From: Octopus sinensis | Taxonomy: Eukaryota | NCBI RefSeq assembly: GCF_006345805.1 | Contig: NC_043006.1 | Coordinates: forward strand, 104,160,001-104,224,000 | Direction: 5' to 3' | Length of the DNA: 64,000 bases | Part shown: in pieces, positions 1 to 64,000 of the stretch | How the letters are laid out: every line of letters starts with the position of its first letter | Position numbering within the stretch: the first letter of the stretch is position 1 | Notes under the pieces: model-generated | The model's input: the letters and a program-made list of their open reading frames with translations, nothing else | Told to the model about the DNA's origin: nothing | The model's database searches: none | Made by a program: the position numbers and the translations under genes

Positions 1-111
1 ATTTATTCTTTCCGAGTTAGCCCAGTGACAAATGATCCAAAGTCCTGTACTGGTCTGGCCCGGTACTGGTCTGGCCTGGGGCTGGTCCGGCCGGATGGTT
101 GGAAACCTCTC
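1..111. mobile_element. Possible right end of a hAT-like DNA element
   Basis: Ends in GGTTGGAAACCTCT (97-110), which resembles hAT/Charlie-type termini. It is preceded by short direct repeats GTACTGGTCTGGCC (47-60, 63-76). The other end is not in the window. Confidence 0.3.
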
Positions 112-253
112 ATCGACGTAAATATTTGTGGTACTGTGCTAATCAGTATAAGTAATCGTTAAGTTAGTTATAGATAGAACAAATCGGTATAAAGACTAGC
201 AGCCTTAATAAATCGATTTGTCTTGCACTTTGTCTATTAACTTGTTCTTATAC

Positions 254-305
<52 letters not shown>

Positions 306-692
306 TAAGGGAACAATGAAAGCAAACAGAGTAGACGGAGATGAGATAACTGCCTGCTAAGAATTAAATAAATAAATAAGAGGAGAGATGGCTGTCTGAT
401 TAGTGCTAAATAACATACACACACAACTACACAAATACACACACACACGCATACATACACACACTCCACCACTCAGACAGTTATCTGTGCTCTCTTTACG
501 TATTTAACGCTATGCAGGCGGTAATCTCTACACACACTCTCTCTCTTTCTCTCTCTCTCCTTCTTTCTCTCTTTCTCTGCATTTTCTTATCTGTGCGTAT
601 ATCTTTCATTCTTATGAGAGAGTAATTCGCTAATAGAGGGACAAAGAGAAGAACAATTCGATGCGTATGCATTGTTATATTAGATGATGCCA

Positions 693-1293
693 AGGCGGCG
701 AGCTGGCAGAAACGTTAGCACGCCGGGCGAAATGCATAGCCGTATTTCGTCTGCAGTTACGTTCTGAGTTCAAATTCCGCCGAGGTCGACTTTGCCTTTC
801 ATCCTTTCGGGGTCGATTAAATAAGTACCATTTACGTACTGGGGTCGATGTAATCGACTTGATACCTATGTCTGTCCTTGTTTGTCCCCTCTGTGTTTAG
901 CCCCTTGTGGGTAGTAAAGAAATAAGTATTTCGTCTGCCGTTACGTTCTGAGTTCAAATTCCACCGAAGTCGACTTTGCCTTTCATCCTTTCGGGGTCGA
1001 TTAATTATGTACCAGTTACGCACTGGGGTTGATGTAATCGTCTTAATCCATTTGTCTGTCCTTGTTTGTCCCCTCTGTGTTTAGCCCCTTGTGGGTAGTA
1101 AAGAAATAGGTATTTCGTCTGTCGTTACGTTCTGTGTTCAATATCAGCCGCGGTCGACTTTGCCTTTCATCGTTTCGGGGTCGATAAATTAAGTACCAGC
1201 TACGCACTGGGGTCGATGTAAAACGACTTGATACCTATGTCTGTCCATGTTTGTCCCCTCTGTGTTTAGCCCCTTGTGGGTAGTAAAGAAATA
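693..1293 (+). mobile_element. tRNA-derived SINE (Meta-like central domain): one head plus 3 tandem ~184-bp bodies
   Basis: Head GGCGGCGAGCTGGCAGAAACGTTAGC, B-box GAGTTCAAATTCC, domain GTCGACTTTGCCTTTCATCCTTTCGGGGTCGAT. The body restarts at ~742, ~927 and ~1110. TSD TATATTAGATGAT at 676-688 and 1294-1306. Confidence 0.9.
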
Positions 1294-1730
1294 TATATTA
1301 GATGATATCAAAGGAATGAAGGTCTAGGTGTGTCTGAATCTCTTGAAGTGAATGTTAAAGTGAAATTTCAGTAACATTCCGTCTCTATCTCTCAGGCACT
1401 CTACAAAGACATACTTCACTCTGCCGTCAATGCTGATCCTATTGTCCTCCACAAATGCACTCTCTTTGCAGTACATGTATGCAAAAGAGTATGTTCACAT
1501 ACACACACACACACGCACACACATACACACACACATACACAGGCACGCGCATACGCACACACATTTACACGCACATACACATACACTGATACACTGACAC
1601 ATTGACACGAACACACGCACACGCGCGTGCGCACACACATACTGGTTGACGTCATAGGAATATATATATATATTAATAGTTATCGCCAAACTAATATGGC
1701 AGTCCATAAATATAAGACTAAAGCTGTCGC

Positions 1731-1806
1731 TGATTAGCTCCAAGAGGCCATCGCCTCTAGCTAGCTATATGACACACGAACCTGCGTCCTTTACAACCTT
1801 CGAACG
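1731..1806 (-). repeat. Fragment of the dispersed repeat that carries an HHR at 21.8 kb
   Basis: Reverse complement of ~21885-21958 (GTTCGAAGG...GCGATGGCCTCTTGGAGCTAATC). Confidence 0.7.
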
Positions 1807-2337
1807 ATATAGTGTATATTTAAACACTTAGAGAATCCACTTATAGGGATCCTAACGCATTAGAAAGAACAGCTAAGTTCTACGACCACAAAAAAGAATT
1901 CGGGATAAAATTCGACAGGAATAAATTTGGAAATGAAAAACATTTACCATCCAGTTTCCTGGACCAATTGGTGTCTAATAATCTTTTAGCGAGTCATGGG
2001 GAAATCACAAGGTTTGATTTTCTTCAGCAGTAAAATTGAACGTTTTTTATTGTAATTAAATTCCATTTCCCTTTGATATGACTATATATATATATTATAT
2101 ATTATATATATATCTATATATATTACATATATATATATGTATGTACATATATATATATGTATGTACATATAATATATATATGTATATATAATATAAATAT
2201 AAGAGAGTGGTCACTATATGGCTCACTCTAGCACCAGTTAATCCAAAAGGTTTCAACCACGAAAATACATGTTTCCCATGAAAGTCAGTACGATTGTTAG
2301 CTCACACGGACAGGGCAAATAAAAAATAACAAAAATA

Positions 2338-2434
2338 CAGATTATTTTGGGACAATTGTTTCGCTATTAATGAATTAAATGTAATTTTACTTACAAAAAA
2401 AATCCATTGGTAGCTCGTCAGCCAAAACTATCTG
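2338..2434 (-). ncRNA. Type I hammerhead ribozyme, family A copy 1
   Basis: Minus strand: cagatagUUUUGG-CUGACGA-GCUA...UAGC-GAAA-C-AAUU-GUC^CCAAAAuaaucug. Full core, stems I and II, palindromic stem III (CAAUUG). Confidence 0.88.
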
Positions 2435-2863
2435 GATGAAATCCACTCAATCACACGCCAGATTTTACCATAACGATAAATACGCGTGTGGTTCAATTGA
2501 TTACATCCGACGTTATAATTCAAATGCCCCAACTAACAGCGCGCCAAACTTTCACGGAAAACAAATACAGCATTTAGAAATAAATGCAGCATAATTATAA
2601 TTAATTAATAAGGGTGAGAGAATTAGACACTAATTTAATAGTATATCTATTCAACACCAAGTGGCCTAGTGCTCCGAGAAACCTGGATTATTATAATATT
2701 TTTACAAAATAAATATAAGAGAGTGGTCACTATATGGCTCACTCTAGCACCAGTAATCCAAAAGGTTTCACCACGAAAATACATGTTTCCATGAATCAGT
2801 ACATGTTTCACCCATGAAAGTCAGTACGATGCTCAAAAAAAAAAAAAAAAAAAAAAAAAAAAA

Positions 2864-2959
2864 CAGATTATTTTGGACAATTGTTTCGCTATTAATAAAT
2901 TAAATGTAATTTTACTTACAAAAAAAATCCATTTGTAGCTCGTCAGCCAAAACTATCTG
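2864..2959 (-). ncRNA. Type I hammerhead ribozyme, family A copy 2
   Basis: Same core as copy 1. One base is missing at the stem I/cleavage junction, possibly a read error. Confidence 0.75.
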
Positions 2960-3397
2960 GATGAAATCCACTCAATCACACGCCAGATTTTACCATAACG
3001 ATAAATACGCGTGTGGTTCAATTGATTACATCCGACGTTATAATTCAAATGCCCCAACTAACAGCGCGCCAAACTTTCACGGAAAACAAATACAGCATTT
3101 AGAAATAAATGCAGCATAATTATAATTAATTAATAAGGGTGAGAGAATTAGATACTAATTTAATAGTATATCTATTCAACACCAAGTGGCCTAGTGTCCG
3201 AGAAACCTGGATTATTATAATATTTTATAACATATTATAATATTTTTACAAAATAAATATAAGAGAGTGGTCACTATATGGCTCACTCTAGCACCAGTTA
3301 ATCCAAAAGGTTTCAACCACGAAAATACATGTTTCCCATGAAAGTCAGTACGATTGTTAGCTCACACGGACAGGGCAAATAAAAAATAACAAAAATA

Positions 3398-3492
3398 CAG
3401 ATTATTTTGGGACAATTGTTTCGCTATTAATGAATAAATGTAATTTTACTTACAAAAAAAATCCTTGGTAGCTCGTCAGCCAAAACTATCTG
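3398..3492 (-). ncRNA. Type I hammerhead ribozyme, family A copy 3
   Basis: Same core and stems as copy 1. Confidence 0.85.
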
Positions 3493-4250
3493 GATTAAAC
3501 CACTCAATCACCGCCAGATTTTACCATAACGATAAAAACGCGTGGGTTCAATTGAGTTACATCCGACGTTATAATTCAATGCCCCAACTAACAGCGCGCC
3601 AAACTTTCACGGAAAACAAATACAGCATTTAGAAATAAATGCAGCATAAGAATTATAATAATTAAAAGGGTGAGGAATTAGATACTATTTAATAGTATAT
3701 CTATTCACACCAAGTGGCCTAGTGCTCCACCAGAAACCTGGATTATTATAATATTTTTACAAAATAAATATAAGAGAAGTGTTCACTATAATGGCTCACT
3801 CTAGCACCAGTTTTAATCCCAAAGGTTTCAAAACCACGAAAATACAGAGTTTCCCATGAAAGTCAGTACGAATTGTTAGCTCCCGGACAGTGTCAAATAA
3901 TTAAATAACAAAAATACAGATATTTTGGGACAATTGTTTCGCTCTCTTATATTTATTTTGTAAAAATATTATAATATGTTATAAAATATTATAATAATCC
4001 AGGTTTCTCGGAGCACTAGGCCACTTGGTGTTGAATAGATATACTATTAAATTAGTATCTAATTCTCTCACCCTTATTAATTATTTATAATTATGCTGCA
4101 TTTATTTCTAAATGCTGTATTTGTTTTCCGTGAAAGTTTGGCGCGCTGTTGGTTGGGGCATTTGAATTACAACGTCGGATGTAATCAATTGAACCACACG
4201 CGTATTTATCGTTATGGTAAAATCTGGCGTGTGATTGAGTGGATTTCATC

Positions 4251-4347
4251 CAGATAGTTTTGGCTGACGAGCTACAAATGGATTTTTTTTGTAAGTAAAA
4301 TTACATTTAATTCATTAATAGCGAAACAATTGTCCCAAAATAATCTG
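4251..4347 (+). ncRNA. Type I hammerhead ribozyme, family A inverted copy
   Basis: CTGACGA 4264-4270, GCTA/TAGC stem II, GAAA 4323-4326, GTC 4332-4334, stem I TTTTGG/CCAAAA extended by CAGAT/ATCTG. Confidence 0.9.
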
Positions 4348-4620
4348 TATTTTTGTTATTTTTTATTTGCCCTGTCCGTGTGAGCTAACAATCGTACTGA
4401 CTTTCATGGGAACATGTATTTTCGTGGTTGAAACCTTTTGGATTAACTGGTGCTAGAGTGAGCCATATAGTGACCACTCTCTTATATTTATTTTGTAAAA
4501 ATATTATAATATGTTATAAAATATTATAATAATCCAGGTTTCTCGGAGCACTAGGCCACTTGGTGTTGAATAGATTACTATTAAATTAGTATCTAATTCT
4601 CTCACCCTTATTAATTAATT

Positions 4621-4738
4621 ATGTATGTATATATATATATATGTATGTATATATATATATATATGTATGTATATATAATATATAATATATGTATGTATAT
4701 ATATATATATATATGTATGTATATATATATATATATAT

Positions 4739-4771
<33 letters not shown>

Positions 4772-4815
4772 TATGTATGTATATATATATATGTATGTAT
4801 ATATATATATGTATG

Positions 4816-4849
<34 letters not shown>

Positions 4850-4878
4850 TGTATGTATTATATATATATCATACATAC

Positions 4879-4910
<32 letters not shown>

Positions 4911-4934
4911 GTATGTATATATATATATATATAT

Positions 4935-4967
<33 letters not shown>

Positions 4968-4998
4968 TATGTATGTATGTATGTATATATATGTATAT
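4621..4998. repeat. Compound (TA)n/(TATG)n/(CATA)n microsatellite
   Basis: Seen directly. Source of several spurious ORFs. Confidence 0.95.
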
Positions 4999-5476
4999 AG
5001 TGTTCATATCACGCTGAGTTCGACTGTGCCTTTCATCCAACCATTGTCGACAAAATAAAATATCAGTCAAATAATTGTTGGTTTATTTTTACGATCATCA
5101 TTCATAAATTTAATACTACGGTATTTCTGTCATTTTTTATTACGTTATCCAACTGTGTATTCATACAAGTTACTCTGCTTGTGTTACACTAAAAAACAGT
5201 CACGGTACATCGCATGCTGTAGTACCAATGGACGTCGGTTGTCTAACATCTTCATTTCGTTCTCATCGTGTGTGACTTCTTTATGTTTTATTGTTAATGC
5301 AGACAGGAAAAGCAAATAGCACCTGAAACGTGATTCTAATACACAAATGCTGAAACAATGGTGAAATAAAATTTTATAAGAAAGATTAATCCGGCGTCGA
5401 AACATTTCTGTCAGCTCAACACGTTCGCCTCGTTGCTATTGATTGACTGAGAGAAAAAAAAACTCGTAGAAAGACT

Positions 5477-5641
5477 AATAATAATAATAATAATAACAAT
5501 AATAATAACAATAATAATAATAATAACAATAATAACAATAATAACAATAATAATAACAATAATAATAACAGCAATAATAATAATAATAACAACAACAACA
5601 ATAATAATAATAATAATAATGATAATGATCATAATGATAGC

Positions 5642-5679
<38 letters not shown>

Positions 5680-5760
5680 TAATAATGATAATAATAATAA
5701 CAGCAACAACAATAGTAATAATAATAACAGCAACAACAACAACAATAATAATAATAATAT
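5477..5760. repeat. (AAT)n/(AAC)n microsatellite
   Basis: Seen directly. Confidence 0.95.
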
Positions 5761-5905
5761 GTATATATGTGTATATATATAAATATACATACACACACTT
5801 ATATTTGTACACACACACATATATATAGACATATGTATGTATGTATGTCTATATATATATATGTGTGTGTGTATGTATATGAGTGTGTGTACATACATAC
5901 ATACA

Positions 5906-5938
<33 letters not shown>

Positions 5939-6477
5939 GTGCGTGCGTGTGTGTGTATGTGCGTGTATGCATATATGTTATTCTTATTTCTTCGTAAATT
6001 ATGAGAGTTAATTAATCTGGAGAAATTATATGAAAGAATTTGACGGTTCCATTAGCATTAATGGCACCGGGATTATTTAAACGGCGTCACGATTTGTTTC
6101 TTGACAAATTTTGTGATGAGTAAGAAGTATCATAGATAAATTACATTTCTATTCATCAGTAAAACAGAAAAAAAATGGAGGATTACTATTTATAATTTTG
6201 ATTAAGTAAGAAAAATAAAGAAGTGTTGAAGAAAAACGCAAAAGGTAGGAGACGAGCGGAAACAAAGGTAAACAAGCAGAGATTGAAGCATATTAAGAAG
6301 AAGCAGCAAGGTAAGTATTCACGAAGTGATGATTAGAATTTTAGTACAATTCTCACGATACCTGCGAAGATTTGCATTTATCTTAAAAGAAAAATCCCGG
6401 AGTAAACGGTAGTAGGTTTTCCTTCTGTCAAAGAAGTGAAAAAAAAATTTATGCAGCGCATGCTCATTGACAATACC

Positions 6478-6515
<38 letters not shown>

Positions 6516-6659
6516 CATCGCTTCCTTCGTCTGCCGTAAGGCATTATTTTTCAAATACGCCAGCTGAGTTCAATTCGTCTAAGTCGAAAGACGCCTGTTG
6601 TTATGTCCTGTTATTATTATTATTATTATTATTGTTTTTGTATTTATATTCGTATTATT

Positions 6660-6900
6660 TTTTGTTTTATATTCGTGTAACATCGTCCGTTTTTCTGTCC
6701 TTGTTTCGTATACATTCGATCCTTTTTCCAAGAAATCTAATGCTCGTAGCTTAGTTTTTCCTTGGGGCTGGGTAGATCGGAGCAATTTCAAGATTAATCA
6801 GCCGAAAATGCGAGGATGATCTTGTTCTTGACTGAAGATTAGAGGCTTCGAATGACCCGTCCGGGCTTTTTGTATCGTCTATTTGAATGTTTTGCGTTCT
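6660..6900 (+). repeat. Dispersed repeat, homologous to 17230-17460 (opposite strand)
   Basis: Shared blocks GCTTAGTTTTT..CTTGGGGCTGG, GGAGCAA, CAGCCGAAA and TGACTGAAGATT..AGGCTTCGAATGA. Confidence 0.7.
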
Positions 6901-6974
6901 TGTCCCATTTTGTATTTTTATATATTTATAAAAATGCCGGTGATAACAAAACATTATAGGATAGACAAATCAGA

Positions 6975-8870
6975 AAACTAACCGAGATGTGGTCCACCTC
7001 CAGATTTAATCCCAACTTATTTTCCTCTCAACAGCATGTTCCTCCAATCTTGTCATCTGTCCTTGTTGAATGTATTGGATCAAATGAAGCTCTCTTCTCT
7101 CTGCTTTCCTCGTTTTGACGCTGTTGCTAACAACAGATCTACATTCGCTCCGCATCATACCTGCAAATGGTCTGAACCGATCTGCGCCTAAACCAAGTCC
7201 CATCCGATGGATTTACGATGCACCCACCATGTCTCGATATGTAAGAGAAGGCAGCATGTCATCAGTCTCTGCTTCTGCTTTCTACTTCCTGGCTGTTTTC
7301 ATATCTGGTAGGTTACCCCTGATTTCCATGTCCTTCGACTCTCTCAGCATCACGTTCTTCTCTTTATAGTTTTCGAATATTGACGCCAGTGGTAACTGCA
7401 ACGAGCGTTTTTTACTATAAAGAGGTGAACTGTTCAATATCCGAGGTAGTCCTAGCCACTTTCTAATGAACATATTACATTTTTGTTCAATGATTTGAAC
7501 ACGTGACAATGCTACCTCGTATATTAAAAGTGGCCGAACTGTAAGCACCAAATTTTATATTTACCTGGCAATTTTGAGTCATCAATTGCTGATAATCCAA
7601 CGTCGGCTTGTTTCATAATTTCCATTCCGCAACTCCTATGTGACAATGTTCCAGCGTATACTCGCCTCAAGCTCTTGACGGGTTCTTCTTTGAATGTGGC
7701 AATGCTTTCTTCAGCTATTCAATACTTAACTTCTTTCTGCACTTCCTAAACAAATGTCAGACTACGGGAACTTTTTGCTCTAAGCTGCATCCTTGGCCAC
7801 CTCACAAGCTCGTCTAGTCTCAAGAGGCCACTCTGCATAATTTACTTGCCTTTTGATAGAAGTGTCACATCATCCATGAAGGCTTTCTTAGGCGATTGTA
7901 CTTTGGCGATTTGTTCCGAAAAAACCACGGCTTTCAAAATCGTCTCCATGACTAAGATAAACCACGTGACAGATATCGTGCAGCCAGCAGCAATGCCAAT
8001 CTCCAATCGGTGCCAATCTGTTGTAAAATCTCCAGTTGTAAACCCCATTTCGAAACTGTCGTAATATATCCTCTTTATTTTGGTTACTTTGTCTGGAATG
8101 TGGAAGTGGTCCATGGCTCTCATCAGTAATTCGTGTGGCACTGAGCCATATGCATTAGCTAGGTCGAGCCATACCACCTTCAGACTTCTCTTGTTCTGTT
8201 TGGCATCCTGGATCGCTTTCCAAATCGATAAACAGTCTTCAAAGCATCCAGGAATCCCAGGAATTCCGGTCTTTTGAACAGATTCAGCAACATATCCATT
8301 ACTCTGTAAATATGTCACTGTTTTCGTCGACAGAATTCCCATAAATATCTTGCTTGCAACATTCAATAAAGATATCGGCCTAAACTGTTTTATAGTCTCT
8401 GCATTGGCCTCCTTCGGCATGTATCTGCCTTCTGCTTTACACCAATCCTCTACTAGAGTCCCTTCGCGCCACTGCTTTCGTAGTAGGACAAAGAGCTTCT
8501 TTCGCAGACGATTGCAATATCTATATAGTTTATATGAGACGCTATTAACCACTGGGACACTCTTTACTCTAGCTTGTCTCACGAAATCAGTCACCTATTT
8601 CTCCCTGATGTCCCCAATTTGAAATTCGATATCAGGTTCTAAGAGATGCTTTCATCCATTTAGTGGTGGTATTGGCTGGTTACGATACGGATCGCTGTAG
8701 GCTTCTTTGATATGAGTGTCCAATTCTTCTTTCGTGCACGATAAAGTGCCCCTCTTCGGTTCATTGAACAGCTTCTTAGTAATCCCGTACGGATCCTTCA
8801 GAAACTGCCCCCGAGTCCTTTTACTTTCTTCTCGTCGCTCATATCGGCGAATATGTCGTTGCACATCACG
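6975..8870 (-). pseudogene. Degenerate non-LTR retrotransposon ORF (reverse transcriptase), Hero/NeSL-like clade
   Basis: Motifs FRPISLLNV, QKTGIPGIPGC, WLDLANAYGSVPH, GIAAGCTIS and AFMDD, followed by KWLGLP and GLGLG. Broken by stops and frameshifts. Confidence 0.88.
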
Positions 8871-8887
8871 ACATTTATTTTTTTTTT

Positions 8888-9290
8888 TTTTCAGTCATTA
8901 GACTGTGGCCATACTGGGGCACTGCTTTAAGGAGCTATTTCTTGTCGATCTAATCAACCCCATGACTTATTTTCTTTTTAAGTTTGGTACTTATTCCATC
9001 GGTCTATTTGCCCAGCCGCTAAGTTCCGAGGATGTAAACAACCCAACACCGGTTGCCAAGCAGCATTGGCGGGCAACCCCCCCCCCACACACACACATGT
9101 ATATATTAATCTATGAATATATTCGACAGGTTTCTTTCAGTTTCCGTTTCAGTTTCTACCAAATCCACTCACATGGCTTTGGTCATCCCGAGGCTGTAGT
9201 AGACGAGATTTGACCATAGTGCCACGCAGTGGGACTGACCTCAAAGCCAATGTGGTTGGGAAGCAAATTTCTTACGATATAACCACGTCT
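8888..9290 (-). mobile_element. CORE-like tRNA-derived SINE (diverged)
   Basis: Reverse complement of the family at 37177, 40652, 42521 and 57512. Confidence 0.8.
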
Positions 9291-9394
9291 GTATATGTAT
9301 ATGTAAGTATACACACATACACGCGCAACATTGCGTTTGACCCTCTGTCCGATAACTGGCGATATTTAGTGACCTATATTTGTGCTCGTGCACT

Positions 9395-9769
9395 CCGTCG
9401 GTTACGACGATGAGGGTTCCAGTTGATCCGATCAACGGAACAGCCTGCTCGTGAAATTAACGTGTAAGTGGCTGAGCACTCCACAGACACGTGTATCCTT
9501 AACGTAGTTCTCGGTGATATTCAGCGTGACACAGAGAGTGACAAGGCCGGCCCCTTGAAATACAGGTACAACAGAAACAGGAAGTAAGAGTGAGAGAAAG
9601 TTGTGGTGAAAGAGTACAGCAGGGATAGCCACCATCCCCTGCCGGAGCCTCGTGGAGCTTCAGGTGTTTTCGCTCAATAAACACTCACAAACGCCCAGTC
9701 TGGGAATCGAAACCGCGATCCTACGACCGCGAGTCCGCTGCCCTAACCACTGGGCCATTGCGCCTCCAC
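9395..9769 (-). mobile_element. tRNA-derived SINE, head GGAGGCGCAATGGCCCAGTGG, tail type 1
   Basis: A box TGGCCCAGTGG and B box GTTTCGATTCC on the minus strand. Tail CCGTTGATCGGATCAACTGGAACC is shared with 21600-21790 and 43240-43420. Confidence 0.85.
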
Positions 9770-10717
9770 TTGTGCATTTATAACATACTTTTTAACTTAT
9801 ACACACACACACACACACGTCATTTACACTGAATGCAGTTACTTGTAAACGTGACCACCAAGAATCGAAAGACACTTTACTTATTAAGTTAGTCACCAAA
9901 AAATTAACATAACCTACTCTATTTCTCAAATCATTGTGTATTTTCTTTATGTGTAAACATTGTACTTGTGAACAAATATTCAAGAATATTTATACACACC
10001 TACACGCATACCTTTTTTTTCTTTTAAATCTGTTTGTGTCTCCTTATGAGAAATAAACGACGAGGTTACATTTTCTAATTTTATTGCACTTTTGTTAGTA
10101 TGGACAATGTGTGAACGATGTAATAAGTTTCTGCTTTTGTTAGACGTTGTCAGAAAAAAGAATTTGTTCACAGAAAATTTAGTAACCTCGTAGATATCTG
10201 TTGTATCTGTAAACCACGACTCAGTCAAACTACTCTGTCTAATTACGTAACAGCATGTGCACTTACAATGTAGGTCAATTAATTTATCCATAGAGCAGTA
10301 CATGTTACTTTTTAGATTTTTTATTTATTTATTCCTTTTCTTTATGGCATAATAGCTAGAAATGTAAGAACAGCTTTTTAAATACTCACAATTTTACGCT
10401 GCTACTAAAAAGCAAACAGTTGTGGCACCAGAATAAATCCCCCCACCCCTCCCCGATGGCAAACAAAATACGATTGAGCTCTGTTCGTTAAAGAAAGAAA
10501 AAAAGAATTAGCTTTTGCTTTAGAATAGTGGATCTCGACGCAAATAAATCATGTAAATATTGCGTTAAAAAATATCTTTCGGATAAAAAAATAGAGGGTA
10601 AATCCAATGTTTGAAATTCTCTTACGTCTGCAGGAAATGCAGATTTATGTCCCATTGCCAGCCTTAGACAATCTCTACCCATAAATTTTGGGTTTTTCGA
10701 CCCAATATTAAAATATT

Positions 10718-11095
10718 AGGCGGTGATTGGCAGAATCTTTAACGGCCTGGACAAAAGGTTTACCGGCATTTCGTCTGTCTAAGTTCAAATACCACCGAAG
10801 TCGACTTTGCTTTTCGTTTTTTGAAGTCGATAAAATAAGTTCTAGTTGAACACAGGGATCAATATATAGAGGGGACAAACAAGGACAGGCAAAACATAGA
10901 GGGGACAAACAAGGACAGGCAAACGGATTAAGTCGATTATATCGACCCAGTGCGAAACTGGTACTTTATTTATCGACACCGAGAGGATGACAGTCAAAGT
11001 CGACCTCGGTGGAATTTGAGCTCAGAACGTAACAACAGACGAAATACCGCTGAGCATTTCGCCCGGCGCGCTAACGTTTCTGCCAGCTCGCCGCC
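10718..11095. mobile_element. Two Meta-like SINE pieces in opposite orientation
   Basis: Diverged + copy at ~10718-10865 and - copy at ~10868-11095 ending in the head (...CAGCTCGCCGCC). Confidence 0.75.
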
Positions 11096-11552
11096 TCGAC
11101 TGCGATCAATATAATCGATTGAAACCTCCCCTAAGATTGATGACCTTGGGCCAAAATATTTACATGCTATTATTCGTAGCTTTTTAAGCGGTTGGGATGT
11201 GGCATTCATGGTCGTCAGAATGTGGTTTCGATTTCTAAAGTAAGCGATGTGTTGTGTTCACGAGCAAATCATTTCATTTCACATAGCTCAATTCACTCAG
11301 ATGGCAAAAATAAAGTATTTCTGCGACGGACCAGTGTCCCATCCGGAGTGAGAGGGCGAGAATATGTATGCGACAGAATCCAGAACTGGCCTTGTGACCC
11401 TATGACTTGAGAAAAACAATTGGTCCTTTTGATTTATAGCTTAATGCGCATCGATATCTACTGTTCCAAAACAGAATTATTGCATGATCACTCGAAAGTC
11501 TACGAATTCTTAAGACGAAAAAAACCTCTATATATAAGTGTTTGAGTGTGTC

Positions 11553-11862
11553 TGGAGGCGCAGTAGCCCAATGGTTAGCGCAGCGGACTCGTGGTCGTAG
11601 GGTCGCGGTTTCGATAAGCAGACCGGGCGTTGTGAGTGTTTATTGTGCGAAAACACCTAAAGCTCCACGAGTCTCCGGCAGGTTGGTGGTGGCGATCCCT
11701 GCTGTACTATTTCGCCACAACTTTCTCTCACTCTTTCTTCTGTTAGCCTGCTCGTTTAGCCAGCGGGGTGGCGTCATTTGAAGGCTAAAACAATGCGAAG
11801 CGCATTGTGACCAGCGATGTGTAGCAACATCTGATGGCCTGGTCGGTCACGGTGATCACGGT
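11553..11862 (+). mobile_element. tRNA-derived SINE, same head as 9395-9769, different tail (type 2)
   Basis: TGGAGGCGCAGTAGCCCAATGGTTAG...GTTTCGATAAG. The tail ends in (CACGGTGAT)-like repeats. Confidence 0.8.
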
Positions 11863-12943
11863 GTGTCTTTGTGTGTGTCTGTGTGAATGTATAATATAAA
11901 TTCAAAATGCATCTATGTGCATCTGGGTATTTCTCTCTCCTTCTCTCTCTCTCTCTCTCTACTATATATTATATATATTCATGCGTATATATTTATACAC
12001 ATGTATGTATCGATATACGTATGCATGTATAACATGTATATCTATACTCATATATGCATATATTCAAACTTATACGCTTTTACACAGTCACAAACACACA
12101 CACACATACGCGCGCGCACACACACACACACACACATGGAGCAAACTAGAGATAGAGACAGATAGAGAGAGAATGAGAGAGAGAGAGATAGAGAGAGAGT
12201 ACGGAAGGAGAAAGTGATTTTACAGACTTAGGACAATTCTCTATCAGTCATCGGTGAATCTTGAATAAAGACAGAACAAAACCATTTCTTGTCCAAATGA
12301 CACTTTTTTTGTTTCGCAAATTTAATAATTCAACGAGCAGACGACATTTAATAAGGGTGAGTATCTTTCGGGTCATTTAGAACACACCACAGGTATTCAC
12401 AAGTATCTGAATCTTTTAAACGGCTTTGAGAAAAAACAAAATAACAACAACAACAACAACAACAACTAGTAGTCTTCGTCCATATTGTCATGTTGTTGTG
12501 AAAGAGTTAAACAATAAACGCTATTAGTAGCTAACATACTAAGCGTTGTTATTGCAGCTACTTAAAAAGCAATGCGTCTAAGATGCATTTTTTTTTTTTT
12601 TGTTTTTTTAGAAGTTATGCATTATAAAGACTTCGATAGATGAAGTATGGTGAGTGGCTGGTGCGGCGGGGGTGGGTTCAGAGTAAACAGTCTGAATGGC
12701 TTTCTTATCATTAATCTCATCTACTTCGCTGGAAATATTCTTTTTGTCTGTTTTTTTCTAATTTTTCTGTTATTTTTTTTCTTATTTTTTTTTTAGCTGT
12801 AATCCCACTGGCGTCATAATACTGGGGCCAATAAGATACGACCCATTGATAGCTCAGCATCGAAGCAAATATATATATATATATATGTATATATATATGT
12901 GTGTATATATGGTTTATGGGTTTTTACAGAAATTACTGACATC

Positions 12944-13081
12944 ATGTTAGTGACAACTACTTTGCTGTTATCTGTGTTGTTGTTGTTGTTGTTGTTAGCT
13001 AATGGAAGGAGTAACAGTCTCCACGGCCTTTGCAATTCATCCCAGTTCAGTGAGATGAAGATATTGGCAGCTATGAGCTAT
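12944..13081 (+). CDS. Candidate first coding exon of a secreted/membrane protein (signal-peptide-like)
   Basis: Acceptor TTTTTACAG (ends 12929) precedes an ATG encoding [46 protein letters not shown], with donor GTATGA at 13082. The Leu run is a (TTG)n microsatellite, so the match may be fortuitous. Confidence 0.35.
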
Positions 13082-13096
13082 GTATGATATGCACGA

Positions 13097-13130
<34 letters not shown>

Positions 13131-13305
13131 ACACACACACACACGCCCTTACAATCACACGCCACTCACACACACTCACACACATACACACACACACACA
13201 CGCCCTTACAATCACACGCCACTCACACACACTCACACACATACACACACACTCACACATATATAATAATACATATAATCATTTTATATTTAGATAGGTG
13301 TGTGT

Positions 13306-13336
<31 letters not shown>

Positions 13337-13346
13337 CAGGCACACC

Positions 13347-13393
<47 letters not shown>

Positions 13394-13438
13394 GCATATA
13401 TGTAAACATATACATGTACAGATATACTCACACACACG

Positions 13439-13505
<67 letters not shown>

Positions 13506-14074
13506 GTAGACGGAAAATAGTTGTAACATCACCTAAGGGAATCTAAGTGGATAGCAGTGCAAACCATTAACCAAGACGAAAACAAGACTTCAAACATACT
13601 CTGTCGCAACAACCATGTCTGACGAGTCGGCGAAGGTAATTTGACCAAAATATTGCAGCTCTCGCCGATGTGCATTTGTTTGTGTGTATATATGTGTGTA
13701 TGGGCGTGTGTCTGTGTATGTGTGTGTGCGTATGTGTGTATTGTATATATCGTTCTTATAATCAAATGCTATTCCATGTGTGTGTGTATTGTATATATCG
13801 TTCTTATAATCAAATGCTATTCCATGTGTATGTGTATTGATATCATTCTAGCCAAACCAGCTTTAGTACAAATCAGTGGATATTTTCATTGCTCAGAATA
13901 TCCGGATTTCTTCGTGATTGACGCGATCAAACCAGGTCGAAACACAGGTGTTGACAATCCGTAAAAGACATTCTACGTGAGCTCTATATTTTTACCGAAG
14001 GTCGTCTCATTCAGAAGTTTCTCTAAGACAAAATATCACAGCCGTTAATATAGAGATTGAATGTCATAGACATA

Positions 14075-14596
14075 CCGTAAATCCTCGAATATAGTCCGCC
14101 CTTGAGTATAATACGCAGGGGATTTTTAGGGAGCTGTGCCTCTGAAAAACCTAAACCTTGTGTATAATACGCACCCCTTCTCTAACTTAAGTCGTGCGTA
14201 ATTAAGCCAGCGGCACCTTGTGGAACAAGCACTTCCGCGCAAGCGTAATACAATAATGGTGATGTTCTTAACTGTTATATGGGAATGTAAATATGTTTGC
14301 AAATTGTCTTTGTTACATGTTATTCTGTGTTCTGAATACTTTTATCTTAATAAATGTTGCTTACTGCAAGTTATGGATGATTATTTTATGACTTCATTGC
14401 TTTCAGGCCTAGCTTAAGGTATTTTCGCGCCCGACATCACAAAATGCATCTGAATAACCATTGCCGGACAGCAAATAGAGACTCGGACATTGCTCAGAAA
14501 ATATTTTTCATTTTTAACCTCGTATATTGTCCGCACTAGGGATTTTGAGCTTTAAATTTTGGGGAAAAGATGCAGATTATACTCGTGGATTTACGG
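14075..14596. mobile_element. Non-autonomous pogo/Tigger-like (Tc1/mariner superfamily) MITE
   Basis: TIRs CCGTAAATCCTCGAATATAGTCCGC and GCAGATTATACTCGTGGATTTACGG, with TA on both sides. Confidence 0.88.
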
Positions 14597-15294
14597 TAGT
14601 TACTATTTTTATGTTTGTGAGCGCTCAGTACCTTGTTTGTTTTTCGTTTTCAATAGCAATTCTTTAAATTTATCAAACGCAGAAGACGTATCTACTCAGA
14701 GCACCGGTGAATCCGGACTATTTCCGTCTCAAGTACTTTCTGTGTACCCTCAAGAGCGGGGAATCTACTGAAGTGATAGTATTTCACTGTTGCTGTTGTG
14801 TGTGATACACGGAACAGCAAAGAGCAGATCAGATACCCATTTGTTGCTCTGAGAATTTTGTGTATTGACTTATGCTGGACTTGGATTATAGTAAGAGAGA
14901 ACTGCATAAGGTGATTAACCTAACTTTTTTGAGCCTGACGTTCTGGGCCAAAAACAAGTTAGACCAAGATGAGCGAAAGAATATCAAGAATGTTGTGTTA
15001 TGATCAAGATGATCTAAGTACCTCACCGTACTCTCAAATATGTATCACCCACCGATGGTAAAAGAAATAATCTTTCTGTTGAGGGGTGGTTGGATTTCTC
15101 CGCTCAGTCTGCTGGAAGACCACTTTTTATATTCGTAGGTTAACAAGCTATTCAAGAATTTGACCGAAAGTTTAAGACTCATCAGCTACGATCAGGCTGG
15201 TTCTATCGGTCTGCTAATTCCATTGACTAAGAAAACGATATATTACTAATTTATTACTGCTTGGTGCATGTGTGTGTGTGTATATATATTATAT

Positions 15295-15366
<72 letters not shown>

Positions 15367-15446
15367 GCGTACTCACATATAGGTATATATACAATTACAT
15401 ATATACATATATATGCATGTATGTATGTATATATATATATATATAT

Positions 15447-15673
15447 ATATTTCTTTACTACCCACAAGGGGCTAAACACAGAGGGGATAAACAAGGACAG
15501 ACAAACGGATTAAGTAGATTACATCCACCCCAGTGCGTAACTGGTACTTAATTTATCGACCCCGAAAGGATGAAAGGCAAAGTCGACCTCGGCGGAATTT
15601 GAACTCAGAACGTAACGGCAGACGAAATACGGCTACGCATTTCGCCCGGCGTGCTAACGTTTCTGCCAGCTCG
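15447..15673 (-). mobile_element. Meta-like SINE monomer
   Basis: Reverse complement of one head plus one body of 693-925. Confidence 0.88.
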
Positions 15674-15784
15674 CATATATATATGCACTTACATATATAT
15701 ATATATATATATGCACTTACATATGCGTGTATGTGTGTGTATGTGTGTGTGCGTGTGTATGTGTGTGTGTATGAATGAATGCAT

Positions 15785-15960
15785 GCATTGGTGCTAAAAA
15801 GTTCCTGGCTTTGGGTAAATGAAAATACAGGAGGATCAGTTAGGATTTTATCCAGCATGTTCCCCTTTCACGTTCATACACTTATTGCAGCGGTCCTTCC
15901 GTTTTTTAAGCCTCCAACCAGGCCTTTCCCGACAAACTTAAAGCCAAGAGCGTTTCAGTG
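15785..15960 (-). mobile_element. Mariner 3' end fragment
   Basis: Minus strand encodes ...KDRCNKCMNVKGEH, resembling the mariner C-terminal W..C....G.Y, followed by a TIR-like sequence. Confidence 0.5.
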
Positions 15961-15986
15961 TCCCCTCGTATAGACCATGCTGCTAT

Positions 15987-16538
15987 GCACACACACACAC
16001 ACACATACATACATACATACATACATACATACATACATACAAACATACACACATACATACAAACATACATACATACATACATACATACATACATACATAC
16101 ATACATACATACATACATACATACACACACACATACATACATACATACACACATACATACATACATACATACACACATACATACATACATACATACACAC
16201 ACACATACATACATACATACACACATACATACATACATACATACACACACATACATACATACATACACACATACATACAAACATACACACATACATACAT
16301 ACACACATACACACATACATACATACATACACACATACATACAAACATACATACATACACACATACACACATACATACATACACACATATATACATACAT
16401 ACATACATACATACATACAAACATACACACATACATACATACATACAAACATACATACATACATACATACAAACATACATACATACATACATACATACAT
16501 ACAAACATACACACATACACACATACATACATACATAC
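15987..16538. repeat. (CATA)n/(CA)n microsatellite, ~550 bp
   Basis: Seen directly. Explains the 181-268 aa low-complexity ORFs. Confidence 0.95.
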
Positions 16539-16617
16539 GTTCATGCAACCACATGTGGATCGTTGGCGATTTTTTTCCCTCCGTCTTCTTTATCCCTTGG
16601 ACTTTCCTCTGTCTCCT

Positions 16618-16652
16618 GTTTCTGACAAAGAGCTTTGCTCGAAACGTAAAAG
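16618..16652 (+). ncRNA. Degenerate PLE-type minimal hammerhead (G8A)
   Basis: TTT-CTGACAA-A-GAGC-TTT-GCTC-GAAA-CG-TA-AAA, inside a ~220-bp pLTR-like segment (16540-16755) that ends at a TA run. Confidence 0.6.
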
Positions 16653-17229
16653 CACCATTCTTTCCTTCCATGAGCGTTTGCTAGCACTTTGCATGTACCA
16701 CGTCCCCGCGTTGTTGTTTCTTCTTGTGTTTGTTCTTCGTTTTTTGTATTTACTATATATATAAATTTGTAAATTTTCAATTTTAAAAATTTTTTTGTTT
16801 TTATTATGGCTTGCACAGTAAGGTTCGGCGAATTTATTTCCACATACACATACTCATCTGTTAAAATTAAAATATAGTATTTGGGATCGATCTATAATTA
16901 AGATGTTTAGGGGACCTGACGATTGGGATTGCGTTTTAAGAAATGTTCCTGTAAAACACTGCGTGCTTAAGGAACCGTAAAAGAACCTCAAGAAACACGT
17001 GTAGCAGAGATTTAGAAATGGGTAGTAAGTATTAAAACAAAATTCTTTTATATGGTGTGATGATGGGGACTGCTATCTCTAAATAACATATATTTCCTCA
17101 TTGGGAATAATTCATTTTATTTGAAACCCCTGTGATGCCGGAATTTTTTTCCCTAATAAATAATATATATATATATATATATATAAGAATGAATGTTTTT
17201 ATATATAATGAACGTGAAATACAGGAAGG

Positions 17230-17460
17230 GACGAACACGGAACACAGACAAATCATTCGAAGCCTTCAATCTTCAGTCAGACACCGAATCATCATAGCAA
17301 ATTTCGGCTGTTCAATTCTGATATTTGCTCCAACTCGGCCAGCCCCAAGAAAAAAAACTAAGCTGTAAGCATTAGATTTCTTGGTAGAAGACAGGAATGT
17401 GAACGCACAAGACGGATGTGAATACAAGAGACGAAAACGAAATTGAAAACAGTAATGAAT
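17230..17460 (-). repeat. Dispersed repeat, homologous to 6660-6900
   Basis: Reverse-complement similarity to 6660-6900. Begins just after a (TA)n tract. Confidence 0.7.
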
Positions 17461-18862
17461 AAACAAAATATATATAACGGTGGTTGTCATACGACTTTAG
17501 ACCATATATCTAGCAGCATTAGCGTCATGCAGTGATGATGAATAAACGAACTGCTTCTGACTTATTTTGACATCTAGAGGTAAATTCAATACGCTTGTGG
17601 CAATTTTACACATCTCAGCATAACACAGAATTCTTTCCTCACGGTAATTGCAGCAAATTAGCCTCAAGGTTACTTAAAATATGTCATAAACACATTTTAA
17701 CTGACCTAAAGCACTTTTATTCCTTATTATTGATTAGCGCTGATGCTTCTATTTTTATTCCGACCACGAGTGGTATTCAGTCACTGGGGTTAACTGTTTC
17801 AGATAAAGCTTTGAATCTGCTCAAGGGTATCACTTTTAAATATTTCCTATAGAAGAAGGCTAAAGAGTCCCAAGCCGTCTGGTTATCCGCTAGGGGTAAG
17901 CATCGGGCAGGTATGGTGTTTGTACACCTTTTACCTTAAAACAGAATCTTTATCTCTATGGTAACTGTAGTGGATTTAGCTTTAGATGTTAAAATATGTC
18001 ACAAATATAGTTCAAATAATCTAAAGCTCATTATATATGTATATATATATATATGTGTGTGTAGGTACGAATGTATATATATATATATATACATATATAT
18101 CTGAATGTATACATACGTGTATATATTATATGTATATATCAATGCTTATTTTAATGCTTAGTTGTAATAAAATAATTTTGGGTTAATCTGAAGAGTTCAT
18201 CCATACTTTTGTACAATACGAAACACATATATATATATATAGATAGATAGATAGATAGATATATGTGTATGTGTGTAAGTGTGCGTGTATGTATGCATGT
18301 GTGTGTATATGCATGTATGTTTGTATACATGTGTATGTGTATGTACTTTGTAAACAATTTAGTGCCAAATAATTCGTCACATCCATATCGATGAGATGAT
18401 GCCCCAACGTTCTCAATCATTATATCGTTATCTGAATCTATTGTACAACAAACATTTTTTTTTATAGTTTTGGACACATTAATCTCACATTAAATAGCTA
18501 CTTACACAAATTATCCTTTCATTATCTTCAGTTCCTATTCCAACCTCACTGCATCCTTTATTCCACTCCCTCCTCCTCTTCTCCCTCCTCTACTTCATCT
18601 TCCCTCCTCCCCCTCCTCCGTCCTCTTCCTCCCCTCTTCCTCCTCCTCCTCCTCTTCCTCCCCTCTTCCTCCTCCTCCTCCTCCTCCTACTACTACTACA
18701 TGTTTTACACTGCCTCCTTTATTCCACTCCCTCCTCCTCTTCCTCCCCCTCCTCCTCCTCCTCCTACTACTAATACTACTACTACTACAACAACATGTTT
18801 TACTCTTAGCCCTTATACTCTTCATTTCTCCTATGTCTCAATTGGCTGCTTTCTATCCGTTG

Positions 18863-18894
<32 letters not shown>

Positions 18895-19239
18895 TAATGC
18901 AGATTATTTCTTTATCCTTTGCTTCTATCTTTTTCTATTTTTTTTATTCTGCCAGAGTGTGTGAGTATGTGAGGGTGTATATATTCTATGTTGTCAGATA
19001 AATTCGTTTTTTTTTTTTTTCCCCCAATGTTATTTGAATTAACACGAAAAATATTTTTATTCTAGTGTCCTATACTTTCGGGAGCTCTATGTTTTCACTA
19101 CAAATTTTGTTTATAATTTTTCTATTTTTGTCCTTTTTTTTTTTTAGATTTGTAAAAATCTTAACTTTTCTCAGACATAGCAATGAAGTGTCAAGCGCAA
19201 AAATAAAAACAAAAAGAAGAAAAAAACGACCATTTTCAA

Positions 19240-19700
19240 CACCTTTACTTCTAATCATATTTCCAGAGATGTCAAAGCCGCTGGAGAAACCAGTGCTGTC
19301 TACGGAAAAGGTTCTATTACTGAAATAACTGGACAGAAATGGTTTTCACACTTCAAGGAAGGGATATTCAACTAACAGACTCCGTGTTCGAGTCGGCCTT
19401 TTCATTCCAATGAGAATCGATTGAACGAGCTCATACGCGAGGGTCCACGCCAGTCCACTGGGGAATTGACCTACCGGATGTGATACCTTCATCATACCAT
19501 CGCCACCATCTTCATTCGATGGGTAAGGGCCAAAAATATGGTGCATGAGTACCACACAATCTGAATGATATTGACAATATCCATCGCTCCTCTTTCGCCG
19601 CCAGTTTGCTGGCTCGACACCAAGCTCGTGGACACAAACAGAGATTTCTTTAGCACATCGTGACCGACGATGAAAAATGGTGTCTCTAGTTCAATATGAG
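19240..19700 (+). pseudogene. Mariner transposase fragment
   Basis: Encodes HLHSMGK.QKYGA*VPHNL (WVPHEL motif) and RFL*HIVTDDEKWCL (first catalytic D region). Confidence 0.8.
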
Positions 19701-19839
19701 ACAAGAAAGAATTCAGTTTATTAGCCTTTTTTCGGTTGCTCTTCAACAGTCTACAACAGTTTGTTTCTTCAACAGTTTGTTTCAATAACAATGTGCGATC
19801 GATTGACGATAGTAACATCGATCACCAAAGCAATTTATC

Positions 19840-20770
19840 TTAGACGAATCGCCGGATTATTACCTCCCACTTTGAAGGGTACGCGTTTGCAGTCCAGGAA
19901 CAGAAAATATCAACCAAATACCTAATGCACAAAAGAGATAGAGATGCGGGAAAAGCCGTAAAATGTGACAACCGATGTAGACTTTGTGGAGTTCACACTG
20001 AAAATATCACCTATATCATAAACAGATGTCCGAAAATGTCATCACGGTAGTATCTACCGATGAGACATTACGTTGTACCTAGAACACTCTATAAAGAAAT
20101 CAGTCGGAAGTATAATCCCGAGGACAAAGAAATAAAAGCCCATAATATGGTAGAAGCCATAGCAATTCATAATGTAAAGGAATATTGGTGATATAATGAT
20201 TGTGGATAGAGAAGAGAAATTGTGCAGAGTAGTAGAAATTATCTACCCAGTGGATGTTAGCATAAAGCTGAAGATCAATGTAAAAGAGAACACCTATGCT
20301 GAACTATTGAGAAATCTATAGTTACTCTATCCAGATTACAAGTTTAGGTTTAAACCTGTAATTATTGGGGCCCTGGGATATGTAACACGCTACCTAAATA
20401 CCAATCTTGAGAAATTAGGCTTCTCAAACCCAGAAAGTAGAAAGCTAATTCGAAGGCTACAGATCCAATCCATCACTGGAACTGTAAAAATCTGTAAAAC
20501 TTGACAGAAGTTTATCATTTAAACATATATGATCATGTCTAGATATGTAACTATATGCATGAGAATACATACATAAAGCCTCCAAACATACATACATGCG
20601 TACAAACATACATACATACGTACGTACGTACGTACGTACATACATGCATACAAACAAAAATACCCTGTTGATGTTGAAATTCCAATGAAAGAACCTTGGG
20701 TCTAGGTTAGAAACCGATTCTTTCTCCAATGGCAAGAAATCTTGAAATAAACCGAATAATGACATAAATA
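19840..20770 (+). pseudogene. R4/Dong-like non-LTR retrotransposon 3' end (CCHC knuckle, restriction-like endonuclease, 3' UTR)
   Basis: FEGYAFAVQEQ, CRLCG..TENITYII.RC, YLPMRH, DIMIVDREEK and PVIIGALG. The 3' UTR is also present at 51345-51443 (-). Confidence 0.82.
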
Positions 20771-20783
20771 CATGCATACTAGC

Positions 20784-20837
<54 letters not shown>

Positions 20838-21790
20838 ACATACATACATACATACATACATACATACATACATACATACATACATACATACACACACATA
20901 CATACTTGTTTATATATGTATTTGTATGTATGGCGTCTTCTATATGGGTGTATATTATGTATGGTATGCTCACGACTGACTATATGCATGGTTCAATAAC
21001 AATGTTGTAATTTTATCTACACATGTTTGTGTATATACCAAATGTATCGATATGCATGCTTATGTATGCATAATTATTCTTCTTGCGCGCATGCGTATGT
21101 ATGTATATATATACAAGTGATTGTATGTGTGCATATATAGTTGTGTGCCTGTGTCTGTGGGTTGATCCATGTGGTTGCGGTATGTCTGCGTGTGTTTTTA
21201 TGGCATCGTAAAACCAGGGGGAAAAAAGTGACTCAATAACCTTTGTGAGTCATTTATAGTTTAGTAATAATGAGTAAGGTTGAGGAAAGATCTGAGAGAT
21301 TGTGTAATGTACAAAAGATATCAGCCATGATTGACTGCTGGAAAAAAATGGGTAACTTGAAAAACAAACGAAAAATAATATATAATGGCATTCTCACACA
21401 TGAATCCACCCTTAATATAAAGCAAATAAAAAACGTGACCAGAACCAATTCTTTCCCAACCCCATTGTAAATGAAATTAACAGTTATTTGCAAAACAGGA
21501 CAGGAAATGATAGAACTATTAAACAAAATGAAGAATGAGGTGGAGAAATCCAAAGTATTGACTAAGGAGATGGCTTTAGGTTTATGCAATTGGCATTACG
21601 TCGGTTACGACGTCGAATGTTCTAGTTGATCCGATCAACGGAACAACCTGTTCAAACAACGACATATGCCTGATTATCTGCATAATGTGTCGATTTATGA
21701 AAGTATAATATAACTGATGCTCTACTGGTTACGACAAGGGTTCCAGCTAATCCGATCAACGGAACATTGATCGGATCTGAAATTAACGTG

Positions 21791-21958
21791 TTTGCCCCTT
21801 ATCAATGTAGATTGATAAGGGGCAAATGCCCTGAAACTAGTCTGTAGAAGTTAGACCAGCAAGGGGAAGCGGCTGACCTCCCCTGTTCGAAGGTTATAAT
21901 GGATACAGGTTCGTGTGTCACATAGCTAGCTAGAGGCGATGGCCTCTTGGAGCTAATC
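21791..21958 (+). mobile_element. PLE pLTR-like fragment with 5' inversion and a U3-A8 hammerhead
   Basis: TTGATAA-GGGGC-AAAT-GCCCT-GAAA-CTAG-TC-TGTAGA (21812-21848). The inverted segment 21791-21811 supplies the stem I 5' strand TCTACA. Confidence 0.72.
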
Positions 21959-21959
21959 A

Positions 21960-22077
21960 ATGGTCTCTGGTTCAGTCCCACTGCGTGGCACCTTGGGCAA
22001 GTGTTTTCTACTATAGCCTCGGGCCGACCAAAGCCCTGTGAGTAGATTTGGTAGACGGAAACTGAAAGAAGCCCGTC

Positions 22078-22133
<56 letters not shown>

Positions 22134-22350
22134 CTGTGTCTGTGTCTGTGTTTCTGTTTGTGTGTCTGTGTTTGTACCCCCAACAACCGATGCAGGTGTG
22201 TTTACGTCCCCTTATGTTAGCGGTTCGGCAAAAGAGACCGATAGAATAAGTACTAGGCTTACAAAGAATAAGTCCTGGGGTCGATTTGTTCGACTAAAGG
22301 CGGTGCCCCAGCATGGCCACAGTCAAATGACTGAAACAAGTAAAAGAATG
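21960..22350 (+). mobile_element. CORE-like SINE (5' truncated) with internal (TA)n(TG)n
   Basis: GGTTCAGTCCCACTGCGTGGCACCTTGGGCAAGTG...GACTGAAACAAGTAAAAG. Confidence 0.88.
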
Positions 22351-22976
22351 CAAGAATTTCCATTGGTTACACCCAGTAAACATCGTTGATATAGAACACA
22401 TAATACGGTACGACAACTAAGCCGCAAAAACTGAACGAACTACATTGAAGTATGAGTATACACACAGACACACACAGAGACACACACACACACACACAAA
22501 CATACATACACAAAACTATTTACAACTTACAAACACACGCGCACACACGCATACGCGCATACTTACACAGATATTTTAACACGGTCTAAAAAGAGGCAAA
22601 CGCATATAAGTAGGAACATCATCTATGCTAAGACATACGCATACAGATACAGAATATATTTACATAACAGTACACACACACACATACACAAACACTCACA
22701 AACAAGCACAAAAGCACACACATACACACACTCGCTCATATATGCAAGCACACATGCGCACATACAAACAGGCAATCAATGGCTCATACATATCTGTGTG
22801 GAATAATTAAGTGACAAGTTACAGCTGAGCAACTTCTATTGTCCTCTCGCCCACCTGCTTCGAGTGCAAGTCTATGACAAGCAATGAGGTCATCGTTAGC
22901 TCAAATATTATATACATTTAATGCTCACTATAACAATTACACGATATACTTATATGCATACATACGTACCCCCCCC

Positions 22977-23011
<35 letters not shown>

Positions 23012-23064
23012 AAATTAAAAAAGGAAAATACACACACTTTACATAGTTTTAATATAATTTTGAA

Positions 23065-23104
23065 ATTATCGACCGGTTTCGCTTTCGCTCTTCACAGAAA
23101 TAAA
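23065..23104 (-). ncRNA. Degenerate minimal hammerhead
   Basis: Minus strand: UUAUUU-CUGUGAAGA-GC-GAAA-GC-GAAA-CCG-GUC-GAUAA. It lies downstream of GCCATGATAGATCGCTAG, a block shared with 25915 and 34426. Confidence 0.5.
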
Positions 23105-23312
23105 CAAGAAAAGAAAATAGAAAAAGGTTTAGTGACTAGCGATCTATCATGGCGAATGCCGGACAGAGGGTAATTCAGGATATATACATATATACTTTAT
23201 TTAAAGCAGCAGAAAATTCAACAAAACCTGTTACTCTGAGAAAACAAAAAAAGTATAATCGAAATTCTCTTCCTACCTTTTCTTACTACTATTTACCACA
23301 CGTGGAACGGAA

Positions 23313-23965
23313 CATGCCGCCGAAACCTACCACAAACACACCAGATAAAATTACCAGCGAGGACATATTGAAGGAATTAAAAAGAATTAACTCAAATCTA
23401 GTTATATTAACTAACGAAATCGTTGAATTAAATTGCTGCACCCAAGAGGCAACTGAAAATGAGTAGAGAAGACAATCTACAGAGAAGGTTAGACAAAATT
23501 TGAACGAACTCTGCACAACATTGCATTTAATTTTCACAAATTATTTTGAAAAAGAATCATCACCAAAATACCAAAGCCATAATGAAAATATACCAATGTC
23601 CGCACATTTAATTAAAAGCGCCATTAGCCATATTTGGTCCCAAAACCCAAACACTAGAATTATTTCCTATTTGGCGACACCTTCTTTCGTCGAAAATGCG
23701 GGATTGCGATGGGAACGAAAGCAGCCCCGGTTCTTGTGAAACTAATAATGAGATATTTTTAATTCACCTCATGAAGTGTCACTGCAAAAATATGGACATT
23801 CATTTCACTATTATTAAAGAGAAAACAGGAAAAGATATCTGGATGACTGCTTTATCATTTGGAATGAGACCATCGAGACACTTTTGGAATTTAAATGAAT
23901 ACTAAATAACATAAACCCTAACATTCAATTTACAATAGAATATAGCAAAGAACAGCACCACTTCT
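23313..23965 (+). pseudogene. Penelope-like element ORF remnant (N-terminus plus internally deleted RT)
   Basis: RT motif KRYLDDCFIIWNE followed by ILNNINPNIQFTIEYSKEQ (~23830-23960), typical of PLE RT. The upstream MPPKPT... segment may be the ORF start. Confidence 0.72.
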
Positions 23966-24699
23966 ATGCAATAGAGTTTGAGAAGTGTACAACTTTGTAG
24001 AAAGGAAAAGGTATATGAAAGAAAATATATGTGTGTGTATATATATATATACATACATAGACACATACATATTCCACGCGTTGCTTTCCAATATTTATGT
24101 TATCATATCTAGAGGTGGATCGATGTGTAAAATCATTTTTAGTATGAGTTTTTAGGAAGGGTAGGTTCATGCAGTGGTTCATATTTTGCTTACATATAAA
24201 TATAAATATACGATATGTCATACCACTTCCGTATTTTTATGATTGTTTTTCTTCCATTCCTACTCTCTTTTTCTTCTTCTTCTTCTCTTCTTCTTCTTCT
24301 TCTTCATTTTCTTCTTCCTCGGCTACTACTGTTGCTTAAACAATCAAAACCAAGAACTCATATCAAATATTCTTGTAGGACTGCTACTACATACTGCCTG
24401 CTCCAAGTCTTCACAAGAGTAAAAAGAGAGACAGACAGATAGAAAAAAAGAAAAATGTCCCCTGTATTTAAAAACTTTGGAAATATTCTAAAAACATTTC
24501 ATTTAATTTTTCCACAATTTAAATGTTTTCATGCTTTACTCTAAGTTGAAAAAGTTGCAAAGTCTGAAACCGGCACGAAAATGTTCTTCAAGGTAAAATT
24601 CTTTTGGCATTTTCTACTTGGTCTTATTTTTCTTGTAAATATCAACTCGTGTTTTCCTTTACAACCTTCTACACACACACAGAAACACACACACACACA

Positions 24700-24761
<62 letters not shown>

Positions 24762-25977
24762 TATATAGGTTTGTATGTAAATATATATATGTGTAAGTAT
24801 TTATGTATACATGTCTATCCATTTATAAGCTGATGTATTGCTATTTTAAACATTAAAACCATTCTCATGGCGGACATCTATGGTACCCTTTTGTTTATGT
24901 ATTTTAAATACGTCTGCGAATGATATAATTTTAACATCGATATTAGCCATTGCACGGCAACCGTAATTTAATGTAAAAAAAAGAAAGAAAAAATCAAAAT
25001 CCTTTGTGTTGTTGGACCTACACGATTGATGGACACTTATCTAAGAATTCCTTAGGGTTGGTTTTAGTCATTATCCACTTTGTTAGTTTTTTTTTATTAC
25101 AGATAGTCGCAAGATAATTACACACTTAAGAGCAGCTGAAGAATATGGCCGACATATATATTAATACAATCCTAACAAATGTCAGAATACGACTTCTAAC
25201 ATTTCTATGGCGTATAATGTGTATATATGAAAATATATGTATTAAAATTAATCTAACTACACTAAACAGCTATTTGCAACGATAGCGTAACAAAGCAGCA
25301 ATCTTACAACTGTTAACAGCTATTATTATACAATTATGTTTATATAATAACCGCTACAAACGTATAAATTTCCAGCCCACATATAATGGACGCGATGTTA
25401 GACGTTGCTGAGATCGTAAATATTTTGATGTTGTTTATTTTTGCTGTTATTTCAGAATGATTTTTAGACCAAAAATAAATATTTTACGACCTAAAACGTC
25501 GATAAAATTACGTTTTATAGAAAATCACTTTTGCTTTTTTTTTTATTTTGTGGTTTTATGTGGCTTCCGTTTTATTTACACATTCAAACTAGCATTTTTT
25601 TTACACATTCATGTGTTTGTTTATGGCATTTAAGACACCGTAACTTAGCGGTTCGACAAAAATAGAACGATAGAATAAGTAACGAGGCTTTAACAAAACA
25701 AAACAAAGTACTGGGTTTAATGTTTTTTACTAAACCCTTTAAATTGGATCCTCAGCATGATCGCAGCCTAATGATTGAAAGAAGTAAACCGTAAATGATA
25801 CGAGATACCATTGAAGCAAATATATATACTCGTGTGTGTTTGTATGTGTGTGGTGGGGTGAAGTATTTATTTTTTGTGTGCTTTTGTATGCATACATGGG
25901 GCTTATATGTATGTCATGGATTGATCGCTAGCTACTAAAATTTTTTTTTCTTTCTTTCTCTGCTTTTTTCTGTGCTC

Positions 25978-26013
25978 CTTTCTGTTGAAGAGCGTAGGCG
26001 CGAAACCTAAAAG
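25978..26013 (+). ncRNA. Degenerate PLE-type hammerhead (A6U)
   Basis: CTTT-CTGTTGA-A-GAGC-GTAG-GCGC-GAAA-CCTA-AAAG, within a pLTR-like segment at 25915-26100. Confidence 0.5.
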
Positions 26014-26247
26014 ACTTTCTCACTTTCCGAGCGTTAATCTAATACATCTGTTTGTTGTTTACACACGCGTCTTCGTCTTTTTTTTTATTTTTGCAAATTC
26101 CAACGATCTTTATAAATAAGAAAAGAAGGGGTGTTTCCAGGCAGGAAAAAATATAGAATATAGGAGAATTTGTTTTTGAAAATGCACCTAAATCTGAAAA
26201 ACTTTTAATTGTTTTTAAATAAATTTATTTACAAACTTACCAAACTA

Positions 26248-26777
26248 GTTTCAACATTTTTTTGTGTATGAATGGTATAAACGTATGGGATTAAAAAAAA
26301 GCTTAAATTGCAAATTAGAAAACATGTTTAAAGGATTAAATGTTTATAAAATACAATATCAAAAATGGTCGGCGAAGAATATTAAAAAATGTGGATCACC
26401 AAAAGTTCGGTCATATTGTTTTAAGAGAGAGAAAAATAAGAAAATGAGAGAGTAAAGGAAAAGGGCTCTGTTACAGTTTCTGTCATCTTGTGTGTGATTC
26501 TATTTCCTTGTACGCGACGGATAACAGAATGACAAGCAAGGTGACAGCAACTGTAATGAAAACCCTTCTCATTACTCCCTTTCTTATTTTTCTCTCTCTT
26601 AACTAAGTACGACCGAACTTTTGGTGATCCACATTTTTTTATATTCTTCACCGAAAATTTTTGATATTATTGTATTTTGTGAACATTTAATAATTTAAAC
26701 ATGTTTTCTACTTCGTCATTTAAAGATTTTAACGCCCATTCGTTTATACCACTAGTAAACAAAAAAATTGTTGAAAC
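26248..26777. mobile_element. Foldback/palindromic MITE-like element with ~240-bp imperfect arms
   Basis: For example AAAAAATGTGGATCACCAAAAGTTCGGTC vs GACCGAACTTTTGGTGATCCACATTTTTT. Outer ends GTTTCAACA / TGTTGAAAC. Confidence 0.85.
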
Positions 26778-27669
26778 TTTTGCCGTTGATTCATTATCAT
26801 ATTTCGCTTGAGACATTTTTTTCCGTATTTTCCCCTAAATTTTGTGGAACGAATGCCTATGTAGTGCATCTTGCTTTAAATCTACTGGTTAGTTCTCTGA
26901 AGTCTTTTCTCAGTCTTTTCCTTTGCCACAATATTGTTGCCTTGTAGATTACGTCTATGTTACATATTTTTCCAGATTGCTCCGTTGAAGCTGTTGTAAT
27001 TGCACCTAGTTTTTGTTGTTGATTGGATAGTATTTTGCTCGTTGTGGAGTTATAAATAAATTAATAGCTATTAAGTAAACCGTGTTATCTATGGTCGGTT
27101 GAGAAGTGTCAGCTGTTTAGTGTGTGGAAGTGTTAATTGCTTAAGGTCGGGAAGATTTTAACCACCATTACAACAAGCGAAACCGTCGTAAAATTTCTGC
27201 AAATAGCAATAATCTAGCTGAAGAAAATATTAATCTAATATAGTAGTGGACTGAACAACTTATAAAAAAACAAAGGTCCAATAAGTGTGGTCTCACTAAC
27301 AAAGGACCCAGAAAACAAAATAAAACAAAGGATTCCACTTGTGTCACCAAACAAATTAATCTGAAGCATTCCTGAAAGAAATTGTAGAAGCGAATACTTT
27401 CAATGAAAGATTAAAATACTTACCTAAACCCAGAACAATGATGCATAAACTTGGCATCCTTCAACCGGAGCATTGTAGCAATGAAGCTTAGGAATTCCAT
27501 AAATAATTCACCATTTAATCCTCAACTTGAACACACATGCACACATACACACACACACACACACATGCACACACACACACGCACATACACACATGCACAT
27601 ACTCACGCACATACACATGTATGTATAAATGTAAGCACTACGTATGTGTAGATTTATATATATATATTT

Positions 27670-27972
27670 CTGCGCCCTTTTCAAGCGTAGGCTCATGGGC
27701 CCACTTTCCTGGTTTCTATGGTGTATGTGTTCCCCCCAGCTGGATGGGACGCCAGTCCATTGCAGCGTTACTCAAGAAACAGTAAGAAAGAGTGAGAGAG
27801 AAAGTGGAGGCAAAAGAGTACAACAGGGGTCGCCACAAGTCCCTGCCGGAGCCTAGTGGAGCTTTAGGTGTTTTCGTGCAATAAACACACACAACGCCAG
27901 GTCTGGGAATCGAAACCGCGATCCTCCGACCGCGAGTTCACTGCCCTAAACACCGGGCCATTGCGCCTCCAC
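27670..27972 (-). mobile_element. tRNA-derived SINE (head as 9769), tail type 3 (ATGGACTGGCGTCCCATCCAG)
   Basis: Minus-strand tRNA head. The tail is also present alone on + at 28870-28980. Confidence 0.82.
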
Positions 27973-27983
27973 ACACACACACG

Positions 27984-28018
<35 letters not shown>

Positions 28019-28999
28019 TAAAAAAAAACACCTTTTATCAATTCAAATACACCGTCTAGGAAATTACATATAATAGAAGTATTAAATATAAAATAACATT
28101 AGTATATCGATGATTAATAATGTGCAAAATGTATAAAAAGTATATATTGGGTAGAATAACGACACGTATTTCGTGGCCATATTTAAGAAATGATTATAGT
28201 AAAAATATTAGTAGTAGTAGTAACAAAATTAATTCACAAATTAAATTAAATGTAATACGTTAGATCCGTTTATAAAAATAATAATAAATCATTCAAAATA
28301 AATAGATATAATAATTAATAACTATCATAACTTATAACTATCAATATATATAAAAATGATATAATGGCGAAAATCATTTACTAATGAAAAGTAAGAAAAA
28401 CATCTAAGTCCCATAAATTAAAGAAAGGTGCAAAAATATTAGGACAAATGAACAATGTACTATGAAGACATTCAACAACAACCGACAGTCCACTACAAAT
28501 CCAGTCCATAACACTAATAATAATAACAACAATCAAACTCAATATAATACAAGTTCCAAATAATATTGATAAACAAACAATCGTTACGAAGTTTATCGAT
28601 TAAATTAATCTATCTGGATTTTAGATGTATAAAAATAGATTTTAGCGTCTTATTAATATACCCAATGCTATTACTAGTCATGAATAATATAATCAAAAAT
28701 AGGAAATGGTTCAAATATACACAAACCCATTATATAAACTAACTATATTATTAATATATATGTAGTATCTATAGATTTAATATTTCACACGATAATAAAG
28801 TTGAACAAAATATTAATTAATATAAAAACTAATTTACTAAATTGTAATGCTACTTAATAAAAATGTCGACCTGAGTAACGCTGCGATGGACTGGCGTCCC
28901 ATCCAGCTTGGGAACACATATGCCATAGAAACCGGGAAACCGGGCCCATGAGCCTGGCTAGGTTTTAAAAGGGCGCATTTATTTTAATTTTCATTATGA

Positions 29000-29190
29000 G
29001 CCAGCAAGTTCGGGAGATGGATATATCGATTACATTGGCCCCTGTGTTCAACTGGTACTTATTTTCTCGACCCCGAGGGGTTGAAAGGCAAGGACGACCC
29101 CAATGAAATCTGAACTCAGAACGTAAAGGCGGATGAAATGCTGCTAAGCATTTTGCCCGACTTGCTAACGATTCTACCAGCTTGCCGCTT
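29000..29190 (-). mobile_element. Diverged Meta-like SINE
   Basis: Reverse complement of the head plus central domain. Confidence 0.7.
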
Positions 29191-30835
29191 TCAAAATATG
29201 TATCGCGAAATATTAAGACTTGACTGTCTACAGTGCAAACAATAAATGACAGTAAATATGATATTAGGTCAAGTGCTGAAACATCGATTTCGATAAATGA
29301 CCAGATATCATTATCTTGCAAATTTGAATTCATGTTTAAAATGAAACGGCTTTTGCATATGTGGATTGACGGTCGGAATAATGTGCTGTTGAATGTAACA
29401 TGAAAACCACTGATGAGATGACTAAAAGTTTGTGTGACAATTTGTAGGAAGTCGAGAGTGTGTCATCGATGCAAATTATTTCTTGCAAATAAATCTCAAA
29501 TTTTACAGCATTAGAATGATCAGTAAAGCTGTCAATACTACCAGAGAGAGACTACTATTAATTATCGGGACTTGTTGATGAACACTATTGTTGTAGTAGG
29601 ATATACAGCTGATCAAATGTGCGAGGTCTTGAGACTCTGTGTCCACATCCCCTTACGCTTTTATTTTCAGTGAAGAAAAATCAACACGGGATTTTAAACT
29701 TTCCAGTAATCTCCTGAAGCTTCTTGTGGCAGGAAATATTGTTAGTGAATCCAAATAATTATCTCTACACCTGCATCACATCCATAAATCAAACGCTTTC
29801 AAGGATCATGCATTTTACATATCTGTGCTTTGGTGTTCATATGTGAAGGTTTCACGAATACTATAGCCTTTTTCAAACTTTTTCTCTTTACTATAGACAG
29901 GTATATTGCAAGGCATAATATTTACAAACAAACATTGCTCCTTGTATTCAATACACCAAGCTACTCAATGAGCTTTCAATGACTTCTGATAATGTGAAAG
30001 TGGGATATATCTCCAAGAAACAAATCTCTTTGCGTCAACCAATGAATCAAGGTTTGATATAAAAGTAATGTTCTGAAAACATTAAAACAACGCATAAAAG
30101 CAACCGAAGGATAAACCTTCAGTTCAAGACTTCTAATATTATGGATGCAGGAGCTTGCATAGCCGTGGCATAATCTGAAGCCAGATCCAGTGTTTGGCGC
30201 CCGAATATCTGATAAGATGATATCTATGACATTGTGAGTGGGAAAATCTACATAAAATTCAGCGAGATATTCTGACACGGACAAAACGTTTGAATATGTT
30301 GTAAAAATGACATGGCTGCATGGCAACAGACTTCTAAAAGAATCTGTTCGATGAAGAGCTGATGATGCAAAAGTAAGAGCGAGCTGTACATAAGAGCTCT
30401 ACTTTCGCCATCTCAGTTTATTTCAAAGACTATCGCTGCACATACTGACGTTAATGATGTGCAGGGCAGAAGAAATTTCCTCTCTTCTTCCAAGTTATCC
30501 CTTTTTCTAACAGCACCTATTGCACAGCAGTCAACATTATTTGTGATATGTACGTTACGTACTGCAAAGCTACAATATTTTTGAAACCAATTCTTCAATG
30601 TGTTTCCTTTAAAATGCTTTTAGACATACATACACACATACATACATATATAATAGTTTTCAAATTTTGGCACAAAGCCTGCATGTTCGGTGAGGGTGTA
30701 AGTCGATTATAACGACCCCTGCATAACATATGTACATATATACCAGTCCCTATAGCGAATATGTTATCAGCATATTGGCATAGAAATAATTTTCTTTTGC
30801 GTTGAGAGAGATACATACATGCATACATACATACA

Positions 30836-30869
<34 letters not shown>

Positions 30870-31094
30870 CATACACACATATATAAAAAAAAACATGTGT
30901 AGAACATAGGGAAAACATATCTTACAATGGCACCTGTAGCAGAACACGTGCCACTAAAGAATATTACAGCTGAATAAAGAAAATTTGGACCTCAGAACTC
31001 TCTACATTCAAAAAATCAGTGGTCCACATTTCGGCTACTTGACTGGACGCTTGTTAAGATCTGGGCCATTGATGTGAAACCTCCAAAATACTAA

Positions 31095-31245
31095 CAAGCT
31101 GTTTATCTTGATAGGAAATCCCTATGTCGTGCACATTCGGTTGTAATGCATATACCTGGTATACCCTTATCAAACGGTTAGTCATGATGGGTACACTGGG
31201 CTTCGTATATTTTACCCTAGTGTCATTTTGATGGCAGGCAATGCT

Positions 31246-31246
<1 letters not shown>
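31095..31246 (+). repeat. Fragment of (AAT)n-associated dispersed element (homologous to 46837-47386)
   Basis: Reverse-complement match to 46840-46990, directly followed by (AAT)n. Confidence 0.75.
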
Positions 31247-31282
<36 letters not shown>

Positions 31283-31612
31283 CAACAACAACAACTGCGG
31301 CTGCTGGTACTACTACTACTACTACTACGGTCTCTACTGCTGCTGTTTAAACTACTAACGTCTACATCAAGTACGACTCCTCATCACTACCAATTCTTCA
31401 GCAATTATCACAATCCTTTCAACATATCTAAGCTACACAATGAAATCACGTGACTCTCGACAGACAAGTTGTTGCCCAGAGTTATAAAAATGCTGCCATC
31501 TCCAATAACATCACTTCCGGTACTGTACATGTTCAAGAAAATTCTAACGAAGTTCTTTTTCAATGTGCTATATCATTCCCATTTTGCTCTGTGTTGTTAA
31601 AAAAGTAATAGA

Positions 31613-31651
<39 letters not shown>

Positions 31652-31759
31652 GATGATGATAGTGATAATGATGATGATGATGATGATGATGAAGATGATG
31701 ATGATAATAATAATAATAATAACAACAGCAGCAACAACAACAATGATAATAATAATAAC

Positions 31760-31793
<34 letters not shown>

Positions 31794-31992
31794 CTTCCCA
31801 CGAAAGCAATGCCATTATATGAATAGTTTGAGAAGAAGACAGATTGATAAAGAGGAAGGAAAGAAGTATAGAGAGAGAGAGAGAGAGAGATGAGGTAGAC
31901 AGACGGCAGACGAACGGAAGTAGAGAAAGAACTAAACAAAAAAGGCAATAAAAAACATGTGTGCGTGTGTGTGTGTGTGTGCGTGTGTGTAT

Positions 31993-32029
<37 letters not shown>

Positions 32030-32161
32030 CGGGAGAACTTCAGTAATGCAGATAACGAGAATGATGCAGAAAGAAGAAAAAATATTTATATGAAGAGAGT
32101 AAAAAAACAAGATAAATTTAATAATCAGAAAAGCGATGGCCGGGCGAGAAATGGATACCTG

Positions 32162-32194
<33 letters not shown>

Positions 32195-32247
32195 GGTGTG
32201 TGTGTGTGTGTGTACCGTAGTGAGACAAGCTCACAAATATATATATA

Positions 32248-32319
<72 letters not shown>

Positions 32320-32496
32320 TTGAGCTTATCTCACTAAAGTATGGAACTTTCTAGCCTCCTCTCTTTCGTCAACTTATTAAGATAGTGCTGTTTGTGGCCA
32401 ATTGAATCATTTTTGACTCTTGTTTTTAGCAATGCAGGTACTATTTTGTAGCCTTGTTTATAAATTTGCTATTAGGTTTAATTACTAATGGGCCCC

Positions 32497-32535
<39 letters not shown>

Positions 32536-32675
32536 GTGTGCGCGTGTGCATATGCGTTTATGTGTCTGTGTGTATTTGCGTGTATGTGCACTGATGTCTT
32601 ACATGAGCACCAGGAAATTCAGTGGGATTCGAACTTAGAATGTACACAACCAGTGCAACTACTGCTGCTCTTGCC

Positions 32676-32810
<135 letters not shown>

Positions 32811-32839
32811 GATATCAACTGAAAATTCTCTGGAGAAAT

Positions 32840-34380
32840 AATGAAAGCAAAATGTTGCGAGTAGATAAAGGATGAGAATGATGAGGAGGAGAGTGATGCA
32901 GCAAAAATGCCCGAAGCAGCGAGGAATTTTTGGGGGTCAGACATTTGGGTAAGTGAGTTTAACATAACAGGGAAGCAGATTGGTTTCAGAAATTTAAAAG
33001 GAGAAATGGAAAATAGATCAGAATTAGAAAATATAAATATTCCAGACGACGAAGTGAAAGCCAGAAGTAAGACAAGAAAGCATGGAGTCTCAGAACGGAC
33101 ATTTGAAGACCCTGGTAAGGCATTGGGTTCTTAAGAGGGTTAAAGAATTTTACCTTTTTGACATAAAAAAACGTGGTTATTTTTTGAAAAGTAGAATTAT
33201 TTATATTCAAAACTAGAAGAGTGAAATATTAAATTAAATTACTAGGAAATATGAAGATATGGAGGGGGATATTTTCAGGGAGACTCGTTCTCTCCATTAC
33301 TTGTCTTCATTGTGTTGATCCCTTTGTAAACATACTGAGAAAATCCGGAATTGTCTGTCGACCTCTGACCTTTCCAGCATCAGGGATAAGGTAATTATCT
33401 GTAGTATACGGATGACCCCAAATTATAAATGCGAATAAAATGTCTTGGATTCTCTGCTCTACACGGTAATAATATTTGTGAAGGATATTGATATGTTGTG
33501 TGTGGTATATAAGTGTGCAGTTGTAATTATTAAGAGAGGTCGAAAAGTTTAATCTGTTGGTATAAAGCTACCACAAGATGTTATCATTACATTGCTGAAT
33601 AGAATAGGTAACATACAAGTAGAGGGGTTTGCTGCAGGACGATAATGTAATAGAAAGAGAAATGAGAGAGAAAATCTCCAAAGAGTATAAGAAAAAGATT
33701 AGAAAGGTGGTCGAAATTGAGAAAATATCAATTACACAGGCAGGAGCTTTGTCGTTGTTTGTTCCTGCTCGAGCCACGCCTGGCACATAAAGAACGGTTT
33801 CCCAGTTTCCTTGGCGTATAGGTTCCCCACCTGGACGGGAAGCCGGTCCGTCTCAGGTGAGCTGCAAGATGCAGGAGGAAAGAGAGAGAGAAAGGTGTGG
33901 CGGAAGAGTCAGCAGAAGTTCGCCATTACCTTCTGCCGGAGCCGCGTGGAGCTTAGGTGTTTCGCTCATAAACACACACATCGCCCGGTCTGAGATTCGA
34001 ACCCCCCACGATCCCTCGACCGCGAGTCCGCTGCTCTAACCACTAGGCCATGTGCCTCCACAACACACACAGGTAGGAGGTCATTCGATTGCTGAGATAA
34101 TTCTAAGCCACATGAAATGGATATAACAAAACGGCTGCTCACAATGCATAAGACACTCCGCTTTGAAAGTAATATCGACAGACTCTAATTCCCAAGAAGA
34201 GGAGGAGACAGAGATTTATAGCAGAGATGTGTGACAGATATTTGTAGAATGTAGAAACTACCATTAGTTCTTCGACCTGGAGCATGAATAACTATGTTGT
34301 ACATATATGCGGTTTGAAATATCGAAGTAGTCGCTGAAACAGTGAGAGAATTCCTGATAAGAAAGAACGACAAGAAAAAT
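32840..34380 (+). pseudogene. Highly decayed R4/Dong-like RT remnant, interrupted by a SINE
   Basis: IFQGDSFSPLL (~33268), NYL*YTDD (~33395), and after the SINE LLTMHKTL..ESNIDRL*FPRRGG (LY.PR..GGRGL-like). Confidence 0.7.
33790..34060 (-). mobile_element. tRNA-derived SINE, head GGAGGCACATGGCCTAGTGG, type 3-like tail
   Basis: Minus-strand A/B boxes. Tail GACGGACCGGCTTCCCGTCCAGG. Confidence 0.8.
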
Positions 34381-34497
34381 TGTTGGAAATACGTCACTAT
34401 AACTGTAATGAATATACGCAGGACGCCATGATAGATCGTTAGCTCCTACACGCATGTTTTTTCTCTCCTTATTTCTCTCCTCGTTTTTTCCTGTGTA

Positions 34498-34535
34498 TCT
34501 TTCTGTCGAAGAGCGTAGACTCGAAACGTAAAAGA
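34498..34535 (+). ncRNA. PLE-type minimal hammerhead with A6U core change
   Basis: TCTTT-CTGTCGA-A-GAG-CGTAGA-CTC-GAAA-CG-TA-AAAGA with a perfect 5-bp stem I. It lies in a pLTR-like segment (34426-34626) with an inverted partial copy at 34650-34720 across (TA)n. Confidence 0.62.
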
Positions 34536-34872
34536 CTTTTTCTATTCCTGAGTGTTTTACTAATACATTTGTTTGCTTGTGTTCCACCTGCCTTCATCTT
34601 TTGTTTATTTTCGTAAACTTTCCCTTTATATATATATATATATATATACTTGAAATTTAGAGAAAAATAAAAGACGAAGACAGGTGTATGAACAACAAGT
34701 AGGTGAATTAGTTTGACGCAGGTGTATTAATTTGGCGCAGAAGTGGCTGTGTGGTAAGTACCTTGTTTACCAACCATAGGCACCTTGGGCAAGTGTCTTC
34801 TACTGTGGCCCCCGGCAGAACAAAGCATTGTGAGCAGTGGATTTCGTAGACAGAAACTGGAAGAAGCCCGTC

Positions 34873-34970
<98 letters not shown>

Positions 34971-35192
34971 TTTAATCAATTTAGGGTAGCAAAAAATTCA
35001 GTAAAAATTTATCGCTACCAGCGGCCTAATGGAAAAGAGAAAATAGTCAAAGACTAAATATGTATAAATATAACAATTTAGGAATGGCCTGAACAGGCCA
35101 TTCGTCCACCAGAAAGAGCAGCCATAACTCCAACCGCCAAGTAGTGTAATTCGGAAATAAGGTGAAAATTTAAAAACATTTACCCTAATTCA

Positions 35193-35293
35193 TCTTTTAT
35201 ACGATGCATCGTTTCGGTGTCTTTAATGATAGACCAGCTTAATTAAATTAAATTAAGCTGGTCTACCATAGGTCACACTTCATCAGTAAAAGA
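35193..35293 (-). ncRNA. Type I hammerhead ribozyme, family B copy 1
   Basis: Minus strand: UCUUUUA-CUGAUGA-aGUGU...long hairpin...ACACc-GAAA-CGAUGCAUCG-UA^UAAAAGA. 7-bp stem I and palindromic stem III. Confidence 0.9.
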
Positions 35294-35666
35294 AACCTGG
35301 GAGAGACGGATATACACGAGGCTACTGTATCAATGCCTCGGGAATATCTGTCTTAAAATTTTCAAGACCAACGCATTCGCGCCAAACTTATCGGCAGCAA
35401 ATATAAACTGCCGATTCAATCTCAGAATTAGTCAGAAAATTATCATTAATCAATTTAGGGTAGCAAAAAATTCAGTAAAAATTTATCGCTACCAGCGGCC
35501 TAATGGAAAAGAGAAAATAGTCAAAGACTAAATATGTATAAATATAACAATTTAGGAATGGCCTGAACAGGCCATTCGTCCACCAGAAAGAGCAGCCATA
35601 ACTCCAACCGCCAAGTAGTGTAATTCGGAAATAAGGTGAAAATTTAAAAACATTTACCCTAATTCA

Positions 35667-35767
35667 TATTTTATACGATGCATCGTTTCGGTGTCTTTAA
35701 TGATAGACCAGCTTAATTAAATTAAATTAAGCTGGTCTACCATAGGTCACACTTCATCAGTAAAAGA
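35667..35767 (-). ncRNA. Type I hammerhead ribozyme, family B copy 2
   Basis: Same as copy 1 with one stem I substitution. The cleavage site is 474 nt from copy 1. Confidence 0.88.
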
Positions 35768-36012
35768 AACCTGGGAGAGACGGATATACACGAGGCTACT
35801 GTATCAATGCCTCGGGAATATCTGTCTTAAAATTTTCAAGACCAACGCATTCGCGCCAAACTTATCGGCAGCAAATATAAACTGCCGATTCAATCTCAGA
35901 ATTAGTCAGAAAATTATCAATTAATCAATTTAGGGTAGCAAAAAATTGGCGGTTGGAGTTATGGCTGCTCTTTCTGGTGGACGAATGGCCTGTTCAGGCC
36001 ATTCCTAAATTG

Positions 36013-36054
<42 letters not shown>

Positions 36055-36266
36055 CTGTGTCTGTGTTTGACCCACCAGCATCACTTGACAACCGATGTTG
36101 GTGTGTTTATATCCCCGTAACATAGCGGTTCGGCAAAAGAGACCAACAATGAGTAAGTTCTGGGCTTGATTTGTTCGTCTAAAGTCGGTGCTCCGGCATG
36201 GCCGCAATCAAATGACTGACACAAATAAAAGAAAAGAATAAAAGAATATATATATATATATATACA

Positions 36267-37150
36267 CAAGGTCTGATCAATAAGTATGCGAACTGTTGCC
36301 ATAGTAATGAAGCTAAAGCACGCCAAGTAAAGTCACTTGGCGCAGAATGACCTTGAACTCTGTTGTGCATGCGAACTAATTTTTAAAGTTCTAGCGTACT
36401 TACACTGTTTAGAGGAGTTCTTGGAAGGAAGGTGTGTAGCGTGTGATCGTCGAATTGACCATGACAGAGAAAGTTGCCATGGCGATACCTGCTCAGAGAC
36501 CTACGCAAAGTTGCGGAAAGTGTATGGGGAGGAGTGTATGAGTTGCACATAAGTGTACGAGCGGTTCAGGCGTTTGCAAGATGGCCGAAAAAATGTCGAT
36601 AGTAACGAACGTTCTGGGAGACACCCACAATCAGCCTAACTGAGGAAAACATTGCAGATGTACGTGCAGCTTTGAAGAAAATCGCCGAATCAGCACCCGT
36701 GAGTTATCAGAGGTTGAGCAGATTAGTTACGGTTCAGTTTAGTCCATCATCACAGAAGATTTGGATATGAGACGTGTGTCTACCAAGTTTGTGCCCAAAC
36801 TACTTTCAGCTTATTAAAAAGATACTCGGGTTTTTAGTTGCACAGGATCTTCTTAATTGTGTTTAGAACAATATAAACTTTTGAAAATTTTACGTAAGCC
36901 TCCAAAAGTTATCGCCAAGCTTTTGGCAAAATTTGATGCAGATTCTTTGATCAGCTTTCTCTGTCATGGTCAATGCGATGATCACACGCACCTTCCGAGC
37001 ACATCGGTATGCAGCGGAAGTGAGCTCGATGGTTAAAACTTAGTACGCATGCACAACAGAATTCAAGGTCAATCTGTGCCGAGTGACTTTGCTGTGTGCT
37101 TTAGCTTCGTTACTATGGCAACACACCGGTTACTTATTGATCTGACCTCG
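36267..37150 (+). mobile_element. Internally deleted mariner element with ~120-bp inverted ends
   Basis: Ends AGGTCTGATCAATAAGTA and TACTTATTGATCTGACCTCG-TA. Internal HTH remnant TYAKLRKVYGEECMS...ERSGR and VSTKFVPKLL. Confidence 0.88.
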
Positions 37151-37176
37151 TATTTATATATATGTATGTATATATA

Positions 37177-37578
37177 GGCGTAGATGTTGGTGTGTGGTTA
37201 GTAGCTTGCTTATCAACCACATGGTTCCGGGTTCAGTCCCACTGCGTGGCACCTTGGACAAGTGTCTTCTACTATAGCCTCGGGCTGAATAAAGCCTTCT
37301 GAGTGCATTTGGTAGACGGAAACTGAAAGAAGCCCGTCGTATATATATATGTATATGTACGTGTGTGCGTGTGTGTTTGTGTGTCTGTGTTTGTTCCCCC
37401 AACATCACTTGACAACTGATGCTGGTGTGTTTACGTTCCCGTATCTTAGAGGTTCGGCAAAAGTGACCGATAGAATAAGTACTGGGCTTACAAAGAATAA
37501 GTCCTGGGGTCGATTTGCTCGACTAAAGGCGGTGCTCCAGCATGGCCACAGTCAAATGACTGAAACAAGTACAAGAGT
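37177..37578 (+). mobile_element. CORE-like tRNA-derived SINE, full length
   Basis: Head GGCGTAG..TGTGTGGT..GGTTCAGTCC, CORE-like ACCTTGGACAAGTGTC, tail GACTGAAACAAGTA. Confidence 0.88.
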
Positions 37579-38521
37579 ACATGTCTTTATGAACGAATGA
37601 ATATATGAATGTATGTATGTGAATGTGTGTGTATGTGTGTGTGTGTATGTGTGCGTGTGTGCGTGTGTGTACTACAAAATGTTGCTGTTCGTCAGCTTTT
37701 GTCAGCTTTATCAACTAAAGAGGAACAGAGTACTTATTACAAAGTGTAGATCATATTGTTCATTTAAACGGCATTTTTTTTTTGTGGTTCGTGTTTCAAC
37801 GACATACTTTGGTATTCATTAAGCAAGATCCGTCTTCTTTTCTAATTCGGCAGGTTTTTGATTTTTACAAAAACAATCGTTCTTTTTCAATTTTTATAAA
37901 CAAAGGATCTTTTTCATTCCAAGTTTCCATTGGCTGTTTTACTTTTTTACTCCTATTTCTTTAGAGCATTAACTATTGTTGTCATCGCTTCATATTATTT
38001 ACATCAGTAGTTGTTCGGCATATTCTTTTCTATGGCGTAATCATAGCCTTTGTGTTAACTAAGCTCTGTCATGTTTTACTAGAGTTGTTTATTTGTATGG
38101 TTTTCATAAATTGGTTAGTTCAGTAGTTGTCCTCTCTCTGCCTGTTGTTTATGTCATGCATATCCTGTTTCACTAAAACGTTTGTTCTTTTTATTTCGCG
38201 AATTGTTATTTCCTACCTAAAGTTTCTAAAGATGTTTTTAATATAATCTGCAAGGGAAAGGCATTACGTTCTATATCTGATATCTCTAAAAAACGATTAT
38301 ATCCTGTTGGTTAATTTCCTTTAGTGTTCTCTTATTTCAGGCATTGTTTTGCCGCTATTTCTATTTACGCTGGTATTATGGCATGGGATGTTTAGCTCCC
38401 ACAAGATTTTAAAAGAATTCACTCCAGTGTCTGCAATGTGGTAGCTACACATTTCTATTCTTGAGCAAGAATATTAGCAATATAAGTGTTTATTTCCTGT
38501 GAGGTATAGGAATCCCATCAT

Positions 38522-38932
38522 GGCGAGCTGGCAGAAACGATGACACGACGGACGAAATGCTTAGCGGTATTTCGTCTGCCGCTACGTTCTGAGTTCAAAT
38601 TCCGCCGAGGTTGACTTTGCCTTTCGTCCTTTCGGGGTAGATTAAATAAGTACCAGTCACGCACTGGGGTCGATGTAATCGACTTAATCCGTTTGTGTGT
38701 CCTTGTTTGTCCCCTCTGTGTTTAGCCCCTTGTCGGTAGTAAAGAAATAGGTATTTCGTCTGCCGCTACGTCCTGAGTTCAAATATCGACAAGGTCGACT
38801 TTGTCTTTCATCCTTTTGGGGTAGATTAAATAAGTACCAGTTACGCACTGGGGTCGATGTAATCGACTTAATCCGTTTGTCTGTCTTTGTTTGTCCTCTC
38901 TGTGTTTAGCCCCTTGTGGGTAGTAAAGAAAT
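38522..38932 (+). mobile_element. Meta-like SINE: head plus 2 tandem bodies
   Basis: Internal junction AAAGAAATAG|GTATTTCG at ~38750. 20-bp TSD AGGTATAGGAATCCC(A/T)TCAT at 38502-38521 and 38933-38952. Confidence 0.9.
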
Positions 38933-39218
38933 AGGTATAGGAATCCCTTCATTGTACCAGTTATCTAAGGAGTTTCACTGTTCGTAATTGTATATCTTGT
39001 ATTTAAAATTCATTTTCATATTATTCTACACTGAAATACAAATACGTTTCCATAAAAGCAAAAATAAGAATTAAAACCATTGCGTCTCTCTTGTACGTGT
39101 TGGCCTGCGAATGTTTGTGTCGTGTGAACCTGATTTAAACGTGTTGCATGCCGTGGTTGTTAAATGCTAAAGAATATAATCCTTCTGGTTGTTTCCAATA
39201 TAGGTTTTATCTTACAAT

Positions 39219-39276
<58 letters not shown>

Positions 39277-39279
39277 TTA

Positions 39280-39676
39280 CAACGTAAAAGCAGTGTTATT
39301 GTATAGGGCTGAGACATGGCGAACAACAGTTAAGTCAAATAAGCAAATAGAATCATTCATCAACAGATGCTTGCGTAGTATACTTGAAATTAAATGGCCC
39401 CAACACATAAGCAATATGGAGCTATGGCAAAGAACAAATCAAGTTTCGATTAGGGAGCAAATAAGAAAAGATACACCAAATGTAGCGAAAAGTGGTTTAC
39501 AGTGGAATACGGATGGATATAGGAAGAGAGGTAGGTCGAAAAACACGTGGCGTAGATCAACACAAAAGGAACTAGAGAAAGGGGGTCATTCATGGCAGAG
39601 TATAAATACAGAAGCGAAAAATTATGCGACATGGAATTCAATTATAAGTGGCTTATACTCCGAGTTGGAGGGTTAA
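39280..39676 (+). pseudogene. RTE-clade LINE 3' fragment
   Basis: VLLY.AETW, INRCLRSIL.IKW...ISN.ELW.RT and GYRKRGRSKNTWRR. Confidence 0.85.
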
Positions 39677-39848
39677 AGGCAGGAAAAAATATAATTGAAA
39701 AGTGGGAGTCAACATGTACGGTTGGACATTTATTTGCTATCACTACAATTGTTTCTACCCAACGTAGTCCTCCAGGCAAGAAGGTACTTGGTTATGCAAC
39801 CGTTTCTTTGCAGTGTGATATCTTAAGAGAATATAAAATAACTATATA

Positions 39849-40046
39849 CAGGGTTTGCCGGAAGTCACCCGACAGTAAATCAAAATTCCATAAATACTAT
39901 CTGTAATTCCGTATTGACTCGAATGGGAAAATGTGTTGCTCAAGAAGGACTTCAGTTTGAACAATTTTCCTGATGCGTTTATTAAATTCATTCACTTAGA
40001 ATTAAAGGGTTTTGATTTACTGTCCGGTGACTTTTGGCCAACTTTG
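39849..40046. mobile_element. Tc1/mariner-type MITE, 198 bp
   Basis: TIRs CAGGGTTTGCCGGAAGTCACCCGACAGTAAATCAAAA and TTTTGATTTACTGTCCGGTGACTTTTGGCCAACTTTG, with TA flanks. Confidence 0.85.
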
Positions 40047-40146
40047 TATATGTGTGTGTGTGTGTGTGTATGTATATATATATATATATCAATACACACA
40101 CACACATATATGCATACATATATAAATACACACATACATACATACA

Positions 40147-40180
<34 letters not shown>

Positions 40181-40206
40181 CATACATACATACATACATA
40201 CATACA

Positions 40207-40237
<31 letters not shown>

Positions 40238-40424
40238 CTGTATGGCTTTGGCGATATAAATAGGAAATGGGTTTATATATCTTTTACTTGTTTTAGTCAT
40301 TTTACGGCGGCCATGTGAAGAATTTTTAGTCTAAATTATCGACCCCAGTACTTATGCTTTTAAAGCGTGGTACTTATTCTATTGTCTTTTACTGCTGAAC
40401 CGATAAGTTTAGGGGACATATCTA

Positions 40425-40483
<59 letters not shown>

Positions 40484-40494
40484 CTATCTATCTA

Positions 40495-40526
<32 letters not shown>

Positions 40527-40651
40527 GATAGATAGACAGATAGATAGATAGATAGATACATACATACATACATCCATCCATACATACATACATACATACA
40601 TACACACACACACATACACACATATATATTTATGTATAAGAAATATGAATA

Positions 40652-41065
40652 TAGGTGCAGGAATGGCTGTGTGGTAAGTAGCTTGCTTACCAATCACATG
40701 GTTCCGGGTTCAGTCCCACTGCATGGCACCTTGGGCAAGTGTCTTCTACTATAGCGTCGGGCCGACCAAAGGCTTGTGGGTGGATTTGATAGACGGAAAC
40801 TGAAAGAAGCCCGTCGTATATATGTATATATATATGTGTGTTTGTGTGTGTTTATGTTTGTGTGTCTGTTGTCCCCCCAACATCGCTTGACAACCGATGC
40901 TGGTGTGTTTACGTCCCCGTAACTTTGCGGTTCAGCAAAAGAGATCCGACAGAATAAGTACTAGACTTACAAAGAATAAGTCCTGGGGTCGATTTGCTCG
41001 ACCAAAGGCGGTGCTCCAGCATGGCCGCAGCCAAATGACTGAAGCAAGTAAAAGAGTAAAAGAGT
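40652..41065 (+). mobile_element. CORE-like SINE, full length
   Basis: Same family as 37177. Confidence 0.9.
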
Positions 41066-41424
41066 ATATATTAATACTTATATGTATCGTGCACGTGTGA
41101 GTGTGTGTTGTTTAGATTATCATTTTCTGATAGGATATTTATTGCTCGTTATTGCAAAAGAAACCGTGAAAAGTAGAACAAAAGTTTGCACGTACCCAGG
41201 ACAGACACAGCTGCATTCGGTTACGTAGTGAGACAAAAGCAATTATAATACCGTCATATATATTGTGATGATGTTCAGTTGATTACATTGATTCTAGTAC
41301 TTATCGACAAGAGGACGGTCATAGGAAAATCGACCCGGGCGACAATTAGATACCTCTGGGTAAAGTTGTAAATAAAGGTCACGTACTATTTTTTCGATAT
41401 TTTATCGATTTATCCAATACAATT

Positions 41425-41629
41425 ACTCTTACTCTTTACTCTTTTACTTGTTTCAGTCATTTGACTGCGGCCATGCTGGAGCACCGCCTTTAGTCGAGCA
41501 AATCGACCCCGGGACTTATTCTTTGTAAGCCCAGTACTTATTCTATCAGTCTCTTTTGCCGAACCGCTAATTGACGGGGACGTAAACACATCAGCATCGG
41601 TTGTCAAGCAATGCTAGGGAGACAAACAT

Positions 41630-41662
<33 letters not shown>

Positions 41663-41876
41663 ATATATATATTATATATATATATATATATATAATATAT
41701 ATATCATACATATATACGACAGGCTTCTTCTCTCTGTTTCCGTCTACCAAATCCACTCAGAAGGCATTGGTCGGCCCGGGGCTATATCAGAAGACACATG
41801 CTCAAGATGCCACGCGGTGGGACTGAACCCGGAACCATGTGGTTGGTTAGCAAGCTACTTACCACAGAGCCACTCC
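41425..41876 (-). mobile_element. CORE-like SINE, full length
   Basis: Reverse complement of the same family, with internal (TA)n. Confidence 0.9.
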
Positions 41877-42520
41877 TTACCACACACCTACTTCATTTAA
41901 ATTTATAATTATTTTCAATGTTAACAATATCTAAAAATTATTGTTTCAAGATGCAGGAATGATAGCTGAACCAACAAAATGTATAATGAATATAACAAGA
42001 TACAGCAAGGTTGAAGAGGGTCTGCATGGATCGAATTATTAGGGTATGAAGCTTCTAATTTTAGTATTGGTATTTTGTATTCTGTTTCCTGTCTTGTGAA
42101 ATGACTATAGAAGAGATATTATTTATCAATGGCTTAAGGTGGAACAAATATTTAGAGATATTATATGCGTTTGACATCAGAGTTGGAAATGCTAAAATGT
42201 CTGGACTTTAATGATAGTAAAAAACAAGAATTATTGTTTGGCTTATTGCAATGAACAGCGGGGGATGTGATAAATTCGGAAAGTAGAAATAGTAAAGGTC
42301 AATGCGTCATAGATCTGTATTGCATTCGAATATATCAATAATAGTCAGATGCTGGTGTTTAGCTTATGGAAGATTGCAGAAATTTTAGGATGAGGCTAGA
42401 AGAAGACCATGTGTTTCTTTTACTGAAAAACGAAGAAACGTCGAAGACTGAAAATGAAGCAAGCAAAAACAAGAAAGACCAAATAAAACAACACACAACA
42501 AAAGTAAAGTATAGATGGTA

Positions 42521-42926
42521 TAGGCGTAGGAGTGGCTGTGTGGTAAGTAGCTTGCTTACCAACCACATGGTTCCGGGTTCAGTCCCACTGCGTGGCACCT
42601 TGGGCAAGTATCTTCTGCTATAGCCTCGGGCCGACCAAGGCCTTGGATTTGGTAGACGAAACTGAAAGAAGCCCGCCGTATATATGTATATATGTATATG
42701 TGTGTATATGTGTGTGTCTGTGTTTGTCCCTCCAACATCGCTTGACAACCGATGATGGTGTGTTTACGTTCCCGTAACTTAACGGTTCGGCAAAAGAGAT
42801 CGATAGAATAAGTACTAGGCATACAAAGAATAAGTTCTGGGATCGATTTGCTCGACCAAAGGCGGTGCTCCAGCATGGCCACAGTCACATGACTGAAACA
42901 AATAAAAGAGTAAAAGAATAAAAGAA
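42521..42926 (+). mobile_element. CORE-like SINE, full length
   Basis: Same family. Confidence 0.9.
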
Positions 42927-43239
42927 TGGGAACGGAAGCAATACCATGAAAATATAATATTGTCTTTATTGGGAATTTAAAATAATCTAATTCTGATATA
43001 TAAAGAACAAAAACGATAACAACATCGAACCAGTGAAAGAATGGATCTCTGTCGGTGTCGATGATGATTCTCTATTTATTTGATCAGCTTAACTACTAGG
43101 TCAATGAATTTGCGTCTAAGTAGCTGAGTACACCATAGACGAAACATAGCACAAGCTATTTTTACCGACACTCTACCATTTCTACCTATCCAACACCGTT
43201 GATATCACTAGGTAGCAGCGGTGATAAGCACTCTTTAAC

Positions 43240-43546
43240 TGGCACACCGTCGGTTACGTTACGATGACGAGGGCTCCACTTGATCCGATCAACGGAACAG
43301 CCTACCCGTGACTTTAACGTGCAAGTAACTGAGAATTTCATAGACACGCGTACCCTTAATGTAGTTCTCAGAGAGATCCAGTGTGACACGCTATATGACA
43401 AGGATGTCCCTTTAAAATACAAGTGCTACTGATTTTTGCCAGCTGAGTGGACTGGAGCAACGTGAAATAGAGCGTCACCAGGAATCGAACTCACGATCTT
43501 ACGAAAGTAAGCCGAATACCCTAAACAGTAAGCCACGCGCCTTCAC
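43240..43546 (-). mobile_element. tRNA-derived SINE with tail type 1 and a different head
   Basis: The tail matches 9395-9570. Head GTGAAGGCGCGTGGCTTA...GAGTTCGATTCC. Confidence 0.75.
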
Positions 43547-44007
43547 ACACATACTTTGACATACGCATCCTTAAATACTCTCATTCTCATATAAATTGGA
43601 CAAAACCTTCCATCACCAGGCTGTACTTAGTTTAAACATCGAAACCACAGGTCTAATCGCCACACCAAAGCATTTAATTAAGGACGCCATCTAACGGGAC
43701 AAGAGAACACAGACTTACTAGCCAACCAATTGTAAGCAGGAGAACCATTTCAGCAGACGCCACTGGACAACTATATAATCCAATGGCAAATTATCAATTA
43801 TTACCTGATTTAAACGGCCTAGAAATGGTATTAGTGTAACACTTCACTGATTCTGTATAAATCGATGGTGTTGCAATATTATTGGGTATATAGCTGAGAC
43901 TAGAAGACACAGACGGAATTGATCTGACAGTTATAAATAAGTAAAAAGGTTGGGCCATTCACGGTGTTTGATGCGTCATTGAACTATATGCGTGTGTACT
44001 ATATATA

Positions 44008-44051
<44 letters not shown>

Positions 44052-44280
44052 ATATATACATATATAAATCTGTGAGTGTGTATGCATGTATATATGTATA
44101 TGTATATACATACACATGTATATATATCTATGTATGTGTATATACATGCATGCATATATACATATACATGTATGGATGTATGTATCAATATATGAATCAA
44201 AGATAGATATCGAATAGAAAAAAGACAATTAAGGAGAATCGAGGAACCAAATATAAGGAAATAACACATTAATGACGTTA

Positions 44281-44312
<32 letters not shown>

Positions 44313-44661
44313 TAGTAGTAGTAGTAGTAGTAGTAGCAGGAGCAGCAGCAGCAGTTACAAAGAATGAAGATAATGAAATGCAATGAATGAAAACCTAACA
44401 AAAGCAAATATGTTACTGACTCACCCTTGGCCTGAAACTTGGGAAATTTGATCATCGAAACATGATCGGATTGTGGGATTAGGGTGAAGTACATATCATC
44501 CTGGGCCATTTGTAGACTGAGATCCTGAAATATGAACCACTCAAAACCCTTGCCTTAGGGATTCCGTAAGCGTACGTCTCGAGAACAAATTCGTTTCGCT
44601 GTGTCGTAATGCAGCATTTTTCTAGGAAGACAACCAGCATTACGTCTATCTCTATTTTCAG

Positions 44662-44820
44662 AATATTTCACCGTTCACTTCTTTGTGAAAGGTACTACCG
44701 TTCTTTGACAGGTTTGGATTTTAATTCCACAGGGTTGCACACAAGCTTTCATCAACTTCGTGAAAAATGCAAGATGAAGGCAGACAGACAGATGTTGCCT
44801 TCTAGTGTGTTGAATGAAAG
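44662..44820 (+). CDS. Candidate internal coding exon of an unidentified host gene
   Basis: Acceptor TCTCTATTTTCAG and donor AAG|GTGTGT. 159 nt (a multiple of 3, phase 2-2), stop-free and non-repetitive: IFHRSLLCERYYRSLTGLDFNSTGLHTSFHQLREKCKMKADRQMLPSSVLNE. Confidence 0.4.
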
Positions 44821-44984
44821 GTGTGTGTAGCAAGACTGGCGAAAATGACTGGACTAACATGAATATGGTTTTCTAACTTGAAGGAAAGACGTGGAAAAGG
44901 ACTGTTTCGATGTCTTGGATATAGCCAAGTAATTATCACTTTTATACGAGGATTTGCCGCAAATTTCGCTTCCAAAGTTTAGCA

Positions 44985-45177
44985 CAAGGCCAGTAAAATT
45001 GGGTCGCGTTAAGTCGATGACATCGACCTCAGAGCCCAACTGGTACTTATTTATTCGATCCCGAATGATGAAAGGCAAAGTCGACTTCAGCTGTATTTGA
45101 ACTCAGAACGTAAAGATGGACGAAATGTTACTAAGCATTTTGTCCGTCCTGCTAACGATTCTGCCAGCTCACCGCCA
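44985..45177 (-). mobile_element. Diverged Meta-like SINE
   Basis: Reverse complement of the head plus domain. Confidence 0.75.
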
Positions 45178-45332
45178 TCGAAAAATATTGAACGACTCTT
45201 AATAGTTGAAAGATTTTATTGTTGTATATTCTATATCTGCTCACTTATTTTGATTCGAGATAAATCCCATTTCTCTCTTTGTATGTCGTTGTTGTAGCGT
45301 GAATAATTTAGGTCCTTGCTGCCAATTAAATA

Positions 45333-45336
<4 letters not shown>

Positions 45337-45377
<41 letters not shown>

Positions 45378-45795
45378 GTCATCATCTTCATCATCATCAT
45401 CCTCACCATCATCATTACCATCATCATCATCGTCACCACCATCATCGTCACCATCATCATCACCATCATCATCACCATCACCATCATCATCTTCATCATC
45501 GTCACTATCATCATCATCATCATCATCATAATCATCATCATCATCGTCACCACCATCATCGTCACCATCATCATCATCATCACTATCACCATCATCATCA
45601 TCATCGTCACCACCATCATCATCATCATCATTATCATCACCATCATCATCATTATCATCACCATCATCATCATCATCACCATATCATCATCATCATCACC
45701 ATCATCACCATCATCATCATCACCATCACCATCATCATCATCATCATCATCATCATCACCATCACCACCACCATCATCATCATCATCATCATCAT

Positions 45796-45827
<32 letters not shown>

Positions 45828-46002
45828 CCACCATCATCACCACCATCACCATCACCATCATCATCATCATCATCATCACATCACCATCACCACCACCATC
45901 ATCATCATCATCATCATCATCATCACCATCACCATCACCATCATCATCATCACCATCATCACCACCATCACCATCATCATCATCATCATTATCATCATCA
46001 TC

Positions 46003-46051
<49 letters not shown>

Positions 46052-46056
46052 CCACC

Positions 46057-46113
<57 letters not shown>

Positions 46114-46120
46114 TTCATCA
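45337..46120. repeat. (CAT)n/(CAC)n compound microsatellite, ~780 bp
   Basis: Seen directly. Explains the 288-aa poly-His/Ile/Ser ORF. Confidence 0.95.
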
Positions 46121-46776
46121 TTCCTGTATTCAAAGCAAACATACTCCTTCCATATCAGATTTTAGGTGGTGTCTTCCACATTATATTTAATGTTTTCTTC
46201 TATTTCAACTTCCCAGTTCATTTATCGCTCATTATTTGCCTAATTTATTACAAGGACCGCTTAAATATTCATGCTTATTATTGTATTTGTTTGCATCTAA
46301 CGTTGTTTTCAGTCTGTAATATCTCTTCAACTTATTTTTCTTGTTTGGCATTTGTGTCGAGCTGTCTGATATTTAAGCATCTTACAATTTTCATTTGGAT
46401 AAATTCTCTCATATTTATACCTTTCGTCTAGCGTACCTATGCTACGCTTCCAATATGCCGCAGTACTTACTTTCCTTTTTACTCTATCAAACTCACATCA
46501 TTTTATTTTCGAAGCTGCTTTCAAGTTGCTTTTCATCTGCAGCGGGAACTATGTCGTTGTCTAAATGCAAATGATTTTCAGTGGATCTCTCATAGCATTG
46601 CCCTCCGACCCTAGCCTTGATTAATATGCTGGGTAAAGGTTTCAGTATCACGTAGAAACACTTCTTGGAACATTCAACAACTAATAGCAACGAAATTCTC
46701 TCTCTCCTTTTTTTAATTACCTCTTACCTGCATCAAGAGAAATGTATCCAGTTCCTCAACCCGAAGTAAATGTAAC

Positions 46777-46831
<55 letters not shown>

Positions 46832-46836
46832 CATTG

Positions 46837-47386
46837 AGAGAGTAGTGCATGCCATGAAAGTGACACTGGGGTAAAATATACGAAGTCCAGTATACCCATC
46901 ACGACTACCCGTCTGATAAGGGTACACCAGGCACATGCATCACAACCATATGTGCGCGACATGGTGATCTCATATCAAGATAAACAGCACATGACCTTGC
47001 AGGTGGGGCTCAGTTAGAATTTTCTTCAGGTTGAGTAGCCCATCCCGCTCAAAAGGTCCCTGAATAAGGGTTGTTTAAGGATGTTGAAAGAACCACCCAT
47101 GTTTCCAAAGGTGAACTATTCAAACCCCAAAGAATCCCTCTCAACACATGGCTATGATGCACCCCCACTACTTCTGCTTGTGATCAGAGATGCACATATC
47201 GTCAGCCACTAAGGGACATGCTCAACTGGTTAAGGTCAAACAACTGACAAGCAAATCTGTGGCATTGAGCAGAATATTTGCTGTAGCCCATCTTTTATAC
47301 TAAGTCAAAAATTTGTACATGATTACACTTCCAATCAGTTAAGATCAGAAGCCATGAGAGCCACTGTCTGCTACTGCATCAGGGCA
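46837..47386 (-). mobile_element. ~550-bp non-coding dispersed element embedded in (ATT)n
   Basis: Flanked both sides by (ATT)n. A partial homolog lies at 31095-31246, also next to (AAT)n. Orientation inferred from the (AAT)n tail. Confidence 0.65.
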
Positions 47387-47395
47387 TTATTATTA

Positions 47396-47436
<41 letters not shown>

Positions 47437-47579
47437 GATAACATTCCCTGGAACGGAAGAAATTTAGTGGACCTATTTTAGAAAGAATGGTAGATTTTCA
47501 TTTTTGAAGTCTTCATAGTTTCTTCCTTTAAAATATTCTTGTCGTTCATCTACATTAATTTCTTCACGTCTCCATCGGT

Positions 47580-48184
47580 GTTTGAACGCAAAAGGTAGCG
47601 GCAGACGAAATACCTATTTCTTTATTGCCCACAAGGGGATAAACACAGAGGGGACAAACAAGGACAGACAAGCGGATTAAGTCTATTATATCGACCCCAG
47701 TGCGTAACTGGTACTTATTTGATCGACCCCGAAAGGGTGACAAGCAAAGTCGACCTCGGCGGAATTTGAACTCAGAACGTAACGGCAGACAAAATATCTA
47801 CAAGAGGCTAAACACAGAGAGGACAAACAAGGACAGACAAACGGATTAAGTCTATTATATCGACCCCAGTGCGTAATTGGTACTTATTTGATCGACCCCG
47901 AAAGGATGAAAGGCAAAGTCGACCTCGGCGGAATTTGAACTCAGAACGTAACGGCAGACAAAATATCTACAAGGGGCTAAACACAGAGAGGACAAACAAG
48001 GACAGACAAACGGATTAAGTCTATTATATCGACCCCAGTGCGTAACTGGTACTTATTTAAACAACCCCGAAAGGATGAAAGGCAAAGTCGACCTCGGTGG
48101 AATTTGAACCCAGAACGTAGCGGCAGACGAAATACGGCTACGCATTTCGCCCGGCGTGCTAACGTTTCTGCCAGCTCGCCGCTT
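47580..48184 (-). mobile_element. Meta-like SINE: head plus ~3.2 tandem bodies
   Basis: Head at 48184. Two internal junctions share the same deletion (CAGACAAAATATCTACAAG) and one has the full junction (47605-47625). Confidence 0.88.
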
Positions 48185-48567
48185 TCCCCTTGCTAAATAT
48201 TGTTTCCTAAACATATCTCACCCTCTTCTCCTTCCGCTTCAGCTAACTTTTTAACCACGTAATAGATAAGTATTCCTTCCTCAACCCCATCGTATGTCTT
48301 TAACAATTCTCTCTCCTTTTTCTCTCGTTCTTCACTCCTTCCTTCAGCTGGCCACATTTCGCCCGTTTTAATATTAGTCACTTTTCTCTATGCCTTCCTC
48401 TCTTCTTTCTTCACAGCTCTCTATCTCCTCCTCTCACTTTTACTCCACCTCTCACTCACTCCATCTCTCATTCACTTCACCTCTCTAACTAACTAGCAGG
48501 TTATTATTAAGTATATTTGACAATACTTATCAAAAATATTAATTGTTGTTGGTGGTGTTGTTGTTAA

Positions 48568-48965
48568 AGCGGCGAGCTGGCGGAACCGTTAGCACGCCGG
48601 GCGAAATGCGTAGCCGTATTTCGTCTGCCGTTACGTTCTGAGTTCAAATTCCGCCGAGGTTGACTTTGCCTTTCATCCTTTCGGGGTTGATAAAATAAGT
48701 ACCAGTTACGCACTGGGGTCGATATAATCGACTCAATCCGTGTGTCTGTCTTTGTTTGTCCCCTCTGTGTTTAGCCCCATGTGGATAGTAAAGAAATAGG
48801 TATTTTTGTCCGTCTTTACGTTCTACGCTCAAATTCCGCCGAGGTCGACTTTACCTTTCATTCCTTCGGGTTTGATTATATAAATATCTGTAGCGTTCAA
48901 AACAGAGGTCGATATCATCCACACACCCGTCTCCAGAAATTGCTGGCCTTGTGCCTATATTTGAA
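48568..48965 (+). mobile_element. Meta-like SINE: head plus body plus second diverged body
   Basis: Junction AAAGAAATAGGTATTT at ~48790-48805. Confidence 0.85.
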
Positions 48966-48981
48966 TCACCATCATCATCAC

Positions 48982-49033
<52 letters not shown>

Positions 49034-49238
49034 GTTGTTGTTGTTGTTGTTATTGTTGTTGTAATAGCATCACTGTAGTTAGCTAATTGATTTCCCATGA
49101 AATTACAATATTGAGATTATTACAACTGCTTCACTGTAAAATCACTTTATTTCCCATATCTTGTAATGTGTCATACCTCAACTAAAAGATGGACTACTTG
49201 CACAAAAATAAACGAATTTAATTGAAAATATACGTTTA

Positions 49239-49301
<63 letters not shown>

Positions 49302-49312
49302 ATATATTGTGT

Positions 49313-49378
<66 letters not shown>

Positions 49379-49429
49379 TATATGTATGTTTATATATATA
49401 TGTGTGTGTTTATTATATAATATATATAT

Positions 49430-50338
49430 CGCGAATGGGCCCCAACTATGCGAACCTGTTCGTTGGCTATGTTGAGGCCAAATATTCTCTAATTTCACTG
49501 GTCCCACTCCTGAACTATATGGTCGTTATATTGACGACATTATCGGTGCCAACTCACTCTCCGCGAACATCTAGATTCCTTCCTCTCTTTCGTCCAATCT
49601 TTCCATCCAGCCCTCCACTTCACTTCCACTATCTCCAACACCTCTGTCTCCTTCCTGACATTTCAGTTAGCATTCTTCACTCCACTCTTACCACCTCCAT
49701 TCACTACAAACACACAGACTCACACTCATACCTCAACTTCTCTTCCTCCCACCCAGAACACACCAAACTTTCCATCCCCTATTCCAATTCCTCCGTCTAC
49801 GTAGGCTCTGTAGTGACGACCATGACTTTGAGACTCAGTCTCAACGTATGACTCACCACTTCACCCTACGTGGATACCCCCTCACCACTATCCACACCGC
49901 CCTTGCCAGAGCACGGTCCGTGGACCGTGTATCTGCTCTCTCTCCCCGAACCCGCCCTGTAGTCTCCCGCCTCCCTTTTCCCTCACGTACCACCCACGAC
50001 CTACGTCTCCAACGCACCATTCTTCGAGCTTTCATCATCTCAGTCCGACCGTCCACTTCAACACTCTTCCCTAACCGACCCCTCCCCTCTTTCAACGAGC
50101 CCACAACCTTCGAGACCTTTTGGTCACTAGCTCTTCCCTGACCCTACCTCCCACCGGCTCGTTCCCCTGTTCCCGCCCACGTTGCCGCACTTGCCCTTAC
50201 CTCTCCAACACCACCCCGCCTCACTAGCACCAACCATAGACCTATCCCATCCTCACTCCTTCACCTGCACCTCCAGCAATATTATCTATTGCATCTCTTG
50301 CTCTCTCTGCAATTCCTTGTACACATCGGACAAACGGG
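49430..50338 (+). pseudogene. Penelope-like element (Neptune-like) RT plus GIY-YIG endonuclease remnant
   Basis: [37 protein letters not shown], Cys linker FPCSRPRCRTCPY and FTCTSSNIIYCISCSLC. Many frameshifts. Starts at (TA)n and is cut by the gap. Confidence 0.9.
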
Positions 50339-50438
50339 NNNNNNNNNNNNNNNNNNNNNNNNNNNNNNNNNNNNNNNNNNNNNNNNNNNNNNNNNNNNNN
50401 NNNNNNNNNNNNNNNNNNNNNNNNNNNNNNNNNNNNNN
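50339..50438. other. Assembly gap (100 N)
   Basis: Run of N. Confidence 1.
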
Positions 50439-50451
50439 ATATAAATATATG

Positions 50452-50514
<63 letters not shown>

Positions 50515-51344
50515 TAATATATATATTTATATATTACTTATTGTATCTGTGTCTGACCCCCCCATCGCTTGACAGCCGGTGTTAGTGGGTATATGTCCCT
50601 GTAAACTACCGGTTCAGCAAAAGAGACCGATGGAATAAGTACCAGGATCGACTAAAATTTCTAAATGCAGTGTCCCATCACGGCCGGAGTCTAATGATTG
50701 AAACAATATAAAGGATATATTGTATTTCCTTACAAAACGTAAAATTAAAGAACAGGAAACTACGTTTTCGGTTCAGCTATGGATCTTTGCCGGTCCTGCG
50801 TATCGCACGTGATGCCCAGGATAAATTTCATGGATCATATATGAAACATACCCAATATTTATTTTCAGCCTCCAGAGTATAACTCAGAACCTACGAAACA
50901 AGGGCTAATTAAAAGTCTGAAACCAAGCATGGATGTTTAGGACAAACGTATGAAAATTCTTTGACCACACACAAAGGCCTACGCGATAATATATCATTGA
51001 GTTTGATTTCAAATTTCACTTCTCCGTTGTCGATAATGTAGGTACTCTATCAAGAGCTGAAGTTGATTATATCGATCGGGTTCCTCTCAACATGCTTTCG
51101 CTTTGTGCCAAGTTTAGAAATCTATATTTAATATGAGAAAATCCAAACATCGATAGAAATAACAAATAACCGATACAGGCATCATCATTAAATCCATGGA
51201 TAAATGATATAAAATCCATGCAGCACATAAAATTCACTTTCCGATCGATATTTATATATCTCAATATTCTCACTGTTCAATATATATGTATGGGCATTTC
51301 TGTATGTATGTAGGTGTGTGTGTGTGTGTCTATGTATGTATGCA

Positions 51345-51443
51345 TGTATGTCATTATTCAGTTTTATTTTAAGATTTCTTGCCAATAGAAAAAGAGCCGG
51401 TTTCTAACCTAGATCCAAGGCTCCTTCATTGGAATTTCAACAT
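51345..51443 (-). mobile_element. Isolated 3' UTR of the R4/Dong-like element
   Basis: Reverse complement of ~20670-20775. Confidence 0.75.
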
Positions 51444-51564
51444 TGGAATGTATGAATGTATATATGTATTTATATATGAATATGTGTGTGTATAAATATG
51501 CACATACGTGTGTGTGCATGTGTGTGCGTGTGTGTATGTGTGTGTGTGTGTAATGTGTACTGTA

Positions 51565-52240
51565 CTGAGATAAAAGTTTTGCAATATTTTGGTAATTTAT
51601 TTGCTTTATTCGTCAAATTACAACAAAAGCAGCCTATCATTCATTGTAAAGGTCATCGGTTGCATTGACTGAAGCCACCTTTCTCCCAAATCTTTGACCC
51701 CACGCTGATACCTGTTCTTGACCTTCGAGGCGAAGAACTGCTTCACTGAAGCTCCTCTTGGGTGATAAAGTGTCGCGAGTACAGGAAGTGAGTCATGGAC
51801 CGGAACGAGTAATAATCCGAGGGAGATATTTTTCCGTAATCCTAACGGGCATAAAGTTAGTGAAGCAAGGGTCAGCTTCCAGAACCTGTCGCCAAACATG
51901 AACCTTTCGAAAACAAGGTGACGCTCTGCGTCTCCTTGAATTGTGAGGGGATGATTCCCGACCAGTTTGCACCGGTCGGTCAAACCATTGTTGTCAACCT
52001 GTATGTCAAACAGCTGGGAAGGATGTATGGCATATGTGTGACAAAAATTACTGACTGTAATTATCAGAAAGCGAACTTTTCTTCAGCAAGATAACACAAG
52101 ACCCCATACCGTCGAAACGACCTGGAATAAAGTCCCAGGAACTTGAGGGAAAGGAACCGATGTCACAACCAGCATATAGTACGGACCAAATTCCGTCGGG
52201 TTAATACTTGTACAGATTAATGGCTCACTTCTTGTGCTCG
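51565..52240. pseudogene. Rearranged mariner transposase fragments
   Basis: Minus strand 51620-51750 encodes FFASK..NRYQRGVKDLGERW. Plus strand ~52075-52230 encodes LQQDNTRPHT and PAYSTDQIPS (YSPDLAPSD-like). Confidence 0.7.
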
Positions 52241-52294
52241 TTTGGTGTAATAATGTCCTTCATATATAAAGAACTGATGATACCAAAGTTTATA

Positions 52295-52650
52295 TTTTAC
52301 TCGTTTCAGTCATTCGGCTGTGGCCATGCTGGGGCACTACATTGAAATTCTTTAGTCGAACGAATCAACACCAGTACATATTCTTAGTCTTTTCCTAATT
52401 CTATGGGTCTCAAATATCAAACCGCTAAGTTAAGGAGAAGTAAACAAGACAACACTGGTTGTGAAGCGGTGGCGGGAGTGGAGGGGAAGAAACTCAAAAA
52501 CACACACAAATAAATACATGCATATATACAAATACAATGAGCTTCTATCGGTTTCGTGTAACTAATCCACTCACAAGGCTTTGTTTGACCCGGGGTTATA
52601 ACAGTATCCCAGCATGGCCGTTGTCTTATGACTGAAACAAGCGAAAGTGT
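52295..52650 (-). mobile_element. CORE-like SINE fragments
   Basis: Reverse-complement tail and core pieces. Confidence 0.65.
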
Positions 52651-53724
52651 AAGAATGTATTTTACAGAGAATAAACGCGTGTGCGTATGTGTGTGTGAGT
52701 GTGTGTCTTTCTCTGTGTGTTTGTGGGCAAATGTCTGTGTGTATGCACCCATTTATGTACTTATCTCCCAATGAGATGTATCTATGTAAATACGGATATA
52801 TTTTTGTACAGATGCTTTAAATCGATAAAAATTCATAAGATATAAACAGCTATTTATTCTATAATACAGATAGATCATGTGACTATTTATCAGATTTAAA
52901 AGCAGACGTTTAAAAGAATAAAAAAAAATATATATAACGCCGTTTTATTAGCCAAATAAATTAATTTCAATAGTTTTGTGCTTAGCACTTATTTAAATAA
53001 TAATTATTTTCGGACAGACTAAAAAAAATATGACGAATTATGAAAACAATACCAAGGAGATTTGAATATGAAGACGGAAGCGAAAACAAATATAGCGATC
53101 GTTAAAATGTCAGCTTGAAGAAATCATAAACCTTTGGAGCAGCAGATTTATGGAAGTACAAAGTCTTAATCCATTTTATGAGCGTTTCATTTGTATTTTC
53201 AATAAAAATATTTAAAGCATTTACTGAAGTGTGTTGCTACTCGTCCAGCATAGTAAAATTACGTTTTGACTTATAAAGAACAGTGATACGATATATTAGC
53301 TGTTGCTATCTGTACAGACCGATAAACTCATCCCCGCCATATTATATTATATTATATTATATTATATTATATTATATTATATAATATTATATTATATTAT
53401 ATTATATTTAATTATATATCATGTTATATCATATTATATTGTATTATGCTTTAAATGTGAATAGAGTTTATATTATATAGCTGATTTTTTTTTTCTTTAC
53501 GTACTCGGGCAGCAATTTTTGTTGAGGATGGATTAGTCTATTCCATCGGTACCAGTATCTAACGGGTACTTTATTTTATCGACCCCGAGTGAACGAAAGA
53601 TAAATATAATCTAAGAACGTATAGAAGCGCAGTAAATAACTCAGAGCACTTTGTCCGATGCTCAAACCATTCAGCCTCTATCCTCTACCACGTGGGTCTG
53701 TGTAATCAATCAATCAATCAATCA

Positions 53725-53758
<34 letters not shown>

Positions 53759-53759
53759 G

Positions 53760-53833
<74 letters not shown>

Positions 53834-53840
53834 ATGTATG

Positions 53841-53885
<45 letters not shown>

Positions 53886-53904
53886 TCTATCTATCTATCT
53901 AAGA

Positions 53905-54357
53905 TGGGTGAATGTAGCAAGAATGGCACGTATGAATGACGAAGCCACCTTGAGCATGATCCTATGAACCCAGAAATTGAAAACAGAGAGTTGCTTATTT
54001 GCAAAAAAAAAAAAAAAGAAATATAACATGTGACTCCATTGACCGAGGTTACCGTGGTCTTTTCCGTAGGCTTTTCTTTCCACGGGTAAACCTCACCTGT
54101 CCTCCCCTTTACACTTCATATTGACATTTCTGTGATAACGATCCCTATTGATCAATTTTTTTCTTTTTTTTTTTCCCTCTCCCCCTTTTTTTAACCCCCC
54201 TTTTTTTGTCCTCTTTCTCTCCTTTTACGATCCCTTTTGATCGAAACTCCCCCTTCCTTTTTTTTTTTTAAATTTTTTTTTAAACCTTCAAAAGAAAAGC
54301 TTTACCTTGTAATTTGTTCTATCTGTGTGCAGCCCTGTGTGGCTAATAAAGAAACAT
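53905..54357 (+). mobile_element. Possible LINE 3' UTR remnant
   Basis: Pyrimidine-rich segment ending CCCTGTGTGGCTAATAAAGAAA, set between (CTAT)n tracts. No coding evidence. Confidence 0.3.
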
Positions 54358-54370
54358 ATCTATCTATCTA

Positions 54371-54414
<44 letters not shown>

Positions 54415-54619
54415 TCTATCTATCCCTCTGTCTATCTATCTATCTATCTCTATCTATCTATCTATCTATCTATCTCTATCTATCTATCTATCCCTCTGTC
54501 TGTCTGTCTGTCTGTCCTGTCTATCTATCTGTCTGTCTGTCTGTCCTGTCTATCTATCTATCTATCTACCAATCTATCTATCGTCAATAAAGGTTATAAA
54601 TATATAGATATGTATTTAT

Positions 54620-54950
54620 TTATTCTTACTTACTTCAGTCACTTGACTGCAGCCATGCTGGAGCACTGCCTTGAACAGTTCTTTTTTTTTTAGTCGAACA
54701 TGTCAACCCCAGGTCCTATGTTTTAAGCCTTGTACTTATTCTATCGGTCTCCTTTGCAGAACCACTAAATTACTGGGACGTAAACACTCCAACACCGGTT
54801 GTCAGGTGGTGATGGTGTGCGCAAATACAAACACAGTGACACACACACACGACGGACTTCTTTCAGTTTTCGTCAACCAAACCTACTCAGAAGGCCTTGG
54901 GTGGCCCAGGGCTATAGTAAAAGACACTTGCCCAAGGTGCCATGTGGTTG
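54620..54950 (-). mobile_element. CORE-like SINE (diverged)
   Basis: Reverse complement of the family. Confidence 0.75.
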
Positions 54951-56196
54951 GTAAGGAAGCTTCATGCCGCGCGCGCGCGTGTAACTGCATTCGTTGTATG
55001 ATTTTTGCAGCTGTTTTGTGGGAGGGGGGAGGTAAAGAGTGACTAAGAGTTATGTGATTAATACGAAAGGGAATTGAATAATGTATAGTTTAAAATATGT
55101 ACAGAAACAAAACACGTGATTATATTTAAAAGAAATTTGCTCGGTTACAGGACAGACCCCTTATGCGCTCGTTTGCATATAGAAGGAGGGGGAATTTAAG
55201 AGATTCGGAAACTAAGTTTGGTTTCCTGATTGAACCGGTTTCCTTTCCCCGATGAATAAGTGATGGACATGGGATCAAAATGCTGCAAACTATCATTGAC
55301 TTACAATGAATTTGTTACCTTTACACCTAAATAAGTAATAAATTGTTTACTCTTGTTTTAGTCATATCTAATGTTCATATAATATTAATACCTTCGGAAA
55401 GCTCATCCGAGGGAAGTAGAAGGAGAAAGAGAGAGACAGAGACAGAGAGAGGAAGACAGAGGGAAGTAAGCTCTGTGTTTATTGTGAATTCGTATTATAG
55501 AATCTAGGTAAACACATCTCAAATGCAACCTGTGATCTTCTTTCAATCTCTCGGCGACACTTTGTGCGTTATACACGCTTTGTTGGAGACGTGGTTCGTA
55601 ATATGGAGAGTGATAGCTTACACACACATCTGACTCATTTCCTTTCAAATACTTAGGTTTATTGCTAGTAAACAGACACTTCGTATTGCTATATAAAAGA
55701 TATATAGCTGCTATTGTATTCTGTTGTATTTGAACATAAATACAAATGATGAAAGACGATGATGGTGACTCAAGAACCTGAACGACATTGGCATTTTTGC
55801 GTGACACACAGAAGACTGTAGTTATATTGGCGATGGAATGAATGTTCGTTTTTCAACCACATGATACCGCATTTGATCCCACATTACAGTTAATGTTTTT
55901 TATTGCAGCCACAAGATCATCGCCCTGTGAGTTTGAGTCTCCCTGTGTGTGTGTGGTGTTTAGATGTTTGCATTTATAATTACAGGTGTAAACTGGTGCA
56001 GCCTGTTTTTGTTATAAAATCACATCGTTGGACTAAGTACGAAACCGATATGAAAGAATGTTTTATGAACTACTACCTTCTTGATATTGCTCCAGGATGA
56101 CCGCAACCCAATGTATGAAACAAGTGAAAAAAAGTTTTTTGTGACTGCCATTGTTTACATTATTTACATTCGACAAGAAACATCTTGTTTCTTGTT

Positions 56197-56241
56197 AACA
56201 CAACGTTTCGGCTGATATACCCTCCAGCCGTCATCAGGTTC
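56197..56241 (-). ncRNA. PLE-type minimal hammerhead
   Basis: Minus strand: CUGAUGA-c-GGCUG-GAGGGUAUAU-CAGCC-GAAA-CG-UU^GUGUU. Stem I is weak in this copy. Confidence 0.7.
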
Positions 56242-56304
56242 TCATTCCTAAGGTATTTTTGATGCTGTCATCATTATCATCATCATCGTCATCGTCATCA
56301 TTGT

Positions 56305-56375
56305 TCAGGTCACTGCTTGGAATCTAACTCGGAATCTTGGGGTTGGTAGCCCGCGCTCTTAACCACAACGCCATA
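56305..56375 (-). other. tRNA-derived Pol III-promoter-like sequence
   Basis: Minus strand TGGCGTTGTGGTTAAGAGCGCGGGCTACCAACCCCAAGATTCCGAGTTAGATTCC has an A box and a degenerate B box. Confidence 0.65.
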
Positions 56376-56761
56376 TGACCGTTGGCAATAATGGAGTGAA
56401 TTTTAGGGCTTATAAATCAAATATTTTTCTATCCTTCCTTAACACCGGTTCCCATATTCTGTTCATATCTGCACTCGGTCTGCTTAGGAGGCTGTTGTGT
56501 CCTAGCATATGTGCTGCTTCTTTTAGTTTTCGTATTTTCCAGTGGTTTTCTCTGATTATTATTTTAACTTCATCCCTCAGTGGGAGGGTATATCAGCCGA
56601 AACGTTGTGTTAACAACAAACAAGATGAGGACAAATATCCGTCGAATGTAAATAATGTAAATAATGTACATAATTCCTCATCTTTTAAATGTAGAACTAT
56701 ACTGTCATTGTTCGATGAATGTAGCGTTTCCATCTATCAGCATTGACCAAGCATGTATATT

Positions 56762-56980
56762 CTTTTATTCTTTTACTTGTTTCAGTCATTTGACTGCGGC
56801 CATGCTGGAGCACCACGTTTAGTCGAAGAACTCGAGCCTAGGACTTATTCTTTGTAAGTCTAGTACTTATTCTGTCGGTTCCTTTCGCCGAACCGCTAAG
56901 AAACGAGGACGTAAACGCACCAGCATCGGTTATCAAGCGATGTTGGGGAAACAAACACAGACATACAAACATACACAAAC
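56762..56980 (-). mobile_element. CORE-like SINE 3' half
   Basis: Reverse-complement tail. Confidence 0.8.
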
Positions 56981-57510
56981 GAGAAACTTGATGAAAACGT
57001 GACAGACGGGAAATATAGACGATGGCATGATACACGGAATATTCGCAGCTGAGCTTTCCTCGTCAGTCAATGACCCAAAATATCATAGGAGTTTCGCTAT
57101 TTTTTGTTATGTTGTATATAGCGTAAGGCTTCGCGCTGTTATATATGCATACTTCTTCGTCTATTATATAATGTATTTATAAAATGTCTTGTTTGTTTCT
57201 GTCTTCGTATGCATTCGCTAGCTTTTTCCCAGTAGCTTAATAGCAGCAATGGCGCCTCTAAAATTGAATGGTCTCAATGGTAATGGCGCGAAACCACTAT
57301 GGTATTTTGGGTCAGTGACTGTCAAGGAAAACTCAGTTGCGAACATTACGTGTATCGTATTTGTCTATATTTCCCATCCGTTAAGTTTTCGTCTAATTTC
57401 TCGTTTGCTCTGCTTAAGATTAACTTTTTCTCCTTGATCTCTTCTTTCTGTTCAACCCTTGATGTGAGGAGATAATGATGCAGATAACATTATTGGATTT
57501 GATATATATA

Positions 57511-57898
57511 GCAGGAGTGGCTGTGTGGTAAGTAGCTTGCTAACCAACCACATGGTTGCGGGTTCAGTCCCACTGCGTGGCATCTTGGGCAAGTGTCTTC
57601 TGCTATAGCCCCGGGCCGACCAATGCCATGTGAGTGGATTTGGTAGACGGAAACTGAAAGAAGCCTGTCGTATATATGTATATATATATATGTGTGTGTG
57701 TGTGTTTGTGTGTCCCCCTAGCATTGCTTGACAACCGATGCTGGTGGGTTTACGTCCCCGTCACTTAGCGGTTCGGCAAAAGAGACCGATAGAATAAGTA
57801 CTGGGCTTACAAAGAATAAGTCCCGGGGTCGATTTGATAGACTAAAGGCGGTGCTCCAGCATGGCCGCAGTCAAATGACTGAAACAAGTAAAAGAGTA
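57511..57898 (+). mobile_element. CORE-like SINE, full length
   Basis: Same family as 40652. Confidence 0.9.
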
Positions 57899-57968
57899 TA
57901 TAAACATATATCAAATTCCATACATATATAGATACACATAAATATATAGAGCTCTCTCTCCCTCTCTT

Positions 57969-58000
<32 letters not shown>

Positions 58001-58160
58001 CATATATATATATCGTGTTGCATATTTGCCATTTGAATATGGCTAACCCATAAGGGTGGATGCTACTGTAGTTTGTAGCCCCAGGAAGATATCTCCTCCA
58101 GTTGGCTATAGACACACTATCTGTGTCCTGTCAGTATTTGTGAAGGGGAGTCATCCTCCC

Positions 58161-58241
58161 CGTCTTCAACACATGATACACACGTACCCGAGTTTCAAGG
58201 TGTTTACCTTTCATCAGCGTGTGACAATCATGGTGTCGACG
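58161..58241 (-). ncRNA. Type I hammerhead ribozyme, family C copy 1
   Basis: Minus strand: CACACG-CUGAUGA-AAGGU-AAAC-ACCUU-GAAA-C-UCGG-GUA^CGUGUG. Stem I is extended by CAUGAU/AUCAUG. Confidence 0.92.
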
Positions 58242-58513
58242 AGAAGTCAGATCCCTTCACAAATACATATACTTTTTCCAGTGTCGATTTGACACTGATA
58301 ATGAAAAAAGTGAAATCAAACAATGATAAATCTCAGAGCGAGTTATAAACAGTAGCGGTAACACTTCGTGTTGCATATTTGCCATTTGAATATGGCTAAC
58401 CCATAAGGGTGGATGCTACTGTAGTTTGTAGCCCCAGGAAGATATCTCCTCCAGTTGGCTATAGACACACTATCTGTGTCCTGTTAGTATTTGTGAAGGG
58501 GAGTCATCCTCCC

Positions 58514-58595
58514 CGTCTTCAACACATGATACACACGTACCCGAGTTTCAAGGTGTTTACCTTTCATCAGCGTGTGACAATCATGGTTGTCGACG
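58514..58595 (-). ncRNA. Type I hammerhead ribozyme, family C copy 2
   Basis: Identical core. The cleavage site is 353 nt from copy 1. Confidence 0.92.
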
Positions 58596-58766
58596 AGAAG
58601 TCAGATCCAACTAACCAGTTGTCTATAGCCAACTGGGGGAGATATCTTCCTGGGGCCACAAACTACAGTAGCATCCACCCTTATGGGTTAGCCATATTCA
58701 AATGGCAAATATGCAACACGAAGTGTTACCGCTACTGTTTATAACTCGCTCTGAGATTTATCATTG

Positions 58767-58814
<48 letters not shown>

Positions 58815-58901
58815 TACATATATATAACTTTCTTCCTATTTCAGCAGTCGTCCTCCTGTGCTAACCCACCTTTAATAATTTACTTCATATATATATATAT
58901 A

Positions 58902-59745
58902 CTAGCAGAATTGCCCGGCGTTGCTCGGGGCTGAATTGCTTGAAAGTACTGTTAATGATTGCACTGAATTATGATGATTATTCAGGTAAATATTGATATA
59001 AGTTTACGTTGGGAGATAAGGACTTAACGATCAAACGTGTGCCATTGCATTGTTTTGTGGGAACCAAATTTCTGATGAGCATTATAGGGGCACCAACTTT
59101 AAGTTTGAGAATGTGTGGTGGTAGTCCGGGGTGCTCAAAGGAATTGAGTACCTCTATTGGATAGTTGATGACGTCCTCTGGGTCAGGAGTTGTATCGATA
59201 GACTGATATACATAGACTTCCCCAGGAATGAGGTTTAGCATTTCATCATTACTATGGTGAACAGTTTTATTCCTCGGGGCCTGTATAGCCTTTTGGCCAA
59301 TCCAATCCATATTCTGATAATTAGCTTGTAGATCTTGGAACACTGCATCTCTGAGATCAGAAGGCGTCTTAACAATGGTACAAATGGAATCGATGGCAAT
59401 ATTACCATTTTCATCCCCTGGTAATTTGCCTTCGCCAAGTGCAAGGAGGGTGTGAGGAAATGCTGCTGATGTGATATTACGTCGCATATGAGCACGCATA
59501 TTGGTGTGAAGTTTGAGAGTTACTTCCCTTTATTAAAAAAATATGCATTAAAATGGGAAAAAATGATGGTAAATTATTTGTAAAATCGTAGACTCATCGT
59601 AGACGCGCGCTAATACCCAGAAGGGCTCGATATGAATCACGACTATAAGATACTCGGTTTTGGTTAAACTGCATCGCAAAATGTGGGAGTAGTTAGGAAT
59701 CTAAATCGGAGTAGACAGACACAATCTTTCTTTTATATATAAAGA
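58902..59745 (-). mobile_element. Internally deleted Helitron with PIF1-like helicase fragment
   Basis: The minus strand starts A|TC (59745) and ends with hairpin CCCGAGCAACGCCGGG plus CTAG|T (58902). ORF 58978-59499 contains LPPHILKLKVGAPIMLIRNL and CNGTRLIV. Confidence 0.9.
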
Positions 59746-60266
59746 TTTTCGTCCTAAAAAACTTTGTATGGAGTGAATGGTTACCTCTATGGAAATATAT
59801 ACACACACATTATACATACATGTGTGTATAGATGAATATGTAAATACATTTAAATATCTATATACACTTTTGGGCGATCTTTCTGCTTCTTAGAGATAAC
59901 TTTAGATCTTATTTTCGTCCTAAAAACTTTGTATGGAGTGAATGGTTAGCTCTATGGAAATATATACACACACGTTATACATACATGTGTGCATAGATGA
60001 ATATATAAATACATTTATATATCTATATACACTTTTGGGCGATCTTTCTGCTTCTTAGAGATAACTTTAGATCTTATTTTCGTCCTAAAAAACTTTGTGC
60101 GGAGTGAATGGTTACCTCTATGGAAATATATACACATACATTATACATACATGTTTGTATAGATGAATATATAAATACATTTAAATATCTATATACACTT
60201 TTGGGCGATCTTTCTGCTACTTGTATATACTTTAGATCTTATATTCGTCCTAAATAACTTTGTATG
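59746..60266. repeat. Tandem repeat, ~165-bp unit x3.1
   Basis: Units start at 59746, 59912, 60077 and 60242 (TTTTCGTCCTAAAAAACTTTGTATGG). Confidence 0.92.
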
Positions 60267-60513
60267 AATTGAAAAGAAAATGAATTGAAATTTTTAAGAA
60301 AGGAATTTGTTTACATACATGTGTCAAATGGCAAATGTTTGTGCAGTTGTCCGAAATGGAACCAGGGTAAATGTGTGGAACTGATGTATTATAATGAATA
60401 GTCCTTCTTGTTGTGAATATTAATTTAATTAATATGAACTGAAAACCAGTGGTGTAGCATAGGTGATCTTCTTCTAGCAAAAAGGATAACCAGTCTGAAT
60501 GGGTCATCCCTGT

Positions 60514-60547
<34 letters not shown>

Positions 60548-61313
60548 CATTCACACACACACGCACCCTCATACACACACACACACGCGCGCGCACACAC
60601 ACACACACTCACACACATGCACACACACACACACACACGTTAGCTTACAATTTTATTTATATATTTGCGTGTCTATGTGTGTAAAGAGGAAGTGGGAGGA
60701 AGAGGGAGTAATAGGCAGAGTAAAGTGAAAGAGTGAAATGTTAAAATATTGAGTTTTCTCGAATTTTTTCTTAATTGAGGGTCAAATTGAAAGAAATTTT
60801 GTATGCCATGACCGAATGGAAGTACTTTGAAAAATCATAGGTAAACTGTAATTGAAGAAATTGTGTGAGGAGTAAATCGTTATGTATTTATTTGTTTCTG
60901 TTTGCTGTGTTGTTTTTTTTTTGAGTAGTGGTTTAAGGTACACTTGCAAAGAGAAAGTAGGAGAAATTATGGTGATAGCATGAGTGAAGCAGTTCATTCC
61001 TTTTATATAAATACTTTCACTTTAATCGTTGCACACTTGCAAAGAGAAAGGAGGAGAAAGTGTAGTGGTAATGGTATTAGTGAATCACTTGAACTGAAAG
61101 AGAAAAATTGTTAAATAGTTAGTTTTCTCTAATTTTTGCTTAATGGGGGTGAAATACGAAAAACTGTACCTGCCACGACCCGATGTATTCTACTCATAAA
61201 AATGATAGGTAAATTCTAATTGAAGAAATTCTATATTGTAGATTTGTATAATAAACAAACGGTTTGGGAGGCAGATAAAATCTGCCTTTTATAATAAGAG
61301 ATACATATATATG

Positions 61314-61390
<77 letters not shown>

Positions 61391-62301
61391 TATATATAGC
61401 GAGAGAGAGTCAAATATATTTTAACAAAACATAAAAAACACCAACTACTAAAGAGAGAATGCATAGACAGCTGTTTCTGGAAGATCGGAATTACGTAATA
61501 TTGTTCAGAATTAACAAATGGAATGTGCAAATAAGAAAAAAGACTGAAGTGAATATAAATCAAATCGAGGAAAAGGGGGTGGGTTAGCGGTGGAGGAAAC
61601 TATACTGAGATAGAGAGAAAGGTGCAAAGAGAATAGAGTATGAGAGATAGAAAGAGAAGGGGAAGGAGTATGCTGCAAGCATATCGAAGTGATAAGTTTG
61701 AGATTTATCACAATTACGAGAGATTATAGAGTTTTTGTGTAATGAGCAAAAGTGGAATGAAATTGTGTTTACATGAAAAGATTACGTCAGAGAAGGAGAT
61801 CAAGAAATTATCTGGAATACAACTTACAAAACAGTGATTAGTAATACACAGGGAATAGTGAAAAACAATGGACCAAGATAACGTATAGGTAATATTCTAG
61901 GACTTGAGTAAGTGTATGTATGTAATTAAGAAGGACGAGAGTGCAGAGGCTCGAATTGAATACGAATTCATGTGAGCCCAGTGGCAGAATATATTTATAT
62001 ATGTCAAGCCAAATCATGTTTATCTGCATCTCACTTTCTTTCTCTTCCTCTCTCTCTCTCCCTCTTTCCCTCTCTCATTCTGTATAGTCTTCGATGAAAA
62101 AAAGTGTATTAGTATGCGTATTAGCACCAATTTTTTTCCGTCGATGACTCATATGCCCCAATAGTAGACGATTTTCTGTAACCAATAAATGGTCCACATT
62201 TCTAAACTTAAGCGTATAATTATATTTACAAAATTTTTACTCGTCACCGTTTCCTAACTTACACACACACAATCACACACACACAATCACACACACCACA
62301 C

Positions 62302-62335
<34 letters not shown>

Positions 62336-62452
62336 CACAAACATACATACATACACACGCACAAACATACATACATACATACATACCTAAATACATATAC
62401 ATACATATATATATATAATAAAACAGGAATTGGATAATTTATTGTTTAGAAC

Positions 62453-62489
<37 letters not shown>

Positions 62490-62703
62490 TAATAATAATA
62501 ATCATTATTATATGTTATATATATATATATATACATATATATATAGGTATATATATATACATATGTATATATATATATATGTATATATATACATATATAT
62601 ATATACATATATTATATATATATACATATATACATATATATACATATATATATCATATATATATATATACATATGTATATATATACATATGTATATGTAT
62701 ATA

Positions 62704-63979
62704 CGAGGGACGTTCAATAAGTAATGCCTCTGACCCACTTCCAGTTGTTTGATATAGCTGTGCAATCATTTATATCTCTATAGAGTAAGTGGCAAATTAC
62801 AGCTCTGAATTAATTGTGGTTTCCGATTTACAGGTGTTTGAACCGAGTCAAGTGTGAAATGGAGCCTGTTGAGTGTCGAGCAGTGATCCGGTTTTTGTAT
62901 TTGAAAGGACGCACACCACGGGAGACTTTTGATGAAATGAAAGTAACTTATGGTGATGATGCCCCATCATATGACCTTGTAAAACGCTGGCATCGTGAAT
63001 TCAAACATGGTCGGAACTCTGTGGAAACAGCTCCCAGATCTGGTCGCCCCTTCTGCCATTGATGAGGCATCTGTCCGTCAAGTTGAGGCTGCCATTTTGG
63101 AAGATCGACGCATAATTATTCGCCAAATAGCCCATGAGGTCAAGATTAGTACCGGGTCTCTGGAAACTATCATTCATGACCATTTGCATATGCAAAAGGT
63201 GTCTGCCAGATGGATACCCAGGTTGCTCACGCCTTTCCAGAAGCAAGAACGCGTCGAGTACTCGAGGGTGAATTTGGAGATGTGTCAAGACGATGAGTCA
63301 AAATTTTTCAAAAGACTGATTACACAGGATTAAACCTGGGTCCATCAAATGATCCAGAGACCAAAGCCCAGTCAATGCAGTGGAAGCACCGTGATCACCC
63401 CCTCCAAAGAAGGCAAGGGTGCAGCCCTCAGCTGGCAAGGTCATGCTCACAGTCATCTGGGACGAGGACGGAGTAGTGATGACAGATTTCCTGGCAAAGG
63501 GTACCACAATTGCAGGAGCCTATTATGCTTCACTTTTGAGGAAATTAAGAGAAGTTATCAAAATCAAGAGGCGGGGCAAGATCAGCAAAGGCATCCTCCT
63601 CCTGCAGGACAACGCTCCGGTCCACAACTCGCTTATCGCCAGATCAGAAGCACAGGCGTATGGCTATGAACTCCTCCCCATCGCCCCTACATTCCTGACC
63701 TTGCACCCTCTGATTTTCACTTCTTCCCAATCATGAAGTTGTTTTTGAAAGGAAAGCGTTTCCCAGATGATGCAGCCTTGATTTCTGAAGTCACGTTGAG
63801 GTTGGAGGACCAAGCTGGGTTCTTCTACAAAAACGGTCTCCAGAGCCGCATCAAACGATGGGAGAAATGCGTAACTCTGGGTGGTTCCTATGGCGAAAAT
63901 GACTAATAACTGTGTCAAGTTTCGTTGCTCTACTGCTATGGTAAGTGGGTCAGGGGCATTACTTATTGAACGCCCCTCG
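62704..63979 (+). mobile_element. Full-length mariner element (1276 bp)
   Basis: TIRs CGAGGGACGTTCAATAAGTAATGCCTCTGACCCACTT and AAGTGGGTCAGGGGCATTACTTATTGAACGCCCCTCG, with TA flanks. Confidence 0.95.
62859..63906 (+). pseudogene. Mariner DD34D transposase pseudogene
   Basis: MEPVECRAVIRFL..., RSGRP, VSARWIPRLLT, ITQD*TW, LLQDNAPVH, PDLAPSDF and RWEKCV. Frameshifts and a stop. Confidence 0.92.
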
Positions 63980-64000
63980 TACCTATATATATATATATAT

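Follow-up and report, generated by a model that had tools for sequence, protein, structure and literature searches.

The analysed window is a 64,000-nt stretch of the Octopus sinensis genome (contig NC_043006.1, positions 104,160,001 to 104,224,000 of the forward strand). The insertion described here, representing a repeat that we call family B, is made up of unit 1, unit 2 and a third unit of which 27 nt are present, followed by a 73-nt copy in inverted orientation (Table 1). The first two units are 474 nt long and differ at one of 474 positions (35194 is C and 35668 is A), which bears out the preliminary description of two almost identical units; TRF reports a period of 474 and 2.1 copies in this window. 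At the second junction the period is 475, owing to an extra A at 35920. The direct array amounts to 976 nt, or 2.06 units, and the inverted copy is identical to 35542-35614. A TT microhomology joins the array to the inverted copy and two truncated 5' ends meet there, while both outer ends of the insertion are 3' ends of the element (in the ribozyme sense), about 97 nt apart within the unit. Other tandem arrays in the window, with 165-184-nt units at 742-1293, 38566-38938, 47631-48134 and 59745-60273, gave no match to the hammerhead descriptor.

Table 1. Coordinates of the family B insertion and its surroundings in the window
Feature	Position	Strand	Basis or remark
Left half of dispersed SINE-like host repeat	34734..34873	+	Alignment to intact copies, first half
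(TA)n target tract, left	34874..34970	.	TRF
Unit 1, 474 nt	34972..35445	-	TRF, unit comparison; long 3' end of element is 34972
Stem-loop upstream of long 3' end, then CUAAAUUG	34985..35019	-	Fold; variant check on unit 2 equivalent, 35459-35493
9-bp stem-loop upstream of short 3' end, then CUAAAUUG	35082..35103	-	Other copies 35556-35577, inverted 35983-36004
Hammerhead 1, type I	35193..35293	-	Stem I 7 pairs; core CUGAUGA/GAAA; GUA 35202-35200; A.C at 10.1-11.1
Stem II of hammerhead 1, 64 nt	35216..35279	-	19-bp hairpin arms 35226-35244 and 35251-35269
Unit 2, 474 nt	35446..35919	-	TRF, unit comparison
Hammerhead 2, type I	35667..35767	-	Stem I has a private C.U mismatch at 35668
12-nt word common to families A and B	35852..35863	-	About 90-120 nt upstream of core in both families
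Extra A and 27 nt of 5'-truncated third unit	35920..35947	-	
Inverted 5'-truncated copy	35946..36018	+	TT microhomology 35946-35947; stops at short 3' end
(TA)n target tract, right	36014..36054	.	TRF
Right half of dispersed host repeat	36050..36258	+	Alignment to intact copies

Three intact copies of the host repeat, which we take to be a SINE, were compared within the window (37169-37582, 40640-41090 and 57503-57910), and they carry a short TA tract at the place where the halves flanking family B join. As the flanks are the two halves of this repeat, with a TA tract at the join, the element entered a (TA)n tract. To judge from the single difference between its units and the identity of the inverted copy over 73 nt, the insertion is recent, and the earlier label "young" is appropriate to it; the label does not extend to the family, some of whose copies are 7-10% diverged.

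The unit has a GC content of 0.36 and all of its six frames are interrupted, and Pfam gave nothing above the cut-off for the two longest stop-free frames (94 and 63 codons). Six-frame reading and Pfam found no RT + GIY-YIG ORF in the family B element. As far as its frames tell, the unit is non-coding and the element, being without an RT-endonuclease ORF, is not an autonomous PLE. A decayed PLE C-terminus within the unit was considered as well and found unsupported, on the same grounds of interrupted frames and two open frames without a Pfam match.

Each unit carries a variant type I hammerhead

On the minus strand, each unit bears one type I hammerhead, with CUGAUGA at 35760-35754 and 35286-35280. 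The GUA cleavage triplets end at 35674 and 35200, and the spacing of exactly 474 nt given for them in the preliminary description was recovered. The core elements CUGANGA, GAAA and UH are all present, and both stem I and stem III close on them. The canonical base pair at 10.1-11.1 is missing: the A.C mismatch already remarked upon recurs in both units, and a diverged subfamily has A.A instead. Because of this mismatch we file family B as a variant hammerhead. It speaks against ribozyme activity that a mismatch here is rejected by strict hammerhead filters (PMC3088659), that 1/9 predicted Xenopus dimers cleaved in vitro, and that in the Anolis PLE hammerhead cleavage required protein and was dispensable for insertion. 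On the side of tolerance, natural hammerheads with U.U at this place exist. Rfam yielded no hammerhead match in family B, and it was likewise blank for family C (see below), the stem II of which is short.

Stem II opens with the A.C mismatch and 4 pairs; a 5x5 internal loop separates these from a 19-bp hairpin, in which one pair is G.U. Fifteen contiguous Watson-Crick pairs of the hairpin correspond to the 15-bp perfect hairpin reported earlier, which extends to 19 bp once the G.U is admitted. Perfect hairpins reached at most 10 pairs in 300 dinucleotide-shuffled versions of the unit. A hammerhead equalling that of unit 1 was found in 0/100 shuffled windows, and a loose descriptor was matched once in 4 of the 100, while the hammerhead descriptor has 7 matches in the real window, all within three repeat families. 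Hairpin and hammerhead thus lie beyond shuffle levels and chance does not explain them. The internal loop after the 4 stem II pairs and a bulge after the 7 stem I pairs occupy the places where the parts of a loop 1-loop 2 tertiary contact would be expected.

The only difference between the units falls in stem I, to which the descriptor assigns 7 pairs in unit 1 and 5 in unit 2. Other copies of the family carry unit 1's C at this position, and the lesion of unit 2 is either a private change or an assembly error. Stem III is palindromic over 12 nt if A15.1 and U16.1 are counted, and the 10-nt palindrome described previously is its inner part. Folded into a hairpin, stem III has an energy of -1.0 kcal/mol; the duplex reaches -18.7, and the dimeric folding proposed earlier is in this sense favoured energetically. 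It is unnecessary, however: stem III forms with 4 pairs in the monomer, whose active fold lies 1.9 kcal/mol above the best one.

Folding of the circle, a check recommended in the preliminary description, gave -143.7 kcal/mol for the minus strand (z = -9 against 60 shuffles) and -120.1 for the plus strand. With the core held active the circle reached -138.0 kcal/mol, which amounts to a cost of 5.7 kcal/mol. The linear monomer fold had z = -7.5. Anatomy, together with the covariation described below, supports the idea of a tandem hammerhead unit potentially yielding unit-length RNA.

Pairing of stems II and III is kept among relatives

The family B stretch, whole or in part, is present in 20/22 listed sequencing runs with five organism labels, and four of the runs (X1, X7, X8 and X19, with four organism labels) were mapped onto one unit. 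The mark "RNA?" on some runs is a guess, there is no RNA holder among those listed, and the runs were used as sequence samples. X1 gave 1589 contigs, 440 of them at 99+% identity, 518 at 95-99, 477 at 90-95 and 154 under 90; their summed depth was not taken as copy number. Family B is dispersed and multicopy, because these contigs span a range of identities and because several different ends and an inversion junction are seen. Near-identical contigs (1/145, 3/199 and 6/339 letters differing) stand beside the subfamily diverged by 7-10%. Exact-pattern scans found 0 loci in metagenome contigs and 0 in viral contigs.

Among the four mapped runs, the inversion side is covered by X1 only. Head-to-tail joints with a period of 475 occur in X8 and X7, and an X19 contig continues into the next unit. 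The X8 joint was considered as evidence of a circle and rejected, for the same joint is found in the window and in X7, a DNA-type run being included.

Of the 63 variant rows, 40 were listed. The 29 changes listed for an X19 contig comprise 10 at unpaired positions, 9 pairs that are kept and 6 that break. In its stems II and III, 5/5 listed changed pairs are still paired (3 compensatory, 2 G.U), while the 6 broken pairs are all outside the ribozyme, where 6/10 listed changed pairs break. In an X7 contig, 4/4 listed changed pairs of stems II and III are still paired. GUA/GUC are the only variants at H17, and no other core change occurs among the listed rows; 10.1-11.1 is mismatched in all variants seen, position 11.1 being C or A. 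At 35734/35735, nearly all X1 depth has the wobble-forming base (G.U). The hairpin of the diverged subfamily contains U-A pairs and a 1-nt bulge, and 6 substitutions and 1 insertion are listed in the 44 nt of the hairpin arms. As the pairs of stems II and III are kept, the hairpin is conserved, though its perfection is allele-specific: the earlier word "perfect" is correct for the window, but it describes a single allele, with G.U or U-A pairs and a 1-nt bulge in others.

It could be argued that such pairing belongs to a DNA-level satellite, in which template switching between the inverted arms made and kept the hairpin and the ribozyme is a dead relic. Compensatory changes within inverted repeats can indeed arise in DNA, and the stem I lesion in unit 2 would suit a relic. 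Such a satellite does not account for the host repeat split at (TA)n, for the fixed 3' ends or for the lack of any listed core change except at H17, and the G.U pairs on the ribozyme strand would be A.C mismatches in DNA. We consider this explanation most improbable.

Another reading, which we find very unlikely, is that the hairpin is functional cargo of the circle, serving either as a small-RNA precursor for Dicer/Ago or as a docking site for ADAR/dsRNA proteins. The 64-nt symmetric arm is pre-miRNA-sized, no listed variant loses the pairing, and each of the 4 uncompensated changes forms a wobble on the ribozyme strand. Yet the arm sequence drifts, as the listed substitutions and insertion indicate, and the long stem II of another hammerhead family in the window (family A) has an unrelated sequence and imperfect pairing. 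Rfam miRNA matches on family B did not go beyond chance and were far below gathering scores. Moreover, for Dicer a stem of 19 bp is short, and the base of the hairpin is not freed by the hammerhead cut. Six hairpin words are absent from 3 supplementary files of an octopus miRNA paper (PMC9699675; file 2 lay outside the search), which carries no weight either way. Most likely the hairpin is a structural extension: it would strengthen a stem II that the 10.1-11.1 mismatch weakens, and make the RNA more compact.

Two 3' ends follow similar stem-loops

The long 3' end lies at unit position 35446 and the short one at 35542-35544, and in the fold a stem-loop followed by CUAAAUUG is found upstream of each. 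Downstream of the cleavage site, the long 3' end comes after 228 nt and the short one after about 130. A 9-mer common to both end windows was equalled in 2/2000 shuffles, which is a post hoc figure. A hairpin previously placed at 35083-35104 is real and lies at 35082-35103. The other one, given as ~35317-35340, does fold (~35316-35341), but 3/4 of its listed changed pairs are broken in the X19 contig. We regard the stem-loop with CUAAAUUG as a candidate signal for starting reverse transcription.

Among the loose ends listed (17 of 87), other copies run into TA-rich sequence at ~35446 (X8), ~35538 (X7) and ~35580 (X1), and no ORF of an autonomous element sharing the unit was found beyond them. 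The X19 contig starts at 35537, and X8 contigs have a further inversion junction at 35842. The two fixed 3' ends are about 97 nt apart, as against the 30-40 nt given in print for PLE tails.

Other hammerhead repeats and a probable PLE fragment lie in the same window

Two more hammerhead families with tandem and inverted copies are present in the window, which supports a PLE retrozyme. Family A (2168-4622, minus strand) has about 3 tandem units of ~525 nt and an inverted copy, with TA-rich ends; its type I hammerhead has CUGACGA, a GUC site and a 50-52-nt stem II. The many indels of this family suggest assembly errors. Family C (58013-58770) has a 353-nt period, a short stem II, an inverted copy with a ~45-nt tail, and TA-rich ends. 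ATTGTT precedes (TA)n at the long end of family C and the short end of family B. The alignment of family C to family B did not go beyond chance (142/300 shuffles as good). A fourth hammerhead-like repeat at 56149-56666 (CUGAUGA at 56237, minus) has an inverted partial partner and resembles a minimal PLE hammerhead.

Families A and B share a weak colinear alignment of ~160 nt (2/300 shuffles as good), which includes a 12-mer and the long 3' end. This GC-rich 12-mer occurs at 2540, 3065, 3595, 4137, 35378 and 35852, in families A and B only and in the same orientation; it presumably resembles an E2F site and may be a promoter element. A sigma-70 promoter scan stayed at chance level, the model being bacterial and the host a eukaryote. 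In X8, X19 and X7 contigs at 35846-35877 we observed a further diverged family, in which only 32 nt around the 12-mer are common at >=80%; this stretch, being kept there, marks the most conserved non-ribozyme part.

The stretch 49429-50339 holds a PLE-type RT that is frameshifted and carries a CxxC linker as well as the beginning of an endonuclease. This presumably Neptune/Nematis-type PLE is 5'-truncated in (TA)n and ends 3' in an N gap. Two database relatives of it, both unnamed, score weakly as RVT_1, and a short decayed stretch at 23658-23900 has weak similarity (E ~0.02) to the same RT proteins. The PLE label is given because of the linker description in PMC8557442. The fragment is a candidate for the class of the helper enzyme. 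Further fragments in the window are RVT_1 (7845-8594, minus), a Pif1 helicase (58981-59529, minus) that we take to be Helitron-like, and, at 62983-63733 (plus), what we assume to be a mariner-like transposase fragment without Pfam support.

Family B compared with retrozymes and PLEs

Family B has what is expected of a retrozyme, with at least 2 tandem type I hammerhead units, no coding capacity, a GC content below 45-50% and a dispersed distribution. The metazoan retrozymes of PMC7229834 share with it the non-coding tandem unit, low GC (36% in family B), one type I hammerhead per unit and a strongly folded monomer; a mismatch at the helix II base, there U.U, is likewise found in axolotl HHR_Amex2. 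The non-LTR retrozyme units described there measure 350-390 nt in mussel, 220-245 nt in coral and 330/350 nt in axolotl. Unlike them, family B has a unit of 474/475 nt, a 64-nt stem II with a 19-bp hairpin in place of a short capped helix, an A.C or A.A mismatch and a 4-pair stem III; the inversion and tail footprint is absent from the passages of that paper on which this comparison draws. With two consecutive units bearing a type I hammerhead, family B falls under the "active" retrozyme definition of bioRxiv 10.64898/2026.07.22.740005, and its length is within the 51-972 bp range of that preprint. The case made there is built on pLTR phylogeny and on co-occurrence, for which 31 vertebrates, 3 insects and a coral were used, whereas family B offers an integration footprint. 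Mobilisation of animal retrozymes by PLEs has been proposed from co-occurrence and phylogeny, in papers that leave the mechanism open.

PLE insertions are described in PMC8557442 as having partial tandems, an inverted 5'-truncated copy, a tail at one end and a preference for (TA)n. In PMC11167929 the tail is shown to be set by two internal sites of RT start, and the PLE protein to cleave AT-rich DNA on both strands. The family B insertion matches this footprint in its partial tandems, inverted 5'-truncated copy and (TA)n target, and has a putative tail. In the EN+ PLEs of these two sources and PMC4209133, too, copies in tandem and inverted, 5'-truncated ones occur with a (TA)n target and a hammerhead ~100-230 nt upstream of the 3' ends. 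In contrast to these EN+ PLEs, family B is without an RT or GIY-YIG ORF and its putative tail is ~97 nt rather than 30-40. The Naiads, a (TA)n-targeting PLE clade reported from Octopus, are described as being without canonical hammerheads, unlike family B. Thirty-one recently active Penelope-like families are given for O. vulgaris in PMC13282606. Four 11-mers of the unit had no relevant match in one supplement of PMC8557442, and in the open-licence literature we found no account of such a stem II form or of cephalopod retrozymes.

Proposed origin of the insertion

We think it probable that family B is a non-autonomous PLE of the non-LTR retrozyme kind, placed in (TA)n by a Penelope RT-endonuclease acting in trans. 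In this scenario, an array would be transcribed on the minus strand, and hammerheads, probably aided by pairing of two palindromic stems III, would excise unit-length RNA, which a host ligase would circularise, as has been demonstrated for retrozymes of mussel, coral and axolotl. The PLE protein would then cut both (TA)n strands and begin to reverse-transcribe the RNA from an internal position, at one or the other of the two stem-loop and CUAAAUUG sites. One cDNA would have run 976 nt and the other 73 nt, the two being joined at TT.

The direct array crosses two cleavage sites, and a cleaved linear monomer could give only 228 nt from the long start. A circular or an uncleaved multimeric template is therefore likely, a template jump by the enzyme being a further option. 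The 1-nt difference at the junctions leans slightly against a single perfect circle, and RT, repair or assembly error could explain it.

Alternatively, family B might be only a pLTR, that is, the 5'-truncated terminal repeat of an autonomous PLE with no circular life, a weak or protein-assisted hammerhead and an uncleaved template. PLE insertions are mostly 5'-truncated, and uncleaved RNA is the dominant substrate for the Anolis PLE. The 10.1-11.1 mismatch and the 5.7 kcal/mol that the active circle fold costs point the same way. Still, the unit joins itself head to tail twice in the window, and also in X8, X7 and X19 contigs, and between the copies there is no ORF, the two longest stop-free frames having no Pfam match above the cut-off. 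We therefore judge the terminal-repeat explanation improbable and favour the retrozyme mobilised in trans.

Significance

The locus presents a likely coding-free retrozyme with a PLE footprint and two mapped candidate start sites behind similar stem-loop signals. With footprint and starts at hand, the template question and the recognition signal can be tested in the existing in vitro PLE assay. As Rfam and strict descriptors miss a long, mismatch-opened stem II, such families are probably undercounted. The locus adds a PLE footprint in a retrozyme without coding capacity, a pair of end signals and a long stem II that is conserved; the class was already known, which limits the surprise.

A bolder view, which strikes us as unlikely, holds that families A and B belong to a clade of retrozyme circles in which stem II has become a selected dsRNA cargo module, and that the duplicated stem-loop with CUAAAUUG is the cis element through which a PLE enzyme captures a circular RNA and begins rolling reverse transcription. 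If this were true, the footprint of the insertion would directly show that PLEs carry the retrozyme circles of animals as passengers, and would define a minimal RNA signal for integration targeted at (TA)n.

Follow-up and report, generated by a model that had tools for sequence, protein, structure and literature searches.

The tandem repeat that we call family C is likely a non-LTR retrozyme whose transcripts would cut themselves as a double hammerhead and close into a circle, and which was likely inserted by the enzyme of a Penelope-like element (PLE). A PLE-type mode of insertion appears well supported, and both cleavage and a circular RNA are predicted. By itself family C adds a further family to a class already known: animal retrozymes have already been described, their dependence on PLEs was proposed in 2020 and this proposal gained support from phylogeny in 2026. 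What is new here is the structural footprint of that link, preserved in a single copy within a 64-kb window (the whole stretch of DNA analysed).

The element lies between two (TA)n target tracts, at 57985..58013 on the left and 58769..58826 on the right (located in the sequence and in the tandem-repeat list), and runs in the order of direct units (595 nt), an 11-nt filler and a 149-nt inverted arm. Sequence comparison defines the direct part (58014..58608, minus strand) as 1.7 head-to-tail units that span both hammerhead cut sites; the monomer between the two predicted cuts is 353 nt long (58185..58537, minus strand), and between the repeats there is no unique interior beyond the rest of the unit. 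At the head-to-head junction the sequence shows the filler (58609..58619, unstranded), part of which we infer to have been copied by fold-back from the adjacent stem. The arm beyond it (58620..58768, plus strand, by sequence comparison) is a 5'-truncated copy without a hammerhead; apart from 2 differences, it equals 58319-58467 in reverse complement. Both outer ends of the element are 3' ends in the RNA sense. That of the direct part is 58014, equivalent to 58367 in the unit, while the inverted arm ends at unit position 58319, so that the two lie 48 nt apart. The stretch between these two element ends, a 48-nt 'tail' (58319..58366, minus strand), is carried by the inverted end only, where its copy occupies 58721-58768. 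The (TA)n target shows no clear TSD. A sequence-only reading of this locus had taken the interval 58013..58768 as near-identical units, of which the direct repeat stands, although it amounts to ~1.7 units and the last 149 nt are an inverted copy. It is the features absent from that reading, namely the inverted arm, the 48-nt tail and the (TA)n target, that carry the mechanistic information.

The copies within the element are closely similar. The direct repeat (58013-58254 against 58366-58608) differs by one substitution and one 1-nt indel, and across all three segments there are 4 differences in 391 compared positions, which may reflect age, reverse transcription error or assembly error. The idea that the insertion is recent is plausible, but the segments are not free of differences. 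All three segments also have in common five letters that differ from the majority of the public contigs described below. These shared letters are consistent with a single source template; a different dominant subfamily in the genome would look alike.

Each hammerhead is of type I and lies on the minus strand. Motif scan and folding place one at 58532..58576, with stem I at 58576-58571/58537-58532, the core at 58570-58564, stem II at 58563-58550, a self-complementary helix III at 58546-58539 and a predicted cut after 58538; an identical second lies at 58179..58223, with its predicted cut after 58185. Consistent with the earlier description, the motif scan recovered a 6-bp stem I, a 5-bp stem II and GUA sites 353 nt apart, with the A at 58538 and 58185. 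A strict scan of the window gave five hammerhead matches, two of them in family C, whereas none of 100 block shuffles gave any. Rfam 15 returned nothing at the gathering threshold for the 64-kb window, and at E<=10 gave 14 weak matches, mostly on TA tracts and none of them a hammerhead. Applied to metagenome contigs, the hammerhead pattern found four chance matches, all of them in GC-rich DNA that lacks stems I/II and has no other similarity, and in viral contigs it found 0. Helix III comprises 2 bp around a four-base loop, with all eight bases self-complementary. In folding, its probability in the monomer is 0.0, and its segment forms a self-dimer (-8.9 kcal/mol) and no monomer hairpin; a dimer of two cores reaches -30.9 kcal/mol compared to -13.7 kcal/mol for one core.

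The monomer has a GC content of 42% and the longest ATG ORF on the circle is 42 aa, while a 114-aa open frame at 58400 had no Pfam match. On the minus strand its MFE is -127.3 kcal/mol when linear and -122.3 kcal/mol when circular, corresponding to z scores of -8.2 and -7.8 against 100 dinucleotide shuffles (-5.1 and -6.0 for the plus strand), with 63% of the bases predicted to be paired. The suggestion of a highly paired RNA therefore held, at a z of about -8, as did the 14-bp arms at 58134-58147 and 58253-58266, which are present in the sequence. The arm at 58253-58266 (the 5' arm on the minus strand, from sequence and folding) has two possible partners, 58487-58500, which would close the monomer or circle, and 58134-58147, which would close the second hammerhead. 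Two further hairpins had been proposed: CAGTGTC..GACACTG has a pairing probability of 1.0 in the circle, but GGGGAG..CTCCCC, although present as sequence, has one of 0.0 because it competes with long helices.

By every feature testable here, the assignment of family C to the non-LTR retrozymes is well supported. The class has a short tandem unit (~150-450 bp), a GC content below 50%, no coding capacity and no LTR-type layout, and family C has all of these. Hammerheads of the retrozyme type are described as having a helix I of 6 bp, a helix II of ~4 bp and a helix III of 1-2 bp with a palindromic loop (PMC4209133), and the weak self-complementary helix III of family C matches the canonical metazoan arrangement given there. 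Retrozymes of the mussel Mytilus galloprovincialis are 350-390 bp long and form circles, and the axolotl carries Rtz_353 (Cervera and de la Pena 2020, PMC7229834). Metazoan non-LTR retrozymes as published have in common with family C a short, low-GC tandem unit with one type I hammerhead and no ORF, a highly paired monomer, a weak dimer-type helix III and co-existence with PLEs. The likeness to the retrozymes of PMC7229834 is one of features, not of sequence comparison, and their circles have been shown whereas that of family C is predicted. Most of those circles are predicted to have a free hammerhead, in contrast to the self-locked circle predicted for family C, and the main text of that paper describes no inverted arm, tail or microsatellite target, all three of which family C has. 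Thus the earlier proposal of a circular retrozyme RNA fits in size, tandem layout, type I geometry, lack of an ORF and strong folding, with the circle itself a prediction.

We used folding to predict where cleavage would be permitted; these are nearest-neighbour predictions, which ignore loop-loop and tertiary contacts. A minus-strand transcript of 58600-58150 has the double hammerhead as its MFE structure (-170.4 compared to -156.2 for two forced monomeric hammerheads), 14 kcal/mol below two monomeric ribozymes and with a probability of ~0.69. With the 5' end at 58608, the double hammerhead exceeds a probability of 0.5 at only 7 of 13 transcript lengths, and for the full direct part (58608-58014) its probability falls to 0.02, with both cores locked. 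If the folding is a fair guide, this length dependence suggests a co-transcriptional window for cleavage. In the circle, the core CUGA is predicted to pair with the helix III loop (P 0.96), and forcing the active form costs 5.6 kcal/mol. Such a predicted on/off switch, with the dimer active and the circle locked, would be cheap to test at the bench. The locus had been put forward as the best experimental candidate of the window, and the 58600-58150 construct bears this out; transcripts that read through and include the inverted arm do not, having a double hammerhead probability of 0.0 at 13 of 13 lengths as a 149-bp duplex dominates. Since the inverted arm abolishes the predicted double hammerhead, this locus would, if read through, probably be a poor source of circles, whatever the rest of the family does.

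The way in which family C sits in the genome points to PLEs. Insertions of PLEs are described as partial tandems with an inverted, 5'-truncated copy, a tail of 30-40 bp and a bias towards (TA)n (PMC8557442), and a PLE protein has been shown to cut and extend both strands from two internal reverse-transcription start sites that define the tail (PMC11167929). Partial tandem and inverted 5'-truncated copy are both present at family C. Compared with Neptune, Naiad and Poseidon as published (PMC8557442, PMC11167929, PMC4209133), it also has the same (TA)n target without a clear TSD and dimer-type type I hammerhead, but it lacks an RT-GIY-YIG ORF, has a canonical rather than a minimal hammerhead, and its putative one-end tail is 48 nt rather than 30-40. 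That family C might itself be an autonomous PLE was rejected, as it has no ORF and tblastn with four PLE proteins gave no match at the locus. A further parallel is offered by the non-autonomous PLEs of the Chlamys type, such as MRC1 (PMC8557442), which are likewise non-coding, head-to-tail and PLE-mobilised; Chlamys elements, however, are found in green algae and, like Naiad, are reported mostly without canonical hammerheads, whereas that of family C is canonical. Xenopus retrozymes have been related to PLE terminal repeats (pLTRs) by Li, Clavereau and Pollet (bioRxiv 2026.07.22.740005). That work argues from co-occurrence and sequence phylogeny, mostly in vertebrates, whereas family C contributes insertion anatomy and not sequence kinship with a PLE, and the text of the preprint describes neither a tail nor a target site. 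A literature search, with subscription papers mostly outside its reach and Repbase and Dfam outside it too, found no paper that describes an inverted arm and a tail on a retrozyme. As a separate observation, the predicted fold has a small, AC-rich hairpin (58362-58374) whose loop contains the main 3' end, 58367, much as has been reported for the start site of the anole PLE; the majority variants of the public contigs weaken this hairpin.

A possible source of the enzyme is found 8 kb away. At 49432..50338 (plus strand) tblastn and homologs reveal a broken, frameshifted, 5'-truncated PLE ORF that retains the end of the RT, the thumb/HTH and the start of GIY-YIG. It begins directly after a TA tract and ends in a 100-N gap, which is followed by another TA tract. 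Four homologs match by tblastn with E values down to 1e-30, with HTH_animal look-alikes; RT and GIY-YIG occur together in three of the ten homolog matches, and the named homologs (2 of 10) are from a snail. The homologs have a cysteine linker of the Neptune/Nematis type, while Pfam recognised no family in any of the three pieces. We regard this remnant as a candidate Neptune-type partner. It shows that EN+ PLE enzymes existed in this genome and does not link this enzyme to family C: within the window, nothing in the sequence was found to connect family C with an autonomous PLE, and the 3' end of the remnant is lost in the N gap.

On these grounds the proposed course of events would be as follows. 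In an RNA of two units, the helix III segments, being self-complementary, are predicted to pair from one unit to the other and both sites to be cut, and in the resulting monomer or circle the pairing of CUGA with the helix III loop would lock the ribozyme. A host ligase of the RtcB type, by analogy with mussel and axolotl retrozymes, would close the circle. A PLE RT-endonuclease would then nick both strands of the (TA)n tract and prime two cDNAs at internal sites 48 nt apart, one running 595 nt through both cut sites and the other 149 nt, after which the cDNA ends would be joined head-to-head with short filler. Read through from its right flank, the present copy is predicted to give a 149-bp hairpin RNA and no circle. 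A bolder version can be put forward only tentatively, and we think it less likely than not: that family C records retrozyme movement by a dimeric PLE enzyme which primed both TA-tract strands at two fixed sites 48 nt apart on a 353-nt RNA circle, on one of the strands rolled on across the ribozyme junction, and joined the cDNAs head-to-head, with the CUGA-helix III loop lock restricting cleavage to multimers. If true, this would settle both the identity of the enzyme that moves retrozymes and the means by which their circles escape cutting themselves. The significance of this copy is that it presents a PLE insertion footprint on a retrozyme with a canonical hammerhead. Two candidate start sites for reverse transcription are thereby named, and trans-mobilisation could be tested directly in the in vitro assay published for the anole PLE.

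Because the 595-nt arm extends over both cut sites, the template was either a circle or an uncut multimer, and the data favour neither. Another way to view family C is as a PLE-mobilised, non-autonomous repeat copied from an uncut linear multimer, with a hammerhead that rarely cleaves and circles that play no part in its spread. This explains the 595-nt arm equally well, and there is precedent: the anole PLE inserts from unprocessed RNA, its hammerhead cleavage is not needed for insertion and the ribozyme needs protein (PMC11167929), and eight of nine Xenopus retrozyme dimers were reported as uncleaved in vitro (bioRxiv 2026.07.22.740005). The long family C transcript, too, is predicted to be locked. 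We nevertheless think it unlikely, as the core bases are invariant among the listed variants and the fold is conserved, and helices I and II have the canonical sizes seen in the circle-forming retrozymes of coral, mussel and axolotl (PMC7229834).

The evidence on variants comes from public contigs, for which four of 24 listed sequencing runs, from four studies, were compared with one monomer (58255-58608). Two of the runs (X2 and X7) are guessed to be DNA and two (X11 and X16) RNA; all consist of assembled contigs, which are blind to ends, strand and circles. The two DNA-guessed runs gave 3222 and 2635 matching contigs, with different flanks and many variants, and in each of these two the share of contigs that continue into dissimilar sequence is 0; the head-to-tail joint was found in 4 of 4 runs. 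Family C is thus a dispersed, multi-copy, many-variant family that closes head-to-tail. We collected 29 variant letters at a share of ~10% or more in X2 or X7, with five of 34 rows, prominent only in X11/X16, excluded. Placed on the minus-strand fold, 21 are unpaired, five keep a pair and three break one, where the null mean is 9.0 (P 0.002); as a control, the plus-strand fold has nine pair-breaking variants against a null of 15.1 (P 0.009). With the control behaving alike, this deficit is a signal of structure and speaks only weakly for the strand; the variant sites are also not independent events. Of the four variants within the hammerhead, two letters are at 10.1 and the others at N7 and in loop II, so that every invariant core base is spared. 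A-to-I editing was considered as a source of the variants, with A>G changes in the RNA sense at nine to ten variable places, and was set aside because several of these are private to the window copy.

The same contigs bear on the ends of the element. Loose ends with AT-rich letters mark the 58367 end in 35 contigs of X2, 34 of X7 and 8 of X16, with a mixed consensus (agreement 0.56-0.68). In X16 a single contig joins a TA tract at 58319 and possibly represents this very locus as carried by another individual. Both ends of the 48-nt extension thus recur, that at 58367 with a mixed consensus and that at 58319 in a single contig. Three opposite-strand joints were found, at other places. A 266-nt X11 contig bridges a cut site and the head-to-tail joint; being assembled, it is not evidence of expression or of a circle. 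Contig depth peaks at 58387-58446, where loose ends reveal diverged relatives whose letters have changed while the local hairpins are retained, and this may be a protein-recognition region common to other subfamilies or to an autonomous PLE.

That peak is also what would be expected if family C were only the pLTR of a 5'-truncated autonomous PLE, since the divergent loose ends imply that this part alone is common to related elements. The footprint is the same as that of PLEs, and truncated PLEs are known to have dual hammerheads, one on each strand, in their vicinity (PMC4209133). We nevertheless judge this quite improbable: in 4 of 4 runs the unit joins itself without an intervening ORF (although short contigs break at repeats and may thus miss an attached one), the 42-aa maximum and the empty tblastn search leave no trace of a PLE protein at the locus, and the hammerhead is canonical and not of the minimal PLE type (PMC4209133, PMC7761336).

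The layout of family C is not unique to it, as all three of the hammerhead repeat families in the window have tandem and inverted copies set in TA tracts. Family A (~2190-4622, in TA/TATG tracts) has a unit of ~530 nt, with three direct units and an inverted part of 1.3 units that has a hammerhead of its own (4334, plus strand); its inversion junction lies inside a hammerhead at 3943, its helix III is palindromic, its loop II long and its end offset ~130 nt. Indels and a poly(A) run in family A suggest assembly noise. Family B (34972-36016, between TA tracts) has a 474-nt unit in two copies that are 99.6% identical, followed by an inverted end of ~70-86 nt, with a 12-nt perfectly palindromic helix III, a long hairpin in helix II and an end offset of ~95 nt; a short AT-rich motif, much alike on the two sides, stands at the start of each end. 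Neither family has detectable similarity to family C. An origin of family C as a satellite amplified at the DNA level, or as an assembly fold-back artefact, is scarcely credible: the family A irregularities do resemble assembly noise and tandem growth by unequal crossover has been proposed for retrozymes (bioRxiv 2026.07.22.740005), yet the inverted arm, as we read it, continues into unit-internal sequence and does not mirror the left flank, both ends fall exactly at TA tracts, the layout is repeated in three unrelated families (A-C and B-C without significant pairwise similarity), and other runs have opposite-strand joints and a TA-flanked end at 58319.

The window as a whole, with a repeat landscape like that of a cephalopod, is rich in microsatellites (141 tandem-repeat rows) and contains LINE, Helitron-like and mariner-like remnants (Pfam RVT_1, Pif1_2B and Transposase_1). 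A scan for bacterial promoters gave four matches where 2.3 were expected and was set aside as irrelevant to an animal genome. A dispersed repeat family occurs at 742-1293, 38566-38938, 47631-48134 and other places, and also in the form of tandem arrays with a repeat of 169-184 bp; no hammerhead motif was found in it. A Pif1 helicase fragment, Helitron-like, lies at 58978-59529 (minus strand), 200 bp from the family C element, and is adjoined by a 165-bp tandem repeat (59745-60273) in which the scans found no hammerhead motif. Finally, 32607-33134 (plus strand), which encodes a long run of Asp/Glu, may be an exon of a host gene. If this exon is real and the element intronic, the hammerhead strand would be antisense to that gene.
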